Both the position numbers and the translations under genes were made by a program. A DNA stretch of 64,000 nucleotides from Escherichia coli (GTDB lineage Bacteria; Pseudomonadota; Gammaproteobacteria; Enterobacterales; Enterobacteriaceae), in NCBI RefSeq assembly GCF_009931435.1, contig NZ_CP043414.1. One strand, written 5' to 3'. The notes beneath the pieces were generated by a model. That model had not been told where the DNA came from, searched no databases, and saw only the letters and a program-made list of their open reading frames with translations. This document shows, piece by piece, positions 1 to 64,000 of this stretch. Numbering within the stretch: the stretch's first letter is position 1; the number at the start of each line of letters is the position of its first letter.

Positions 1-8504: not shown

Positions 8505-11500
8505 TAAACCCAAAGAATCTATAAACCGAACAGGGTTTAATGGATATTTATACAGATTCCATTCACCTCTTAGCCCGATTGGATCCTGGGTGATATACCT
8601 CCCCTGTAGCGGGTCATAGTACCGGTTCCGGTTATAATACAGCCCCGACTCCTCATCGTGTTGCTGCCCTGGCAGACGGTACGGCTGGTGCATGTGATGC
8701 GAGTTTTCCTCATTCAGCAGGTTTCCCCACTCATCATACTCCCCGCTCCACGCCGTATTGCCGTCTTCGCTGATGAGCGCCAGCGGCAGGCCCCGGTGGT
8801 CGCAGTGATACAGATGCAGCGTGCGTGCCGGTGTGTATTCCGGCTCCACCTGTCTGGCCAGTTGCTCCACCGTCAGCCCGCACTGCGCAAGCCACGCCCG
8901 GCTTTCACTGCTCACGCGGTCTGCCCGGATTTCTTCCTCCAGCCTGTCCAGCATCCTCACAAGTTCTGCCGGGAACACCACACCGTGCCCGTCCTCACTC
9001 CCTTCCTGCTGCAGCTTCTCCGCCAGGCTCCGGCGCTGCGCTTTCTCCCGCTCGCCGTTCTCTGTTTCGATGCGGATGAGCGGCGTGAAGCTCCCAGGCT
9101 GGTAGACCGTCTGGATACGTGTGGTGTCGGTCTGTACCGTCGTCAGCCGGTCACCGTCCCACCCGTACCACGTTACCTCCGGTTTACGCGACAGCGACAT
9201 CCACCCCGTCAGGTCACGCTCCCGCCGCCATACCCGTTTCGCCATTCGCCGTCCCAGCGGGTCGTAGAGGTAGCGGCTCTCGACCAGTGGCTCGCCATGC
9301 TGTATCCGCGTGTAGAACACCAGGCGTGCTGGCTGTCGTAGTGGTAGTGGTGGGTCCGCTCGTCGTCCGTCCGTATCACACCCGCCGGGATGCGGTCCGT
9401 CTTCTCCGTCAGCCTGCCGTATTCATCGTGGCGGTAGACATAGTGCGCATCCTCCGCGATGCGGTTATCCGGCCACACTGTGAGTGTACTGTCCGGGTGC
9501 AGCTCCGGGTCCGGCAGCCGGTTGCCCGCCGGGTCCGTGGCATACGGGATGCGGATGTCCAGGTCCGGTGCGAGGGTGCGCACGCTCTCCAGCCTGCCCG
9601 TGGCACTGTAGCCGTATTCCCGCGTCTGTCGCGGGCCGCTGATGCGCACCAGGTCGCCGTTGTCATTCCACCCGTAGTCACGGTCATACACCAGGCTGTT
9701 CAGGTGCTGACTCTGTAACTGACCTGCGGGGGTGTATGTGCTGGTCAGTTCGTATGCGGAATTACTGCCTGCCATGCTGCCGAAGCTGCGCACCGTCTCA
9801 CGGTGCAGCCTGTCCCGCGTATACTCGACCAGCGGCGTCCCGCCCAGCTTCATTCCCGCCAGGTAACCGCTGCCATACGTCAGCCACTCCACCGGCGGCA
9901 GGCTGTCCGGCGTGACGCGGTTTGCCAGCCCCTGTTCGTTGTATGCCTGTTTCGTCTCATGCTGCCAGAGCAGTTCCTCCGTCTCCGGGTTATGCACCGT
10001 CTGGCGCTCGCCAGTCAGACGGCCCTTGTCGTCATAGCCATAGTGGACGGCAACACGGTGGCCTTCGCTCAGGTGGCTGATTTCTCTCAGCCAGCCGTGG
10101 CCATCATACTGCCACTGCTCTGCCGGTTCGCCGTTCACCGTGCGGTGCGTGATGCGGTCCGATTCGTCGTAGTGCCAGAGGGTGACAAGCCCCTCATCTT
10201 CACTCTGCGTGAGTTTTCCGGTCAGGTCATAGTGGTAACGTTGCGTCCGCCCGTCAAAGCCGCGCTGCTGTACCAGCCGGTCCAGCGCATCGTAGGTAAA
10301 CTCACTTCGGCTGCCGTTCTCGTTAGTCAGCGTGGTGACACGTCCGGCAGCATCATACTCCATACTGCGCGTCAGCCCGCCCTGCGTGGTACTGACCGCC
10401 TTTCCCCACGCATCGTACTGTGTCTCACTCCGGTTGCCATCCGGGGTGATGACGGCGGTCAGGTCGCCTGCGGCGTTGTACTCATACTGCGTTTCACGGC
10501 CCTGTGCGTCTTTCACCGAGGTTAACCGGCCACGGTTGTCATAGCGGCGGTAAAGGCTGATACCTTCCTCGCGGTGAACCGCCGTCATCTGGCCGAAGCG
10601 GTCGTATTCATAGCGGGTCTGGTAGCCCGAGCAGTCGGTGAAGGCCAGCAACTGCCCGTAGCGGCTCCAGGTCATCTGCCGGGTGCTGCCCGTCGCATCC
10701 GTTGTCGTCGCCGGTAACTCACTGTGCGGATTATCATAAGCATACCGGATGACGTCCCCGCTGCGCGATGTCTCCGTTACCAGCCTGTCCCGCTCATCAT
10801 ACGCCCGGCGGCTCTCCAGCCCGTCCGGGGACACCACCGCCGTTAACTGGTTCCCGTCGTTATAGTAAAATTTCGTCTCCCGCCCGTCCGGCGTGGTGAT
10901 ATCCGTGATATCGCCGGACACCACATTCAGGCCGTACTCTGTCCGCCGTCCCGCCGCGTCCGTCTGTGCCGTGAGCCTTCCTGCCGCGTCATACCCGCTG
11001 TGCGTGACGCTGCCGTCCGCCAGTTCTTTTTTCACCACCCGCTTCAGCCCGGCCCCGCCTTCTGTATGCAGCACCTCTCGCCGGTTCAGGCTGTCCGTGA
11101 TGGTGATGCGGTCCTGCTCATAAAGATAGCGATAGCTTAACCCTGCCGGGTTCAGCTGCTCCACCACCCGCCCGGTATCGTCGTAGCGGTAGCGCATCTC
11201 CGGCCTTCCCGCATAACGGTGCCCCACCATCCGGCCCGGGTGCTGCGCGTCATACGTGAAAGCGCGCACCTGCGTATTGCTGCGGTCATATACCGCCAGC
11301 AGTTCACCGGCTTCCGTATACGTGTAACGCGCCAGTGGCGCACCGGGCAGATTCTCCGGGTATGCCGGGTCGTGCATCAGCCACACCGCCGAAAGACGGA
11401 TGCCCCTGTCGGGGCCGTATTCCGTACCGGGCAGTGTGTCGGGGAACGCTGAGGCTGAGAGAGGGCGGGAACGGTCAGAAGAAGATAGCGAAGAGGTGCG

Positions 11501-12277
11501 GGCCTCTTCCGCACGCTGCGCCTGCGTGGTCAGCACCAGACGGAACTTCCGCCCGGCACCGTCCGTCACGCTGGTGATTTCCCCAGCCAGGTCACCGGCG
11601 GCCTCACGCCGGTACGTCAGCGTCCGCCCGAAGCGGTCCGCCAGCCCGGTAAGCACCCGGTACGGCGGCAGCGGCGCTGGCAGTACGTCCTCAGCACCCG
11701 GCACCCGCTCACTCCACCCCAGTATCCACCACGACCCCTGTGCGCTGTTGGTCGCCAGGTAAAGATGCGGGCTTAACCGGATATCCGGCGGCAGCGCCCC
11801 CCACAGTCGCGCCAGCGTGTGGCCGTCCGGCTGCGCTGCCTTACCACCGCGCACCAGCCACATTGACTCGCTGCGGCTGTACACCGCCTCCCCCGGCAGC
11901 AGCGGCTCAAAGTGAATGCTCCGCCCGCCGTTGTCGTTGAGTATCAGTGCGTCATCACGTAGCTGTAAGCGGATATCCGAAGGCGCTTTCCAGCCGGGGC
12001 CGAAAACGCCCACCGGGGCAGGCGTCCTCGTCCGGTAGCTGCTGTAGGTGCGGGAGAGAATGAACGGCAGCGGGCCGGGCAGCGCAAGGTCCGTCTCGCC
12101 GGGCAGCACCTTCGCCCCCAGCAGCGGATTTACCGGGTTGCCCGAAGTCATCCCGCCCGGACACACCGAGCACGCCACGCCGGTGGGCGCGCCAATTCTT
12201 ACACCTGCCGAACCCTGGACAATGGGACCGCCATACTGAGTCATATCTCCCTGACGCGCTGCTGGTTTTCCGCTCAT
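8025..12277 (-). CDS. rhsE: Rhs-family protein (PAAR-like N-terminus, YD-repeat core, variable C-terminal toxin domain); reading frame broken by an apparent 1-nt deletion near 9327
   Basis: ORF 9209-12277 (1022 aa) starts [25 protein letters not shown] with an ATG at 12275-12277 and runs through YD repeats to ...[13 protein letters not shown] 8025-9320 (431 aa) continues in another frame through ...[27 protein letters not shown] and the C-terminal domain. Symbol assigned by locus position only. Confidence 0.85.
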
Positions 12278-12343
12278 GATTCAATTCCTTCTTCTGTTTA
12301 TTTTTAATGCTTGTTTGTTACTGAATACCGAACAGGTACGGGA

Positions 12344-14452
12344 TCAGTACTCTCTCATATCCGGCGTATCCTGCTTTTCATCAGGGGTCTTCGGTGGGGA
12401 TTTCGAGGCTGCACAGTTCCAGTTAATCAACAGTGAGTCACCATTAACCTGCTCCTTACCCTGCAAATGAATTTTTGTGCCGTTGAGAAAAATTTGTCCG
12501 TCCTTAGTCAGCACCAGCCTTGCCTTACCACAGCAGAGTTCCAGATGCTCACCGGCGGAGTAAATCGCGGTCTGCCCGGTATCATCCTTTTTCGTTTTAC
12601 CAACGGTGAAGGTAACGTTATTTCCGACTTTGACGTCATAACCCAGCCCGACCATCAACGATTTATGCAAACCGATCTGCGAGGACTGCATCAGGGCCAC
12701 CGAGGTGTTCATAATGCCACCTACCGTCGTCTGATACGCCACGCCCACAGTCAGCGCACGAACAAGTCCAATCGTTTCCACCTGAACAGAGCCCACTTTA
12801 ATGATCTGGTTACTGCCCACCGTCTCTATCTGGTTAACGCCCACCGTCTGTATCTGATTGTTGGTAACCGCAATCACCTGATTGTTGCCGATGGTCTCAG
12901 CATGGTTGTTTATCACATCCGTGGTGCGGTTATTCAGCACCTCGGTGTTCATGTTCTTCTGCGCGTGGATGTAGACCTGTTCTTTCCCTGTCGCATCGTC
13001 AAACTTCAGTTCATTAAACCCGCTGCCCTTATAGGTTTTCGAACGAATGGTCATCTGCGTCTTTGTTCCCGGCAGGCTGCCGGGGGTGCGGTTTTCCTGG
13101 TGGTAGGTACGCCCCATAATAATCGGCTGGTCCGGATCGCCGTTGAGGAAGTCCACAATGACCTCCTGACCCACACGCGGTATCGCCAGGTTACCAAACC
13201 CGGTGCCTGCCCACGCCTGTGCCACACGGATCCAGCATGAACTGTCCTGGTTTGACGGGTTATAACGGTCCCAGTTAAATTTCACCCGCACGCGGCCATG
13301 TTCATCACAGAAGATTTCTTCTCCTGCCGGTCCCGTCACGACGGCGCTCTGCGGGCCATCCACCAGCGGTTTCAGCAACGGCTGTGGCCGCCATGTTCTG
13401 TCTGCCGGTATTACCGCAAAGTGGTTATTCAGCGTGGTACCTGAACCCCTGCGTCCCGGCACCGCCTGCGGCTGCTCGCCGTGCAGTTCACTTGCCACCA
13501 CCTGCCATTCCCGGTTCAGGTTCGCCTGCGGATGCCCCGTCAGCGCAATTCGCCGTCCCGGCCATATCTCCGGAGAACGGCTTGTTCCGCGCGCCACTTC
13601 TGCGTTGTTTCGCCAGCCATCCATCTGCCAGCGGGCAAAGTTCTGCCCGTGGGCACCCTTGAAACGTCCGGGGTAGTCATACACTTCATACTGTGTGCGC
13701 TGGTAATCCTGGTACTGGCCTTCCTGATCAAAACGCCCTGCCCAGCCGGGTCGTTTAAAGGTGTAGTCCTTGGTCACCACGGAAGAAGGGCGGATTTGTG
13801 CGCTGTAGCGGAACTGGCTGATGCATAGGGTGCTCACCTCGGTACGGGTGTTCGGATTCCAGGGGATCTCAAAGGACTCCGGCAGATAACGCACGGTGTC
13901 GCACAGGACCAGGCTCTGGTCGGTACTTTTTTGCGCGTGCTCCTCATAAAAGAAGATGCCTTCCTCCGCCGCCATCCGGCACAGGAAATCGTAATCGGTT
14001 TCGCCGTACTGGACACAAAACTCACGGGAAGGATGCGGCTCGCTGAACAGCGGACTCCACTCGGTCACCCCGTTTTCTTTCAGGATCGTCGCGAGTATGC
14101 TTTCGATGTCCTCATTCTGGAAGATACGGAAGTTCTGGCGCAGCCCTGTGCGCCACAGCGGTGGGCACACCTTCATGCTGTACAGCATCTGGTTTTTGTC
14201 GTTCTCCCCCAGTTCAAACCAGGTCACCACACCTTTTACCCGGCGCTGTACGTCATCGCCCTGCCATACCGTCAGGTAGGCCATTTTGTCGAGGATCTGC
14301 GGAAATTCAAGGGAAAGAAACTGCTGACTGACCAGAGAAAGGTCGAGGGAAAAAAGTGAAGAGAGTGACTGGGTGAGATGAAAGGAAACCACCGCAAACG
14401 CGTCCGGTGGCAGGCCGTCCACTTCCAGCGTGAAACGTAATCCGGTTGACAT
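12344..14452 (-). CDS. vgrG: Type VI secretion spike protein VgrG
   Basis: N-terminus MSTGLRFTLEVDGLPPDAFAVVSFHL... is typical of VgrG; gp27/gp5-like middle region and C-terminal repeats (VINNHAETIGNNQVIAVTNNQIQTVGVNQIETVGSNQ); start set at the ATG at 14450-14452 with GGAGG upstream; ends 66 bp before the Rhs start. Confidence 0.9.
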   Translation of the reverse strand: MSTGLRFTLEVDGLPPDAFAVVSFHLTQSLSSLFSLDLSLVSQQFLSLEFPQILDKMAYLTVWQGDDVQRRVKGVVTWFELGENDKNQMLYSMKVCPPLWRTGLRQNFRIFQNEDIESILATILKENGVTEWSPLFSEPHPSREFCVQYGETDYDFLCRMAAEEGIFFYEEHAQKSTDQSLVLCDTVRYLPESFEIPWNPNTRTEVSTLCISQFRYSAQIRPSSVVTKDYTFKRPGWAGRFDQEGQYQDYQRTQYEVYDYPGRFKGAHGQNFARWQMDGWRNNAEVARGTSRSPEIWPGRRIALTGHPQANLNREWQVVASELHGEQPQAVPGRRGSGTTLNNHFAVIPADRTWRPQPLLKPLVDGPQSAVVTGPAGEEIFCDEHGRVRVKFNWDRYNPSNQDSSCWIRVAQAWAGTGFGNLAIPRVGQEVIVDFLNGDPDQPIIMGRTYHQENRTPGSLPGTKTQMTIRSKTYKGSGFNELKFDDATGKEQVYIHAQKNMNTEVLNNRTTDVINNHAETIGNNQVIAVTNNQIQTVGVNQIETVGSNQIIKVGSVQVETIGLVRALTVGVAYQTTVGGIMNTSVALMQSSQIGLHKSLMVGLGYDVKVGNNVTFTVGKTKKDDTGQTAIYSAGEHLELCCGKARLVLTKDGQIFLNGTKIHLQGKEQVNGDSLLINWNCAASKSPPKTPDEKQDTPDMREY

Positions 14453-15272
14453 AGCAACCTCCGTGAAAATGAATAATAATCCGCACATATTGCATGTACA
14501 ACATGTCGGACGGATGAGATAAGCGAGTCGACATCTGGCGTTACCGGGGAATATCAGAAAAATGTCATGGTTATGTGATGATTTAGTCTGGGATTTTACT
14601 TCAGAGAAACGGGTGTCTGTTTAGTCAACAAAATAATCACAAACGCAACGGATGGGTTCTCGACGTTATTCACGACAGGCTCGTACATTACAGCGAGTAA
14701 TAAAAAACCTGATATGCAAAGTCAAACCAATATTCATAATGTCTTTTTATTCACAAAAATAAATAATTCAATAACAATCATTGAAATGAATGATGGTTTG
14801 TATAAGGAATATACGCTACCGCCCCACCCTGATAACATGATCTGCACATTGCCATCTTAACGTCGTTAAACACTGGCTTAATAGTGGATATTTCAAATTA
14901 GGAATTTATTAAATTCACCTGATGAATATCATAAGCAAATAGCATAGAAAATAATGACAACTCCCCCGAGGGGACCATTTCCAAAGCACTGCAACACCAC
15001 CTGGTGCCCGGATGATCTTGCTTCAGTGGTAAGAGTACCTGATTCATTGTTCCCAAAATGGTGTTTTCCCCTGCCCCTCCAATAACGTGCAGCTCTCACG
15101 TGATAATCTATTGATTAGGTTATATTAAGAATCAATATTTGAAATACATCCATTTTCTTGAATAAATCAACATATTTATTTATCAATTGCTGTTTTAGCT
15201 CTGACTCATCAAACTCTCCATATTTTTCCTACAGAAAATCGCGAATAAATACAGAGAACGCCATTTATCCTT

Positions 15273-15485
15273 TTAGCATACCTGCCGGATATTTTTATTT
15301 GTATTAATATTAATTGCATCTCCAACTCCGAGCATATCCATTATTAAAGACATTTTGAGATTATAGAATGCCTGTGATAACAACTGAAACATCTGCACAA
15401 TGTGAATAGTTAGTTTCTTTTCAGAGGAAATGAAATAGACAAGCTGAATGAAAGGGAGAGTGATATAAATTAAAAAACATAACAT
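15273..15485 (-). CDS. Small hypothetical protein (70 aa), possibly yncH-like
   Basis: Only ORF in the AT-rich 1.1-kb spacer between vgrG and yncG; coding status uncertain. Confidence 0.3.
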   Translation of the reverse strand: MLCFLIYITLPFIQLVYFISSEKKLTIHIVQMFQLLSQAFYNLKMSLIMDMLGVGDAININTNKNIRQVC

Positions 15486-15560
15486 GAATCTAATTAATTA
15501 CGTCCATCATTGTGGATAAAGTTACTGAATAATAAATAACATAATATTCTGGTATCCCAC

Positions 15561-16178
15561 TCAAATAATTTCATTCCTTTTTAATACTTCTTGTAATTTC
15601 GGTAACTGACATACAGCATCAGCGATCGCACTGATATTCGTGGCATTATCCTGAAACCATTCATGCCCAGGCCCCCATGTGCGCATAGTGCAAAGATAAC
15701 AGTCCACCAGCGTTAGTTGCTCACCAAACGCATAAGGTTCAGCGGTCAATTGTGAATTCAGCCAGATATAAAGCGATTTACGATATTCAATAACATTCTT
15801 CTTTAACTGTTCGGGTGCGTCAGGAGCCCAACGCTCAGGGTAATCGGCGAAAGTGAATGTTGGATAGACATTAGCAACCAGCCAGACCAATAGCCGTTGA
15901 AACTGCTGACGTTCGGCGCGCCTAACCGGTGGCGCAAGGTCCGGGCGACGATCGAGAACCATCAATGCAATCGCCGCTGTCTCCGTCATAATCTCGTCAT
16001 TTTCCAGCGCCAGTGTCGGAATCTGACACAACGGGTTCAGGGTTTTCAATAACTCGCGTGAAGTTCCCTCGTGGTCAAAACCACTGACATCAACGAACTG
16101 ATAAGGAATATCAGCCAGTGATAGCATCAGCTCACTGATTGTAGAGCCCCATCCGGGTACGCCATACACCTTAATCAT
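15561..16178 (-). CDS. yncG: Glutathione S-transferase homolog
   Basis: 205-aa ORF with ATG start; thioredoxin-like GST N-terminal fold; position next to ansP. Confidence 0.85.
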   Translation of the reverse strand: MIKVYGVPGWGSTISELMLSLADIPYQFVDVSGFDHEGTSRELLKTLNPLCQIPTLALENDEIMTETAAIALMVLDRRPDLAPPVRRAERQQFQRLLVWLVANVYPTFTFADYPERWAPDAPEQLKKNVIEYRKSLYIWLNSQLTAEPYAFGEQLTLVDCYLCTMRTWGPGHEWFQDNATNISAIADAVCQLPKLQEVLKRNEII

Positions 16179-16444
16179 ATGCCCCTCACAATCTTTTAAA
16201 GATTAAGTGTAGGACAGTACACAGGTTAACCAGCAAAAGGATTTGTCATTTTTTCGTCAGTTGTATTATTCCCCTTCAGGATTGTAAGGGGATGTTTTGC
16301 ATCGTTTATCGATAACGGGTAGGATGCTGCGCCGATAGTTTTATACCCATAAAGAATAATGGTGATAACTATCATCGCCAGGATGAATAAACATTGTTCA
16401 TGGCAACTTATATGACTTTTTCATTAAAGCAATCAGGGAGAGCA

Positions 16445-17944
16445 ATGAGTAAACACGACACCGACACTTCAGATCAACACGCCGCGAAACGTCGCTGGCT
16501 TAATGCCCACGAAGAGGGGTATCACAAAGCGATGGGCAATCGCCAGGTACAGATGATCGCCATTGGCGGCGCGATTGGCACCGGCTTGTTTTTAGGTGCA
16601 GGAGCCCGACTGCAAATGGCGGGGCCAGCACTGGCACTGGTCTATTTAATCTGCGGCCTGTTTTCATTTTTTATTCTGCGTGCATTGGGTGAGCTGGTGC
16701 TACACCGCCCTTCCAGTGGCAGTTTTGTCTCTTATGCCCGTGAGTTTTTGGGTGAGAAAGCCGCTTACGTTGCTGGCTGGATGTACTTCATCAACTGGGC
16801 GATGACCGGGATTGTTGATATTACCGCTGTCGCTCTGTATATGCATTACTGGGGCGCGTTTGGCGGCGTGCCGCAGTGGGTCTTTGCGCTCGCTGCGCTG
16901 ACCATCGTTGGCACCATGAATATGATCGGTGTGAAATGGTTTGCGGAGATGGAGTTCTGGTTTGCGCTTATTAAAGTGCTCGCCATTGTGACCTTTTTGG
17001 TCGTGGGTACAGTGTTCCTCGGTAGTGGTCAGCCGCTGGATGGCAACACCACTGGCTTTCATTTAATCACCGATAATGGCGGCTTCTTCCCCCATGGTTT
17101 GCTACCTGCGCTGGTATTGATTCAGGGCGTAGTGTTTGCTTTTGCCTCCATTGAAATGGTGGGTACAGCTGCCGGAGAATGTAAAGATCCGCAGACCATG
17201 GTGCCTAAAGCGATTAACAGTGTGATTTGGCGTATTGGCCTGTTTTACGTCGGCTCCGTGGTGTTGCTGGTTATGTTATTGCCGTGGAGCGCGTATCAGG
17301 CGGGGCAAAGTCCGTTCGTGACGTTTTTCTCTAAACTGGGCGTGCCTTACATCGGCAGCATTATGAACATTGTGGTGCTGACCGCTGCCCTCTCCAGCCT
17401 GAACTCAGGTCTGTACTGCACCGGACGTATTCTGCGCTCAATGGCGATGGGCGGTTCCGCACCGAGTTTTATGGCGAAAATGAGTCGTCAGCATGTGCCG
17501 TATGCCGGGATTCTGGCGACACTAGTTGTGTATGTCGTCGGCGTATTCCTCAACTATCTGGTGCCGTCGCGCGTATTTGAAATTGTGTTGAATTTCGCGT
17601 CGCTGGGAATCATCGCATCATGGGCGTTTATCATTGTTTGCCAGATGCGCCTGCGTAAAGCGATTAAAGAAGGCAAAGCAGCGGATGTCAGTTTTAAACT
17701 GCCTGGCGCGCCCTTCACTTCCTGGCTGACATTACTGTTTTTGCTGAGCGTCCTGGTGCTGATGGCGTTCGATTACCCGAACGGAACTTATACCATTGCG
17801 GCGCTGCCGATTATCGGTATTCTGCTGGTTATAGGCTGGTTTGGTGTGCGCAAACGCGTTGCTGAAATTCACAGCACTGCGCCAGTCGTCGAGGAAGATG
17901 AAGAACAACAGGAAATTGTGTTTAAGCCAGAGACGGCGAGTTAA
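16445..17944 (+). CDS. ansP: L-asparagine permease (APC family)
   Basis: Amino-acid permease signature (MIAIGGAIGTGLFLGAG); start moved to the ATG at 16445 (GGGAG RBS), giving 499 aa. Confidence 0.92.
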   Translation: MSKHDTDTSDQHAAKRRWLNAHEEGYHKAMGNRQVQMIAIGGAIGTGLFLGAGARLQMAGPALALVYLICGLFSFFILRALGELVLHRPSSGSFVSYAREFLGEKAAYVAGWMYFINWAMTGIVDITAVALYMHYWGAFGGVPQWVFALAALTIVGTMNMIGVKWFAEMEFWFALIKVLAIVTFLVVGTVFLGSGQPLDGNTTGFHLITDNGGFFPHGLLPALVLIQGVVFAFASIEMVGTAAGECKDPQTMVPKAINSVIWRIGLFYVGSVVLLVMLLPWSAYQAGQSPFVTFFSKLGVPYIGSIMNIVVLTAALSSLNSGLYCTGRILRSMAMGGSAPSFMAKMSRQHVPYAGILATLVVYVVGVFLNYLVPSRVFEIVLNFASLGIIASWAFIIVCQMRLRKAIKEGKAADVSFKLPGAPFTSWLTLLFLLSVLVLMAFDYPNGTYTIAALPIIGILLVIGWFGVRKRVAEIHSTAPVVEEDEEQQEIVFKPETAS

Positions 17945-17954
17945 TTGCAAAATT

Positions 17955-17973
17955 GCCCGGCTATGTGCCGGGC
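17955..17973. terminator. Hairpin between convergent ansP and yncE (gcccggctatgtgccgggc)
   Basis: GC-rich stem-loop with a T-run on the minus-strand side. Confidence 0.5.
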
Positions 17974-18056
17974 AAATTCAGATTAGAAACGAGGGTGCCG
18001 GATGCGGCGTGATAAAAGTCAGGCAAGTCTCTCAGTTTTCACCCTCGCCATATCTA

Positions 18057-19118
18057 TTACAACGCAATACGAATCACATCGTCCGGCTGAGTAGCTTCCT
18101 GCTGTTTAGTAGATTTTTGTTTCACACTGACATACAGCGTTTTGCCATCGGCAGACAGCGCCAGGCTGTTCGGATGGGTCGGCGTATCGAACGTTTTCAC
18201 CACTTTATAGCTTTTCGCGTCAATCACACTGACTTTACCTGCCTGACGATGCGTTACGTAGGCTTCATTACGCGCTGGGTTAAACAGCACAGCCAGTGAT
18301 TCCGGTGCCGCAACCTTCGCCAGAATATTGCCATTACGGGTATCGACCACTAGCACTTCTGCCGCTTTAGAATCGGTGATAAATGCACGCTGCCTGGCGG
18401 TATCGAGGCTGATGTTGATAAAGAAGTGCTCTTTGCCATCATCCAGCAGCTTTTTACGGCTGAGGATTTTATTGTCGGCGGTGTCGATGGTAATCAATTC
18501 ACCATCGGCATTAGTGGTGTAAAGACGTTTGCCTTTGCTATCCAGCGCCAGACCGGTACTCATTTTACCGGTGTTCTGGATGGCGGTTTTCAGTTTGATA
18601 TTCTCGCCATCAACGACCCAAATCACGCTCTCTTTACCAATACCACTGATGTAAACGGTGTTCGTGGCATCATCAGCTACCAACTCACGCGGTTGCAGCG
18701 GGCGCACCTCTTCCGTGCTCTTACGATCATCCAGCACCAGACGGCCTTTCACTTCGCCCGTTTTGGCATCTATCGCCGTGACCGCGCTGTTTACGGTGTT
18801 ACCAAACCACAACGTCTGAGTCGTGTTATTGATGGTGGCACCAAACGGCTTGAGATCGTTATGGATCGCCTGCGTCACTTCCAGAGTGACCGGATCAAGA
18901 CGATAAACCACGCCACCTTTATCCAGTTTGCGGCTTTGCGAAGTGGCGAGCCACAGCGCGTTTTCTTGCTGGCTATAAGCCATTTCGTAGGCACCTTTAC
19001 CTACCGCTTTACGCAGCATTTCTTCTGCGGCCTGCGTACTGAATGATGAAGCAACAAGCAATGAACCTAACAGTAATGAACCACGCAGGCGCGATGAAAA
19101 CAGATGACGTAAATGCAT
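18057..19118 (-). CDS. yncE: Periplasmic beta-propeller protein YncE
   Basis: 353-aa ORF with signal peptide (MHLRHLFSSRLRGSLLLGSLLVASSFSTQA); order matches K-12. Confidence 0.88.
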   Translation of the reverse strand: MHLRHLFSSRLRGSLLLGSLLVASSFSTQAAEEMLRKAVGKGAYEMAYSQQENALWLATSQSRKLDKGGVVYRLDPVTLEVTQAIHNDLKPFGATINNTTQTLWFGNTVNSAVTAIDAKTGEVKGRLVLDDRKSTEEVRPLQPRELVADDATNTVYISGIGKESVIWVVDGENIKLKTAIQNTGKMSTGLALDSKGKRLYTTNADGELITIDTADNKILSRKKLLDDGKEHFFINISLDTARQRAFITDSKAAEVLVVDTRNGNILAKVAAPESLAVLFNPARNEAYVTHRQAGKVSVIDAKSYKVVKTFDTPTHPNSLALSADGKTLYVSVKQKSTKQQEATQPDDVIRIAL

Positions 19119-19359
19119 GACGACTCCCTTTGATGAACCGATATTTTTGCTGCTTCACAATGCTTCGCTAAGCGTAATCATCGTTACGCTCTTGTTATAA
19201 ATGGGAATGATAATCATTATTTTCTCAAATGTGGAGCATTTCTTGCCGTTACGACTACAATTTTCTCAATTACTTAACGTATTGTGCCGTTTCATTTTCC
19301 ATAAATTTACAATTTCATTACCATGACGGCGTTTTCCCATTCTTAACCTGGCTTTTTTC

Positions 19360-21462
19360 ATGAAGATTTTTTCCGTCCGACAGACCGTTTTGCCCGCACT
19401 GCTTGTCCTTTCCCCCGTTGTTTTTGCCGCTGATGAACAGACTATGATTGTCAGTGCCGCACCGCAGGTGGTTTCAGAACTGGATACCCCAGCAGCAGTA
19501 AGCGTGGTGGATGGCGAGGAGATGCGTCTGGCAACACCGCGCATTAACTTGTCCGAATCACTGACCGGCGTGCCTGGTTTGCAGGTACAAAACCGGCAGA
19601 ACTATGCGCAAGATTTACAGCTGTCGATTCGCGGATTTGGCTCCCGCTCCACTTACGGTATTCGCGGTATTCGCCTGTATGTCGACGGTATTCCCGCCAC
19701 AATGCCCGACGGGCAAGGGCAAACATCCAACATCGATTTAAGCAGTGTACAAAATGTGGAAGTGCTGCGTGGCCCCTTTTCTGCCCTGTATGGCAACGCG
19801 TCTGGCGGTGTAATGAATGTCACCACCCAGACCGGGCAACAGCCACCAACCATTGAATCCAGTAGTTACTATGGCAGTTTTGGCAGCTGGCGCTATGGGC
19901 TGAAAGCAACGGGCGCAACGGGAGACGGCACACAGCCCGGCGATGTTGATTACACCGTCTCAACCACGCGTTTTACGACCCACGGCTATCGTGATCATAG
20001 TGGCGCACAGAAAAATTTAGCCAATGCCAAACTGGGCGTTCGCATTGATGACGCCAGCAAATTAAGCCTGATTTTCAATAGTGTGGATATCAAAGCAGAT
20101 GACCCAGGTGGGCTAACCGAAGCAGAATGGAAGGCGAATCCGCAACAAGCGCCACGCGCTGAACAGTACGACACGCGAAAAACCATCAAGCAAACTCAGG
20201 CTGGGTTGCGCTATGAACGTAGCCTGAGTTCGCAGGATGATATGAGTGTGATGATGTATGCCGGAGAACGAGAAACGACCCAGTACCAGTCAATCCCAAT
20301 GGCCCCGCAACTTAACCAATCGCATGCGGGCGGCGTGATTACTCTGCAACGCCATTATCAGGGGATAGACGGCCGCTGGACACACCGTGGCGAACTGGGT
20401 GTTCCGGTCACGTTCACTACCGGCCTGAACTACGAAAACATGAGTGAAAACCGTAAAGGCTACAACAACTTCCGCCTGTATAGCGGCGTGCCGGAATACG
20501 GGCAAAAAGGTGAGTTGCGCCGCGACGAACGCAATCTGATGTGGAACGTCGATCCTTATTTACAAACGCAGTGGCAGCTGATCGAAAAACTGTCGCTGGA
20601 TGCTGGCGTGCGCTACAGCTCCGTATGGTTTGATTCCAACGATCATTACATTACTCCGGGTAACGGCGATGACAGTGGTGATGCCAGTTATCACAAATGG
20701 CTACCAGCCGGATCGTTAAAATATGCAATGACCGATGCCTGGAATATCTATCTGGCAGCCGGGCGTGGTTTTGAAACGCCGACGATTAATGAGCTGTCTT
20801 ATCGTGCTGACGGTCAAAGCGGTATGAACTTTGGTTTAAAACCATCCACCAACGATACAATTGAGATCGGCAGTAAAACGCGTATTGGTAATGGGCTGCT
20901 TAGTCTCGCATTGTTCCAGACCGACACCGATGATGAAATTGTTGTCGATAACAGTAGCGGTGGGCGTACGACTTACAAAAATGCCGGAAAGACCCGTCGT
21001 CAAGGCGCTGAACTGGCATGGGATCAACGTTTCGCGGGAGATTTTCGCGTAAAAGCGTCCTGGACCTGGCTTGATGCGACCTATCGCAGCAATGTGTGCA
21101 ATGAACATGATTGTAACGGTAACCGGATGCCAGGGATCGCCCGTAATATGGGCTTTGCGTCGATAGGTTATGTACCGGAAGATGGCTGGTATGCAGGTAC
21201 GGAAGCGCGTTATATGGGCGATATTATGGCCGATGATGAAAATACGGCCAAAGCGCCGTCTTATACTCTCGTCGGCTTATTCTCCGGGTATAAATACAAT
21301 TTCCACAATTTAAGTGTGGATTTATTTGGTCGTGTCGATAATTTATTCGATAAAGAATACGTTGGTTCTGTCATTGTCAATGAGTCAAACGGGCGATATT
21401 ACGAACCTGCGCCCGGGCGAAATTATGGTATCGGCGTGAATGTTGCGTGGCGATTTGAGTGA
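19360..21462 (+). CDS. yncD: TonB-dependent outer-membrane receptor
   Basis: 700-aa ORF with signal peptide, TonB-box-like N-terminus and C-terminal aromatic residue (...WRFE). Confidence 0.88.
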   Translation: MKIFSVRQTVLPALLVLSPVVFAADEQTMIVSAAPQVVSELDTPAAVSVVDGEEMRLATPRINLSESLTGVPGLQVQNRQNYAQDLQLSIRGFGSRSTYGIRGIRLYVDGIPATMPDGQGQTSNIDLSSVQNVEVLRGPFSALYGNASGGVMNVTTQTGQQPPTIESSSYYGSFGSWRYGLKATGATGDGTQPGDVDYTVSTTRFTTHGYRDHSGAQKNLANAKLGVRIDDASKLSLIFNSVDIKADDPGGLTEAEWKANPQQAPRAEQYDTRKTIKQTQAGLRYERSLSSQDDMSVMMYAGERETTQYQSIPMAPQLNQSHAGGVITLQRHYQGIDGRWTHRGELGVPVTFTTGLNYENMSENRKGYNNFRLYSGVPEYGQKGELRRDERNLMWNVDPYLQTQWQLIEKLSLDAGVRYSSVWFDSNDHYITPGNGDDSGDASYHKWLPAGSLKYAMTDAWNIYLAAGRGFETPTINELSYRADGQSGMNFGLKPSTNDTIEIGSKTRIGNGLLSLALFQTDTDDEIVVDNSSGGRTTYKNAGKTRRQGAELAWDQRFAGDFRVKASWTWLDATYRSNVCNEHDCNGNRMPGIARNMGFASIGYVPEDGWYAGTEARYMGDIMADDENTAKAPSYTLVGLFSGYKYNFHNLSVDLFGRVDNLFDKEYVGSVIVNESNGRYYEPAPGRNYGIGVNVAWRFE

Positions 21463-21472
21463 TTATATTGAT

Positions 21473-21497
21473 GCCCGGTATTTGCCGGGCATTTAAT
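21473..21497. terminator. Hairpin between convergent yncD and mcbR (gcccggtatttgccgggc)
   Basis: Stem-loop followed by an A/T-rich run. Confidence 0.5.
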
Positions 21498-22163
21498 TTA
21501 ACGATTATATTGCTGGTATAACATAGCAACATTTTGTTGCATAATTTCAGCAAGACAATGTCTGCATCGCTCTTTGTCTTTTACTTTCAACGCGGCGAGT
21601 AGTTCATGATAGCTTTCTATACGATCCTGTAATTCCGCTGGATTAATCGCTTCATAAAGATAATGTAAACCAGGTCCCATCCTGACCCACAGTTGCTCAA
21701 TCATCTCACACAGGATGGGCATATTTGAACGATGATAAATCGCTAAGCGAAATAACCTGTTCGCATTAATGATTTGTTCCATGTCGCCCTTTTCTTGCGC
21801 CTGCTGTAATTTATCGAGCAATTTCTGAAGTTCCGCTATATCTTGCGAGGAGAGGTTTTCTACAGCCAGAGCAACTGCCATTAATTCCAGTTCGTAGCGG
21901 ATCCGATTGATTTCGTCTAATTGACCTTTCCCCACTTCCGGTACTGTAAATGCTTGCGCTGGTGCGACAGAGAGCGCATTCACCGAAACCAGACGTAATA
22001 ATGCTTCACGCACAGGTGTAATACTCATACCTAATTGCTCCGCCAGATTTTTAGTAATCAGGCGTGCGCCAGGTTTTAGTGCGCCAATACTTAGTTGATG
22101 TTTCAGGTCGTTCTCAACCTGCATAGTCAAACTGACATGTTTCATTTTTTCCGTTCCAGGCAT
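21498..22163 (-). CDS. mcbR: GntR-family transcriptional regulator
   Basis: HTH GntR N-terminus; start moved to the ATG at 22161-22163 (GAAGGAAG RBS), giving 221 aa. Confidence 0.85.
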   Translation of the reverse strand: MPGTEKMKHVSLTMQVENDLKHQLSIGALKPGARLITKNLAEQLGMSITPVREALLRLVSVNALSVAPAQAFTVPEVGKGQLDEINRIRYELELMAVALAVENLSSQDIAELQKLLDKLQQAQEKGDMEQIINANRLFRLAIYHRSNMPILCEMIEQLWVRMGPGLHYLYEAINPAELQDRIESYHELLAALKVKDKERCRHCLAEIMQQNVAMLYQQYNR

Positions 22164-22361
22164 TTTACTTCCTTCGCGTGTTTTCTTTCCGACCCTGCCT
22201 GCATAGCAGAAGGCGTTCACCTGGTGTGTTAAAATGAATAATCATAAGCCACTCACCTTTGTAGTTATTAGCAGCAGAATAATGATGTGGTCAGTTAATT
22301 AAAGCTGAAAATAAGCTTTTTGCCTGGATTTTTATGGCGGCTTTATGCCGCCGTCGTATCT

Positions 22362-23399
22362 TTAATCATCATCCGCCACGCGGATCACCACTTTGCCAAA
22401 GTTTTTACCCTTCAGCAGGCCGATAAACGTCTGTGGGGCGTTCTCCAAACCGTTGGTAATTTGTTCACGATAGTGAATTTTCCCCTCTTTCACCCATTGT
22501 CCCATCTCCTGCTGAAACTCATGGATACGGTGACCATAATCCTGACCAATAATAAACCCTTGCAAGCGAATGCGTTTTTTCAGCACCGTTGCCATCAACA
22601 GGGGTAAACGATCCGGACCGGGTGGTAGCTCTGTAGCGTTATAGCTGCTCACTAAGCCGCAGACGGGAATGCGCGCGGATGTATTGAGTAACGGTAGCAC
22701 CGCATCAAATACCTTACCGCCAACGTTTTCATAATAAATATCGATACCTTTTGGGCACGCTTTCGCCAGTTGCTCGGCAAAATCATCCGCGTGATGGTCA
22801 AGGCAGACATCGAAGCCCAACACCTCGGTAGCATGGCGGCATTTTTCCGCGCCACCAGCTACCCCCACCACTCTGCAACCTTTAAGTTTGCCGATTTGCC
22901 CCACCGTCGCCCCCACTGGTCCTGTCGCTGCAGCTACCACCAACGTTTCGCCTTCTTTGGGCTGACCGATATCCAGCAGGCCCATATAAGCGGTAAAGCC
23001 TGGCATCCCCAGCACACCCAGCGACCACGATGGATTTTGCGGATGATCGCCAAGTTTCACCAAATCATCACCACTGGATATGTCATAGTCCTGCCATCCA
23101 CTGTAGCCCAGCACCCAGTCACCAGGCTGGTAATCAGGATGATTTGACTCCACGACACGGCTCACCGTACCGCCGACCATCACGCCGTCAATGTCAACCG
23201 GCGGTGAATAAGATGGCTCATCGCTCATACGTCCACGCATATACGGGTCCAGTGACAAATAAACTGTGCGCAGTAATACCTGTCCTTCACCCGGTGTGGC
23301 GACATCATCTTCTTCAAGACGAAAATTCTCCGCAACCGGCGCGCCATGCGGACGCGAGGCCAGAACCCAACGGCGGTTACGCTGCTTTTGTTGCCCCAT
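22362..23399 (-). CDS. curA: NADPH-dependent curcumin/dihydrocurcumin reductase (zinc-independent MDR family)
   Basis: 345 aa from the ATG at 23397-23399; Rossmann motif AAATGPVGATVGQ. Confidence 0.88.
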   Translation of the reverse strand: MGQQKQRNRRWVLASRPHGAPVAENFRLEEDDVATPGEGQVLLRTVYLSLDPYMRGRMSDEPSYSPPVDIDGVMVGGTVSRVVESNHPDYQPGDWVLGYSGWQDYDISSGDDLVKLGDHPQNPSWSLGVLGMPGFTAYMGLLDIGQPKEGETLVVAAATGPVGATVGQIGKLKGCRVVGVAGGAEKCRHATEVLGFDVCLDHHADDFAEQLAKACPKGIDIYYENVGGKVFDAVLPLLNTSARIPVCGLVSSYNATELPPGPDRLPLLMATVLKKRIRLQGFIIGQDYGHRIHEFQQEMGQWVKEGKIHYREQITNGLENAPQTFIGLLKGKNFGKVVIRVADDD

Positions 23400-23579
23400 A
23401 ATGCTCTCCTGTGCTTTTGGCATGAATCCATCAATAGTAGCAGGCTCGCAGGATTGGTTTTGTTTGCAGTCGTCACATCCCCTCTGCAACACGCAATAAT
23501 TTCATCGAGGAATCCGTTGCTTCGGGCTGTTTTCGATAGTATTGATAACGTCATTATCATTATTTTATCGAGGCCAGAC

Positions 23580-24095
23580 ATGTCCATCCGTTTTGCCCGC
23601 AAAGCCGACTGTGCTGCCATTGCGGAAATTTATAACCACGCCGTGTTGTATACGGCGGCTATCTGGAATGACCAAACGGTGGATGCAGATAACCGCATTG
23701 CCTGGTTTGAAGCGCGGACCATAGCAGGTTATCCGGTGCTGGTGAGTGAAGAAGATGGCGTAGTGACGGGATATGCCTCGTTTGGCGACTGGCGTAGTTT
23801 CGATGGTTTTCGCCATACCGTGGAGCATTCGGTTTATGTCCATCCTGATCATCAGGGCAAAGGTCTTGGGCGTAAATTGTTAAGCCGATTGATTGATGAA
23901 GCGCGGGATTGCGGGAAGCATGTTATGGTCGCCGGGATCGAATCGCAAAATCAGGCTTCGCTGCATCTCCACCAGTCGCTGGGATTTGTCATCACCGCAC
24001 AAATGCCGCAGGTGGGCACTAAATTTGGGCGCTGGCTGGATCTGACCTTTATGCAGTTGCAACTCGACGAACGCAGTGAACCGGACGCAATCTGA
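23580..24095 (+). CDS. mnaT: GNAT-family N-acyltransferase
   Basis: Start moved to the internal ATG at 23580 (MSIRFARKADCAAIAEIYNH...); GNAT fold; order matches K-12 yncA/mnaT. Confidence 0.8.
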   Translation: MSIRFARKADCAAIAEIYNHAVLYTAAIWNDQTVDADNRIAWFEARTIAGYPVLVSEEDGVVTGYASFGDWRSFDGFRHTVEHSVYVHPDHQGKGLGRKLLSRLIDEARDCGKHVMVAGIESQNQASLHLHQSLGFVITAQMPQVGTKFGRWLDLTFMQLQLDERSEPDAI

Positions 24096-24544
24096 TGAAT
24101 CAGTCGCTTACCCTTGCCTTTTTGATTGCCGTAGGGATTGGTCTGGTCGTCCAGAACACGCTAATGGTGCGCATCACCCAGATCTCCTCTACCATTCTCA
24201 TCGCCATGTTGCTGAACTCACTGGTAGGGATTGTGCTCTTTGTTTCTATTTTATGGTTTAAACAAGGCATGGCGGGGTTTGGCGAACTGGTGTCCAGCGT
24301 ACGCTGGTGGACACTTATACCCGGCTTGCTGGGATCTTTTTTTGTCTTCGCCAGTATCAGCGGATATCAGAATTTGGGAGCGGCGACAACTATTGCAGTA
24401 CTGGTCGCCAGCCAGCTAATTGGCGGTCTGGTGCTGGATATCTTCCGCAGTCATGGCGTACCACTACGGGCGTTGATCGGCCCAATTTGTGGCGCAATTT
24501 TACTTGTGGTTGGTGCCTGGCTGGTGGCCAGGCGCACATTTTAA
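24095..24544 (+). CDS. ydcZ: Inner-membrane protein (DMT-like)
   Basis: 149-aa hydrophobic ORF; ATG overlaps the mnaT stop. Confidence 0.8.
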   Translation: MNQSLTLAFLIAVGIGLVVQNTLMVRITQISSTILIAMLLNSLVGIVLFVSILWFKQGMAGFGELVSSVRWWTLIPGLLGSFFVFASISGYQNLGAATTIAVLVASQLIGGLVLDIFRSHGVPLRALIGPICGAILLVVGAWLVARRTF

Positions 24545-24778
24545 TCAGAGGATGGTGCCGCCTTTGGTTAACTGTTCGTGGCGCGCTTCCATATCTTCTT
24601 TATGCTTGCGACCGTGATGGGCGATCGCTGTGCGCAGACGCTGCTGCTGGGTGTAGCGATCTTCCCGACTTAACTCCGCGTCATCGCTCAGGGCGATTAA
24701 TAATTCGTTCATATGGGCAATGACGCTCTCTTCAATCGCGGCATCCACGCGCGCGATGACTTCATCCAGATGCGACAT
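24545..24778 (-). CDS. ydcY: Small protein YdcY
   Basis: 77-aa ORF; gene order. Confidence 0.75.
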   Translation of the reverse strand: MSHLDEVIARVDAAIEESVIAHMNELLIALSDDAELSREDRYTQQQRLRTAIAHHGRKHKEDMEARHEQLTKGGTIL

Positions 24779-24863
24779 ACTTTCTCCTTAGCCACTTGTG
24801 AAATTTATCGATTCATCCAAATGATATAAGTCTGCGTGGTGCCGTCAAGCCAGTGCGTAAGAT

Positions 24864-25037
24864 TTAAAACAGTGAAAACAACAGCGCCACCGGGAAACTC
24901 ATCGGCCATGTTGCCCCCACCAGAAAGGCGCTTAAGAAACGGATGCGTTTCTTATCGTGAGAAAGAAACCAGGTGATAAGAAATGCGATTGCTGCCATAA
25001 CCGCATAAAAAACAAGCATGTGTTGATAGAGAGACAT
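24864..25037 (-). CDS. ortT: Small membrane protein (orphan toxin OrtT / YdcX)
   Basis: 57-aa hydrophobic peptide MSLYQHMLVFYAVMAAIAFLITWFLSHDKKRIRFLSAFLVGATWPMSFPVALLFSLF from the internal ATG. Confidence 0.75.
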   Translation of the reverse strand: MSLYQHMLVFYAVMAAIAFLITWFLSHDKKRIRFLSAFLVGATWPMSFPVALLFSLF

Positions 25038-25230
25038 GTACGGGCGTCCAGCCAGATGAATAAAACGCGCGCAAATATGCGTCATTTTTTGACGTGCATC
25101 AAGTTTTTTCACCAGTTTGAGAAAAAATCATCAACAGCAACTTGCCCTTATCCATCTTCAGAATAAGTATTATTGCGGATTTTCTTAACCCGTACTATAC
25201 ACATAGGGGCAATGATAAAAGGTGGCAAAA

Positions 25231-25326
25231 ATGAATGTTTCCAGTAGAACTGTAGTACTGATAAATGTCTTTGCTGCTGTTGGTTTGTTTACTCTTATCT
25301 CTATGAGATTTGGCTGGTTTATTTGA
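25231..25326 (+). CDS. yncL: Small protein YncL (31 aa)
   Basis: ATG at 25231 preceded by AGGTGG; encodes MNVSSRTVVLINVFAAVGLFTLISMRFGWFI; below the ORF-track length cutoff. Confidence 0.6.
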   Translation: MNVSSRTVVLINVFAAVGLFTLISMRFGWFI

Positions 25327-25422
25327 TGTAGTGATTTTGCACGCAGCACGTACTGTCAGAGAAATCAGTGCTCTGACAGTACGCAAGATCATCTCATACT
25401 CTTACGATCTGCAATATTATCC

Positions 25423-26847
25423 TTAATGCTTAACCATGACGTGGCGGACGACGGTGTAATCCTCCAGCCCATAAAGTGACATATCCTTGCCGTAACCAGA
25501 AAGTTTCTGCCCACCGTGCGGCATTTCACTTACCAGCATGAAATGGGTATTGACCCAGGTACAACCATATTGCAGCCGTGCGCTGACACGATGCGCCCTG
25601 CCCACATCTTTAGTCCATACCGAAGATGCAAGTCCGTACTGGCTGTCATTCGCCCAGTTCACCACCTGTTCTTCATTGTCAAAGGCCGTCACGCTCACCA
25701 CCGGACCAAATACCTCTTTTTGCACGATGGCATCGTCCTGTAACGCGCCAGCCAGCAGCGTAGGCGCGTAGTAATAACCATTACCCTTGCGCTTTTCACC
25801 ACCGGTGATCACTTTGATGTGCCCTGTCTCTTTCGCCTCTTCTACCGCCTTGCTGACACGTTCGAGATGTGCCAGCGAACTTAACGGTCCAAGCTCTGTG
25901 GACTCGTCATCCGGCGCACCAGATTTTAACGTTGCCACTGCAGCACCGAGTTTTTCCACCAGCGTATCGTAAATACCTTTTTGCGCGTAGATCCGACAAG
26001 CCGCAGTACAATCCTGTCCGGCATTGTAATAGCCAAAAGTACGAACACCTTCGACCACTGCTTCAATATCAGCATCATCAAAAACAATCACTGGCGCTTT
26101 GCCACCAAGTTCCATATGAGTACGCTTAATAGACGGCGCTGTATGGCTGATGATGTGCTCGCCGGTGGCGATAGAGCCCGTCAGCGACACCATCCGCACT
26201 TTGGGATGTCCGGTCAGCGGATCGCCCACTGTTTTGCCTCTGCCAAACAGCACATTAATCACGCCAGCCGGGAAGATATCTTTCGCCAGTTCAGCCAGCT
26301 TCAACGCTGTCAGCGGCGTAATTTCTGATGGTTTAAGCACTACGCAGTTCCCTGCCGCCAGCGCCGGAGCCAGTTTCCACGCGGCCATCATCAGCGGATA
26401 ATTCCACGGTGCGATAGAAGCCACGACCCCCAACGGATCCCGACGGATCATTGAAGTATGACCTTCAAGGTATTCGCCGGCCGCCAGACCATTGAGGCAG
26501 CGCGCCGCCCCGGCGAAAAAGCGAAAGACATCGACAATCGCCGGAATTTCATCATTGAACGCACTATGCAGCGGTTTGCCACAATTACGGGACTCCAGTT
26601 CGGCAAAAACCTGACCATTTTCTTCAATAACATCGGCCAGTTTCAGCAGGCATTCCGCACGCGCTTTCGGCGTGGTTTGCCCCCATTCGGCAAATGCTGC
26701 ATCTGCCGCGCGAACAGCAGCATCCACCTGCTCTGCGGATGCCTCGGCAATCTCCAGTAAAACGTCCCCCGTTGCCGGATTATAGACAGGCTGTTTTTCC
26801 CCTTCGCCGCTAACCAGTTCTCCGTTAATCAGTAACTTATGTTGCAT
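25423..26847 (-). CDS. patD: Gamma-aminobutyraldehyde dehydrogenase
   Basis: 474-aa aldehyde dehydrogenase family protein (catalytic Cys and Glu context present); sits upstream of the ydc ABC transporter genes. Confidence 0.9.
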
Positions 26848-26868
26848 AGCATATTCCTGTATCAGTGG

Positions 26869-27663
26869 TTATTGACCATTGTCGCCTTCGCGGGTTAGCC
26901 ACCAGGCTCCCAGGATCGGCAAGGTTGTTACCAACATAACCAGCAGTGCCACGACGTTGGTTACCGGTACATCACGTGGTCGCCCAAGCTGATTGAGTAA
27001 CCACAACGGTAACGTTCGTTCATGACCTGCCGTAAAAGTCGTAACGATGATTTCATCGAACGACAAAGCAAACGCCTGCATTCCTCCTGCCAGAAGCGCC
27101 GAACTGAGATTCGGCAACACCACGTAGCGGAAGGTTTGCCAGCCATTGGCCCCAAGATCCATTGACGCCTCAACCAGACTCCAGGAGGTGCGGCGAAAAC
27201 GGGCGATGACATTGTTAAACACCACCACTACGCAAAAAGTCGCATGACCGACCACGATGGTGAAAAATCCCGGCTCCAGATTGATGGTTTTAAAAGCAGT
27301 TAATAGCGCCAGACCAGTGACAATGCCCGGTAGCGCAATGGGCAGCAGCAATAACAATGAAATGGCGCTTTTACCGAAAAAGTCCCGACGCCACAGCGCA
27401 GCAGCGGCCAGTGTCCCTAATACCAGCGCAATTAATGTCGCCAGCGCCGCCACTTTAAGTGACAGTGTCACAGCATCAAGAATATCACTACGCTGTGCTG
27501 CCACGCTAAACCAGCGCAGCGTCAGGCCTTGCGGTGGAAAACTAAACGCTGCATCTTCGGTATTAAAAGCATAGGCGGCGATAATCAGGATGGGAAAATG
27601 AAGGAAAACCACGCCGCCCCAGGCCGCCAGTTTAAGGAAAAACGGTGCGCGTTCAGAGTGCAT
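26869..27663 (-). CDS. ydcV: ABC transporter permease
   Basis: 264-aa membrane ORF; fourth gene of the ydcS-T-U-V cluster. Confidence 0.88.
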
Positions 27664-28594
27664 CGAATGCTCCCAGACGTTTCACGAACGCCAGGTACAG
27701 TGCGATGAGAACAATCGGCACCAGGGTGAATGCCGCAGCCATCGGCATATTGCCAATCGCCCCCTGCTGGGAATAAACCATATTGCCGATAAAATATCCT
27801 GGAGGGCCAACCAGCTGCGGAACGATAAAATCGCCCAGTGTGAGTGAAAAGGTAAAGATAGAGCCAGCGGCAATACCCGGGATCGCCAGCGGCAGCACCA
27901 CATAGCGAAAGGTTTGCCGTGGACGCGCGCCAAGATCAGCCGACGCCTGCAACAATGACGGCGGCAAACGCTCAAGCGCCGCCTGCACCGGCAGGATCAT
28001 GAACGGCAGCCAGATATAGAGAAACACCAGAAAGCGCCCCAGCCCGGAAGTTGACAACGTGTTACCGCCCACCGCTGGTAATGTAAGGAACGCTGTCAGC
28101 AGTGGTTCCAGCCCCAGATGTTGTAAAAACCACTGCGCCACGCCATCTTTTGCCAGCAATAATGTCCAGGCATAAGCTTTAACAATGTAGCTTGCCCACA
28201 TTGGCAGCATCACCGCAATATAGAAGAACGCTTTCATTTTCCCGCTGGTATAGCGCGCCATATACCACGCCATCGGAAAAGCCAGAATGGCGCTGGTGAT
28301 AGTGACAGCCACAGCCATGGTTAGCGTGCGGAGGATGATGTCGTAATTCGCCGGATTAAACAGCGCACGGATATTCGCCAGCGTCAGTTCTGGCGTTACC
28401 GACATGGTGAAATCGTCAAAGGTATAAAAGCCCTGCCATAACAACGTCAGGAGTGAACCAAAATAGACAATGCCAAACCACATCAGCGGACCAAGCAGCA
28501 GCAAAAACAGCCCCAGTCCCGGTTTCCGCCAGAAGAAACCTGACACCTTACCCAATCCTGGGCGCGCAGGTGATTGCAATACGTTCATCGCCAT
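27653..28594 (-). CDS. ydcU: ABC transporter permease
   Basis: 313-aa membrane ORF; overlaps ydcV. Confidence 0.88.
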
Positions 28595-29608
28595 TCACCT
28601 CTCCTCAACCAGCGGCACCATCACATCGCGCGACCAGGAAACCATCACCTGTTGTCCGGGCGTGAGCGTGGCAGGCAGTTCTTCGCCTGTCATATTGGCC
28701 TGACTCACCAGCAGTTTTTCACCGCCATTCAGTCTCAGTTCAAAACGGGTCGCCGCGCCCTGATACTGCACCGCCTGGATCGTGCCATTAACTTGCACTT
28801 CGCCGGGGGTGTTGAGGCGGATATGTTCCGGTCTCAGGGCAAAACTGCCTATCATGCCGCAAAGATTCTCGGCCATTAGCGGCTCAAAAACGTTGGATGT
28901 CCCGACGAATCCGGCAACAAACGGCGTGCGCGGGCGCATATAGAGGTCACGCGGTGAATCAACCTGCTCAATGCGACCGTTATTGAATACCGCAACACGA
29001 TCGGACATCGATAATGCCTCGCCCTGATCGTGGGTGACGAAAATAAAGGTGATGCCAAGAGACTGTTGTAGTTTTTTCAGTTCCAGTTGCATCTGCTCAC
29101 GCAGCTTAAGATCCAGTGCGCCGAGCGGTTCATCCAGCAGCAATACGCGCGGTTCATTCACTAACGCTCTGGCAATGGCAACCCGCTGACGCTGACCACC
29201 AGAAAGTTGTGACGGTTTACGTTGCTGTACAAATCCGAGCGCCACTTTCTCCAGCGCCTCTTGCGCCATTACGTGTCGCTGTTTTTTATCCACCCCTTTG
29301 ACCATCAGCCCATAGGCCACGTTGTCAAGAATCGACATATGCGGAAAAAGCGCGTAGTCCTGGAAAACGGTATTCACGTCCCGCTCCCACGGTGGCAGAT
29401 TGCTGGCGGGTTTACCAAAGATAGATATAGTCCCGCCGGAAAGCTGTTCGAATCCAGCAATCAGGCGCAGGCAGGTGGTTTTGCCGGAGCCAGACGGCCC
29501 CAGCATTGAGAAAAACTCACCATCTTTTATCGCAATACTGACACCATCTACCGCGCGCACATCACCATACAGTCGCGATACGTTGTCAAACTCCACTGCG
29601 TACGTCAT
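28595..29608 (-). CDS. ydcT: ABC transporter ATP-binding protein
   Basis: Walker A GPSGSGKTT, ABC signature LSGGQRQR, Walker B LLLDEP. Confidence 0.92.
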   Translation of the reverse strand: MTYAVEFDNVSRLYGDVRAVDGVSIAIKDGEFFSMLGPSGSGKTTCLRLIAGFEQLSGGTISIFGKPASNLPPWERDVNTVFQDYALFPHMSILDNVAYGLMVKGVDKKQRHVMAQEALEKVALGFVQQRKPSQLSGGQRQRVAIARALVNEPRVLLLDEPLGALDLKLREQMQLELKKLQQSLGITFIFVTHDQGEALSMSDRVAVFNNGRIEQVDSPRDLYMRPRTPFVAGFVGTSNVFEPLMAENLCGMIGSFALRPEHIRLNTPGEVQVNGTIQAVQYQGAATRFELRLNGGEKLLVSQANMTGEELPATLTPGQQVMVSWSRDVMVPLVEER

Positions 29609-29625
29609 AAAACACCCCAGCGAAG

Positions 29626-30771
29626 TTAGCGGCCGCCCATAATGGCAATATAATCCTGCGTCCAGCGACTGTAAGGAACAAACTTGCCCCCTTCTGCTAT
29701 AGGCGTTTTCCAGAAGGCGATTTTATCGAAATAGTTAAAACCGTTTGTTTCACAACCTTTTTCGCCTAATAACGGACTGGCTTTACACCCTTCCGGCACT
29801 ACCGGTAACGAGCCAAACCAGGCCGCCACATCGCCCTGCACTTTTGGCGTTAATGACCAGTTCATCCATTTGTAGGCGCAAACCGGATGTTTCGCTTCGC
29901 TATGTAGCATGGTGGTGTCAGCCCAACCGGTAACGCCCTCCTTCGGGAAAACGGTAGCGACAGGCTGGCCTTCGGCTTTCAGGGCGTTGGCCTGGTAGGG
30001 CCATGCACTGGAAGCAACCACACCCTCGTTTTTGAAATCGCTCATTTGCACGGTAGTGTCATGCCAGTAGCGATGGATCAAACTATGTTGATCGCGCAGC
30101 ACTTTCAGCACCGCCTGGTACTGTTCTTCGGTGAGTTGATACGGATCGCTGATGCCCAACTGCGGCTGAGTGGCTTTAACGAACAACGCAGCATCCGCAA
30201 TATAAATAGGGCCATCATAAGCCTGAACGCGGCCTTTATTGCTCTTACCGTCCGGCAGATTCTGCGTAACAAAAACCACTTGCCAGCTATCCGGCGGCGT
30301 CGGGAAGGTTTTAGTGTTGTACATCAACAGGTTCGGCCCCCATTGGTAAGGTGTGCCATAAACTTTGCCACTAACGTTAAACCAGTCGCCTTTAACCACG
30401 CGCGGATCGAGCGTTTTCCAGTTGGGAATCAATGCGGTATTAATCGGCTGCACGCGTTTGCCCATAATCAGGCGCAGCGAGGCATCGCCGGATGCTGTAA
30501 CCAGATCGTAACCCCCTTTGGTCATCAGACTGACCATTTCATCAGAAGTCGCGGCGGTTTTCACATTCACCGCGCAGCCTGTCTCTTTTTCGAATTGCGT
30601 TACCCAGTCGTATTGTTTATCAGTTTGTCCGCGTTCGATGTATCCCGGCCAGGCGATAATATCCAGTCGCCCTTCCGGTTTATCTAAATTGGTAGGCGGT
30701 TCGGCGGCGTGAGCGGTCATTATTGTCATGGTGAGCGCACACAGGCTGCTGCGGGCAAATGTCTTGCTCAT
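29626..30771 (-). CDS. ydcS: Periplasmic substrate-binding protein (polyamine-type)
   Basis: 381-aa ORF with signal peptide; first gene of the ABC operon. Confidence 0.88.
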   Translation of the reverse strand: MSKTFARSSLCALTMTIMTAHAAEPPTNLDKPEGRLDIIAWPGYIERGQTDKQYDWVTQFEKETGCAVNVKTAATSDEMVSLMTKGGYDLVTASGDASLRLIMGKRVQPINTALIPNWKTLDPRVVKGDWFNVSGKVYGTPYQWGPNLLMYNTKTFPTPPDSWQVVFVTQNLPDGKSNKGRVQAYDGPIYIADAALFVKATQPQLGISDPYQLTEEQYQAVLKVLRDQHSLIHRYWHDTTVQMSDFKNEGVVASSAWPYQANALKAEGQPVATVFPKEGVTGWADTTMLHSEAKHPVCAYKWMNWSLTPKVQGDVAAWFGSLPVVPEGCKASPLLGEKGCETNGFNYFDKIAFWKTPIAEGGKFVPYSRWTQDYIAIMGGR

Positions 30772-31015
30772 AAGGTCTTACTCCTGTCGTAATTAATTGT
30801 TCAGCCGCCGTGCCGTAAAAATATCTCCTTGTTTAACCATAGACGGCGGCTTGCAGGCACACCTTCGCCCCTGAGAAAATTTAATCAGGTTGTGAGCTAC
30901 CGCGCATTATGCCGTCTGTGAGATTATCTTCTGGAGTATAGACAAGGGGTTAGGAAATATGACTGCTATTCGAAATTCATATTACCCAACCTAAGATGAA
31001 TTAAATTAAACGCTA

Positions 31016-32422
31016 TTACAGCCGTTCTTGAATAAGTTTGCCTAATTGTTTAACCGCCTGTTCTTCGCGCTCGCCCCACTGCCATGCAGTATTAAAACGA
31101 AAAAAACGTGACCAGTTTGCACCGGTAGAAAACATTTTACCCGGCGCAATACTGATATGATGCGTCAGTGCTGCCAGGCTTAATTCGCCCGCATCTAACG
31201 GCGCGGGGAGTTCCAGCCAGAGAAAATAACCGCTGTCATTATGATGAATTTTCACTTCCGCAGACAGATAACGCAGCAGTGCCTGCCAGGCACGTTGTTT
31301 ACGTTCCGCAAGCTGGCGACGCAGGCGACGAAGATGGGCGTCGTATCGGCGCGTGGAAAGGTAATCCACCAGTGCAAGCTGCATCGGTGAGCTGGTGGAA
31401 AGCGTACTCATCAACTGCAAGCGTTGAATTTTACGTGCATGTTTTCCGGCGGCGACCCAACCAATACGAAAACCAGGCACCAGACATTTCGAAAACGAAG
31501 AGCAATGCAAAACACCATCGTGGCGATCCCACGCTTTCGCAGGCAGCGGTTTTTCCCGTCCAAAATAAAGTTCGCTGTAAACGTCATCTTCAATCAGCGT
31601 TACGTTGTATTGATTGAGCAACGCTACCAGTTGTTCTTTTTTCTGCGGCGTTAAGGTAAAACCGAGCGGATTCTGGCTATTAGTCATCAGCCAGCACGCT
31701 TTCACCGGATACTCCTGCAACGCCAGTTCCAGCGCCTGAAGGTCGATCCCTTCGTTAACGTCCGTCGCCACCGATAACGCCTTCAGCCGTAACCGCTCCA
31801 GCGCCTGCAACGCGCCGTAGAAACAAGGATTCTCTACTATCACCCAATCGCCTGGTTCCGTTACCGCTTGTAAACTGAGGTTTAATGCCTCTAACGCCCC
31901 GGCGGTAATGACAATTTCATCAGGAGAAATAGTGATGCCCTGTAAGGCATAGCGACGAGCAATAGCCTGACGCAGTTCTGCGTTTCCTGGCGGTAAGTTT
32001 TCAATCACGCTCATCGCCGTGGCGGTTTTGCTTACCTGCGCCAGCGAGCGGTTTAGTTGTTGGAGGGGGAAAAGTCGCGGGTCGGGAAAGGCCGAGGCAA
32101 ACGGAACTACCGACGGATCGCGACTGGCCTGCAACATATCAAAAATATAGGTGTTGATATCGACTGCTTCATCTCGAGTGACTGGAATGACTGTCGCTTT
32201 CGGCATTTTTATTGCCTGTGGCGCAACGTAATAACCCGATTGCGGTCGCGCGATAATATATCCCTGACTTTCGAGCAACTGATAGGCATGGCTGACAGTC
32301 ATAAAGCTCATGCCAGAAAGCGCCACCTGGTCACGCAACGAAGGCAAACGATCTCCGGGTTGCCAGATACCCGACGCAATCTGCTCGCGTAATTGTTCTG
32401 CAAGCTGCTGGTATTTTTTCAT
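31016..32422 (-). CDS. ydcR: MocR-type GntR-HTH/aminotransferase-domain fusion regulator
   Basis: 468-aa ORF with an N-terminal GntR HTH and a C-terminal fold-type I PLP domain. Confidence 0.88.
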   Translation of the reverse strand: MKKYQQLAEQLREQIASGIWQPGDRLPSLRDQVALSGMSFMTVSHAYQLLESQGYIIARPQSGYYVAPQAIKMPKATVIPVTRDEAVDINTYIFDMLQASRDPSVVPFASAFPDPRLFPLQQLNRSLAQVSKTATAMSVIENLPPGNAELRQAIARRYALQGITISPDEIVITAGALEALNLSLQAVTEPGDWVIVENPCFYGALQALERLRLKALSVATDVNEGIDLQALELALQEYPVKACWLMTNSQNPLGFTLTPQKKEQLVALLNQYNVTLIEDDVYSELYFGREKPLPAKAWDRHDGVLHCSSFSKCLVPGFRIGWVAAGKHARKIQRLQLMSTLSTSSPMQLALVDYLSTRRYDAHLRRLRRQLAERKQRAWQALLRYLSAEVKIHHNDSGYFLWLELPAPLDAGELSLAALTHHISIAPGKMFSTGANWSRFFRFNTAWQWGEREEQAVKQLGKLIQERL

Positions 32423-32499
32423 TATCGAATCGTTATTATGTGCAGGTGATTCGGCAGTCTATATCAGTTGTTAAAAATGACAACTTTTCATTAACTGTT

Positions 32500-32625
<126 letters not shown>

Positions 32626-32656
32626 TGTACCCACAATAACACGAGGGGGTACAACA

Positions 32657-32827
32657 ATGAACATCGGTAAAGCAATCATCAACTACGCAGCGCGTCGCAA
32701 CATGGACATTACCTGATTGACGATGAGACCGTGGCGTTCTGGGAAGCGGATAACGATTGTGAATGGATGTTCTCCTACATGATTGGTAATGATGGTTTCC
32801 TCCACTTTAAAGGCAATGTGTATCTGC
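32657..32827 (+). pseudogene. 5' part of a small unknown gene, interrupted by the IS element and carrying an internal frame shift
   Basis: Strong SD (ACGAGGGGG) and ATG at 32657 encode MNIGKAIINYAARRNMDIT then a stop; the +2 frame continues ...LIDDETVAFWEADNDCEWMFSYMIGNDGFLHFKGNVYL up to the IS boundary. Confidence 0.5.
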
Positions 32828-32835
32828 TGTAGTGG

Positions 32836-33656
<821 letters not shown>

Positions 33657-33700
33657 GTTGCATACAACGGCAACAGGAAACCGCGCCCTGAGTTTCTCAA

Positions 33701-34012
<312 letters not shown>

Positions 34013-34078
34013 AATGTCACCTGTTTTTGACTATGAGGCGATGATATCACCTCTATTCAGGTGGCCAAATTCAGTGTG

Positions 34079-34265
34079 CCACTACAGTATGGCTAAGATG
34101 GAATCAGAGATTAAATCACTTAAAGCTGATAACGCCGCATTACGAAAGAGTTTAAAACTGATTGATGAGACTAATGCGGTTATGATGGATCATGTATTCC
34201 CTGAGTGGCGAAATGAAACTAAACCTACACAATATAAGAAACCTACACTTCGAGTGGTTGCATAA
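34079..34265 (+). pseudogene. 3' part of the IS-interrupted small gene (coiled-coil tail)
   Basis: The frame continues across the IS: ...GNVYL | RMAKMESEIKSLKADNAALRKSLKLIDETNAVMMDHVFPEWRNETKPTQYKKPTLRVVA*. Confidence 0.45.
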
Positions 34266-34365
34266 AAAAAGGGACTCCGAAGAGTCCCTAGTAAGTTTAG
34301 GTTAGGTTTGCACAACAAAGATGAGGTTATAATGAACATAATGCTACATTATTCTTTAAAGCCAG

Positions 34366-34390
34366 AAAAATAACCGCCCCGAAGGGCGGG
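34366..34390 (-). terminator. Rho-independent terminator-like hairpin (ccgccccgaagggcgg) with a T-run on the minus strand
   Basis: GC stem plus ttatttttct on the minus strand, downstream of the minus-strand small ORFs. Confidence 0.5.
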
Positions 34391-34547
34391 AGGATTAATA
34401 CTCAATCTATACTTGTTATGTTTTTATGTTGTATAGATCACTGACTATGAAAACACTGTACTGGAGTGTGTTTTATGGCTTTTAATCGGGAATCCTCAAA
34501 GAAGATCCCCTGTTAATAACCATAAGGAGAAAAGGCAGATTACACTA

Positions 34548-34721
34548 TTATTTAGCATCCTTTTTACAGCAACTAAAAAGAATAAACAGGATTAAACATC
34601 CCCAGCCGTAAGGTGTACCAATTAGAAATTTGAAAAACACCACCATCGATATAAAAATCAATTTAATGCCAGCGACGATAGTCAAAAACAGCAGAGTAGC
34701 AAAGTAGACAAAAAGATCCAT
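34548..34721 (-). CDS. Small hydrophobic membrane peptide (57 aa)
   Basis: ATG with GAGG 9 nt upstream; MDLFVYFATLLFLTIVAGIKLIFISMVVFFKFLIGTPYGWGCLILFILFSCCKKDAK; below the ORF-track cutoff. Confidence 0.4.
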   Translation of the reverse strand: MDLFVYFATLLFLTIVAGIKLIFISMVVFFKFLIGTPYGWGCLILFILFSCCKKDAK

Positions 34722-34770
34722 AGATAATCCTCTTTGAAAACGACCATCATCTATAGTTCAATTCATCGAT

Positions 34771-34953
34771 TTAATTAATGATACTTGAAAGCGTTACACA
34801 CAGCAGAAATGCCAATATGTGCCATGAATATACGATAGTTAATCCTACAGTAAGACAAATCAAAAATTCAACCATAGGTAAATCCTCAAATAAGAAAAAG
34901 GTTAGCGGGGGGTGATTCCCCCCGTAGACGTTGACCAGCTCAACATCTTTCAT
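34771..34953 (-). CDS. Small hydrophobic peptide (60 aa; internal start would give 34 aa: MVEFLICLTVGLTIVYSWHILAFLLCVTLSSIIN)
   Basis: ORF with a hydrophobic C-terminal segment; the internal ATG has GAGGA upstream. Confidence 0.35.
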   Translation of the reverse strand: MKDVELVNVYGGNHPPLTFFLFEDLPMVEFLICLTVGLTIVYSWHILAFLLCVTLSSIIN

Positions 34954-34973
34954 ACATTTATTTATAACGCGTT

Positions 34974-35540
34974 TTAAGACACATCAAATTCATCGTCTTC
35001 TTCTGGTTCTTGTTCCGGTTCATCCATTAATGGTAATTCTTCTTCCTCGTCTTCTCCCAAATCAGCATTTTCGAACAAGTCCCCTACTTCATTTAAACGA
35101 AGCTCGATGATCTCCCTTAGCTTATTCTTCAATGTTTTCTGATCAGTGGCGGATTCTAAAATTTCTAGGGCATCGATTGTGGCGATCTGCAAGATAGTCT
35201 GCTTCACCTTCCCACAATATTCAGCTAGTTCCTGTTCTACATACCCGACCGGAATCAGGAGATTCATTGCTTCCTGGTTCTCTCGTTCGGCTGCATCTGC
35301 TAATGCTCTCTCACGGCGTAATTTCTCTACGTCGATTTGTTCCTTGATAGAAGTTTCTTTAAGCGGGTTAATGATGTTCTTCAAGACCCAATCACACCCA
35401 GGCTTCGCCGGGACACGTCTTGTATTTGTGTTATAAGGTAGACCCCTTTCTAACCATTTCTTAGCGGCGTTAATTGTATAGCCGTATAAGCGGGAAATTT
35501 CTGTAAGGGTTAATTCTTCTTTCATCCGGTTATCCTCCAT
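34974..35540 (-). CDS. Phage terminase small-subunit (lambda Nu1)-like HTH protein with acidic C-terminal tail
   Basis: 188 aa; N-terminal HTH-like LTLTEISRLYGYTINAAKKWLERGLPY, central EKLRRE coiled-coil segment, C-terminal DEEEELPLMDEPEQEPEEDDEFDVS; resembles the Nu1/TerS layout. Confidence 0.6.
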   Translation of the reverse strand: MEDNRMKEELTLTEISRLYGYTINAAKKWLERGLPYNTNTRRVPAKPGCDWVLKNIINPLKETSIKEQIDVEKLRRERALADAAERENQEAMNLLIPVGYVEQELAEYCGKVKQTILQIATIDALEILESATDQKTLKNKLREIIELRLNEVGDLFENADLGEDEEEELPLMDEPEQEPEEDDEFDVS

Positions 35541-35886
35541 TAAATTTGCGTAAAATTATTTATCTGATCTACGCATTCAGGAGAGCGCCTAAAACGCTTT
35601 CTAACGACATGAAAGATCTAGGCGTGGAAAGGAATTGGCGGGTGTTAATAGTCGCGTAGCGACCGCGCTGGTGGGCTGCACTGCACCTGTTTTGAAATCT
35701 CACACGCACATCAAATACCGGGGTGCCGAAAACTCCCTTTATTTCATCCGCGGAACAGTACCTTTTTAATTTGTCAAGCATTAATTTCTTAATTTAATTA
35801 CTAAATCTCACCCCAATAATTGAAAAAATATCAAAAATCAATAAAGTAAGCATCTAAAAGTCAGTCCATACCAAAAGAGGTATAAA

Positions 35887-36666
35887 ATGAAAAACATTAT
35901 CGCTGCTATCGTGCTTTCTGCTACTGCTTTCGGTGCTGATGCTGCGTCCTTTGATTGCACTAAGGCTATAACCAAATCAGAGAAGTTTATTTGTGCTAAT
36001 GAGTCAATCTCCGCACTGGATTCTAAACTTCATGAAGTATATGTTAAGGCTGTTAAGATTGATCCGTCTCTTAAACAAGAGCAACGCAACTGGAATAAAA
36101 CTGTTCGTGATACAATGATCAATATCGGGCAGATTCAGCCACTGGAGGCTGTATACAACGCTCAAATCCAAAACTTGATGAATGTATTATCTAAAGAAGA
36201 AACCGCGTCAGAGAGCGTTACAGATGATTCTGCAAAGGTTGAAGAAGAACAACCGAAACAGGAAGAAGTAAAGAAACTGAATGTTACCGCGATTTACGCA
36301 TGTACTGCAAAATTTACATGGAAAGTTATCGATGGTGAGGAAACAGAAGCTGTAAAAGATTACTTATACGGAAACAAAGATCATGATGATAAAGGCGGTA
36401 AACTTAAAATCAAACTGGTAGATGATGTTCCTGTGTATTTTGTTTACACCGACAAATATAACGTTTATAAATCACCACTCAAACCAGCTAAAGAAAATCC
36501 AAACGCAATGGAGGGTAAATCCAAACAGGATACTATTGGACGTGTTAACACTTATAACATCTGGGTAAGCAAAAAAGGTGACATGCGTCTTGAAGTTATT
36601 GAACCAAAATATGATTCTGAATATAAACACACTCAATTTGCATGTGACATGGTAGACGCAGAGTAA
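35887..36666 (+). CDS. Secreted protein with N-terminal DUF1311 (LprI-like) domain and unknown C-terminal domain
   Basis: Signal peptide MKNIIAAIVLSATAFGADA; FDCTKAITKSEKFICANESISALDSKLHEVY matches the DUF1311 N-terminal pattern; AT-rich. Confidence 0.65.
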   Translation: MKNIIAAIVLSATAFGADAASFDCTKAITKSEKFICANESISALDSKLHEVYVKAVKIDPSLKQEQRNWNKTVRDTMINIGQIQPLEAVYNAQIQNLMNVLSKEETASESVTDDSAKVEEEQPKQEEVKKLNVTAIYACTAKFTWKVIDGEETEAVKDYLYGNKDHDDKGGKLKIKLVDDVPVYFVYTDKYNVYKSPLKPAKENPNAMEGKSKQDTIGRVNTYNIWVSKKGDMRLEVIEPKYDSEYKHTQFACDMVDAE

Positions 36667-36925
36667 GAGGTGAAATGATGCAATTCAATAGCATGAAGAT
36701 TACTCAAAAATGGTGGGATGCGATGAAAGCTAACCACCAGAACGATATTAATTAAGTAACATTTTAGATATACAGCACCCAGCTAACAGATCACCTTTTA
36801 TGGATTTCATTATAACCCCTTTGATCTGGAAACTATGTTAATTAGTTGATTTCTAAGCCTTGTCCTTGTGATGGGGCTTTTTATTGCAAAATTTTTAGTT
36901 ATTTTGGGTTGACTACATTCGGGTT

Positions 36926-37046
36926 GCCAATTCGCCTGGCTAACTCTTGCTGAGTGATTTCTGACTGTAAAAAAGCATTTAACAGCAATACCTTAGAGGC
37001 GACGCTCAAAGGCACTTCAATAAAGTGATCGTGACTATTTAATGGC
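36926..37046 (-). pseudogene. hicB: hicB antitoxin internal fragment (about codons 59-98)
   Basis: Reverse translation NSHDHFIEVPLSVASKVLLLNAFLQSEITQQELARRIG, then divergence (NPNVVNPK*); stop codons upstream, no N-terminal region. Confidence 0.65.
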
Positions 37047-37226
37047 GAAGTTTACCTCCGTGTGTAATGTGCTCGAAAATAGCACTAAATCGCCGCAACG
37101 GCAGAATGCAATGCAAAATCAGGAAGGAAGATTCCAGAATTTCTTTGCGCTAATTTGCAAAACTGAATAATAACCTCAAGAAACGATCGGCATCATAGCG
37201 GCAAAAGGTCAGAAAAAGGTGGCGGG

Positions 37227-37457
37227 ATGTTTTCGAAGGCGTTATCGGTTGTCTTATTAACGTGTGCACTGTTCTCAGGACAACTCATGGCAGGGCACAA
37301 AGGACATGAATTTATGTGGGTAAAGAATGTGGATCATCAGCTGCGTCATGAAGCGGACAGCGATGAATTGCGTGCCGTGGCGGAAGAGTCGGCGGAAGGT
37401 TTGCGCGAGCATTTTTACTGGCAAAAATCGCGCAAACCAGAAGCAGGACAGCATTGA
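37227..37457 (+). CDS. yncJ: Small secreted protein YncJ (DUF2554)
   Basis: 76-aa ORF with signal peptide MFSKALSVVLLTCALFSGQLMA. Confidence 0.8.
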   Translation: MFSKALSVVLLTCALFSGQLMAGHKGHEFMWVKNVDHQLRHEADSDELRAVAEESAEGLREHFYWQKSRKPEAGQH

Positions 37458-37464
37458 GTCGTAT

Positions 37465-37500
37465 GATGCCGGATGCGGCGTGACGCCTTACCCGGCCAAC
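37465..37500. repeat. REP element (gatgccggatgcggcgtgacgccttacccggcc)
   Basis: Typical REP consensus (gccggatgcggcg...) between convergent yncJ and ydcP. Confidence 0.6.
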
Positions 37501-37548
37501 AAGATCATGCAGACTCAATGAGCTGAGAATAACCTGAAAACCTGCGTT

Positions 37549-39510
37549 TTATCCTTTACGCTTCGGCAATGTTTTTAGCAGCTCATCCGGGCTTACGGAG
37601 GCGACAACACTCCCTGGTAACGGCATTTTAAGAATGTGATTTTTGATTTTGCCAATGACGTGCATCTCACATGGGCGACAATCGAACTTTAGCGTTAATA
37701 CTTCATCGCCATTAACCAGTTGCATTGGCGTCGCCTTCCAGCTTTTGATGTTACCTTTTGCCTGTTTCGGACACAGATTGAAGGCAAAGCGCAGACAATG
37801 CTTGGTGATCATTACCGGCACTTCCCCCTTCTCTTCATGCGCTTCATACGCCGCATCAATCAGTTGCACACCATAGCGATGATAAAATTCACGCGCTTTC
37901 TGGTTGTAAACGTTCGCGAGGAAACTCAAATGCGTTTGCGGATAAACCGGCGCAGGGTCAGCAACCGGTTTACGACTGCCGCGCTGATAACTGGCAAGAC
38001 GTGCAGCATCCAGCATGTCAACGGCTTCACGGCGGAACTGATTTAACAGACTGTTCGGTACAAACAGCGCACCAGGCAGGTTAATTTGCACATCGCGGGC
38101 GTAATAGATGGTTTGCCCCAGCTTAGCCAGACCATCTTTCAGGTTATTAAGCGCTTTTTCGGCGTTATTAGCTTCGTCGAATTGTCCATCCAGCGTATGC
38201 GTGACGCTGACGCCCTCTTCACTGGTCAGGGTCAGAATCAGTTGTTCCTGCCAGCCGCCCAGTTCAATGTCTACCGCTACGCGACGTTCGCTGGATGTTT
38301 TGGTCAACGCCTGCTGCCAGTTATGGTCCAGATTACGATTAAGCGGATGATGCGGACGAATTTTATGCAAATCCGCAGGCATCTCATTTGGCCAGACGCG
38401 GTACTGATTTTGCCCGGTTTTTTCGACTGTATTGGCGCGAAAGCCAACCACTTCACGTTTAATCATCACATTCAGACCATCGCCATTTGCTAACGGCTCG
38501 GTGACGGCAACATCAATATGATCTTTCGCTACTTTCAATACTTCGCCCACCGGCAGGCCAATGAATTTCGGTGAATCGAACGCGCCAATATCGCCTTTAC
38601 GCGCGTTAACAAAGTAGTCTGTGCTGCCTCGGTGGAAAGTCTTTTCCGTCGACGGGACAAAGAAATGTTCAGTACGACCTGATGACGCACGCGCCAGATC
38701 GCCACGTTCTTCAATAATGGCATCCAGCATCTGGCGATAATGTGCGGTGATATTCTTCACGTAACTCATATCTTTGTAACGCCCTTCAATCTTGAAGGAG
38801 CGCACGCCAGCATCAATCAGCGCGCCGAGGTTGGCAGTCTGATCGTTATCTTTCATCGACAGCAGATGTTTTTCATAGGAAACCACCCGCCCCTGATCGT
38901 CTTTCAATGTGTATGGCAAACGGCACGCCTGCGAGCAATCGCCACGGTTGGCGCTACGCCCTGTTTGCGCATGAGAAATGTAGCACTGACCCGAATAGGC
39001 CACGCACAATGCACCATGAATAAAGAATTCAATGGTCGCGTCCGTGGCCTGGTGAATCGCGCGGATCTGCTCAAGATTCAGCTCTCGCGCCAGCACAATC
39101 TGCGTAAAGCCAACATCAGAGAGGAACTTCGCTTTTTCTACTGTGCGAATATCGCACTGCGTACTGGCGTGCAGTTCAATCGGCGGAATATCAAGTTCCA
39201 GAATCCCCATATCCTGAACAATCAGCGCATCGACGCCGGTCTGGTAGAGGTCGGTAATCAGCCGTTGCGCAGGTTCCAGCTCATCATCATGCAAAATGGT
39301 GTTAAGCGTGACGAAAATTTTTGCACCATAACGATGGGCAAACGGCACCAGTTCGGCAATATCTTTCAGGCTATTACTGGCATTATGACGGGCACCAAAA
39401 CCAGGGCCGCCGATATAAACAGCATCGGCACCGTGCAAAATAGCTTCGCGGGCAATGGCGGCATCGCGTGCCGGGCTTAACAGTTCAAGTCGATGAGAAG
39501 ATACGGTCAC
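37549..39510 (-). CDS. ydcP: Peptidase U32-family protein (23S rRNA hydroxycytidine synthase RlhA / YdcP)
   Basis: U32 signature region; the ORF track starts at a GTG at 39552 (667 aa); the GTG at 39510 gives the 653 aa recalled for K-12; start uncertain. Confidence 0.85.
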   Translation of the reverse strand: MTVSSHRLELLSPARDAAIAREAILHGADAVYIGGPGFGARHNASNSLKDIAELVPFAHRYGAKIFVTLNTILHDDELEPAQRLITDLYQTGVDALIVQDMGILELDIPPIELHASTQCDIRTVEKAKFLSDVGFTQIVLARELNLEQIRAIHQATDATIEFFIHGALCVAYSGQCYISHAQTGRSANRGDCSQACRLPYTLKDDQGRVVSYEKHLLSMKDNDQTANLGALIDAGVRSFKIEGRYKDMSYVKNITAHYRQMLDAIIEERGDLARASSGRTEHFFVPSTEKTFHRGSTDYFVNARKGDIGAFDSPKFIGLPVGEVLKVAKDHIDVAVTEPLANGDGLNVMIKREVVGFRANTVEKTGQNQYRVWPNEMPADLHKIRPHHPLNRNLDHNWQQALTKTSSERRVAVDIELGGWQEQLILTLTSEEGVSVTHTLDGQFDEANNAEKALNNLKDGLAKLGQTIYYARDVQINLPGALFVPNSLLNQFRREAVDMLDAARLASYQRGSRKPVADPAPVYPQTHLSFLANVYNQKAREFYHRYGVQLIDAAYEAHEEKGEVPVMITKHCLRFAFNLCPKQAKGNIKSWKATPMQLVNGDEVLTLKFDCRPCEMHVIGKIKNHILKMPLPGSVVASVSPDELLKTLPKRKG

Positions 39511-39582
39511 ATTCTTATCCAGTAGCTGAAAAATGGCGGCTATTTTAGCCACAAGCGCGACGTTGCGAAATAGTTTTCCCGC

Positions 39583-40119
39583 TTAACTGCGTGGGTAATG
39601 GATGAGGGAATGAAAATGTACGATTTGCTCCCCACCATTACGATAGACATGCGTAACGTCTGCAGCAAATCGAGCGCCTTCTCCACAATTAAGGCTCTGC
39701 CATTCACCATCAACGCACAGATCAAGTTGCCCATCAATGACGACAACATGTTCGATTACTCCCTTCTCATGGGGCGTCGATTCACTTATTGCACCGGGAG
39801 CCATCTGAATTGAGAAGTGTTCAAAGCAGAGTTGCGGATCATAAGGAAACAGCGAAGTGATCACCATCGCCTGCTGTTGCGGATCATAAACTGAAGGCGT
39901 AGCGGACTGCGGCGGAGAAATAAATGTCGAAAATGGCACATTCAACCCGGTGGCAATTTTCCATAATGTCGCGACCGTCGGGCTGGACTCATTACGCTCA
40001 ATCTGCCCTAACATCGCTTTAGAAACCCCCGTCGCTTCTGCCAGTCGCGAAAGACTCCAGCCGCGCTGCTGACGCAGATGTTTAAGTGTAGTGGATAAAA
40101 AGCGAGTGAGATTTTCCAT
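39583..40119 (-). CDS. ydcN: XRE-family HTH regulator with cupin domain
   Basis: 178-aa ORF; N-terminal HTH (LRQQRGWSLSRLAEATGVSKAMLGQIERNESSPT). Confidence 0.85.
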   Translation of the reverse strand: MENLTRFLSTTLKHLRQQRGWSLSRLAEATGVSKAMLGQIERNESSPTVATLWKIATGLNVPFSTFISPPQSATPSVYDPQQQAMVITSLFPYDPQLCFEHFSIQMAPGAISESTPHEKGVIEHVVVIDGQLDLCVDGEWQSLNCGEGARFAADVTHVYRNGGEQIVHFHSLIHYPRS

Positions 40120-40210
40120 GTGACTCCTCCGGCAAAGCGGAAGTTTATCACTTGTGCGTTATAACGGACAAATGCTACGGTACCTGTACGCTATAACGCA
40201 CGAGGTGACC

Positions 40211-41383
40211 ATGCGTCTGTTTTCTATTCCTCCACCCACGCTACTGGCGGGGTTTCTGGCGGTATTAATTGGCTACGCCAGTTCAGCGGCAATAATCTGG
40301 CAAGCAGCGATTGTCGCCGGAGCCACCACTGCACAAATCTCTGGCTGGATGACGGCGCTGGGGCTGGCAATGGGCGTCAGTACGCTGGCTCTGACATTAT
40401 GGTATCGCGTACCTGTTCTCACCGCATGGTCAACGCCTGGCGCGGCTTTGTTGGTCACCGGATTACAGGGACTAACACTTAACGAAGCCATCGGCGTTTT
40501 TATTGTCACCAACGCGTTAATAGTCCTCTGCGGCATAACGGGACTCTTTGCTCGTCTGATGCGCATTATTCCGCACTCGCTTGCGGCGGCAATGCTTGCC
40601 GGGATTTTATTACGCTTTGGTTTACAGGCGTTTGCCAGTCTGGATGGTCAGTTTACGTTATGCGGTAGTATGTTGCTGGCGTGGCTGGCGACAAAAACTT
40701 ATGCGCCGCGTTATGCGGTAATTGCGGCGATGATAGTTGGCATCGTAATCGTTATTTTACAAGGTGACGTTGTCACAGGGGATATTGCCTTTAAACCCGT
40801 TCTCCCCGCTTATATTGCCCCTGAATTTTCGTTTGCTCACAGTCTGAGCGTTGCACTCCCCCTTTTTCTGGTGACGATGGCATCGCAAAACGCACCGGGT
40901 ATTGCGGCAATGAAAGCGGCCGGGTATTCGGCTCCTGTTTCGCCGTTGATTGTATTTACTGGATTGCTGGCGCTGGTATTTTCCCCTTTCGGGGTTTATT
41001 CCGTTGGTATTGCAGCAATCACCGCGGCTATTTGCCAAAGCCCGGAAGCGCATCCGGATAAAGATCAACGTTGGCTGGCAGCTGCCGTCGCAGGCGTTGT
41101 TTATTTGTTTGCAGGTCTGTTTGGTAGCGCCATAACTGGAATGATGGCCGCGCTGCCCGTGAGTTGGATCCAGATGCTGGCAGGTCTGGCGCTGTTGAGT
41201 ACCATTGGCGGCAGTTTGTATCAGGCGCTGCATAATGAGCGTGAGCGAGACGCGGCGGTGGTGGCATTTCTGGTAACGGCAAGTGGATTGACGCTGGTCG
41301 GGATTGGTTCTGCGTTCTGGGGATTAATTGCCGGAGGCGTTTGTTACGTGGTGTTGAATTTAATCGCTGACAGAAACCGATAA
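40211..41383 (+). CDS. ydcO: BenE-family transporter
   Basis: Polytopic membrane ORF; start set at the ATG at 40211. Confidence 0.82.
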   Translation: MRLFSIPPPTLLAGFLAVLIGYASSAAIIWQAAIVAGATTAQISGWMTALGLAMGVSTLALTLWYRVPVLTAWSTPGAALLVTGLQGLTLNEAIGVFIVTNALIVLCGITGLFARLMRIIPHSLAAAMLAGILLRFGLQAFASLDGQFTLCGSMLLAWLATKTYAPRYAVIAAMIVGIVIVILQGDVVTGDIAFKPVLPAYIAPEFSFAHSLSVALPLFLVTMASQNAPGIAAMKAAGYSAPVSPLIVFTGLLALVFSPFGVYSVGIAAITAAICQSPEAHPDKDQRWLAAAVAGVVYLFAGLFGSAITGMMAALPVSWIQMLAGLALLSTIGGSLYQALHNERERDAAVVAFLVTASGLTLVGIGSAFWGLIAGGVCYVVLNLIADRNR

Positions 41384-41388
41384 TAAAA

Positions 41389-41409
41389 AGCGCCATCTTA
41401 CGATGGCGC
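41389..41409. terminator. Hairpin between convergent ydcO and ydcL (agcgccatcttacgatggcgc)
   Basis: GC stem flanked by A/T runs. Confidence 0.5.
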
Positions 41410-41417
41410 GGCTGGAA

Positions 41418-42086
41418 TTACTTTTTGTTAACGTCAAACATAGTGGCATCGGTCGCCATGTCATCAATAACTTGTTTAATATTTTCGAAAGCCATTGGCG
41501 TACTTTCGTTATTCAGGTCTTTACCTTCGCCCTGACGAACGACTTTGATAACCGGTTTATTAGTAGCTGCATCAATCAGCTCACCTTCAAAATACAGGCG
41601 AGTATCCATGGTACGGTGGCCCGTCGCCATTTGCGTCCCCGCGACCACTAATGCGACAGGAACCACTTCATAGAATTGCAGCCCTTCTTTGCTGGTATCA
41701 ACACCGGTAATGGCCCCACGGAAAATCAGACTACGCGGCCCAGCGGTGGTAACCAGTGGTTTACGCTGCGCAATCGCTTCTTTCATTTCGGTGTTGGTAT
41801 AACTCAAAATTTTATCCAGAACTTTCTGCCCTACCTGGGTAGATGGTTTCGGTACCGGATAATAAGTGACTGGGTTCCAGACGATGCTGTCATATTTGCT
41901 TTGATCAAAACTCGGGTCTACCCAACGTAAAACAGGTTTACCTGTTGCTGAGGTTGTTTCTTTTAAATCAGAGTAATTGTTTAAAAAACCAGAATATTTA
42001 TCTGGCTGGGTGATTTTAGAGGCACAACCAGACAGAGCCAACAAGCCGCATAAAGCTGCAACTTTCGCAATTGATGTGGTACGCAT
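41418..42086 (-). CDS. ydcL: Lipoprotein YdcL (DUF3313)
   Basis: 222-aa ORF with lipobox LALSGC. Confidence 0.85.
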   Translation of the reverse strand: MRTTSIAKVAALCGLLALSGCASKITQPDKYSGFLNNYSDLKETTSATGKPVLRWVDPSFDQSKYDSIVWNPVTYYPVPKPSTQVGQKVLDKILSYTNTEMKEAIAQRKPLVTTAGPRSLIFRGAITGVDTSKEGLQFYEVVPVALVVAGTQMATGHRTMDTRLYFEGELIDAATNKPVIKVVRQGEGKDLNNESTPMAFENIKQVIDDMATDATMFDVNKK

Positions 42087-42388
42087 GAATAGTTTCCTGA
42101 GATGATTATATTACTTTCTAAGTTATAGCAAAAAGCGCCGCTTCGTGTTGTGGCAAAAAAAGTGTTGGTGAAAATAAATTTTTCAGCCCCTTTTCAGACG
42201 ACATAGTCAATGCCGAAAAAGGGGCTAAGTCAATCATCAGTAGTTAAATATCAGTGCGTTAATCTGATGAAAAACTTCGACTACCGTGATTAATTTCACA
42301 TCCTTTTGATTAAAAATATGCTTACCGAAAAGAACAACGGTTAACCATCTCAACGCGGGGCATTTTCACGCGCCTTGTTCTTACCGGG

Positions 42389-42982
42389 TCATTTTTTACG
42401 TGCCAGCATCGTGGCGAAACGCAGTTTAATCCGATTACCGTTGGCATCGGTGCGGTGCAACTCACCGACGTTTTCATTGTATTTCACCATCTCCCAGCCT
42501 TCGTAATATCGACGTAATTCTCCCTCTTTGAAGGCAAACGGGAAGCCGACGGTACATGGATAATCAGCGGTATTCATCGCCGCCACAATCAGGTTGTAAC
42601 CGCCAGGTTTAGTGCAACGTTGCATATTGGCAATCAGCCCAGGGATGGTTTTAGCCTCAAGGAACATCAGCACCACAGTCGAAAGAATAAAATCGTATTG
42701 CCCATCAAACGTGAAGTTATTCAGATCAACAACCCGGGTGTGTAAATTATCCAGATTTTCAATGGATTTAATGCGCTCGACGTTGGCGATACTCATGGCA
42801 TTTTTATCCCATGCGTCAACTTCATAACCATTGGCTGCCAGGTAAAGACTGTTACGACCATTGCCACAGCCCAGATCCAGCGTTTTACCGGGTTTAACCA
42901 CTTTCACCGCTTCCAGTACTTCAGAGTGTGTGCGGGTTAATTCATACTTATCAGTAAAATAGTTTTCGTCACGAATGATCAT
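42389..42982 (-). CDS. tehB: Tellurite methyltransferase
   Basis: 197-aa SAM-methyltransferase ([15 protein letters not shown] motif); overlaps tehA. Confidence 0.92.
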
Positions 42983-43971
42983 TCTTTGTCCTCAGCTTTC
43001 ATTAAAACGGCGCGCTCGGTTCTGATTAACAATTTCCCCTGCATCAGAAGCGCGAAAGTTCGGATGAGCAGTATTGCAATTATAAAATTGGTAAAGATAA
43101 ACAGCGGCACCGCCAGGGTATGGAAAAATCCATTATCGCTGCCACTCCCCAGATGCAAACCGGTGGTTGCCAGTGCAGATACGCCGAACGAGAAACTCCA
43201 GAATGAAGCATTAAATGGCTGGGAGAGATACCATGGCATCAGACGTAGCATAAACAGCAGTTGCAGCAGCCCATAACCGAAAAGCATTTTCGCCAGCGTG
43301 TCACCCTCGCCGCCGTTGACGCTCAGCCAGGCACTACAGGCCACCAGCGCAGGAGCGAGCTGAATGCCGAGTGATGTCCGCAATGCCGTGGGTAACTCTC
43401 CCGAACTGCGCAGACGCTGCAAGATCACCGGTTCCAGGCTTAACCATGAGAAAACGCCTGCGCCTAAAAACACCAGACCGGCGTCGGTGTAGCCCAATGC
43501 ACCACAGGCCATTGCGCTGATAAAGTTGTTGGCAACTGTCGGCAGATACAGTCCAGGCGTGGTAGCTTCTTCAGGATGAGATCCGCGCCATAATCCCGCA
43601 GTTTGCCAGGCGGCATAAGCCAACTGAACCACGACACCAAAACTGAACAGGCATACCGCCAGTGGGCGAAACCACGGAACAAAACCAATCGCTACCAGCA
43701 TCGTCGTTGCAGGAAACAAACTCACAAAACTGCTCATCACTGGATGGCGCACTTCCGCCAGCACGCTATGCGGAAAACGTATGAGTCGGGTAATAAATGC
43801 GCTAGTCAATAATCCCCAGATGATCATCGCCAGAATTACCAGCCCATCCCCTAACCAGTGGCTGACCTGCCAAACCTGGCTGGCATAGCGCCAGGCAAAT
43901 CCCATCCCTATCGTCCCCAACACAATACCAAAGTAGCCTGCCGGCAAATTGAGCACTTTATCGCTCTGCAT
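42979..43971 (-). CDS. tehA: Tellurite resistance / dicarboxylate exporter-like membrane protein
   Basis: Start moved to the ATG at 43969-43971 ([19 protein letters not shown]...), giving 330 aa. Confidence 0.9.
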
Positions 43972-44094
43972 CTTCTTACTCATTTTGTTTAATTTATAAA
44001 GTATATTTGAAATACATTTTATGGAATTTTCTCGAGCATAGCCAGAGCCGCAGAATTTGCTACGGTTATAGTAAGTCACCTGTGGGAAAACGCT

Positions 44095-45075
44095 ATGCGC
44101 AAATATCGTCTAAGTGAAGAACAGCGAGCCTTTAGTTATCAGGATGATGGCACTAAAAAAAGTGTGTTATTACGGCAAATTATCGCCATGAGCGATTTTA
44201 ACGATGTGATAGCAGGAACCGCTGGCGGCTGGATCGATCGCGAAACGGTGTTAGCGCAGGAAGGTAATTGCTGGATTTACGATCAGAATGCTATTGCGTT
44301 CGGCGGAACGGTGATTTCCGGTAATACGCGTATCACCGGCACCAGCGTCCTTTGGGGAGAGGTTTACGCAACGGATAACGTCTGGATCGATAATAGTGAA
44401 GTCAGTCAGGGCGCATATATAAGTGACAGTGTCACCATTCGTGACTCATTAGTTTGCGGTCAATGTAGAATATTTGGTCACGCCTTAATTGATCAACATT
44501 CTATGATCGTCGCCGCGCAAGGCTTAACCTCCAACCATCAACTCCTGCTACAAATTTATGATCGCGCAAGGGTTAGCGCCTCGCGTATTGTCCACCAGGC
44601 ACAAATTTATGGCGATGCCGTCGTCCGGTATGCTTTTATTGAACATCGCGCCGAAATTTTTGATTTTGCCAGTATTGAAGGTAATGAAGAGAACAACGTC
44701 TGGCTATGCGATTGCGCTAAAGTCTACGGTCACGCGCAGGTGAAAGCTGGCATAGAAGAAGATGCCATTCCGACGATTCATTACAGTTCGCAGGTAGCGG
44801 AATATGCCATTGTGGAAGGTAATTGTGTGTTAAAACATCATGTCTTGATTGGCGGAAAGGCAGTGGTACGTGGCGGACCGATTCTGCTCGACGAGCACGT
44901 TGTAATACAAGGTGAGAGCCGTATTACAGGTGCGGTGATAATTGAAAACCATGTGGAGTTGACCGACCACGCCGTCGTTGAAGCCTTTGATGGCGACACG
45001 GTTCATGTCCGTGGTCCAAAAGTCATTAACGGCGAAGAGCGCATTACGCGAACGCCGCTGGCAGGGTTATTGTGA
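44095..45075 (+). CDS. ydcK: Hexapeptide-repeat protein YdcK
   Basis: 326-aa ORF with left-handed beta-helix-type repeats. Confidence 0.82.
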
Positions 45076-45606
45076 ATCGATAATACGCGCGTATAAGTTC
45101 ACATCATCATAGGCATCATTCAGAAACTCAGCCTGTTTCAGGCAACCTTCAAGGATAAAACCATTGCGCAAAGCGACCTGGTTGCTTTGCGCATTATCCA
45201 CCCGACATTTGATCACGAAGCGTCTAAGTTCACCAGACTGAGCGTAATGATGAATCAATGCCTGCAGCGCCTGAGAAATGATCCCCTGCCCCTGATGAGA
45301 TTCGTCCAGCCAGTAGCCGATTTCAGCGGTTTTATTCAGTGGTTCAATACGATTAAACGAGATAACGCCGATAAGTTCATCTTCTTTGAAAATCATGAAC
45401 ATTTTGGCATAGCCGCGTTGATGCAACATTACATTGCCCTGCACCGTTTTTCGCGTGTCCTCTTCACTTTGAACAAACTGCGGCCAGTTTAGCGACTGCT
45501 GTAACCAGGTTCTATTTTTACAGATTAACTGATAAAGAGGTGTGACATGACTTTCTGCAACAGCATGTAATTCAAGTGATTCACTTACTTTTATCGTTTC
45601 AGCCAT
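45067..45606 (-). CDS. rimL: Ribosomal-protein L7/L12 serine acetyltransferase
   Basis: GNAT fold; start set at the second ATG (GGAG RBS), giving 179 aa. Confidence 0.85.
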
Positions 45607-45644
45607 CTTATCTCCAGTCAATCCATGCAGTTGTTAAAAAAGCC

Positions 45645-45669
45645 GCCTGGCTGGCGGCTTAGGAAAGTT
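45645..45669 (-). terminator. Rho-independent terminator after ydcH (agccgccagccaggcggct plus a T-run on the minus strand)
   Basis: Stem-loop followed by tttttt in the minus sense. Confidence 0.55.
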
Positions 45670-45893
45670 TACACCTCTTTGACGCTCTCCTGCTGCAGGA
45701 TTTTGAGCATCTCATCTTTTAACTGTAGCTTTTGTTTTTTCATGCGGACCACTTCCGCATTGTACCCTCGACCGTCGGAACCTTCCTTTCTGGCAATTTC
45801 ATGATCAAGTTTATTGTGTTTATCGAACAAGGACATAAAGCGAGGATTTTCGTTTTTCAGACGGGATATTAAATCTCGGTATTCTGGAAACAT
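45669..45893 (-). CDS. ydcH: DUF465 small protein YdcH
   Basis: 74 aa from the ATG at 45891-45893 (MFPEYRDLISRLKNENPRF...). Confidence 0.8.
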   Translation of the reverse strand: MFPEYRDLISRLKNENPRFMSLFDKHNKLDHEIARKEGSDGRGYNAEVVRMKKQKLQLKDEMLKILQQESVKEV

Positions 45894-46032
45894 ACGCACT
45901 CCCTGTTAGTGGCTGACAAGGTGTATCTGAAATACACACCATCAGATTACTCATTTAACTTAGGGAAAAATGCGAGCGGGATCGTGTTTAACCAGACGAC
46001 ACCTCCCGAAGAAGGTGCCGAAGAAAAAACGA

Positions 46033-47688
46033 TTAACTCATCACGCGGTCGTCAACATACTGACGTTTATCCGGCGCTGGCGGGAAATACTGATACAGCC
46101 ATGTTTCACTGATAGCGTCGCCCTGACAACGCAGATACATCCGCATATCGACCGGATCAGTGGAGTCCGAAGTCGGATACCAGTCAAACTGAATACGATA
46201 ACCATCAATGGGTTCAATATAGAGAATTTCGATTTGCTTCGCTTCCCCACTGGAAAGCGTAATCACCGGCTCAATGCCTTTTGGTGCGGCAGCTTTCAGA
46301 TCACCACCAACGAAATCGACGGCAAAACGACGCGCCCATTTTTCGGGATAGTGTTCACCAGGCGCCCAACCTTCCGGGAAACCGCCCATGCCGGTACGCG
46401 TTGCCATAACGCGCGCTAATGGGCAATGAACAGGCGGTTGCGCACTCCAGTACAGACGATACTGGAATGCAAACTCATCACCCGCTTTTACAGCTTTTTC
46501 TGGCTGCCAGAAGCAGACAATGTTATCCAGCGTTTCGCCCGTTGTTGGGATTTCCATCAGGCCGATGGTGCCCTTACCCCACTTGTTACGCGGCTCCACC
46601 CACAGACTTGGGCGTTTGTTATACCAGCCCATAATGTCCTGATAATGGGAGAAATCACGATCCAGTTGCAATAAACCAAACCCTTTCGGGTTGTTGTCGG
46701 TGTAAGCATTGAACTGCAATTTTTGCGGATTGTTCAGCGGACGACAAATCCACTCGCCGTTGCCCCGCCACATGGACAAACGATCAGAGTCATGGATTTG
46801 CGGATGAATGGTGTCGCACATCCGACGTTCATTAGTACCGCAGCTGAACATACTGGTCATCGGCGCAATGCCCAGCTGTTTAATGTCTTTGCGCGCATAC
46901 AGGTGATTTTCCACATCCATAATCACCTGACTTTTCTCGCAATGGATAGTGAACTTATAGGCACCAGTAATGCTGGCGCTATCGAGCAACGCATAAACGG
47001 TAAAGGTGGTTGCCCCCGGTTTTACCGTATCAAACCAGAAGGCGGTAAAGTCGGGGAACTCTTCTTTACTGTCGGTGTAAGTGTCGATCGCCAGGCCGCG
47101 AGCCGACAAACCGTATTGATATGTATCATCAACCGCGCGGAAATAACTCGCACCGAGGAATGATACGACATCACGGCGCGCCAGTTCGGGGGCTTTAAAC
47201 ACGCGAAAACCGGCAAAACCGAGATCGCTTTGCCCTTCTAATTGTTTGGTATCAACACCCGCATCGTTGTATTTGAACAACTCCGGGCGAAAGTGAATTT
47301 CACGCGCCAGATGTGTTGCGGGATCAACAGAAAACATACGAACGCGGCGACGGAATCCCATTCCCATATGGAAGAACTGAGCGTCCAGTTGACGGTTCTC
47401 AACGTTATGCCAGAGCGATTTTTCGGCGTCGTATTGAATACTGTTATAAGCCTGCGGCGTCATTGTCGCCAGAGTGTCAGGTAACGGACGCGGCGCACCA
47501 CGCCACGCGGTTTGCGCTAAGTCGTGCGCCATTGACTGTAGAATGGAGAAGTCAAAACGCTGGGTTTGCCCGTCGGCAATATCAGAATCTGCCGCGAATG
47601 CCGCCTGAGAAAAAAGAGAAGCAATGCCGCTGGTACCGCACACGGCGGCCATAGCCATTGAACCTTTAATAAATCGTCTACGATCCAT
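46033..47688 (-). CDS. opgD: Glucans biosynthesis protein D (periplasmic, Tat signal)
   Basis: 551 aa; twin-arginine motif [16 protein letters not shown]. Confidence 0.92.
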
Positions 47689-47912
47689 ACCTGAAAGTGA
47701 GTCCTTCTGGTGTTGTGAATGGTCCCGCGCTGGTCGTTTTCAGCGGCAAGAAAGTGCTTATTTATGACCGCTCACTCTAGACAATATTTATTAATAATCC
47801 AATTGTTGAACTCAGAGAATATGCATTAATCGGCAATTTTTTTATGTCGATGGGATGAGCCTGATTCGTTTGTAAAATCAGGCAAATTTTTGCAAAGGCA
47901 GATAGTCAAAAT

Positions 47913-49256
47913 TTAAAGCAAACCACAGCGGCGTTTACTGCGTTCTTCCGCTTCCTGATAAAGCTGGAACTCATCAAAAACTGGGCATCCCAACGCATGT
48001 TCGAAAGCTTCGCGGCTGGCATTACCGTGACTGCGTGCCTGCGTTTCATTACCCAGATTTGACTGGAAGATCCCCGCAGCGCTAACAGGCAAAAAATCTT
48101 CATAAGTAATGGGTTGTGCCACTACCCAACCACGTTCAATTAAGGGTTGTGGATCGTCTCCGGGATGAATCGCCTGACGATGCGCCTCACCTGAAGGCGT
48201 CAAACGATATCGGAACCATGCCAACCCTTGCTGACGCATTAAAAACTCACTGTCAGGAAAAGTGCGGAAGGTTTCCTGTAAATGCATTTGATGAGTGAGA
48301 TTATCCTGCCCGGTTCCAGCGTTCCGCAGAAGATCATCATACATTTGTCGTCCTTTCGGCGTTAATGCCACGCCACGCTGCTCTATTTCACCAAAGCGCG
48401 CGGTATGCGTGCCCTGTTTCTGCCCCGCAAACAACACCTTCTCTTCCAGTGCTTTAAAGCTGGTCTGGCGTAGTAAAATCGGTACCTCGCGGCGCGGCGG
48501 CCCTTCGATCAGAATTTTGGGTTCAATTCCGCATTCAGGCATCATCGACTGCACACGGTCAATATCCAGCGTACGTGGCGTCAGGTGGTTGATATGGCAC
48601 CCAGGAAAACAGACCACATCAGCAATCAGCCGATGTTCGTTGTGCAACGCACGATAGGTTTCTTCATCAACCGTTGCTGACTGGTGCCAGCGAAACGTTT
48701 CCAGGGCTTCCTGCACAAACTCCTGTGCCTGTGTTTCGTTAAAACCGCCCCGCTGCTCATACTCCTCTAACAGTTGTCGACAACGTGGGGTGAAGATATC
48801 GCGCTGACGCAGAATCTCCGCCGCTTTCTGGCGCAAAAATTCGTTCTCGATAAGCTCAAGACGGAGTAATGAGGTAAAAACGCGGAAGGGATTACGCGCC
48901 AGAGAAGCATCATCAATGGGCCGAAATGCTGTGGAATGTACCGGCACGCCCGCCTGCGAGAGATCGTAATAGCTCACCGGGTACATCCCCATAATGGCAA
49001 ACATCCGCCGAAGAGTAGCAAGCTCTTGTGCAGTCCCAACGCGAATTGCCCCATGACGTTCAACATTCAGTCGCGCCAGCTCGTCTGCATTTACCATTTT
49101 TTCGTGCAGTTGAGGATTGTTTTCCAGCACAGCCAGATTCACATCAGCTACCAGTTCCAGCAGCGTGCCGTACTGCGGAACTTCTTGCTGGTACATGGCT
49201 GACATTGCCTGCGAAAACTGTTCCCGAATCTCATCCGCCGTGATGCTGTTCGCCAT
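47913..49256 (-). CDS. ydcJ: DUF1338-family protein YdcJ
   Basis: 447-aa ORF; gene order. Confidence 0.82.
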   Translation of the reverse strand: MANSITADEIREQFSQAMSAMYQQEVPQYGTLLELVADVNLAVLENNPQLHEKMVNADELARLNVERHGAIRVGTAQELATLRRMFAIMGMYPVSYYDLSQAGVPVHSTAFRPIDDASLARNPFRVFTSLLRLELIENEFLRQKAAEILRQRDIFTPRCRQLLEEYEQRGGFNETQAQEFVQEALETFRWHQSATVDEETYRALHNEHRLIADVVCFPGCHINHLTPRTLDIDRVQSMMPECGIEPKILIEGPPRREVPILLRQTSFKALEEKVLFAGQKQGTHTARFGEIEQRGVALTPKGRQMYDDLLRNAGTGQDNLTHQMHLQETFRTFPDSEFLMRQQGLAWFRYRLTPSGEAHRQAIHPGDDPQPLIERGWVVAQPITYEDFLPVSAAGIFQSNLGNETQARSHGNASREAFEHALGCPVFDEFQLYQEAEERSKRRCGLL

Positions 49257-49472
49257 AATGTCTGCCTCCAGTGGTCAGTAATCTGGAGTGTAGGTAACCG
49301 CATTCACTCTGGCGGGAAGAATTTGCAAACTGTGATCTCGCCGCGAAAACATCAATATTATCCATTTCGCTGTAACACAATTGCTTTATTTGTTAATAAT
49401 ATTTTGCAACTAAGTTATCATAATCAAACAACTTCACTTGTCAGCGACACTGCTTCGTTTTTAACATCGCTT

Positions 49473-50396
49473 ATGGAAAAAAATAGTCTGTTTAGTCAGC
49501 GCATCCGTTTGCGCCACCTTCATACATTCGTAGCTGTCGCACAACAAGGAACTTTGGGGCGCGCGGCTGAAACCCTTAATTTGAGTCAACCTGCGCTCTC
49601 TAAAACATTGAATGAACTGGAGCAGCTGACGGGCGCTCGCTTGTTTGAGCGTGGTCGTCAGGGGGCGCAACTTACCTTACCCGGCGAACAATTTTTAACA
49701 CATGCAGTCAGAGTTCTTGACGCTATTAACACTGCCGGACAGTCGCTTCATCGTAAAGAAGGTCTTAACAATGATGTCGTCAGGGTAGGTGCATTACCTA
49801 CCGCGGCGCTGGGAATATTACCTTCGGTTATAGGTCAGTTTCATCAGCAACAAAAAGAGACGACCTTGCAAGTTGCGACAATGAGTAACCCTATGATTCT
49901 GGCGGGTTTGAAGACTGGCGAAATCGATATCGGCATTGGTCGGATGTCAGATCCTGAACTGATGACCGGGCTTAATTATGAACTGCTGTTTCTTGAATCG
50001 CTGAAGCTGGTCGTCCGCCCTAATCACCCGCTACTTCAGGAGAACGTAACGCTAAGCCGGGTGCTGGAATGGCCGGTTGTTGTATCACCAGAAGGCACTG
50101 CGCCACGCCAGCATTCAGATGCATTAGTGCAGAGCCAGGGCTGTAAAATTCCTTCGGGCTGTATCGAAACACTGTCTGCTTCGCTATCTCGTCAACTTAC
50201 GGTTGAATACGACTACGTGTGGTTTGTCCCTTCTGGCGCTGTAAAAGACGACCTGCGTCATGCCACGCTGGTGGCCCTGCCTGTTCCGGGTCATGGTGCA
50301 GGCGAACCGATTGGAATACTGACCCGCGTAGATGCGACGTTCTCTTCTGGTTGCCAGTTGATGATTAACGCTATTCGAAAATCAATGCCGTTCTGA
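49473..50396 (+). CDS. ydcI: LysR-family transcriptional regulator
   Basis: Start moved to the ATG at 49473 (MEKNSLFSQRIRLRHLHTFVAVAQQGTLGRAAE... HTH), giving 307 aa. Confidence 0.85.
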   Translation: MEKNSLFSQRIRLRHLHTFVAVAQQGTLGRAAETLNLSQPALSKTLNELEQLTGARLFERGRQGAQLTLPGEQFLTHAVRVLDAINTAGQSLHRKEGLNNDVVRVGALPTAALGILPSVIGQFHQQQKETTLQVATMSNPMILAGLKTGEIDIGIGRMSDPELMTGLNYELLFLESLKLVVRPNHPLLQENVTLSRVLEWPVVVSPEGTAPRQHSDALVQSQGCKIPSGCIETLSASLSRQLTVEYDYVWFVPSGAVKDDLRHATLVALPVPGHGAGEPIGILTRVDATFSSGCQLMINAIRKSMPF

Positions 50397-50432
50397 AAAG
50401 TAAGGGATCTTTCGATCCCTTCTTTGATATTT

Positions 50433-52073
50433 TCACGCTGTTGCGAAACTAACAGACTCACCAGCTCCGCGTGATTCTGCCAACACAGAATGTTTGTTCA
50501 GGCGGAAAACGTCTACCGCCTCAGTTAATCGTGCAGCCTGTTCTTCAAGGGATAGCGCCGCCGCAGAAGCTTCTTCTACCAGAGAAGCATTCTGTTGCGT
50601 CACCTTATCCATTTCGGAAATCGCCTGGCTCACCTGCGTTATGCCTCTACTTTGTTCATCCGAGGCGGCGGCAATCTCCTGCATGATATGTGTGACACTC
50701 GCGACGGCATCAACAATCGTGCTCATGGTTTTCCCTGCCGTTGCCACTTCAACCGACCCCAGGTCAATTAACCTGACTGATTCACTGATCAAGCCTTCAA
50801 TCTCTTTCGCCGCCTGGGCGCTGCGACTTGCGAGTGTCCGTACTTCGCTGGCGACAACGGCAAATCCACGTCCTTGCTCACCCGCTCGCGCGGCTTCAAC
50901 GGCAGCATTCAGCGCCAGAATATTTGTCTGGAAAGCAATGCTGTTGATGACGGCAGTGATCTCGGAAATTTTCTTCGAACTCGTGGAGATAGCGCCCATC
51001 GTTTTTACTACACCGGAAACCGTCTCCCCGCCATCGCTGGCTTTAATGGAGGCCTCTTGCGCCAGTTTGCTGGCATGATGCGCGTTATCCGCATTCTGTT
51101 TCACCGTCGCAGTGAGTTGCTCCATGCTAGCGGCAGTTTGTTCGATTGCCGCCGCTTGTTCTTCGGTGCGAGATGAAAGGTCCGCATTGCCAGCGGAAAT
51201 TTCGCTGGTGCCACGATAAATCTCTTCCGCGCCCTGTCGAACAGTCCCGACTGTCATCCCCAGTGAATGCTGCATTTGCTGTAAATGATGACTTAAGCGA
51301 CCGATTTCATTACGACCCGCCGGTTCATCATTCATCGTCAGATCGCCACTGGCAATTTTTTCAATCCGTTGTGCGGCATGTTGCAGTGGACGAATGACGA
51401 TCCGACGTAGCACCATAAATGTTATCAGCGTCATGACCACGGCAAGCACAAACGCGCCAATCATAAACATCACACCCAGGCGGGTACGCTGATGGGCCTG
51501 TTCCGCCAGTTGGTTGGCTCTGGTGCTACGTATCTTAACGGCTTTGCTCAAAATATCGGTATAAGCATTATCCAGCGGTCGGTTCTGCTCACTTTCATGA
51601 TTGATAATCGCTTCAAACATGCCATTTTTGGCATATTTCAACATAGGTTGCATACCCGTGATATAAGCCTGAAAGCGTTGATTTAATTCAGTGTCGAGGG
51701 CTTCATCAGCAGGTGTTTTCACCGGCCGATTCTGATAAGCACGATACCCTTGCTGCGACTGTTTAATCTCCGATTCGGCTTGCGCAATATTTCGCTTCAT
51801 TGCTTCCATTTCCGCAATACGACTCGCCGCCCCGGCCTGAATCATATTGATCCGGGCCGAACGCAAAAAATCTGAGCTGTTCGCTAACCCGGTCCGAATC
51901 TCAATCTCCGCAGTCACATCACGCTGATCGCGATCGGCCTGCCAGAGGAAATAGCCAGCCAGGGCTGAACTCAAGGCAAACAGAAGTAAGATACCGCCAA
52001 GAATGCAGGCAAATAACGGAACCAGCCTGATGTGATGCAAAAAACCTAATCGCTGTGAGGGAGTTGTATTCAT
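50433..52073 (-). CDS. trg: Methyl-accepting chemotaxis protein III (ribose/galactose sensor)
   Basis: 546 aa; HAMP domain and conserved MCP signalling domain. Confidence 0.92.
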
Positions 52074-52374
52074 TACCGTTGTCTCTCTTCCAGGTTTACT
52101 CCTGATAGAAAGTCATCGGCATTTGACGGTAATTACTTACGACTAAAAACCTCTTTGCGTCACATTTTTACAACAATTATTGCAGAGAAGATTAATGCCA
52201 TTGGATTGAAGAAAGTGAGGAATGGTTAAACTGGCTAACCCGAATGACGAAAAATTCTGGAAAACAGCACGCAATTTCGTCAGGTGATTATTTTCGTCCC
52301 TAAGGAAACCACATAGGATGCTCACGGGTGCCTGAGACTTTCTGTTTTCAGGCTAACCGGGAATCAGAAAGACG

Positions 52375-52413
52375 AAGGCCCCGACCGATATTTCTATCAA
52401 CCGAGGCCAACGA

Positions 52414-52440
<27 letters not shown>
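52375..52440 (-). ncRNA. sokB: Putative sokB antisense RNA of the hokB locus (approximate position)
   Basis: Placed only by analogy with hok/sok architecture (antisense over the mok start region); boundaries not determined from sequence. Confidence 0.3.
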
Positions 52441-52621
<181 letters not shown>

Positions 52622-52692
52622 GGGCAAGCGCGGGGATTTTCCCCGCGCATCTGACTAGCGGATTCAGTTTCTCATGGCACCCCTTTTACACT

Positions 52693-52866
52693 TCAGTTAG
52701 TGCATGTTTTTTTCGATGCACTAATAGAACCATCATTACAGACAAATTTGCCGCCTGCCGTACAGTGTGAGATCCCCCCTTTCGAACCAGAACAGGGTTT
52801 GCGCCCGGCATCGGCATAAAAGGAAACAAGCGCTCCCATAACCAAGATAAGTGCCAATTTTTTCAT
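52693..52866 (-). CDS. ydcA: Small secreted protein YdcA (57 aa)
   Basis: GGAGG RBS; MKKLALILVMGALVSFYADAGRKPCSGSKGGISHCTAGGKFVCNDGSISASKKTCTN; below the ORF-track cutoff. Confidence 0.7.
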   Translation of the reverse strand: MKKLALILVMGALVSFYADAGRKPCSGSKGGISHCTAGGKFVCNDGSISASKKTCTN

Positions 52867-53056
52867 ATAACCTCCATGATTTATCGAATCTTATGTTCGA
52901 TTTGAACGTTATACGCTGGTTTATTTTGATACCGTTGATGAGATCAAAGATCGGGTGAATTGATTAAAGATAAGCCAGATGGACATATGGACAAGGATTA
53001 TGGTTTTATTTGTCATACAAATAAATATAATAGGCGCTTCCGATGTAGGCCCGTAT

Positions 53057-53120
53057 TCTTCGCCTGTACCACGGGTCGGTTTTAGTACAGGCGTTTTCTT
53101 TAAATATCCTTCAGGAACGT
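53057..53120 (+). ncRNA. rydC: Hfq-dependent small RNA RydC
   Basis: cttccgatgtaggcccgtattcttcgcctgtaccacgggtcggttttagtacaggcgttttctt matches the recalled RydC sequence; terminal hairpin plus U-run; overlaps the cybB 3' end on the opposite strand. Confidence 0.65.
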
Positions 53121-53641
53121 TTACGCGGCATCATGCGTAGAAGTGTGTTGTCCTTCCAGAAATAGTGGTGTGCCAGTGCAGCCGCAGCGTGCAACCCGAT
53201 GACAAAATATCCCAGATTCGCCAGCGTCTCATGCCACCACTTTAAGCTATCAACCCGTTCGAAATTGGCCTCTGCTGCATAAGGCATTGTCATACCAAAC
53301 GCAAACCACGGGTTGCCCCGGTTATACATCATCACCAAACCAATCACTGGCAGCGCAATAAACAGGAGATAGATCACCAAATGTCCCAAATGTGCCAGTC
53401 CCGTCATCATCGGTTTTGGTTTAGGTACAATCGGCGGAGTTGAGTATTTAAGCCTTAACAAAAGACGAACAACCATCAGCACGAGAATTGAGATGCCACA
53501 GGAAACATGAATCATGTTGATGAGCGGCCGATCGCTACGTGGGAAGAAACCACGAAACTCCATTGCGCAATACGCTGCGATAACCAACAAAAAGACCAGC
53601 CAGTGAATGCTGATTTGTAACCTTGAGTATTTATTTTCCAT
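53111..53641 (-). CDS. cybB: Cytochrome b561
   Basis: 176 aa from the ATG at 53639-53641 (MENKYSRLQISIHWLVFLLV...); conserved His ligands. Confidence 0.9.
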   Translation of the reverse strand: MENKYSRLQISIHWLVFLLVIAAYCAMEFRGFFPRSDRPLINMIHVSCGISILVLMVVRLLLRLKYSTPPIVPKPKPMMTGLAHLGHLVIYLLFIALPVIGLVMMYNRGNPWFAFGMTMPYAAEANFERVDSLKWWHETLANLGYFVIGLHAAAALAHHYFWKDNTLLRMMPRKRS

Positions 53642-53829
53642 AACATTTCCTGCTTTAACATAATTTTCCGTTAACATAACGAGCTTTTCTTAAAATTTCA
53701 TTAAATATTGTTCACCCGTTTTCAGTACGTTACGTTTCACGGCAAGAATGTAGATTGCCCATCCCGCCATCCTGGTCTAAGCCTGGAAAGGATCAATTTT
53801 CATCCGAACGTTCCTGACAGGAGAAGACC

Positions 53830-64000: not shown

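Follow-up and report, generated by a model that had tools for sequence, protein, structure and literature searches.

The closest described systems are the core proteins of the RHS elements of Escherichia coli (the RhsA-E family, NCBIfam NF041261), which are VgrG-linked Rhs polymorphic toxins of the T6SS. When such a system is intact, VgrG carries the Rhs cage and the cage cleaves itself at a DPxGL motif. In the published Rhs cage structures the toxin is enclosed by a single continuous beta-shell. We have examined an rhs gene of this kind in a stretch of 64,000 nucleotides of the E. coli contig NZ_CP043414.1 (hereafter the window). It has in common with these systems the GC-rich YD-repeat core, the RHS-associated core with DPxGL at its end, the AT-rich variable tip, the vgrG upstream and the immunity gene downstream, and a flanking ISAs1 (H-repeat) element; its genomic site, between yncH and nhoA, is the one occupied by the RhsE element in E. 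coli K-12. It differs from the RhsA-E family in that the open reading frame (ORF) of this assembly is broken, at position 989 of the core profile, by a 1-nt deletion that is private to it. The features of the locus are as follows.

12344..14488, minus strand: vgrG (T6SS spike), in the same position as the vgrG of CP057959.1
9209..12277, minus strand: N-terminal ORF of rhs, 1022 aa, matching NF041261 (RHS_core) over profile positions 1-988
9326..9327, minus strand: site of the 1-nt deletion, CAGCAC^GCCTGG here and CAGCACCGCCTGG in relatives
9320..9324, no strand assigned: Dcm motif (CCAGG/CCTGG), read from the sequence, 2 nt from the deleted base
8571..9325, minus strand: remaining Rhs core in the native frame, matching NF041261 positions 990-1261 and TIGR03696 and ending in ...YITQDPIGL
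8025..8570, minus strand: variable C-terminal toxin domain, 181 aa plus stop codon, with a drop in GC and an HEFAH motif (H-E-x-x-H in the family)
7563..8012, minus strand: putative cognate immunity gene, 149 aa, directly downstream of rhs, with a hydrophobic N-terminal segment and without a family match
6110..7400, minus strand: decayed ISAs1/ISEc1 (H-repeat) element closing the Rhs locus, 97% identical to an intact ISEc1

The order on the minus strand is therefore vgrG, rhs (8025-12277), the 149-aa ORF and ISAs1/ISEc1 (about 6110-7400), with ansP-yncG-yncH flanking one side and yddH-nhoA-yddE-narI the other, and the locus has the canonical make-up of a vgrG-rhs-immunity module of E. coli, here at the yncH/nhoA site. 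The VgrG assignment rests on TIGR03361 (VI_Rhs_Vgr; 628 bits, E 8.5e-189). The called product has 702 aa, with its start at 14452, and an exact-product look-up of this 702-aa sequence found nothing on record. It is this vgrG, lying directly upstream of rhs, that links the gene to the T6SS within the window, the T6SS core cluster being located outside it. The shell was recognised by NF041261 in both parts of the broken gene (2129 bits for the N-terminal part, for a cutoff of 2000, and 594 bits for the C-terminal part), and the latter also contains the RHS repeat-associated core domain (TIGR03696, 85.9 bits) with the PxxxxDPxGL self-cleavage motif. Behind it come a variable C-terminal domain, the 181-aa AT-rich tip with its HExxH motif, and the 149-aa ORF, in the putative roles of toxin and immunity protein. 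The GC content is 0.61-0.68 in the core and 0.36-0.39 in the tip and the immunity gene, falling from about 0.62 to about 0.37 in the tip; a GC-rich core followed by an AT-rich tip and immunity gene is the classic Rhs signature.

An initial annotation of this DNA had placed a 1-nt deletion near 9326-9327, splitting the Rhs frame within the core, and the ORFs, an alignment and the NF041261 profile all bear it out, although the strand had been missed, the gene being on the minus strand. There, the sequence CAG CAC [C]GC CTG lacks one C at 9326/9327 (GG to G on the plus strand), and this missing C, CAGCA[C]CGCCTGG, is the sole difference in a 200-base alignment to the intact Rhs core of E. coli CFSAN061769. 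The 1022-aa ORF is made up of 984 native codons (12277-9326) and 38 out-of-frame codons that run into a premature TGA at 9209-9211. The C-terminal ORF covers 8025-9320, its open frame extending further upstream and its stop lying at 8025. With the N-terminal part on positions 1-988 of the profile and the C-terminal part on 990-1261, exactly one profile position is lost at the junction; since the two parts meet in this way, the two ORFs are one gene cut at one point and not a chance juxtaposition. Shell and toxin are thus not joined by an uninterrupted ORF in the sequence as given. Re-insertion of one C yields a single ORF of 1417 aa without any other stop (the 1453 aa expected earlier came from summing the two overlapping ORFs).

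A way to glimpse what this protein would deliver is to look at its tip, which corresponds to residues 1237-1417 of the restored protein (window 8028-8570). The family of the tip is large and unannotated, with 714 representatives at E<=1e-3. Across 48 homologues H106, E107, H110, E137 and E145 are invariant, that is, an H-E-x-x-H followed by two downstream Glu residues. The Pfam family Peptidase_M91 (PF14891), which contains the NleD-like zinc metalloprotease effectors, was matched by 24 of 48 family members at E<=0.001 (the best at 5.6e-10) and by the domain of the window itself at E 0.08-0.11 only. The tip shares with these effectors the HExxH and the conserved downstream Glu residues, but it sits on an Rhs cage and is not a T3SS effector, and the window domain reaches no better than E~0.1 and is left without a Pfam assignment. 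Its AlphaFold (AF2) model is confident, with a pLDDT of 89. Foldseek found no significant neighbour of this model in the PDB (best E 0.06), and the weak top matches were all zinc proteases (zincins). In PADLOC and NCBIfam there was no family for either the toxin or the immunity protein, a sequence search of the PDB returned the generic Rhs linker only and a word-indexed search for homologues yielded nothing beyond close fragments from E. coli. Taken together, the tip is predicted to be a small HExxH (NleD/M91-like) zinc-metallopeptidase toxin, from a family distantly tied to Peptidase_M91.

Many E. coli contigs (1108 blocks) encode an identical copy of the 149-aa protein just after an Rhs gene, also at other loci such as the T6SS main cluster. 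Its signal-like hydrophobic N terminus suggests export and hence a periplasmic target for the toxin; an immunity protein that looks exported is at least a hint in that direction. In the intact system the predicted metallopeptidase would be released into neighbouring cells and the exported putative immunity protein would protect kin.

How widespread is the deletion? Comparison with the intact Rhs cores of other strains, the check that the initial annotation had proposed, shows that it is private to this assembly and gives a restored protein 100% identical to an intact allele. None of 5,426 complete E. coli genomes contained an exact copy of the 80-mer across the deletion; homologues of its region were located at 9,213 places, in 3,704 genomes, and each match listed spans 81 bases. 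Per E. coli genome, the 80 bases around the site have a median of 2 occurrences and a maximum of 6. A 40-mer with the deletion had no matches in species-representative genomes or in metagenome contigs, while the intact 41-mer, used as a positive control, was present in 116 metagenome stretches. Exact-product look-ups of the 1022-aa N-terminal part and of the C-terminal candidates of 431, 406 and 391 aa were empty as well, which is uninformative, since NCBI pseudogenes carry no product and contigs built from short reads may be interrupted within the Rhs core. The restored 1417-aa protein is 100% identical to an Rhs protein of four E. coli assemblies (QMP78688.1, QMS26455.1, HDV3957984.1 and HDV3967613.1), and in CP057959.1, which encodes the first of these, the intact allele is seen at the same yncH-nhoA locus. 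The extra base is present too in two draft contigs of the same clone (L006 and L007).

CP057959.1 has the same locus, with the same decayed ISAs1, and its DNA is 99.9% identical over 16 kb. In an alignment of 16,254 bases, 14 substitutions and a single gap set it apart from the window; this gap is the rhs deletion, where the four intact-allele assemblies have CC and the window has C. All 15 differences fall in multi-copy elements, eight in ISAs1 (6411-6804), six in vgrG (13109-13809) and the gap in the Rhs core, and about 11 kb of single-copy flank are identical. The substitutions are of a paralogue type. Seven of the eight window alleles in ISAs1 are those of the canonical ISEc1 copy; all six in vgrG are found in some other vgrG copy among those compared, and five of the six are the allele of the T6SS-cluster vgrG1 of strain 2013C-4282, although a search for an allele identical to the vgrG segment gave no 100% match. 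These patches in vgrG and ISAs1 reflect either gene conversion or effects of assembly or polishing across paralogues.

When each segment of the 64 kb is compared with the nearest relative available for it, the rhs gap is the only indel. Two short-read-derived relatives align without any mismatch or gap over 16,420 bases (L018) and with 1 mismatch and no gap over 18,438 bases (L021), another relative (L002) has 2 mismatches and likewise no gap over 9,095 bases, and the gaps of a fourth (L004) are confined to an intergenic stretch that L018 covers gap-free. The closest complete RefSeq genome, 2020CK-00188, is recorded as a linear chromosome broken exactly at the Rhs locus, so that it is of no use as a reference for the deletion site. 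In this record (NZ_ABACVG020000001.1), whose ends (L002/L003) correspond to about 6642-14542 of the window, a gene for a TPR protein and an Rhs fragment are found where the window has vgrG.

In the initial annotation the gap was put down either to pseudogenisation of the effector or to an error in base calling, and these two readings are still the only credible ones. Sequence alone does not separate artefact from mutation, and we lean slightly towards the artefact: the gap at 9326/9327 is somewhat more probably an uncorrected error of a long-read consensus, the base being missing only from the assembly. The deletion would have arisen in the long-read consensus of a multi-copy Rhs core, beside a Dcm-methylated CCWGG, short-read polishing would have failed to mend it and the organism would make the intact 1417-aa effector. 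This account starts from four observations, namely the deletion, its privacy to the assembly, the flawless ORF obtained on restoring the base, and a context of repeats with a Dcm motif nearby. From there we infer the sequencing platform and the mechanism of the error. As to the platform, the draft contigs of the same lineage (L006 and L007) end at the Rhs, vgrG and ISAs1 repeats that the window spans, and an assembly that crosses the repeats where these contigs end implies long reads or a hybrid approach. As to the mechanism, Dcm motifs accounted for about 70% of the ONT consensus errors in Enterobacteriaceae under default models (PMC6591954), and only 2.1-2.8% of positions are as near to a Dcm motif as the deleted base. 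According to the description of Polypolish, errors in repeats often survive short-read polishing (PMC8812927).

Several of the observations above point the same way. Apart from the gap, the restored ORF carries no lesion and its product equals the Rhs protein of four other assemblies, and in the collections searched the deleted 40-mer is absent and the 80-mer has no exact match. The site is part of a multi-copy repeat and is 2 nt away from a Dcm motif, and every difference from CP057959.1 is in repeats, the unique flank being identical; with almost all of the substitutions being paralogue alleles, this is the pattern expected of noise from cross-paralogue assembly or polishing. Furthermore, a divergence close to zero in unique DNA (0/16,420 and 1/18,438) leads one to expect few real mutations in a gene of 4 kb. 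On the other hand, the assembly is otherwise very accurate, with this single indel in 64 kb against its nearest relatives, and the site is a CC dinucleotide and not a long homopolymer, located just outside the Dcm motif, so that it is not a textbook systematic error. The paralogue-type substitutions could equally stem from real gene conversion, which would mean true divergence of the strain at this locus. Finally, the Rhs genes of E. coli are often truly broken, and the adjoining ISAs1 is genuinely decayed.

The latter two facts deserve attention, as they also speak for the other credible explanation, a genuine and very recent loss-of-function frameshift that killed the effector and spared the immunity gene, to which we would give a little less than an even chance. 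The ISAs1 element is disrupted by two nonsense changes, at about 7126 and 7079 (TGG>TAG and CAA>TGA), and by the loss of 1 nt at 6204. CP057959.1 has all of these lesions as well, and they therefore represent inherited, real decay, showing that the locus does decay. Between this element and yddH there is an AT-rich ORF of 240 aa (5271-5993, minus strand) without a family match, which is called with 211 aa in relatives and which has a 1-nt indel near its 5' end in comparison with 2020CK-00188. Broken Rhs genes are common in the species. A second RHS core of CFSAN061769 is annotated as 'frameshifted' by PGAP, and three further assemblies (L009, L013 and L014; about 8527-12475) have a second Rhs gene, following the same immunity gene downstream, that is broken up into ORFs of 481+231+569 or 481+818 aa. 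The first (481-aa) break being common to these three independent assemblies, it marks an inherited Rhs pseudogene. Strain EDL933 likewise has interrupted Rhs genes, rhsF and rhsG (PMC7216683). Such E. coli pseudogenes resemble the gene described here in having a core disrupted by a frameshift or an insertion, with the immunity gene kept; but the 481-aa breaks are inherited, whereas the break in the window is found in one assembly only and is without secondary decay.

If the mutation were real, this lack of secondary decay would make it a very recent event. The base is, after all, absent from the sequence as given, in a context that is not the typical homopolymer one of sequencing errors, and the 64 kb contain no other indel. 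Against it, there is no second lesion, the protein with the base put back matches the sister allele at 100% identity and the deletion is in no other sequence searched. At this divergence the number of real indels expected in 4 kb is, by our own estimate, about 0.01-0.1, and both the location in a repeat and the proximity to the Dcm motif would have to be coincidences. As for the consequences, about 70% of the YD shell would be left in the truncated product, together with the N-terminal region, and its last 250 or so shell residues would be gone, as would the toxin and the RHS-associated core that bears DPxGL. Deprived of the end of the shell, the core and the toxin, the cage could neither close nor carry cargo, which would leave a dead effector. 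The intact downstream immunity gene would still protect against toxin-carrying kin.

Very improbable in comparison is a gene that is split and still functional. Translation would reinitiate at an in-frame ATG, at 9200 or 9245, to give a free C-terminal piece of shell with the toxin, which would work in trans or complement the N-terminal part. The version of this idea starting from the ATG at 9200, in which a separate plug-plus-toxin polypeptide of a naturally split Rhs effector would assemble with, or ride on, the truncated N-terminal cage, seems to us just as far-fetched. The ATG at 9200 does lie 8 nt past the premature stop (9209-9211), with a G-rich stretch before it, but there is no convincing ribosome-binding site, no homologue has such a split at this site and a fragment lacking the VgrG-binding N terminus would not be loaded; nor does a cage in two pieces agree with the continuous shell of the known structures. 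Recoding, by programmed -1 ribosomal frameshifting or transcriptional slippage, would restore the full-length protein, and a -1 shift right after the CAC codon would indeed recreate the wild-type QH-R-LV, but we reject it as the least plausible of all, for His-tRNA is unable to re-pair in the -1 position (GCA), the frame overlap (9211-9422, 211 nt) contains no slippery site (neither an X XXY YYZ heptamer nor a homopolymer of >=5 bases), the homologous Rhs copies examined have intact frames, with the extra base in all those listed, and the deleted form was found in no complete E. coli genome (80-mer) and in 0 metagenome stretches, against 116 for the intact one.

Whether the long-read artefact that we slightly prefer or the recent mutation is correct, the gene family, its genomic arrangement and the type of lesion are all familiar, and the case is ordinary under either of these main readings. 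With a real deletion, the strain would very recently have given up a single member of a set of interchangeable T6SS Rhs toxins while keeping the immunity gene, which is routine Rhs turnover. An artefact would mean that single-base frameshifts in the multi-copy Rhs cores of long-read assemblies need read support before they are given a biological reading. For annotation, the gene is best treated as a probable intact 1417-aa effector pending verification. Elsewhere in the window, at about 32836-34012, an IS3-family element is located between two hicB fragments, annotated as 'frameshifted' by PGAP in a collinear relative (L004).

What the first reader, a model, noticed from the sequence alone, without database searches (positions are those of the whole stretch)
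14453..15560. 1.1-kb AT-rich non-coding spacer upstream of vgrG
The segment between the vgrG start and yncG has no ORF over 70 aa, is strongly AT-rich with multiple A/T tracts, and is where a promoter and likely nucleoid-protein (H-NS type) silencing of the horizontally acquired vgrG-rhs operon would sit. It may also hold relics of lost upstream genes.
Basis: inference. Interest (0 to 1): 0.35.

Follow-up and report, generated by a model that had tools for sequence, protein, structure and literature searches.

The report
AT-rich control region upstream of vgrG
The AT-rich gap upstream of this E. coli type VI secretion spike gene is real and mostly ordinary: it is H-NS-bound DNA holding a doubtful annotated mini-gene (yncH), plus one conserved unannotated ~150-bp element found in front of several different toxin islands.

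Summary
The interval 14453-15560 is exactly the vgrG-to-yncG gap of the E. coli rhsE locus. It is 35% GC against 49.5% for the window. "No ORF over 70 aa" is literally true, but the 70-aa ORF at 15273-15485 (-) is the annotated gene yncH (Pfam DUF5445).

That ORF looks spurious. Its length is matched in 30% of shuffles. It occurs only in Escherichia. Its SNPs are flat across codon positions, with pN/pS 0.69 against 0.20 for yncG. Two lineages carry frameshifts that remove its start.

Published K-12 data, on a 97.7% identical orthologue, report H-NS binding, weak σ70 RNA polymerase binding in vitro, and a PhoB site at 14552-14569. This supports the H-NS reading. No gene relics were found.

The spacer is a mosaic. 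The 505 bp next to vgrG travel with the vgrG-rhs island and recur at the cusS locus. Within them, a ~150-bp element (14801-14957) has a near-invariant 37-nt core. It lies upstream of four different orphan T6SS islands and occurs in 5265 of 5426 genomes. It is more conserved than the leader beside it.

I infer it is a shared promoter/operator. No start site is mapped. Mostly ordinary; modest interest.

The parts
14453..14957 (-). vgrG-linked upstream module (505 bp): the 5' leader plus a conserved element. It belongs to the vgrG-rhs island rather than to the yncG/yncH backbone.
   Evidence: It is about 81% identical to the sequence upstream of a paralogous vgrG-DcrB-Rhs island next to cusS (L004), and homology stops at 14957. 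Its SNP density among 14 E. coli lineages is 0.03-0.08, against 0.12-0.17 in the yncH half.
14801..14957 (-). Conserved ~150-bp element found upstream of several different orphan T6SS effector islands. I infer it is a shared promoter/operator region.
   Evidence: Against the cusS paralog, 14920-14801 is 91% identical and the adjacent leader 73% (Fisher p=2e-5). Recognisable copies occur in the alternative ansP-linked islands L005/L010 (77-81%), L009 (74%, truncated by an ISAs1 element) and NC101 (core only). 5265 of 5426 complete E. coli genomes hold at least one copy.
14811..14847 (-). 37-nt near-invariant core GTGCAGATCATGTTATCAGGGTGGGGCGGTAGCGTAT. It contains a GATC site at 14839.
   Evidence: It is 94.6% identical in the B2-type PAAR-vgrG island (L008/L007), where the flanks cannot be aligned. 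The stretch 14810-14863 is 100% identical in L005. No conserved ORF runs through it because of indels in L004. No RNA structure or covariation was found.
14854..14881 (-). Candidate conserved σ70 promoter: -35 TTAAGC (14881-14876), 16-nt spacer, -10 TAAGAT (14859-14854). The predicted start site is about 14847, at the first bases of the core.
   Evidence: The -10 hexamer keeps T1, A2 and T6 in all five island types (TAAGAT or TATGAT) at a fixed position 6 nt before the core. This is inference only: the scores are no better than shuffles.
14902..14916 (.). Perfect 7-1-7 palindrome GAATTTATTAAATTC in the AT-rich upstream half of the element. It is a possible protein-binding site.
   Evidence: Read directly from the sequence. 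It is partly conserved in L004, L005 and L010 and weaker in NC101.
14697..14725 (-). Published predicted constitutive σ70 promoter for rhsE, TTGACT-17-TATTAC.
   Evidence: Motif taken from Shimada 2014 Table 3, with a unique exact match in the window. The -35 reads TTAACT in the cusS paralog.
14552..14569 (+). PhoB ChIP-seq binding motif TATCAGAAAAATGTCATG, reported to lie in an H-NS-bound region.
   Evidence: Fitzgerald 2023 Table 1, with an exact match in the window. It is poorly conserved in the cusS paralog.
14458..14462 (-). vgrG ribosome-binding site GGAGG, 5 nt upstream of the ATG at 14452.
   Evidence: The sequence CGGAGGTTGCTATG is shared with the paralogous vgrG of the cusS island and with vgrG3 of the EDL933 main cluster. 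In vgrG3, homology begins exactly here.
14962..14974 (-). Weak terminator-like hairpin (TCCCC-TCG-GGGGA followed by a T-rich tail) at the junction between locus-specific DNA and the vgrG module.
   Evidence: It is the only terminator-like site found in the scan, and one is also the number expected by chance. It sits 5 nt beyond the end of paralog homology at 14957.
14958..15272 (.). Locus-specific filler (39% GC) with a GC-richer patch at 14950-15100 (51% GC). No function is assigned.
   Evidence: It is single-copy in E. coli (3575 genomes). No tRNA, no Rfam hit, and a fold z-score near 0 on both strands. No protein similarity. The Shimada RpoD gSELEX peak (1525368, intensity 0.05) maps to about window 15077 by my coordinate conversion.
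15273..15485 (-). Annotated ORF yncH (70 aa, DUF5445). It is probably not a functional protein-coding gene.
   Evidence: It matches Pfam PF17520. All 158 homologues found are from Escherichia at 84% identity or more. Across 14 lineages there are 27 SNPs, split 8/9/10 by codon position, with pN/pS 0.69. That is indistinguishable from neutral (p=0.46) and differs from yncG-like constraint (p=0.003). Independent +1 and -1 frameshifts just after the ATG occur in L014-type and L019 lineages.

Best explanation
The interval is a non-coding, H-NS-bound regulatory and filler region made of two unrelated halves.

(1) 14453-14957 belongs to the vgrG-rhs effector island. It consists of a ~350-nt, fast-evolving 5' leader ending in the vgrG ribosome-binding site, preceded by a ~150-bp element under sequence constraint. 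I infer this element is the shared promoter/operator of orphan T6SS effector operons. In that reading, an AT-rich upstream part carries a palindrome. A positionally conserved -10-like TAAGAT follows. A 37-nt GC-richer core then sits at the predicted transcript start, either as an operator overlapping +1 or as the conserved 5' end of the leader.

(2) 14958-15560 is locus-specific AT-rich DNA that carries the annotated 70-aa ORF yncH. That ORF evolves like its non-coding flanks and is most likely an annotation artefact or a non-functional proto-gene.

By analogy with the near-identical K-12 sequence, H-NS coats the AT-rich region and keeps the weak promoters quiet.

Shown: composition, mosaic structure, differential conservation, neutral evolution of yncH, and absence of relic genes. 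From the literature on K-12: H-NS, RNA polymerase and PhoB binding. Inferred: promoter position, the role of the core, and silencing of this particular operon.
For: Boundaries and annotation. AT-richness. yncH identity. yncH restricted to Escherichia and highly variable. ORF length not beyond chance. Flat codon-position SNP spectrum, pN/pS 0.69 against 0.20 for yncG, and start-destroying frameshifts. H-NS, RNA polymerase and PhoB binding in K-12. Module shared with the cusS island. The element is more conserved than the leader (91% against 73%, p=2e-5). The element or core lies upstream of four different island types, in 5265 of 5426 genomes. At the cusS locus the element lies about 275 bp inside the inserted DNA, so it is not simply the junction. 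The -10-like hexamer is conserved in position and at its critical bases. SNP density is lower in the module than in the yncH half.
Against: No σ70-like match in the spacer scores above composition-matched shuffles, and no transcription start data could be retrieved.

The gSELEX RNA polymerase peak is weak (0.05). By my coordinate conversion it lies near 15077, about 200 bp upstream of the proposed promoter. Shimada's Table S2 row lacks the HNS mark that the main-text table has.

In NC101 and L009 an ISAs1 end follows the core directly, so the distance from core to gene is not conserved there. An allele of the core with four clustered changes and no GATC exists (L010/L009). Conservation of the element could therefore partly reflect gene conversion or recent spread rather than selection.

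yncH stays open in all 14 sequences examined, with no nonsense mutation. A small or fast-evolving protein therefore cannot be excluded.
Confidence: 0.6

Rival explanations
1. yncH is a genuine small protein gene, perhaps a small membrane protein given its hydrophobic N-terminus. The spacer is then two ordinary intergenic regions around it.
For: RefSeq annotates it in thousands of genomes, and a Pfam family (DUF5445) matches it at E=1.6e-38. The frame is open in all 14 lineages examined and in 158 database variants, some with in-frame indels.
Against: An ORF of this length is expected by chance in 30% of shuffles. The SNPs are spread evenly over codon positions (8/9/10). pN/pS is 0.69, not different from neutral and significantly different from yncG (p=0.003-0.006). 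SNP density equals that of the flanking non-coding DNA. Two independent frameshifts remove the annotated start in widespread lineages. No homologue was found outside Escherichia. The full-text search turned up no study of its expression or function.
Confidence: 0.15
2. The conserved element is not regulatory. It is a recombination anchor or mobile-element remnant that marks where T6SS effector cassettes are exchanged, and it is kept similar by gene conversion.
For: Different islands sit downstream of the same element at the ansP/yncG locus. ISAs1 (H-repeat) ends abut or truncate the core in NC101 and L009. Several independent rearrangement junctions fall in this spacer: K-12 at 14520, 2020CK-00188 at 14542, and IS1 at 15150. 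L005 carries a core identical to the window, while its sister type L010 differs at clustered positions, a pattern typical of conversion.
Against: At the cusS locus the element lies about 275 bp inside the island boundary. A 37-nt core is short for homologous recombination. There are no flanking inverted or direct repeats. The -10-like hexamer changes only at its least critical position. By eye, the XerD arm of a dif site is not matched.
Confidence: 0.2
3. The spacer encodes a cis-acting RNA leader or a small RNA that controls vgrG post-transcriptionally. Comparable cases are the EHEC h3R region and RsmA control of orphan vgrG genes in Pseudomonas.
For: If transcription starts in the element, the leader would be long, about 350-395 nt. 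Published work shows that the hcp3-vgrG3 intergenic region represses vgrG3, and that swapping the vgrG1 promoter did not give VgrG1 protein.
Against: No Rfam hit at E≤1. Fold z-scores are near 0. The consensus folds are weak (-6.4 and -1.0 kcal/mol) with no covariation. The leader is the least conserved part of the module, at 50-80% against the paralog. h3R is not homologous to this module.
Confidence: 0.1

Closest known systems
H-NS-bound AT-rich promoter regions of horizontally acquired genes in E. coli and Salmonella (xenogeneic silencing), including the T6SS clusters of EHEC and SPI-6
   Same: The region is AT-rich (35% GC) and sits next to GC-rich acquired genes (rhs 61-70% GC). The K-12 orthologue is reported as H-NS-bound by ChIP-seq and gSELEX. 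It has weak RNA polymerase binding and many weak promoter-like sites.
   Different: Silencing of this particular operon has not been demonstrated. In K-12 the vgrG gene itself is deleted. The best-conserved part (the core) is GC-richer (47.5% GC over 14808-14866) and so is unlikely to be the H-NS nucleation site.
yncH / DUF5445 (Pfam PF17520)
   Same: The 70-aa ORF at 15273-15485 is an orthologue (91-97% amino-acid identity) and matches the Pfam model over residues 19-70.
   Different: The family shows none of the expected properties of a conserved protein. It is genus-restricted, has a neutral substitution pattern, has an unstable start codon, and is no longer than chance allows.
h3R, the hcp3-vgrG3 intergenic regulatory region of EHEC EDL933 (Vazquez-Lopez et al. 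2026, PMC13141884)
   Same: It is also a non-coding region directly upstream of a vgrG gene that separates it transcriptionally from the upstream gene. It also contains a predicted terminator, promoter and 5' UTR. The two share the vgrG ribosome-binding site and coding start.
   Different: There is no sequence homology beyond the 11 nt before the ATG. h3R is 209 bp and GC-rich, whereas this module is 505 bp and AT-rich and belongs to orphan islands.
Fur/Dam epigenetic switch of the EAEC sci1 T6SS promoter (Brunet et al. 2011; recalled from my own knowledge, not read here)
   Same: A GATC site lies in the most conserved part of a T6SS-associated upstream region, next to promoter-like hexamers.
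   Different: The best Fur-box match is no better than chance (13 of 19), and only 9 of 19 within the core. A natural allele of the core lacks the GATC.

Membership tests
H-NS-silenced xenogeneic promoter region | AT content well above the genome average | tested here: met
   35.2% GC against 49.5% for the window, in the lowest 1.5% of 1108-bp windows.
H-NS-silenced xenogeneic promoter region | H-NS occupancy in vivo or in vitro | not testable with these tools
   The literature on the 97.7%-identical K-12 spacer reports an H-NS gSELEX site (PMC3946193) and places it in a ChIP-seq H-NS-bound region (PMC10294691 Table 1). Matches to the high-affinity motif TCGATAAATT are not enriched (4 against 2.8±1.7).
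H-NS-silenced xenogeneic promoter region | Derepression of the downstream operon in an hns mutant | not tested
   No data for vgrG-rhsE were found. EHEC Δhns raises main-cluster T6SS mRNAs (PMC13141884).
σ70 promoter | -35/-10 hexamers better than expected from composition | tested here: not met
   The consensus scan found 3 sites against 5.8±2.5 in shuffles. The best position-weight-matrix score was 8.1 against 9.9±1.3 in shuffles.
σ70 promoter | Conservation of the critical -10 positions across diverged copies | tested here: met
   TAAGAT or TATGAT occurs at a fixed position before the core in five island types, with T1, A2 and T6 invariant. The inner TATATT loses T6 in three types.
σ70 promoter | Mapped transcription start site or RNA polymerase binding | not testable with these tools
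   A weak RpoD-holoenzyme gSELEX peak exists in the K-12 spacer.
YncH / DUF5445 protein family | Match to the family HMM | tested here: met
   PF17520, E=1.6e-38, 130.7 bits.
YncH / DUF5445 protein family | Purifying selection on the protein (as a test of a real coding gene) | tested here: not met
   pN/pS is 0.69, not different from neutral (p=0.46). Codon positions carry 8/9/10 SNPs. yncG has pN/pS 0.20 and 23/4/39.
YncH / DUF5445 protein family | Conserved start codon and reading frame | tested here: not met
   +1 (L014-type) and -1 (L019) frameshifts directly after the ATG. Database variants are 62-100 aa with different N-termini.
Known structured RNA (Rfam) | Covariance-model match, or conserved structure with covariation | tested here: not met
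   No Rfam match at E≤1 over 14000-16500. No covariation was seen in the element. Fold z-scores were -0.16 and +0.30.
Pseudogene relics of T6SS or other genes | Translated similarity to a real protein family | tested here: not met
   tblastn with 16 island proteins gave E≥0.65 throughout. HMMER against 1.84 billion representatives returned only short ORF calls at 55-97% identity. Nine of the ten longest scanned had no Pfam domain, and the tenth matched only DUF5445 from the edge of yncH. No Pfam or NCBIfam hits were found for the spacer ORFs.
EHEC h3R regulatory region | Sequence homology to the hcp3-vgrG3 intergenic region | tested here: not met
   Only the ribosome-binding site and the vgrG coding region align (93% from 11 nt before the ATG). 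The rest gives E>0.5.
Fur/Dam-controlled T6SS promoter (sci1 type) | Fur box overlapping GATC sites at the promoter | tested here: not met
   A GATC is present at 14839, but the best Fur-box match is 13 of 19, the same as chance, and 9 of 19 within the core.

The most novel reading that the evidence does not exclude
The ~150-bp element with its 37-nt near-invariant core is a dedicated, previously undescribed cis-regulatory module. It would be an operator or conserved 5' end that places otherwise unrelated orphan T6SS effector operons of E. coli under one common, still unidentified regulator. Those operons include vgrG-rhsE, the cusS-linked vgrG-DcrB-Rhs island, and the ansP-linked PAAR or hypothetical-vgrG islands. 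This could explain why promoter swapping and hns deletion fail to switch these islands on.
Probability: 0.3. Interest if true: 0.5.

Novelty: new member of a known kind. Interest (0 to 1): 0.27.

Why it matters
As first stated, the finding adds little. It is the known yncH-rhsE intergenic region of E. coli, and it is already listed as H-NS-bound.

Two points have some value. First, yncH/DUF5445 is propagated through thousands of genome annotations, yet it has the evolutionary signature of non-coding DNA. It should be treated as doubtful.

Second, orphan T6SS effector islands in E. coli are notoriously silent in the laboratory. A short conserved sequence shared by several unrelated islands gives a concrete target for finding the regulator or start site that controls them. 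Deletion or mutation of 14811-14881 would be the direct test.

Tried and rejected
- **Structured RNA.** Rfam scan of 14000-16500 at E≤1 gave nothing. ARAGORN found no tRNA. The GC-richer patch 14940-15110 folded with z near 0 on both strands. RNAalifold on the element in both orientations gave weak energy and no covariation.
- **Repeats.** Only short chance-level matches were found, with no inverted or direct repeats flanking any part.
- **Relic genes.** Pfam and NCBIfam on all spacer ORFs hit only DUF5445. tblastn with island proteins found nothing. A concatenated six-frame HMMER search found only short ORF calls.
- **h3R homology.** Rejected.
- **Known regulator motifs.** Fur, σ54, CRP and Pho-box consensus matches were not above chance. 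The published PhoB site does match exactly.
- **Other candidates checked by eye only.** dif/XerCD site, CsrA site and RcsAB box did not fit convincingly.
- **Spread outside E. coli.** An exact 20-mer scan of the core across one genome per species found one hit, a B2-like contig labelled Citrobacter MAG that also carries yncG. No wider spread is therefore shown. The scan needs an exact match, and the E. coli species representative evidently lacks the locus.
- **Transcription start data.** Cappable-seq supplements had no matching coordinates. Thomason 2015 is not held. Conway 2014 supplements are not held.
- **Wasted search.** The full-text search for 'b1455' returned only unrelated papers.
- **Invalid calculations, not used.** The first Nei-Gojobori run for yncH was out of frame after a gap column and was replaced. 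The vgrG dS yardstick was invalid because of alignment gaps.
- **NC101 filler.** The 203-bp filler between yncG and the core in NC101 is not homologous to the spacer (score 22 against 17.8±2.5 in shuffles).

Full report
**Context.** The window is an E. coli chromosome segment carrying pqqU, yncE, ansP, yncG, the spacer, vgrG, rhs and ISAs1. The spacer matches 3539 of 5426 complete E. coli genomes over at least 80% of its length, mostly at 95-99% identity. Annotated near-identical records give the vgrG start at window 14452 and the yncG stop at 15561. Pfam confirms the neighbours: VgrG (Phage_GPD, Gp5_trimer_C), Rhs and a GST-like YncG.

**Observation.** The interval is 35.2% GC against 49.5% for the window. 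It is the second most AT-rich kilobase in the 64 kb. The longest ORF is 70 aa, so the statement "no ORF over 70 aa" holds. That ORF (15273-15485, - strand) is nevertheless the annotated gene yncH (b1455), DUF5445/PF17520, E=1.6e-38. "Non-coding" thus conflicts with public annotation.

**Is yncH real?**
- ORFs of at least 70 aa occur in 30% of composition-matched shuffles of the spacer.
- All 158 homologues found among 5.8 billion proteins are from Escherichia at 84% identity or more. There are many amino-acid variants, and annotated lengths run from 62 to 100 aa.
- I aligned yncG-to-vgrG from 14 lineages, including a cryptic-clade Escherichia.
- yncH carries 27 SNPs, spread 8/9/10 over codon positions: 20 non-synonymous and 7 synonymous. 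pN/pS is 0.69, which is indistinguishable from neutrality (p=0.46).
- That value is significantly different from the constraint on the neighbouring yncG (pN/pS 0.20; 23/4/39; p=0.003, Fisher p=0.006).
- SNP density in yncH (0.127) equals that of its non-coding flanks (0.119-0.173).
- Two lineages carry independent +1 and -1 frameshifts directly after the annotated ATG, one of them represented by hundreds of contigs. The "protein" then starts elsewhere.
- The frame has no nonsense mutation in the 14 sequences, so a young or very small product cannot be excluded.
- The most economical reading is that yncH is an ORF maintained by chance in recently shared DNA.

**H-NS and promoter.** Published data exist for the K-12 orthologue, which is 97.7% identical from window 14520 onward. 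K-12 has lost vgrG and the 5' part of rhsE.
- Shimada et al. 2014 list a weak RpoD-holoenzyme gSELEX peak in the yncH>rhsE spacer. Its position is 1525368 with intensity 0.05, which is about window 15077 by my conversion.
- Their main-text table marks an H-NS site there and predicts the promoter TTGACT-17-TATTAC. That motif has a unique match at 14725-14697 on the vgrG strand.
- Fitzgerald et al. 2023 report a PhoB ChIP-seq site, TATCAGAAAAATGTCATG, upstream of rhsE. They flag it as lying in a region bound by H-NS in the Kahramanoglou 2011 ChIP-seq. It is at window 14552-14569.
- FlhDC gSELEX also gives a weak peak here.

This supports H-NS binding and RNA polymerase binding, but not yet silencing of this operon. 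By sequence alone no promoter stands out. The consensus scan found 3 sites against 5.8 expected. My position-weight-matrix scan gave a best score of 8.1 against 9.9±1.3 in shuffles.

**Relics.**
- tblastn with Hcp, PAAR, DcrB, DUF2169, DUF4279, TssB, Sel1, TPR, ISAs1 transposase and the hypothetical proteins of alternative islands found nothing below E=0.65.
- All stop-free six-frame segments of at least 24 aa from 14453-15290 were searched as one query against 1.84 billion representative proteins. This returned only 31 short proteins (34-105 aa) at 55-97% identity, which I take to be ORF calls from this or paralogous loci.
- Nine of the ten longest had no Pfam family. The tenth matched only DUF5445, from the edge of yncH.
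- The GC-richer patch at 14950-15100 is single-copy in E. coli. It is not a tRNA and has no Rfam match. It folds no better than shuffles.
- The relic idea is not supported.

**Mosaic structure and the conserved element.** Most genomes showed a second match to part of the spacer.
- That second match is the upstream region of a paralogous vgrG-DcrB-Rhs island next to cusS. Homology runs from inside vgrG to window 14957 and then stops. The 505 bp next to vgrG therefore belong to the island, and 14958-15560 belong to the yncG/yncH backbone.
- Conservation within the module is uneven. The ribosome-binding site and coding region are 91% identical to the paralog. The leader 14800-14466 is 73% identical, with 50-65% in its proximal part. 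The stretch 14920-14801 is 91% identical (Fisher p=2e-5 against the leader).
- The same element recurs at the ansP locus upstream of quite different islands. In L005 and L010 (77-81%) it precedes two hypothetical genes followed by vgrG-DcrB-Rhs. In NC101 and other B2 strains only a 37-nt core survives (94.6%), upstream of PAAR-vgrG-DUF2169-PAAR-like. In L009 it is truncated by an ISAs1 element and no T6SS genes remain.
- In all, 5265 of 5426 genomes carry at least one copy, and no genome has more than three.
- At the cusS locus the element lies about 275 bp inside the inserted DNA. It is therefore not just the insertion junction.
- Indels exclude a conserved ORF through the core.
- The EHEC h3R region upstream of vgrG3 is not homologous.

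**What the element might do.** A -10-like hexamer, TAAGAT or TATGAT (14859-14854), sits at a fixed position 6 nt before the core in all five island types. Its positions 1, 2 and 6 are invariant. A -35-like TTAAGC or TTGAGC lies 16 nt upstream in the two closest copies. An AT-rich stretch with a perfect palindrome (14902-14916) lies further upstream.

The alternative promoter-like site inside the core (TTATCA-16-TATATT) loses the critical last T in three types.

I therefore propose, as inference, that transcription starts at about 14847. The core would then be either an operator overlapping +1 or the conserved 5' end of a ~395-nt leader. This is not established. The scores are at chance level and no start-site data could be obtained. 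A natural core allele with four clustered changes exists (L010/L009). Gene conversion could also contribute to the similarity.

**Verdict.** It is the known yncH-rhsE spacer, already reported as H-NS-bound. The additional content is a doubtful annotated gene and a conserved, unannotated upstream element shared by orphan T6SS islands. That element is a modest but testable lead.

Noticed in passing
window 8025-12277 (- strand): The rhs gene downstream of vgrG is split into two overlapping ORFs. One is 9209-12277 (1022 aa, DUF6531 plus RHS repeats). The other is 8025-9320 (431 aa, RHS core motif). This suggests a frameshift, so rhsE may be a pseudogene in this strain.
   Followed up: partly
window 14520, 14542 and 15150: Three independent rearrangement junctions fall inside this spacer in other strains. 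K-12 has a deletion of vgrG and the 5' part of rhsE ending at 14520. Strain 2020CK-00188 replaces vgrG with a TPR-protein gene from 14542. Strain FACU 2024 has tandem IS1 copies from 15150.
   Followed up: partly
L008 6038-6200 and L009 6100-6240: In NC101-type and L009-type strains, the sequence directly after the conserved core (CAGGGAAAGATyACG...) is shared between the two. In L009 it leads into an intact ISAs1 transposase gene. It therefore looks like an ISAs1 (H-repeat) left end abutting or truncating the core.
   Followed up: partly
L010 6090-6117, L009 6075-6100: A second allele of the core has four clustered substitutions (GATTAAGATATCAGGG instead of GATCATGTTATCAGGG) and lacks the GATC site. 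L005, otherwise the same island type as L010, carries the window-like allele. This suggests a micro-conversion.
   Followed up: no
window 14857-14869; L017 19102-19124: The palindrome TTAAC-N3-GTTAA overlaps the candidate -10. A similar TTAACCACGTTAA lies just upstream of hcp3 in the EDL933 main T6SS cluster (78% identity over 23 nt, E=0.5). This could well be chance.
   Followed up: no
window 14582-14857 (+ strand): A 92-codon stop-free frame lies antisense to the vgrG leader and runs through the core. Gene callers have annotated it in some genomes (for example P0121, 87 aa, 97% identical). It has no Pfam match, and indels break it in the cusS paralog.
   Followed up: partly
window 4800-6000: This is the most AT-rich kilobase of the window (32-34% GC). 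It contains a 240-aa ORF (5271-5993, -) with no Pfam match, next to a DDE transposase ORF (6195-6977). It probably holds the rhs-associated immunity or orphan-toxin region and the ISAs1 element.
   Followed up: no
L011 4035-6213: In the cryptic-clade Escherichia sp. E4742, the yncH spacer (about 95% identical) is followed by a 659-aa VgrG and a DcrB gene. That is the architecture of the cusS-type island rather than the 702-aa VgrG-Rhs seen here, so effector cassettes have been swapped downstream of the same spacer.
   Followed up: partly
L004 5737-5762: Strains without the cusS-linked island lose homology about 20 nt inside the 3' end of cusS. The island insertion therefore appears to have replaced the last codons of cusS.
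   Followed up: no

Follow-up and report, generated by a model that had tools for sequence, protein, structure and literature searches.

ortT and yncL: a divergent pair of small membrane-protein genes in the Escherichia coli core chromosome, hidden or mis-started in a length-limited list of open reading frames

The locus and its setting

The window analysed here, a stretch of 64,000 nucleotides of Escherichia coli DNA, contains at positions 24864-25326 an interval that runs exactly from the stop codon of one small gene, ortT, through the stop codon of another, yncL. These genes and their neighbours are arranged as follows.

24095..24544, plus strand: ydcZ, from local gene order
24545..24778, minus strand: ydcY, from local gene order
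24864..25037, minus strand: ortT (ydcX), 57 aa plus stop (MSLYQ...FSLF), orphan membrane toxin of the GhoT/OrtT family (open reading frame, PF10753, RefSeq)
25231..25326, plus strand: yncL, 31 aa plus stop (MNVSSRTVVLINVFAAVGLFTLISMRFGWFI), single-helix stress-response membrane protein (NF000537, RefSeq)
25423..26847, minus strand: patD, from local gene order

The order ydcZ-ydcY-ortT-yncL-patD matches that of K-12, and the region is a standard part of E. coli genomes. A 651-nt query spanning positions 24780-25430 returned 5416 matching records, and of 5426 complete E. coli genomes, 5405 matched over at least 80% of its length, with identities of 95-100%. The same segment is identical in DNA sequence (100%) to strain 2020CK-00188, where RefSeq names ortT, yncL and patD beneath the match; over tens of kilobases, the identity of the window is 99.2% to this strain and ~96% to K-12 MG1655. 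RefSeq annotates both ortT and yncL at these positions in 2020CK-00188 and in K-12, and the preliminary description, which had proposed a 57-aa OrtT and a 31-aa YncL frame and suggested comparison with curated annotation, gave coordinates that are exact and agree with the RefSeq names, the family models and the conservation across genera. The term "cluster" that it applied to these tiny genes does not fit, as ortT and yncL form a divergent pair instead. We are all but certain that two small genes of the E. coli core chromosome lie in this interval, independent of each other and transcribed divergently. Both are already known, being annotated in RefSeq and each having been studied experimentally.

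Conservation of the ortT frame

OrtT matches the Pfam family PF10753 (Toxin_GhoT_OrtT) over the entire profile (positions 1-55 of 55, E = 8.3e-28, 96.9 bits, gathering score 22.1), and the protein encoded in the window is 100% identical to K-12 OrtT (b1445). One genome per species was scanned for relatives, which gave 80 loci in more than 15 genera, including Escherichia, Citrobacter, Salmonella, Enterobacter, Kosakonia, Lelliottia, Leclercia, Phytobacter, Pantoea, Mixta, Cedecea, Buttiauxella and others. All 80 loci have the ATG, 57 codons and the same stop, and in comparison with the window the median synonymous divergence (pS) is 0.78 per site, which is saturated, against a median non-synonymous divergence (pN) of 0.14. 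The substitution pattern indicates that the ortT frame is under purifying selection, with its start and length fixed across genera.

The hydrophobic helix claimed for each protein in the preliminary description was borne out, with best 17-residue Kyte-Doolittle windows of 2.33 in OrtT and 2.42 in YncL. The maximum in OrtT falls at residues 8-24, and 27 aligned homologues have in common an invariant G-x-T-W-P-x-S-x-P-V-A-L in the second helix, along with a conserved basic loop (HDKKRIR). AlphaFold, run on the same 27-homologue alignment, places helices at residues 3-27 and 29-56 with moderate confidence (mean pLDDT 73), and OrtT is thus predicted to consist of two transmembrane helices joined by the basic loop SHDKKRIR, a topology that the model and the alignment suggest. 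A length of ~57 residues, two hydrophobic helices and a short basic loop are the traits of the GhoT/OrtT family, and OrtT has them. PADLOC defence models gave no match to OrtT, YncL or YdcY.

Conservation of the yncL frame

YncL matches the NCBIfam equivalog NF000537 over positions 1-30 of 30 with 72.5 bits (cut-off 35; E = 1.8e-20). Among the 80 ortT loci, 25 carry yncL, and these belong to Escherichia, Citrobacter, Salmonella and Intestinirhabdus, with the addition of a 47%-identical copy in Pluralibacter. In all 25 loci the gene is divergent from ortT, with ~190-200 nt between the start codons (193 nt here), and it sits between patD and ortT. Its length is exactly 31 codons in 24 of the 25 orthologues, the frame retains M[ND]VSS[RK]TV..LIN...RFGW, and pS ranges from 0.05 to 0.67 compared with 0.01 to 0.16 for pN, a pattern that indicates purifying selection on the yncL frame across genera. 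Residue 13 is V in the window, F in K-12, and L or I in other orthologues. An exhaustive search of 1.84 billion representative proteins recovered just nine clusters, all of them close relatives, and YncL is therefore a narrow enterobacterial family.

Where the preliminary description had named a lack of ribosome occupancy and of conservation as the finding that would speak against these frames, we find strong conservation, and yncL appears in a K-12 ribosome-profiling table, where, among the rows listed, it counts as one of the "previously known sORFs" and has separate read columns; ortT was not found among the rows listed of the same table. The text of the Weaver preprint and a paper on small proteins in magnesium starvation name neither ortT nor yncL.

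Longer frames at the locus are artefacts of the list

The preliminary description had noted that the two genes are missing or mis-started in the track of open reading frames, and that an antisense frame of 65 aa is shown over yncL. Both statements hold for the mechanical list, in which the following features occur.

24864..25112, minus strand: 82-aa GTG-started frame replacing ortT
25038..25112, minus strand: in-frame run upstream of ortT that produces the 82-aa frame, non-coding, containing the ortT 5' UTR and putative promoter (non-conserved translation, no Shine-Dalgarno sequence)
25222..25326, plus strand: 34-aa GTG-started frame for yncL, under the 60-aa cut-off of the list
25195..25392, minus strand: 65-aa frame antisense to yncL, an artefact (no family match, weak Shine-Dalgarno sequence, interrupted in relatives)

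One might read the longer frames as the real genes, with OrtT being a protein of 82 aa from the GTG at 25112 and/or the frame at 25195..25392 being a gene opposite yncL. Both frames are open in the window, and many automatic calls in public data put OrtT homologues at 73-97 aa. However, the open run upstream of the ortT ATG varies from 0 to 64 codons across the 80 loci, its translation is not conserved, and no Shine-Dalgarno sequence precedes the GTG at 25112 on the minus strand (duplex +0.6 kcal/mol), whereas the ATG and the 57 codons are unchanged in every one of these loci. The antisense frame fares no better: of 24 orthologous loci, 17 interrupt it with stop codons and none has an ATG where it would start, there is no match in Pfam or NCBIfam, its Shine-Dalgarno duplex is -2.4 kcal/mol, and with a best Kyte-Doolittle window of just 1.24 it is not hydrophobic. 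We give this reading practically no credence. The false start of the 34-aa frame is the GTG at 25222-25224, which lies inside the Shine-Dalgarno sequence of yncL. The length cut-off and the rule "first start codon after a stop" produce the 82-aa, the 34-aa and the antisense 65-aa frames as artefacts.

The same kinds of error are found elsewhere. Many automatic gene calls in public protein sets place OrtT homologues at 63-97 aa and not at 57, and the upstream mis-start of OrtT is therefore widespread in such sets. [quoted passage not shown]

Translation and transcription signals

The preliminary description assigned a Shine-Dalgarno sequence and ATG to each gene. For yncL this stands, whereas the signal of ortT is weak or marginal and close to background. 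The signals, together with promoter-like blocks from an alignment of 12 intergenic sequences from six genera and a hairpin between yncL and patD, are listed below.

25047..25050, minus strand: weak Shine-Dalgarno-like TGGA, 9 nt ahead of the ortT ATG (duplex with the 16S 3' end, -3.3 kcal/mol)
25074..25102, minus strand: promoter-like block of ortT, with TTGATG (25102-25097), a 17-nt spacer and CATATT (25079-25074), followed by a GC-rich GCGCGCG (alignment)
25173..25201, plus strand: promoter-like block of yncL, with TTGCGG (25173-25178), a 17-nt spacer and C-TATACA (25195-25201) (alignment)
25219..25225, plus strand: yncL Shine-Dalgarno sequence AAGGTGG, 5 nt ahead of the ATG (anti-Shine-Dalgarno duplex, -7.2 kcal/mol)
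25331..25392, no strand assigned: hairpin with an inner stem 25350-25361 / 25371-25382 (12 bp, perfect, 9-nt loop) and an outer stem 25331-25340 / 25383-25392 (fold)

The yncL Shine-Dalgarno sequence is among roughly the strongest 5% for the ATGs of the window; its core GGTGG is kept in 24 of the 25 orthologous loci, and the full AAGGTGG in most of them. The ortT value compares with a median of -2.4 kcal/mol for background ATGs in the window, and a GGA or GGT at a similar distance ahead of ortT recurs in other genera. To place the combination of helix and Shine-Dalgarno sequence against chance, all ATG-started frames of 25-60 aa in the window may be considered (n = 527). Only three have both such a hydrophobic helix and a Shine-Dalgarno duplex of -7 kcal/mol or lower, namely yncL, hokB and an in-frame internal Met near the end of ydcU, and the signal exceeds chance.

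Within the 12-sequence alignment, the elements CTTGAT, GTCA and GCATA of the ortT block are invariant or nearly so, and TATTGCGG and CGTACTATAC of the yncL block are conserved in Escherichia, Citrobacter, Salmonella and Intestinirhabdus. We infer from this conservation that the two blocks are the promoters of ortT and yncL; a simple consensus promoter scan between the two genes flagged neither of them. A -10 element with C at position -13 is typical of sigma-S promoters. The yncL block has such an element, which fits the published sigma-S dependence of yncL expression in Salmonella, where the gene was first catalogued as the sRNA STnc1110 (PMC5437024).

The hairpin has a folding energy of -31.3 kcal/mol (z = -4.5), and none of 200 shuffled sequences was equally stable. 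A comparably strong hairpin is present at the same position in 24 of the 25 yncL loci, with the sequence CTGTCAGAG in Escherichia, GGCAGAGAG in Citrobacter and GGCGGGGAGG in Salmonella, and compensatory double changes occur in four of ten consensus pairs. It is not followed by a U-run in E. coli and is therefore not a canonical intrinsic terminator. Its position and conservation suggest that it is likely to be a shared terminator or 3'-end stabiliser for the convergent genes yncL and patD. The pair patD-yncL has been listed among candidate "excludon" pairs with overlapping transcription (PMC12288877).

Taken together, yncL would form its own transcription unit of ~185 nt, with a sigma-S-type promoter, a strong Shine-Dalgarno sequence, 31 codons and the hairpin.

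Function of yncL

The short unit with its strong, conserved terminal hairpin raises the question of whether yncL acts mainly as a small regulatory or dual-function RNA, a transcript of ~185 nt that base-pairs and in which the reading frame is incidental. The history of the gene lends itself to this interpretation, since the Salmonella orthologue was at first listed as an sRNA and its tagged protein was not detected there (PMC5437024), and RNA-RNA interactome data repeatedly contain the transcript, paired with RprA in two methods and with KilS in RIL-seq. In those data, however, yncL has the role of a target mRNA and not of a regulator. NCBIfam classes YncL as a protein equivalog, and its expression yields an active protein (PMC12542507, PMC10470546). 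Because selection acts at the level of codons (31 codons in 24 of 25 loci, with pS well over pN), because the strong Shine-Dalgarno sequence is conserved, and because translational lacZ fusions of yncL are expressed in Salmonella (PMC5437024), a purely regulatory RNA is unlikely, and we consider it very improbable that regulation by base-pairing is the main role of yncL.

The product of yncL is a 31-residue single-helix inner-membrane protein. YncL is made and located in the inner membrane according to PMC12542507, which cites Hemm 2008 and 2010, and it is cleaved in vivo by RseP (PMC10470546). Minimal medium and heat shock both raise its expression; when overproduced, it partly depolarises the membrane, makes the nucleoid condense and renders cells sensitive to pore-forming peptides (PMC12542507).

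OrtT as an orphan toxin

K-12 OrtT was described as an orphan toxin by Islam, Benedik and Wood in 2015 (PMC4344625). Its production is toxic, with lysis, membrane damage and a 27-fold decrease in ATP, and it slows growth in antifolate-induced stringent conditions; an ATG-to-ACG mutant of ortT was built, and the authors concluded that the toxin is the protein and not the RNA (PMC4344625). Induction of ortT was measured with trimethoprim, RelA, mupirocin, serine hydroxamate and heat (Islam 2015, PMC4344625). The toxic phenotype of OrtT and the depolarising phenotype of YncL both come from plasmid overexpression (PMC4344625, PMC12542507). OrtT, once made, damages the inner membrane, causes the proton-motive force and the ATP pool to collapse, and slows growth.

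The toxin was neutralised by neither YdcY, GhoS, flanking RNA nor any clone of a genomic library, and cloning of both flanks of ortT left the toxicity unreduced (PMC4344625). At the sequence level, a tblastn search with K-12 GhoS gave a best E value of 1.4 in the window, and in the 80 ortT loci nothing reached E <= 1e-3. As there is no adjacent ghoS, the locus is of the orphan OrtT type and not a GhoTS system, and this absence agrees with the published orphan status of OrtT. YdcY was considered as a conserved partner of OrtT and rejected: ydcY adjoins ortT only in Escherichia among the 80 loci, and experimentally it is not an antitoxin (PMC4344625). No Rfam family gave a match near ortT. A candidate antisense-RNA terminator against the ortT leader at 25065-25092 on the plus strand was set aside, as it consists of a 5-bp stem and a T-run and lies within chance; three such terminator-like elements were found in the region against 0.9 +/- 0.9 expected, and the match at 25065-25082 overlaps the conserved -10 block of ortT.

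OrtT would act without a cognate antitoxin, and low expression probably restrains its activity, through a promoter that responds to stress and a ribosome-binding site that is weak. The weak site in the window, with only a GGA or GGT remnant kept elsewhere, would suit a toxin that lacks an antitoxin and is controlled through low translation.

The conserved arrangement of the two genes invites a different interpretation, in which ortT and yncL are a functional pair for membrane depolarisation and YncL is a modulator or antitoxin that tunes or gates OrtT, so that OrtT would not truly be an orphan. The back-to-back layout with ~190-200 nt of intergenic DNA recurs in Escherichia, Citrobacter, Salmonella, Intestinirhabdus and Pluralibacter, the intergenic control region is conserved, and both proteins affect membrane potential (PMC4344625, PMC12542507). 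Moreover, the "UTR" construct of Islam 2015 begins inside yncL (primer UTR-F) and thus did not contain an intact yncL (PMC4344625). Weighing against this are the 55 of 80 species that have ortT without yncL, in whose loci no substitute small hydrophobic divergent frame was found, as well as the genomic-library screen, which gave no antitoxin for OrtT (PMC4344625), and the effect of YncL itself, which is depolarising and not protective (PMC12542507). Also against it stands a natural disruption of yncL in E. coli strain QDFD216 (NZ_CP053211.1, locus positions 801-1625): an IS1 element has entered the gene near its 5' end, a remnant annotated at 25 aa is left, and ortT is intact ~240 nt away. If it were true, the pairing would require the concept of OrtT as an orphan toxin to be revised; on the present evidence we regard it as improbable, and independent genes remain the preferred account of the locus.

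A separate observation concerns the genera that have ortT and lack yncL. In Enterobacter, Kosakonia, Lelliottia and others (locus positions ~1330-2500), the end of patD is ~1.1-1.7 kb upstream of ortT, compared with ~390 nt in Escherichia, and this larger gap in many of the genera without yncL implies that another gene is in its place.

Other small genes and a mobile island in the window

The preliminary description had counted hokB/mokB and ydcA as further genes of the window coding for fewer than 60 aa, and all three are present.

52414..52581, plus strand: mokB, 55 aa, leader frame overlapping hokB (open reading frame; annotated in K-12, absent from PGAP in the nearest strain)
52472..52621, plus strand: hokB, 49 aa, type I toxin (open reading frame, RefSeq; Shine-Dalgarno duplex -8.5 kcal/mol, 17-residue Kyte-Doolittle value 3.01)
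52693..52866, minus strand: ydcA, 57 aa, N terminus resembling a signal peptide (open reading frame; annotated in K-12; Shine-Dalgarno duplex -10.0 kcal/mol)

In the gap between ydcA and hokB lies the position of yncP (K-12 b4774, 22 aa; 52599-52667, minus strand), where the start ATG has become CTG in the window and two amino acids are changed; at this position PGAP annotates a 22-aa hypothetical protein in the nearest strain. The Rfam family "sok" (RF01794) matches 52326-52477 on the plus strand, the strand of hokB and mokB, and sokB of K-12 is annotated opposite hokB. The match seems to cover the sense strand of the hok mRNA leader and not the antisense RNA.

At ~32500-37050, the window carries a strain-specific insertion of ~4.4 kb that is not in K-12; it splits hicB, and hicA is lost. 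Its genes include a frameshifted IS3 transposase, a lysozyme-inhibitor gene of the LprI family and a 188-aa frame at 34974..35540 on the minus strand that resembles a terminase small subunit (phrog_57, E = 4e-13). A 1.2-kb core of the island occurs in just 63 of 5426 E. coli genomes, with one copy at a prophage end near tRNA-Ser. The screen that recovered yncL and hokB also found in this island an unannotated, very hydrophobic frame of 57 aa at 34548..34721 on the minus strand (MDLFVYFATLLFLTIVAGIKLIF...CCKKDAK; Shine-Dalgarno duplex -5.8 kcal/mol). This putative frame has no match in Pfam or PHROG. It is also 57 aa long in strain EC05, with four synonymous and five non-synonymous codon differences, and there are six close protein clusters restricted to E. 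coli, some of them named "putative membrane protein". A 60-aa frame at 34771..34953 on the minus strand, with an N terminus of the form "ELxxVxGG", was considered as a double-glycine microcin leader and discarded, since the 92%-identical island of EC05 does not preserve it and it has no family match.

Significance

As a discovery the locus has little value, because the curated K-12 annotation and the automatic annotation of NCBI already include the two genes, and each has dedicated experimental papers. Its worth is methodological. The interval is a clean positive control in which a track of open reading frames that applies a 60-aa limit and takes the first start codon hides or mis-starts genes for small membrane proteins and displays a spurious antisense frame, and in which the true frames can be told from the artefacts by a start, length and stop that stay constant across genera.

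Comparison with known systems

YncL resembles two other short single-helix peptides in behaviour, with no sequence relationship to either. YohP lowers the membrane potential and behaves like YncL (2025 study, PMC12542507), and HokB is a depolarising peptide that is, like YncL, an in vivo substrate of RseP (PMC10470546). Their control differs in that hokB is under the antisense RNA sokB and the mokB leader, whereas no antisense partner is known or was found for yncL or ortT.

The closest counterpart of OrtT from a complete toxin-antitoxin system is its paralogue GhoT, of the type V system GhoT/GhoS, which is also a member of PF10753 with 57 aa and is 63% identical to OrtT in an ungapped alignment; the two proteins have in common the C-terminal segment LSAFLVGxTWPMSxPVALLFSLF. 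In the GhoT/GhoS system, the adjacent ghoS, encoding an antitoxin that is an mRNA endoribonuclease, lies upstream of the toxin gene, whereas ortT has the divergent yncL in this place. In published tests GhoS does not neutralise OrtT (PMC4344625).

The direct counterparts are orthologues in the same setting. The Salmonella orthologue of YncL (STnc1110 / STM14_1932) has 31 aa, the same position between patD and ortT, and the same Shine-Dalgarno sequence. K-12 YncL (b4598) shares the NCBIfam equivalog match, the length of 31 aa, the position between patD and ortT and the Shine-Dalgarno sequence, and differs by F13V. K-12 OrtT has an identical 57-aa sequence and identical neighbours (patD, yncL, ortT, ydcY, ydcZ), and the difference between the two ortT loci lies only in the surrounding DNA (~96% identical) and not in the protein.

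Follow-up and report, generated by a model that had tools for sequence, protein, structure and literature searches.

The window, by which is meant the whole 64,000-nt stretch of DNA that was analysed, is Escherichia coli chromosome and shows 99.9% identity over 1301 bases to strain 2020CK-00188, hereafter the twin genome. In the twin genome, the two small open reading frames (ORFs) considered here are flanked by two hicB fragments, and the interval between the fragments holds a frameshifted IS3 transposase, an unannotated stretch with the two ORFs, a "hypothetical protein" that corresponds to a terS-like gene, and a divergent LprI-family gene. In the window, this region is a prophage relic of ~4.3 kb that interrupts the hicB antitoxin gene and has been cut short by a frameshifted element of the IS3 family. 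The upstream small gene is called S and the downstream one L, and the features of the locus are as follows.

34974–35540, minus strand: terS-like gene, 188 aa by ORF listing and 183 aa by PGAP; first gene of the transcription unit.
34926–34948, minus strand: leader hairpin 1, with a 9-bp stem formed by AGAUGUUGA and UCAACGUCU.
34906–34924, minus strand: leader hairpin 2 (the G6/C6 palindrome), with a 7-bp stem and a 5-nt loop.
34876–34953, minus strand: 5' extension that makes a 60-aa ORF; without an SD and outside the gene.
34771–34875, minus strand: S gene, a frameshifted relic copy of 34 aa as read, with a family form of 33 aa; SD GAGGA at 34887–34883.
34548–34721, minus strand: L gene, 57 aa, intact; SD GAGGA at 34732–34728; C-terminus KKDAK.
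34488–34510, minus strand: 3'-UTR hairpin, GGGGAUC...GAUUCCC, read from the sequence.
34364–34389, minus strand: intrinsic terminator 1, with its stem at 34389–34374, six G-C pairs, a TTCG loop and a TTATTTTTCT tail.
34260–34289, minus strand: intrinsic terminator 2 (tandem), with its stem at 34289–34270, 8 bp, a TTCG loop and a T7 tail.
32836–34012 and about 36900–37030: hicB insertion and IS3 boundaries of the relic.

The terS-like product matches the terminase small subunit family phrog_57 (E 4.4e-13), and its homologues, some of which bear the NCBI name terminase small subunit, share 43–79% identity with it in Salmonella, Proteus, and other contigs. Together with the terminator stem at 34389–34374, this match bears out the placement of the two ORFs between a TerS-like gene and a minus-strand terminator in the initial annotation. 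Upstream of terS, the minus strand of 35541–35886 is a gene-free leader of about 350 nt. It includes several GC-rich blocks that are conserved, an inverted repeat (TGCGTA...TACGCA) directly before the terS SD, and a CTTGACA element that nearly every aligned relative shares, though not Proteus. No matching −10 element was found for the CTTGACA element, and the leader may act as a promoter region, as an operator, or as a cos site. The divergent LprI-family gene next to it (35887–36666, plus strand) encodes a lysozyme-inhibitor-like protein of 259 aa (phrog_14799, E 4e-109; Pfam LprI, 23 bits) and fills a second variable slot upstream of terS, which is occupied by a 101-aa hypothetical gene in other copies.

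In other E. coli genomes, the 1.3 kb containing the S/L cassette forms one end of a complete prophage of ~35 kb, with insertion sites in ycdX, codB, or hicB. The gene order of this prophage starts with the terS-like gene and a small gene, followed by three convergent genes, and continues with Rha, a gpA-type TerL, portal, capsid, and genes annotated as tail tube, tail fiber, and tail tip, while an HNH endonuclease, an M15 endolysin, and a large serine recombinase are located at the far end. The family was detected in 63 of 5426 complete E. coli genomes (about 1%) and is also present in Salmonella and Proteus. Among 50,697 phage records there was no DNA or TerS match to a cultured phage, the closest TerL among cultured phages being 44% identical; no plasmid match was obtained, and the prophage family was not found described in literature searches. 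The cassette belongs to an uncharacterised family of temperate tailed prophages of ~35 kb with a large serine recombinase, and the copy in the window is part of a decaying prophage relic. An independent relic, bounded by ISKpn26 and with an intact S gene, occupies the same hicB site in strain EC05. The S+L cassette is also carried by E. coli 06-00048 (CP015229), in a prophage copy of only about 23 kb that IS3 has disrupted, and by strain H2 (CP028733), whose prophage may be complete. In addition, ISApl1 has inserted into the cassette region in two Chinese E. coli strains (CP041628 and CP044443, copies L013 and L040); the insertion in HeN100 carries mcr-1.1, and that in PE15 truncates L at codon 48. 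The full prophage in CP122620 (L038) contains 1.3 kb without an annotated gene (37090–38363) between the convergent and the Rha-side genes, and no obvious repressor or replication genes are annotated in the element. Between its tail-tip and minor-tail genes (12390–12857) lie two small proteins of 92 and 56 aa without an informative PHROG match, the larger of which has an N-terminal hydrophobic segment and a coiled-coil-looking region; these two are further candidates for the role of holin, spanin, or exclusion protein.

A total of 27 cassette copies were gathered from E. coli genomes and IMG/VR contigs. S comprises 33 codons in 25 of them, the remaining two being the window and the twin genome (L001), and its SD GAGGA lies 7 nt before the ATG at 34875. 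In the window copy, one nucleotide is missing between 34825 and 34824, after codon 17, and everything downstream is altered; the other 25 copies have one extra base at this point, and their 33-aa product differs in its C-terminal half. Independent assemblies share the deletion, which is therefore not a sequencing error. The ORF at 34771–34953 (minus strand) reads through 60 aa and gives 34 aa from its internal ATG, hence the 34–60 aa of the initial annotation, of which the SD and coordinates of the shorter form stood, while the 34 aa proved to be a frameshift variant and the 60-aa form to have no SD. In most copies the 60-aa frame is broken by a 2-nt indel at 34939–34938 and by substitutions; among the sampled copies it is open only in the window, in L002, and in L078, and in the last from a different ATG, giving 56 aa. 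A bacteriocin-like match in NCBIfam (E 0.089) falls in this non-conserved extension.

Homologues of S with 33 aa and an SD were identified in three diverged Salmonella loci, and the family carries the motifs M-x-[DE]-F-L-I-Y-L at the N-terminus and [HY]-I-x-I-x3-C at the C-terminus. The E. coli S consensus, which has a GRAVY of 1.21 and hydrophobic residues from 4 to 23, scored 33.1 bits against a Salmonella-only profile, a value reached by none of 5000 shuffles (best 16.5 bits), while the window copy scored 13.3 bits. All ten pairwise dN/dS values of S are below 1 (0.20–0.66). By this conservation, S is a protein family, and the window copy, which keeps codons 1–17 and falls outside the family definition of 33 codons and both motifs, is a broken member of it.

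L has 57 codons in 26 of the 27 copies, with no indels, the exception being cut by ISApl1, and its SD GAGGA lies 6 nt before the ATG. Its GRAVY is 1.54, and the AlphaFold (AF2) model predicts two helices, at residues 3–35 and 37–55, with a mean pLDDT of 84; the coordinates and SD first assigned to the 57-aa ORF hold, but the model does not show the single membrane helix proposed for it. The charged tail, KKDAK or KKDTK, is only five residues long, whereas the L proteins of Salmonella end with 6–12 charged residues (GKDDEKKCNK, RDMFKKKDTK). The similarity between L and the Salmonella L-like proteins of 55–60 aa is weak (6.6 bits, shuffle p = 0.007). A word-indexed search with L returned only E. 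coli proteins with 88–93% identity, and an exhaustive HMMER search of 1.8 billion representatives recovered only L's own cluster. The L of the window bears three lineage-specific amino-acid changes, and the ratio of three nonsynonymous to two synonymous changes in its lineage is as expected for drift.

The alleles of the locus switch exactly between about 34896 and 34555. In sister phages with flanks of about 81–99% identity, the S+L cassette is replaced by a PGAP-annotated 94-aa gene, a type that comprises three subtypes of 92–95 aa with three hydrophobic segments. In Proteus and in the relative L072, the slot contains proteins of 74–76 aa with two hydrophobic segments, and in the relative L077 a lone S-like ORF of 32 aa. 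In Salmonella prophages with TerS proteins of 69–79% identity, an L-like gene of 55–60 aa precedes one of 33 aa, and both have an SD; this order is the reverse of that in E. coli. Small hydrophobic ORFs (GRAVY 0.9–1.8) fill the slot in all relatives that could be read clearly, Proteus among them, to a TerS identity as low as 49%; the slot is ambiguous in L073, at 43% TerS identity, and no empty slot was found among about 12 distinct relatives. The GC content of the slot genes is 31–35%, versus 42–45% in terS, a difference that the codons for hydrophobic residues alone could explain.

It might be argued that the ORFs are not genes at all, but either frames left open by chance in a T-rich 3' UTR or remnants of a 94-aa gene, like that of sister phages, which has broken in two. 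The region is AT-rich, PGAP annotates neither S nor L in any RefSeq genome examined, and the 328-nt allele A sits in the same place as the single 285-nt gene, with the last codons and the stop common to both. However, the substitution pattern is frame-specific. Nine of the 14 variable sites in S are synonymous (p = 0.001), as are 12 of the 27 in L (22% expected, p = 0.007; 15 lie at codon position 3), although both binomial p-values are optimistic, with linked sites treated as independent and an E. coli divergence of only 5–8%. Indels are common in the flanks, and within the ORFs none occurs except the S deletion of the window; the two alternative frames of both genes acquire stop codons, and the SDs are conserved. 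The origin of S+L as a split 92–95 aa gene was rejected: BLASTP gave no alignment between them, Smith-Waterman shuffle p-values ranged from 0.04 to 0.5, and the HMM of the 92–95 aa family scored S and L no better than shuffles. S is exactly 33 codons long in both E. coli and Salmonella, and this conservation, combined with the reversed order of S and L, is incompatible with halves of one gene. The non-gene reading is largely refuted and retains a very small probability. On comparative grounds, S and L are genuine genes for predicted small hydrophobic membrane proteins. The initial annotation had named the lack of a translation signal and of conserved frames as what would count against its proposal; the conserved SDs, the synonymous and third-position excess, and the cross-genus 33-aa homologues all speak the other way. 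Searches of Pfam, PHROGs, NCBIfam, and PADLOC yielded nothing for S, L, or the alternative slot proteins.

From Salmonella to Proteus and L072, the sequence after terS follows a common layout, in which TA(T/C)(A/T)AAATA, hairpin 1, and a G/C hairpin precede an SD located 20–60 nt further on; the most distant relative, L073, has no obvious counterpart. All relatives, Proteus included, conserve the TA(T/C)(A/T)AAATA motif (34955–34972 in the window) 5–25 nt past the stop codon of terS. The motif is −10-like, without a consistently spaced −35, and may represent a weak promoter or a site of RNase processing. Hairpin 1 appears in both the MFE and the centroid fold (region z-score −2.95), its pair A46-T28 is replaced by G-C in L004, and a hairpin at its position is visible by eye in most relatives, including Salmonella. 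Hairpin 2 is found in both cassette alleles and in the Salmonella, Proteus, and L072 relatives. In its stem, 34918 G>A is compensated by 34912 C>T, turning G-C into A-T, and four different loops are carried on the same stem. It was not called as a terminator, the T-run beginning 7 nt past the stem. The palindrome that the initial annotation had placed inside the second ORF is indeed present at 34923–34907, but its place is in the leader, ahead of the conserved start codon, and its covariation indicates that it is a selected RNA structure rather than coding sequence.

A scan of the terS–S interval found no sigma-70-like minus-strand promoter and no intrinsic terminator, from which we infer that S and L are co-transcribed with terS. 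At the other end of the unit, terminator 1 is conserved between E. coli and Salmonella, its loop and stem variants preserving the pairing, and terminator 2 is conserved in the Salmonella loci; six terminator-like sites occur in the region, versus 1.3 expected from shuffles. The ~160-nt 3' UTR between L and terminator 1 (34390–34547, minus strand) contains the 3'-UTR hairpin and a block, GTTTTCATAGTC, common to the Salmonella loci. The pairing of this hairpin is kept in the alternative allele (GGGAA...UUCCC), and it aligns with a longer hairpin in Salmonella. This 3' UTR could yield a 3'-UTR-derived small RNA. A third copy of TTTGAGGATT after L was considered as a vestigial S gene and rejected, the Salmonella alignment showing it to be an arm of the 3'-UTR hairpin. 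No Rfam match at E ≤ 1 was obtained on 34000–36000.

The best explanation of the locus, to which we assign a probability of about 0.6, is that S and L are two genuine inner-membrane protein genes of an uncharacterised prophage family, residing in a variable slot linked to terS, and that the window holds a relic of them. S, of 33 aa in the family with one helix, and L, of 57 aa with two helices, are predicted to be small inner-membrane proteins. Transcription together with terS would place their expression in the lytic cycle, and each protein would be translated from its own strong SD and inserted in the inner membrane. Among nearly identical phages, the slot content is swapped between S+L, L+S, a single 92–95 aa gene, and a 74–76 aa gene, and in this genome the phage has been reduced to the ~4.3 kb left within hicB adjoining IS3. 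As for the function, a membrane role in the lytic cycle ranks first, though below even odds, and most probably concerns lysis control, with L as a holin-type protein and S as its partner or modulator. A superinfection-exclusion role, or another accessory membrane role, is ranked close behind it, and some other membrane role of undefined nature comes third, at slightly lower odds again.

In its most specific form, which we rate below even odds, the lysis proposal takes the slot to be the hypervariable small-membrane-protein locus of the family and, at the same time, its missing holin system, in which L would be the hole-former and S the partner or antiholin. The prophage encodes an M15 endolysin (phrog_894, E 4.5e-45), and no recognisable holin was found among its genes. 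The slot is always occupied, the sizes and the two to three membrane segments suggested by hydropathy are holin-like, and expression probably accompanies that of terS. The holin gene 17.5 of T7 adjoins the terS gene 18. The endolysin gene lies at the recombinase end, about 31 kb from the cassette in the prophage and about 3.5 kb across attP in the circular form; the locus would be parted from the endolysin by the cos/att junction, and the cassette would be exchanged with its 92–95 aa and 74–76 aa alternatives. Nevertheless, S and L are not beside the endolysin, the C-terminal tail of about five residues is short, there is no dual start, and the two other small proteins among the tail genes (92 and 56 aa), with a hydrophobic N-terminal segment, compete for the role. 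Holin families gave no meaningful match in Pfam, NCBIfam, or PHROG, the only one being an insignificant match of a Salmonella L protein to phrog_1350 at E 0.75. An accessory (moron-like) gene would account equally well for the low GC, the allele swapping, and the location next to the attachment site and to another variable gene. The holin-like nature suggested in the initial annotation remains a live possibility, tentative as it is, but the label is not established.

Under the accessory alternative, S and L would be moron-type membrane proteins of the prophage that block the DNA entry of other phages or modify the envelope. Non-homologous cassettes are exchanged between phages whose flanks are 92–97% identical, the GC content of the cassette is below that of terS, the unit has its own tandem terminators, and it is located at the prophage edge beside the second variable gene (LprI-like or 101-aa hypothetical). 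The cassette has also been kept in two different hicB relics, one adjoining IS3 and the other ISKpn26. A precedent is the moron-encoded gp15 of HK97, a small inner-membrane exclusion protein (PMC3594210). On the other hand, the terS–S interval yielded no promoter, and hairpin 2 is followed after only about 30 nt by the SD. The slot was never empty in the relatives examined, its content being replaced and not added, in contrast to the definition of morons as "more DNA" (PMC3594210). S is broken in the window relic, the changes in the window lineage of L are those given above, and no PADLOC match was found. In our view, an accessory function is possible, though below even odds.

The initial annotation had also suggested type I toxin-like peptides. 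It is far less probable that the locus is a type I toxin-antitoxin system, with one or two membrane-depolarising peptides whose mRNA an antisense RNA would repress. Prophages often carry type I toxin loci, both peptides (33–34 and 57 aa) are shorter than 60 aa and very hydrophobic with a basic C-terminus, and two weak plus-strand promoter-like sites overlap the ORFs (34630–34658 and 34931–34958). However, the region has four promoter-like sites where chance alone would give 5.9, and no terminator follows the antisense ones, none having been found on the plus strand of 34390–34975. The search for an antisense RNA gene yielded only these two sites, each matching 9 of 12 positions, in a consensus scan that could miss a weak promoter. 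The Rfam search gave no match, and neither Pfam nor NCBIfam linked the peptides to the toxin families Hok, Ldr, Ibs, ShoB, TisB, DinQ, or ZorO. Each ORF lies downstream of terS, is oriented like it, and has a strong SD at the usual distance, while hok- or ldr-type mRNAs have long structured leaders. In sister phages, moreover, the slot holds proteins of 92–95 aa with three hydrophobic segments.

Small membrane proteins of phages include holins, exclusion proteins, and toxins, and they are routinely overlooked. For this prophage family, two orphan protein families, S and L, and a positionally conserved, sequence-swapping locus are newly defined here, and S and L are concrete candidates for the holin of the family or for an exclusion function. 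The copy in the window is a decaying relic with no obvious consequence for the host.

Several known systems invite comparison with S and L as small inner-membrane proteins. The E. coli chromosomal proteins YncL and OrtT, encoded elsewhere in the same chromosomal neighbourhood of the twin genome, are of the same size class, hydrophobic, and often missed by standard annotation, but they are unrelated in sequence, and S and L are carried by prophages of a single family only. Type I toxins (Hok/Gef, Ldr, Ibs, ShoB, TisB, ZorO) are likewise hydrophobic, shorter than 60 aa, often prophage-borne, and sometimes arranged in tandem; they differ from the present locus, which has no antisense RNA gene or family match and is apparently co-transcribed with terS. 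HK97 gp15, a small inner-membrane superinfection exclusion protein, is encoded by a moron that has its own promoter and was added inside the tail operon (PMC3594210). Like S and L, it forms a self-terminated unit with a GC content below that of its neighbours and varies between related phages (PMC3594210), whereas it shares no sequence similarity with them (no Pfam or PHROG match), no promoter was found here, and the slot is always filled. Holins such as lambda S105 (class I), phage 21 S68 (class II), and T7 gp17.5 differ from S and L, which do not adjoin the endolysin gene and have a very short C-terminal tail and no dual-start motif, but they resemble them in being small, with one to three hydrophobic segments and a basic C-terminus, and share with the slot proteins an extreme sequence diversity accompanied by mosaic exchange.

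Follow-up and report, generated by a model that had tools for sequence, protein, structure and literature searches.

The closest described counterparts of the gene considered here are the small terminase subunit of phage lambda and the packaging-redirection proteins of phage satellites. In the lambda terminase, the C-terminal portion of the small subunit (TerS) binds the large subunit, TerL (PMC6739421 and work cited there). The Rpp proteins are 144-153 aa long, dimerise, are encoded inside PICIs and act only as heterocomplexes with the TerS of the helper (PMC6739421). The 64-kb stretch of Escherichia coli DNA analysed in the present study (hereafter, the window) carries a TerS-like gene that an initial annotation had described as isolated and had likened to the redirection genes of satellites or, alternatively, to a prophage relic. 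Herein, we propose that this gene is very probably the terS of a temperate cos-type phage that integrates in hicB, and that it was stranded in a small remnant of its prophage by an IS-associated deletion of 32.8 kb.

Extent, layout and family of the protein

The open reading frame of 188 aa first reported at 34974..35540 on the minus strand is present in the sequence; however, the true start is most likely at 35525 rather than 35540, as judged from three features of the sequence that agree with each other. First, all of the aligned homologues from E. coli, Salmonella and Proteus (29 of 29) start at the equivalent of M6. Second, a GGAGGA Shine-Dalgarno sequence is located 7 nt 5' of the M6 ATG. 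Third, the RefSeq annotation is also 34974..35525, with 183 aa. We refer to this gene (34974..35525, minus strand) as terS, an orphaned Nu1-type terminase small subunit gene, on the basis of homologue alignment, PHROGs, profile searches, AlphaFold2 modelling and RefSeq. No convincing terS promoter was obtained in a sigma-70 scan.

The AlphaFold2 model of TerS (mean pLDDT 76.7) contains a beta-helix-helix-beta winged helix-turn-helix (HTH) at residues 9-44, a continuous long helix at residues 45-93 that includes EKLRRERALADAAERENQ, and more helices at residues 98-157, followed by an acidic tail at residues 165-185 that is disordered in the model. The Nu1-type layout of N-terminal HTH, coiled-coil and acidic tail proposed in the initial annotation is consequently seen in the model as well. 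In the homologue alignment, the C-terminal acidic tail is conserved: one F is invariant, and the motif reads EFDVS/EFDLS/EFEVI. Close homologues of TerS number 76 in E. coli, Salmonella and Proteus, and a profile search among 1.8 billion representative proteins returned 216 matches at E<=0.001, mostly of 150-200 aa.

The proposed assignment to the Nu1-type small terminases was borne out by several searches, in which TerS and Nu1 families were matched. Against PHROGs, TerS matched phrog_57, "terminase small subunit", with an E value of 4.4e-13 over residues 2-173. For the Pfam and PDB tests, 60 of the 216 profile relatives were aligned with the window TerS, and the resulting profile matched the lambda Nu1 chains 6hn7_B (E 1.2e-15) and 1j9i_A (E 3.5e-13), the former alignment running from the HTH into the next helix, through profile position 83; the same profile also matched other TerS DNA-binding domains in the PDB. 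Among these 60 distant relatives, 20 matched Pfam Phage_Nu1 (PF07471) at E<=0.001 and five matched the related Pfam family DUF1441. Moreover, hhalign of the close-family alignment against lambda Nu1 gave a probability of 92.9% and an E value of 3.7e-7 over residues 10-95, with a Nu1 sequence that agrees with the PDB alignments to 6hn7_B and 1j9i_A. In reaching residue 95, the Nu1 alignment takes in the ExxRxxRAxADAxE motif of the oligomerisation helix. In addition, the genes at locus L013 are in the canonical order: that of a relative with 33% identity (P0082) overlaps the 5' end of a gpA-type terL, and a portal gene comes next.

Direct searches with the window TerS itself were less informative. 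No significant match was obtained to any Pfam model, including Phage_Nu1, or to any NCBIfam model; the PADLOC scan gave nothing significant, with a weak HTH match to mad1 (E 0.005); phmmer of the single sequence against the PDB returned spurious epimerase matches only; searches for similar folds with the complete model gave no information; and tblastn against 50,697 phage records gave no match. Family membership is therefore based on the PHROGs match and on transitive and profile evidence and not on a direct Pfam or NCBIfam match. On this sequence evidence, we place the window protein in the lambda Nu1 small-terminase superfamily, as a diverged member, and a family that is almost always annotated as "hypothetical protein" can be named Nu1-type small terminase.

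Deletion architecture at the hicB locus

The gene order at the window locus is ydcR, hicB', an IS3-family element, terS, an LprI-family gene, 'hicB', yncJ and rlhA, and the annotated neighbours for approximately 19-22 kb on each side of the remnant are core E. coli genes. The window was compared by blastn with a reference prophage from E. coli 2014EL-1346-6 (locus L003). On the left side, a 3' fragment of hicB (32501..32620, minus strand; RefSeq) is the half of the disrupted attachment gene that lies at attL, and the attL junction falls at approximately 32610-32620, with a core resembling TTGCC when attL and attR are compared. This fragment is followed by the remnant of the prophage left end (32621..32827, plus strand), which holds the first approximately 57 codons of a 90-aa phrog_6147 gene as identified by blastn, tblastn and PHROGs. 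Positions 32301-32827 of the window correspond to L003 1125-1652, the left junction of the prophage, with 96.4% identity. On the right side, blastn and tblastn detected the 3' part of a prophage gene for 80 aa that the deletion had truncated (34097..34265, plus strand; 88% over 58 aa in tblastn), and positions 34097-37050 correspond to L003 34414-37371, the right end of the prophage, with 92.9% identity. The attR side is represented by an internal fragment of hicB (36920..37048, minus strand; RefSeq, blastn), and the attR junction was placed at approximately 36921-36930 by the comparison of the att sites.

Between these two ends, an IS3-family element of 1259 bp (32828-34086, minus strand), recognised from its repeats and from RefSeq, stands in place of 32.8 kb of the prophage (L003 1653-34413). 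The element has TG...CA ends, a frameshifted transposase and imperfect inverted terminal repeats of 27 nt (32827-32853 and 34061-34087), and the flanking triplets differ (tgc versus gta), indicating that there is no target-site duplication. The presence of the element at the breakpoint without a target duplication is the signature of an IS-associated deletion. The prophage sequence left in the window consists of approximately 0.2 kb of the left end and approximately 2.8 kb of the right end, the latter holding terS, two small membrane ORFs and an LprI-family cargo gene. Accordingly, just four of the 37 proteins of the reference prophage match the 64-kb window, namely the left-end fragment, the 80-aa fragment, TerS and LprI, whereas the other 33, among which are TerL, portal and capsid, have no match in it. 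In addition, the family terL is absent from the window genome. The isolation of terS noted at the outset, with no terL, portal or capsid gene nearby, is thus confirmed, and it is explained by the IS-associated deletion of approximately 33 kb of its prophage, an event in which the early region was lost together with terL and the recombinase, portal, capsid, tail and lysis genes. As all of its partners (terL, portal and capsid) have been lost, the window terS can presumably no longer package, and it is most likely an intact but functionally stranded, inert remnant.

These results bear directly on the reading in which terS encodes a PICI- or SaPI-like TerS, or an Rpp-like protein, that redirects the terminase of a helper to the cos or pac site of an island. 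Such a role would agree with the separation of terS from terL in the window, with the match of the TerS family profile to RppC (6hlk_A, E 1.7e-8) and with the conserved non-coding block just upstream of terS, which could hold a cos-like site. However, the RppC match does not go beyond the HTH (profile positions 4-51), whereas the Nu1 match continues through position 83, and no integrase, AlpA, primase/replicase or capsid-remodelling genes are present at the locus. Furthermore, other strains carry the same terS inside a full prophage of approximately 36 kb at this att site, and its isolation is already accounted for by the mapped deletion. This explanation is largely refuted by synteny, and we consider it extremely unlikely. 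Of the two origins initially offered, the prophage relic is supported by synteny and by the deletion, while the satellite redirection gene is not, given that PICI genes are missing. A TerS gene standing by itself could have been the sign of a new phage satellite; here it is what a deletion left behind, and that question can largely be closed.

A second deletion, with its junction at 37050, spans 444 bp and has taken away hicA together with the 5'-terminal 180 bp of hicB. In strains with the intact prophage, hicA is kept beside a hicB truncated at its C-terminus by the prophage insertion. The hicA toxin gene may have been lost after the disruption of its antitoxin gene, hicB. Between the window and E. 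coli 2020CK-00188 (RefSeq NZ_ABACVG020000001.1), 21 SNPs were counted in 12.9 kb, at least 17 of which cluster in approximately 160 bp of ydcO (window 41005-41161), a clustering that suggests either recombination over a short tract or that the sequence comes from another, very closely related strain. A further SNP, at 35245, replaces E by G at residue 94 of TerS (numbered on the 183-aa protein), a variable position.

Several small features accompany terS in the right-end remnant. Two hairpins resembling intrinsic terminators (34289-34270 and 34389-34374, minus strand) would end the terS transcription unit. Upstream of these, 3' of terS, an unannotated ORF of 57 aa (34548..34721, minus strand), hydrophobic and with two TM-like segments, is conserved in the intact prophages. 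Its place is taken in Salmonella, in Proteus and in further E. coli variants by different two-TM-like ORFs of 60-94 aa. In E. coli and Salmonella, terS has one or two short hydrophobic ORFs 3' of it, and none of these small ORFs was matched in PHROGs. Directly after terS, an ORF of 60 aa (34771..34953, minus strand), likewise unannotated and hydrophobic, is only partly conserved and contains a G6/C6 hairpin, and its coding status is doubtful. On the other side of terS, the cargo gene of the prophage right end (35887..36666, plus strand; RefSeq, PHROGs and tblastn) encodes a secreted protein of the LprI family (DUF1311-type) that matches phrog_14799 with an E value of 3.8e-109 and has 92% amino acid identity to the L003 copy. 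A segment of the genomes of RB49-like Krischvirus phages (T4-type, lytic) is 91-93% identical in nucleotides to window positions 35881-36751, and the Krischvirus counterpart of the LprI-family gene is annotated as two hypothetical proteins. This similarity suggests a recent exchange of the LprI-family gene between temperate prophage and lytic myoviruses.

The parent prophage lineage, its relics and the upstream block

An intact prophage of approximately 36 kb was found in hicB in E. coli O6:H16 2014EL-1346-6 (NZ_CP024232), O55:H7 DEC5A (NZ_CP038394) and 14EC017, with homologous terS and LprI genes at its right end. This prophage encodes a 559-aa large serine recombinase as its integrase, an endolysin and tail proteins, a protease-capsid fusion (PHROGs), a Phage_portal_2 portal, a head-tail joining protein and a gpA-type TerL of 635 aa. 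In every close relative examined, including E. coli variants, Salmonella, Proteus and a metagenomic relative with 36% identity, terS is located 5-8 kb upstream of terL, on the same strand and beside the attachment site, and in the intact prophages it forms a small operon of its own, apart from terL. The segment between the two genes consists of divergent small operons, includes a Rha/antirepressor-like gene in most loci and contains an AT-rich unannotated gap of 1.0-1.4 kb in which short repeats occur in tandem, such as one of 22 bp x2.5 at L003 32352-32407. Because no recognisable repressor or replication genes were found elsewhere in the approximately 36-kb prophage, this segment (L003 29000-35300) is probably the early region, and it may be an unusual early/origin region. 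No phage record among the 50,697 has a match of more than 44% identity to the TerL of the lineage, and the literature search gave nothing specific on a prophage integrating in hicB or on this terS family. The analysis exposes an uncharacterised lineage of temperate phages in E. coli, Salmonella and Proteus, with a serine recombinase and, in E. coli, hicB as its target, in which terS is far from terL and for which there is no close sequenced phage relative.

The distance between terS and terL leaves some room for a different role, in which a DNA-binding protein with the Nu1 fold would serve as a recombination directionality factor for the serine recombinase or as a regulator of late or early transcription. 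The position of terS beside att, in its own operon and 5-8 kb from terL, across E. coli, Salmonella, Proteus and the metagenomic relative would be compatible with such a task, and the HTH fold is common to MerR and excisionase-type proteins. We nevertheless regard this as very unlikely, because the phrog_57 TerS match is full-length, the Nu1 homology does not stop at the HTH but reaches the oligomerisation helix, conservation is also seen in the acidic C-terminal tail, with its invariant F and EFDVS/EFDLS/EFEVI motif, and the homologue P0082 of a related phage overlaps terL. In addition, a scan of 20 further proteins encoded by the intact prophage turned up no other TerS candidate.

Among 5426 complete E. 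coli genomes, terS was found in 63 and the family terL in 55, and the two genes are spaced by 4-14 kb in every genome in which both positions were listed. Eight of the 60 listed terS carriers, the window genome included, lack the family terL. Three of these terL-less carriers were inspected, and each proved to be an independent relic (L015, L016 and L017): the relic of E. coli L73 is associated with IS1 and IS3, that of EC05 is associated with ISKpn26, and that of rl0044 shows a large leftward deletion into ydcR-patD and a cargo gene that differs and is not LprI. The terS ORF is therefore intact in at least four independent relics (the window, L73, EC05 and rl0044), and the parallel decay of the hicB prophage in several strains illustrates the erosion of prophages by IS elements. 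The IS3 deletion of the window was observed in one genome only among the 5426, and on this account it is probably a recent event.

The retention of terS raises the question of whether a prophage end with terS and cargo has been kept by selection. The relic protein might titrate or mis-assemble the terminase of superinfecting relatives, or the adjacent chromosome might be packaged by related phages from the cos-like site upstream of terS. In favour of such exaptation are the intact terS in four independent relics, the retention of the conserved block upstream of terS and the proportion of listed terS carriers without the family terL (8/60). However, terS was the query with which the relics were sought, and a relic without it would escape notice; owing to this ascertainment bias, the retention of terS in these relics says nothing about selection. 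The restriction of the window's deletion to 1 of 5426 genomes also implies a recent event, and the different cargo in rl0044 indicates that there is no constant module beyond terS. The intact terS of the relics fits recent deletion and is also compatible with retention by selection; we consider exaptation quite unlikely, and a recently deleted, inert prophage remnant is the explanation that we prefer.

Upstream of terS, a non-coding block of approximately 250 bp (35526..35785, minus strand) is conserved across genera in the homologue alignments, and the sequence beyond it, away from terS, is variable cargo. The block contains an inverted repeat, TGCGTAA-N15-(C/T)TACGCA, at 35547-35575, just before the terS ribosome-binding site, and a GC-rich near-palindrome, GTCGCGTAGCGAC, at 35651-35663. 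The initial annotation had pointed to the region upstream of terS as a place for a cos-like site; a conserved block with an inverted repeat was indeed found there, but clear R-type repeats were not, as the search upstream of terS for cosB-like R-element repeats gave only short, inconsistent ones. A contig of approximately 37 kb (L018), the end of which was used as a proxy for cos, terminates in the variable cargo region, outside the conserved block, and was uninformative as to the position of cos. A structured RNA leader was also considered and found to be unsupported: RNAalifold gave a weak consensus fold for the block (-12 kcal/mol, with a covariation term of -0.7), and an Rfam scan of 32400-37300 gave no match. 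The block is a possible cos/cosB site or, alternatively, a possible operator or leader.

In the intact hicB prophages, the whole presumed early region sits between terS and terL. It is conceivable, although unlikely, that terS and the candidate cos/cosB block of approximately 250 bp make up a self-contained genome-end module that in relics could affect infecting relatives. If this is true, the relic module might poison or redirect the terminase of infecting relatives, or might be a chromosomal packaging initiation site that mobilises the ydcR-ydcP region.

Comparison with described systems

The window TerS resembles lambda Nu1 in several respects. Both proteins have an N-terminal winged HTH followed by an E-x-L/H-R-x-x-R-A-x-A-D-A-x-E helix, their lengths are similar (183 aa for the window TerS and 181 aa for Nu1), and the partner large subunit in the intact relatives is of the gpA type (GpA_ATPase and GpA_nuclease). 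In the intact phage, the winged HTH of TerS would bind repeats beside the cos cleavage site, the long helix would oligomerise the protein, and the C-terminal helices with the acidic tail ending in EFDVS would recruit a gpA-type TerL, which would nick cos and pump the DNA into the prohead. The assignment of helices 98-157 and the EFDVS tail as the gpA-binding region is suggestive. Despite these likenesses, the window TerS is only approximately 22% identical to Nu1 over 86 aligned columns, does not itself pass the Pfam Phage_Nu1 model and has a strongly acidic, disordered C-terminal tail. The gene order differs as well, since in this lineage terS does not adjoin terL but precedes it by 5-8 kb, and in the window there is no terL at all.

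With the PICI Rpp proteins (RppA/B/C; PDB 6HLK), the window TerS shares a TerS-like HTH domain of the MerR type and the lack of an adjacent terL. However, the similarity ends after the HTH and the Rpp dimerisation domain is not matched, the window TerS keeps a long C-terminal region and an acidic tail that are undescribed for Rpp, and its context is a deleted prophage and not a PICI.

The locus as a whole is best compared with the IS-deleted cryptic prophages of E. coli, from which no essential difference was found, although the parent lineage of the window is without a close sequenced phage. As in those prophages, both att-flanking ends have been kept at the attachment gene, the interior has been exchanged for an IS element without target duplication, the essential morphogenesis genes are gone, and decay has proceeded in parallel and independently in other strains.

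Follow-up and report, generated by a model that had tools for sequence, protein, structure and literature searches.

The rydC sRNA gene of an Escherichia coli chromosome is convergent with cybB and ends ten nucleotides before its stop codon

The window, as we call the whole stretch of DNA analysed here, comprises 64,000 nucleotides of an Escherichia coli genome (contig NZ_CP043414.1). We scanned all of it against Rfam at gathering thresholds and found matches to two families, sok and RydC. The RydC match (RF00505) spans the entire model, positions 1-64 of 64, and lies on the + strand at 53037..53100. At 90.5 bits (E 1.6e-16; gathering score 48), the match is far above chance level. The genes around it are, in order, trg, sokB/hokB, ydcA, rydC, cybB, gapC and aldA; the features discussed below are collected in Table 1. 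ydcA, which points away from rydC and shares the strand of cybB, is the next gene in the path of a transcript that reads through from cybB. The cybB product matches the NF008566 equivalog with 372.7 bits over profile positions 1-176, using residues 13-188 of the open reading frame at 53111..53677, and the gene is annotated under this name both in K-12 and in the closest genome. Its stop codon, TGA, occupies 53111..53113 and is read as TCA on the + strand. An open reading frame on the + strand that spans rydC (52979..53140, 53 aa) was disregarded as a mechanical one.

Table 1. Coordinates of the features at the rydC–cybB locus (window numbering)
Feature	Position	Strand	Basis or remark
ydcA	52693..52866	−	NCBIfam NF007462, 144.8 bits; K-12 annotation
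15-bp perfect palindrome ATTTGTCATACAAAT	53008..53022	.	-29..-15 of rydC start; candidate YieP operator
rydC -10 box TATAAT	53026..53031	+	read from sequence; same in K-12
RydC sRNA	53037..53100	+	64 nt; 65-nt form ends at 53101; Rfam RF00505, K-12 alignment, K-12 Term-seq
Single-stranded 5' seed CUUCCGAUGUA	53037..53047	+	invariant in 8 of 8 aligned RydC sequences
Pseudoknot stem 1, 5' arm	53048..53054	+	RydC nt 12-18; holds A13G at 53049
Pseudoknot stem 2 (terminator hairpin), 5' arm	53061..53069	+	RydC nt 25-33
Pseudoknot stem 1, 3' arm	53071..53077	+	RydC nt 35-41; alignment pair count
Pseudoknot stem 2 (terminator hairpin), 3' arm	53085..53093	+	RydC nt 49-57
U-rich 3' tail UUUUCUU(U)	53094..53101	+	sequence; K-12 Term-seq ends; terminator tail, Hfq proximal-face site
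Spacer TAAATATCCT	53101..53110	.	10 nt, RydC nt 64 to cybB stop codon
cybB (cytochrome b561 / superoxide oxidase)	53111..53641	−	176 aa + stop; NCBIfam NF008566

The flanks of the locus yielded several further observations. A hokB/sokB type I toxin-antitoxin locus adjoins ydcA (52326..52477 and 52472..52621, both on the + strand), with support from the Rfam sok family (114 bits, 52326..52477) and from the Hok family (100.8 bits). In E. coli E69 and in E. whittamii, sok occurs as a tandem duplicate whose copies lie about 500 bp from each other (L005 1742..2389 and L006 1135..1783). On the other side, gapC at 53830..54831 (+) encodes an intact 333-aa type I GAPDH (TIGR01534, 444.6 bits); it is also intact in the closest genome and is a pseudogene in the K-12 annotation. 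The closest RefSeq genome (NZ_CM177019.1) annotates neither a rydC nor a sokB ncRNA, with both sequences present (rydC at L002 2658..2721), and among the records compared, only that of K-12 carries the two ncRNA features.

A preliminary description of this DNA had recognized a RydC sequence on the + strand, in a very compact convergent arrangement with cybB on the opposite strand. The full-length Rfam match and the cybB coding sequence bear out its identity, its strand and its orientation. The same description had placed the sRNA at 53057..53120, its end falling within the final codons and stop of cybB. In the Rfam match, however, position 53057 is nucleotide 21 of RydC, the true span lies exactly 20 nt upstream, and a 10-nt gap separates the RNA from the stop codon. 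The overlap that had been claimed thus arose because the coordinates were shifted by +20 nt, a counting error. The mapped RydC and the cybB coding sequence have no base in common, the gap being 10 nt in the window and 9 nt in the K-12 annotation.

The comparison with K-12 gave the same layout. In the K-12 RefSeq record, cybB occupies 1490902..1491432 (+) and rydC 1491442..1491506 (−); the two do not overlap and belong to the order aldA, gapC (pseudogene), cybB, rydC, ydcA, yncP, hokB/mokB/sokB and trg. The window carries this locus in the opposite orientation, and according to the alignment a K-12 coordinate equals 1544543 minus the window coordinate. The window sequence can be aligned position by position with the annotated K-12 gene (1491442..1491506) and differs from it by a single substitution, A13G at 53049, the other 63 of the 64 bases being the same. 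From 53049 onward, through the spacer and the 3' end of cybB, the alignment shows the window and K-12 to be alike. We used this near-identity to carry the 5' and 3' ends of RydC over from K-12. By Term-seq, the 3' ends of K-12 rydC fall at 1491443 and 1491442 on the − strand, supported by about 1.25 million and 2.4 million reads, respectively (Adams 2021, PMC7815308, supplementary file 1). In these tables the sequence column gives the 3'-end nucleotide with 50 nt before it and 10 nt after it, a layout that we verified on sgrS. The two RNAs therefore end in ...GGCGUUUUCUU and ...CUUU, which correspond to window positions 53100 and 53101, 9-10 nt short of the cybB stop codon. The label 'antisense to cybB' that these ends carry merely denotes an end on the opposite strand and at most 50 bp from the gene (PMC7815308). 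We conclude that the feature in the window is almost certainly the already known E. coli rydC gene in its normal chromosomal context.

We aligned eight RydC sequences, namely those of the window, K-12, E. albertii, two divergent E. coli, E. whittamii, the Salmonella-like locus and C. koseri. Nucleotides 1-12 are unchanged in all eight, and the seed lies outside both helices of the RNA. This 5' seed pairs with target mRNAs (PMC4337610). The two pseudoknot helices (12-18/35-41 and 25-33/49-57) were taken from the literature, and their pairs were then counted on the alignment. In stem 1, all seven pairs are standard in the eight sequences. The pair 13-40 (alignment columns 13 and 41) is A-U in five of them and G-U in three, and the A13G substitution of the window, which turns A-U into G-U, leaves the helix intact. 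The nine pairs of stem 2 are likewise formed in every sequence; in the Salmonella-like locus and in C. koseri, four of them carry compensatory changes of both bases. Altogether, 128 of 128 pseudoknot cells (100%) form standard pairs; when the 3' partner was slid by 1-3 columns, the proportion was 26-47%. With eight sequences only, the covariation support for the RydC pseudoknot is modest but consistent. A minimum-free-energy fold of RydC alone was set aside, as such a fold cannot represent a pseudoknot and its z of −1.05 is not significant.

Stem 2 followed by UUUUCUUU on the + strand makes a Rho-independent terminator, and K-12 has the same sequence here. Stem 2 is absent from our terminator scan because its 15-nt loop exceeds the limit of the scanner. 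The scan did return a terminator-like match at 53062..53076, which we rejected as the RydC terminator: it is an alternative pairing within RydC. The tail also belongs to the Hfq-binding surface, in which Hfq contacts U61, U62, C63 and U64 of RydC (PMC4337610). The UU steps U23/U24 and U46/U47 touch the rim of Hfq (Dimastrogiovanni et al. 2014, PMC4337610), and the window RydC has both loop steps, as UU at nt 23-24 and as UUUU at nt 44-47.

Upstream of 53037 we found a perfect -10 box and no recognisable -35 box; the published account of the rydC promoter likewise calls the -10 box perfect and sees no obvious -35 box (Bianco 2024, PMC11340327). Close to the -10 box lies the palindrome ATTTGTCATACAAAT, of which this is the sole perfect match within the 64-kb window. 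It fits the motif atTTGTaTGAcaAAT obtained for YieP by ChIP-exo (Nguyen-Vo et al. 2020, PMC7642389). Its offset is constant in 10 of 10 rydC loci (Escherichia, the Salmonella-like locus and C. koseri), in which the promoter is conserved as well, and farther upstream the sequences of the Salmonella-like and C. koseri loci are unrelated. In K-12 and in strain E69 the palindrome has one mismatch (ATTTATC... in K-12). YieP represses rydC about 20-fold (PMC11340327), and the paper that showed this repression left the operator unnamed (Bianco et al., PMC11340327). Because the palindrome matches the motif and is conserved at a fixed offset, we regard 53008..53022 as the likely YieP operator.

The locus is nearly universal among complete E. 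coli genomes. An 821-bp neighbourhood (52880..53700) is present in 5416 of 5426 such genomes, and a 77-nt stretch made up of RydC, the spacer and the cybB stop codon in 5415 of the same 5426. All 5415 cover at least 80% of the 77 nt, and among the ten matches listed the stretch is gap-free at 100% coverage. In 1115 of the 5415 matching genomes, or about 21% of the complete E. coli set, it is identical to that of the window, which makes G13 a common allele; the same base is found in E. albertii, E. whittamii and one more Escherichia species. As a separate observation, only 10 of the 5416 genomes share at least 99% identity with the 821-bp stretch of the window, the best reaching 99.4%, and the window would thus come from a less commonly sequenced lineage.

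The observations so far are consistent with the following course of events. RNA synthesis would begin at 53037; the sigma-70 promoter there, which has a perfect TATAAT and no -35 box, is overlapped by a YieP-type operator palindrome. Transcription would stop at 53100 or 53101, at the intrinsic terminator of RydC itself and 9-10 nt before the convergent cybB stop codon. The resulting RNA of 64-65 nt is expected to fold as an H-type pseudoknot, leaving the 5' seed free, to bind Hfq through its U-rich tail and the loop UU steps, and to act in trans. Activation of cfa mRNA is the best-documented effect of RydC, and both its Hfq dependence and its targets are known from E. coli and Salmonella (PMC11340327, PMC4337610). 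The present analysis established the identity of the RNA, where and on which strand it lies, its distance from cybB, and the conservation of pseudoknot, promoter and operator motif; Hfq dependence, the targets, YieP repression and the K-12 3' ends are taken from the literature.

The preliminary description had also suggested that the compact arrangement could couple the expression of rydC and cybB. We scanned genome contigs with the strict pattern CTTCCGATGTNNNCCCGTNTNCTTCGCCTG, which returned six Escherichia loci only; other genera were reached through homologues of CybB, which gave nine non-Escherichia cybB loci, and Rfam RydC was checked beside each. In the six Escherichia loci and K-12, RydC nt 64 and the cybB stop codon are separated by 8-10 nt. 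Outside Escherichia, rydC adjoins cybB at only two of the nine loci. One is C. koseri, where the gap is 36 nt and contains a cybB terminator, CCCCGCGTAATGCGGGGTTTCTTTT at L009 2043..2061 (ACCCCGCGTAATGCGGGGT, then TTCTTTT), which places the terminators of the two genes back to back. The other is the Salmonella-like locus, with a gap of 99 nt; its methyltransferase neighbour and its 66-nt RydC fit the published Salmonella arrangement. Rfam detected no rydC within 1.5 kb of cybB in C. rodentium, C. amalonaticus, the Citrobacter freundii-group, Enterobacter, Klebsiella grimontii, Pseudocitrobacter and one further locus. In Klebsiella, rydC sits between ecr and yebY (Bianco 2024, PMC11340327), and in E. 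aerogenes it is also next to ecr (Bianco et al., PMC11340327). Direct abutment on cybB is characteristic of Escherichia and does not hold for RydC loci at large, and this restriction argues against a conserved coupling mechanism. With tight spacing confined to Escherichia and seven of nine other cybB loci lacking an adjacent rydC, the suggested coupling did not find support.

How cybB transcription ends is a separate matter, and here Escherichia does stand apart. A terminator scan of the window returned no terminator-like site on the − strand from the cybB stop codon to ydcA. We also ran a hairpin scan of our own over the 160 nt downstream of the cybB stop codon, across loci. In C. koseri, K. 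grimontii, C. amalonaticus and the Citrobacter freundii-group, a GC-rich hairpin and a run with 7 T in 8 bases follow cybB within 5-20 nt. Among Citrobacter and Klebsiella loci, then, several have a canonical intrinsic terminator right after cybB (L009, L013, L014 and L015), and two more loci have weaker or more distant candidates within the 160 nt. The same scan revealed no canonical hairpin with a T run after cybB in the window, in K-12 or at the Salmonella-like locus. Past cybB, both the window and K-12 have a single strong − strand hairpin, formed by the reverse complement of RydC stem 2. A stretch of ten untranslated nucleotides does not give Rho enough RNA to act on; more than 50 nt are required according to Adams 2021 (PMC7815308). 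Given no cybB terminator and a spacer too short for Rho, cybB transcripts of Escherichia probably continue antisense across rydC; the absent terminator is what points to this.

If so, the two transcripts could overlap and be coupled even with RydC stopping short of cybB, the terminator-less cybB mRNA running antisense over rydC and possibly as far as ydcA. The cybB 3' UTR, perfectly complementary to RydC, could then pair with the sRNA and deplete it, or the duplex could be cleaved, or converging polymerases could interfere with the rydC promoter, in a manner like that of GadY and gadX. In favour of such coupling are the terminator-free − strand between the cybB stop and ydcA, the cybB terminators of the four named loci where the window and K-12 have only the reverse complement of RydC stem 2, and the ten untranslated nucleotides that are insufficient for Rho. 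In addition, the separate cybB terminator of C. koseri marks the Escherichia layout as a distinct state. Against it, the Term-seq sheets examined, a part of the Adams 2021 dataset, list no K-12 cybB 3' end past the stop codon and none near ydcA. YieP, moreover, strongly represses RydC under standard conditions, and our literature search found no paper tying cybB to RydC levels or expression. Furthermore, rydC lies away from cybB at seven of the nine other enterobacterial loci and in Klebsiella; being mostly not beside cybB elsewhere, it cannot have coupling to cybB as part of its conserved function. On balance, we consider transcript overlap with coupling unlikely.

The Term-seq sheets examined give a lone 3' end on the cybB strand of K-12, at 1491416 (+), within the coding sequence and with a low count of 1024 (Adams 2021, PMC7815308). 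It corresponds to window position 53127 (−), 16 nt short of where the cybB coding sequence stops and in the loop of a small hairpin; the RydC 3' end, on the other strand, is 26-27 nt away. Processing and polymerase collision are both possibilities for the origin of this internal end, which could be the footprint of a collision. The anti-RydC 3' UTR of cybB in Escherichia may act as a cis-encoded sponge or processing partner of RydC, or converging polymerases may set the 3' ends of cybB, a proposal that we hold to be quite improbable. Were it true, expression of the superoxide oxidase would be linked to the membrane remodelling that RydC controls. The SMRT-Cappable-seq supplements make no mention of cybB, ydcA or rydC. 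Likewise, the text and supplement of Nguyen-Vo 2020, in which we sought cybB expression in the yieP deletion, where rydC is derepressed, do not mention cybB.

Alternatively, the RydC hairpin could be a bidirectional terminator that also ends cybB, with transcripts overlapping by the hairpin only. A − strand hairpin is indeed predicted, with an 11-bp stem and a fold of −29.8 kcal/mol over a 121-nt stretch, and it starts 17 nt past the cybB stop codon. The U-tract, however, is found on one side only, UUUUCUUU being the tail on the + strand and AAGAAUAC that on the − strand, where 1 U in 8 leaves the required tract missing. Nor does the scan find a terminator on the cybB strand, and the K-12 Term-seq sheets used here have no 3' end by the hairpin on the K-12 + strand, which is that of cybB, with the proviso that low cybB expression could hide ends. 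These points make a shared terminator very unlikely. As for the literal reading, in which the RydC RNA itself covers the last cybB codons and the stop, a weak + strand hairpin at 53120..53141 in the cybB 3' end (8 pairs, 3 GC, tail AGTGTGTTGT) could end a longer, read-through RydC, but the Rfam boundaries, the K-12 annotation and Term-seq all put the end at 53100 or 53101, and the Term-seq portion used here lists no further 3' end on the RydC strand between the neighbouring table entries and none at 53120..53141, which makes this reading hardly credible.

We therefore return to rydC as the known gene, separate from the cybB coding sequence. Since rydC, its adjacency to cybB, the pseudoknot, the Hfq complex, the targets and the repressor have all been published already, the significance of the locus is small. 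The analysis yields corrected coordinates for rydC and a clear negative, namely that no part of the sRNA lies within the cybB coding sequence. It also provides a small lead, in that cybB of Escherichia apparently has no terminator of its own and its mRNA probably runs antisense through rydC.

Among known systems, bidirectional terminators occur at many convergent gene pairs, and Ju et al. are said to have described, in 2019, intrinsic terminators of this kind at convergent genes. The locus resembles them in having one GC-rich hairpin between convergent units, here 10 nt apart. It differs in that the U run is on the RydC side only, with AAGAAUAC on the cybB side and no cybB end there in the K-12 Term-seq sheets used. 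A second parallel is GadY, a cis-encoded sRNA that, in work of 2004 attributed to Opdyke et al., reportedly overlaps the 3' UTR of the convergent gadX. Here too an sRNA gene is convergent with a protein gene, and the 3' UTR of the mRNA is probably complementary to the sRNA. For GadY, however, the overlap and the processing and stabilisation of the mRNA have been demonstrated, whereas for rydC and cybB it is the absent terminator that suggests an overlap; moreover, unlike GadY, RydC has established trans targets, which it reaches via its 5' seed. The closest counterpart is RydC itself, as known from K-12 (b4597) and Salmonella, with which the window shares the seed, the pseudoknot and the U-rich terminator tail. 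The window and K-12 are also alike in the TATAAT promoter, the divergent ydcA and the convergent cybB, and differ in A13G only, by which an A-U pair of stem 1 becomes G-U.
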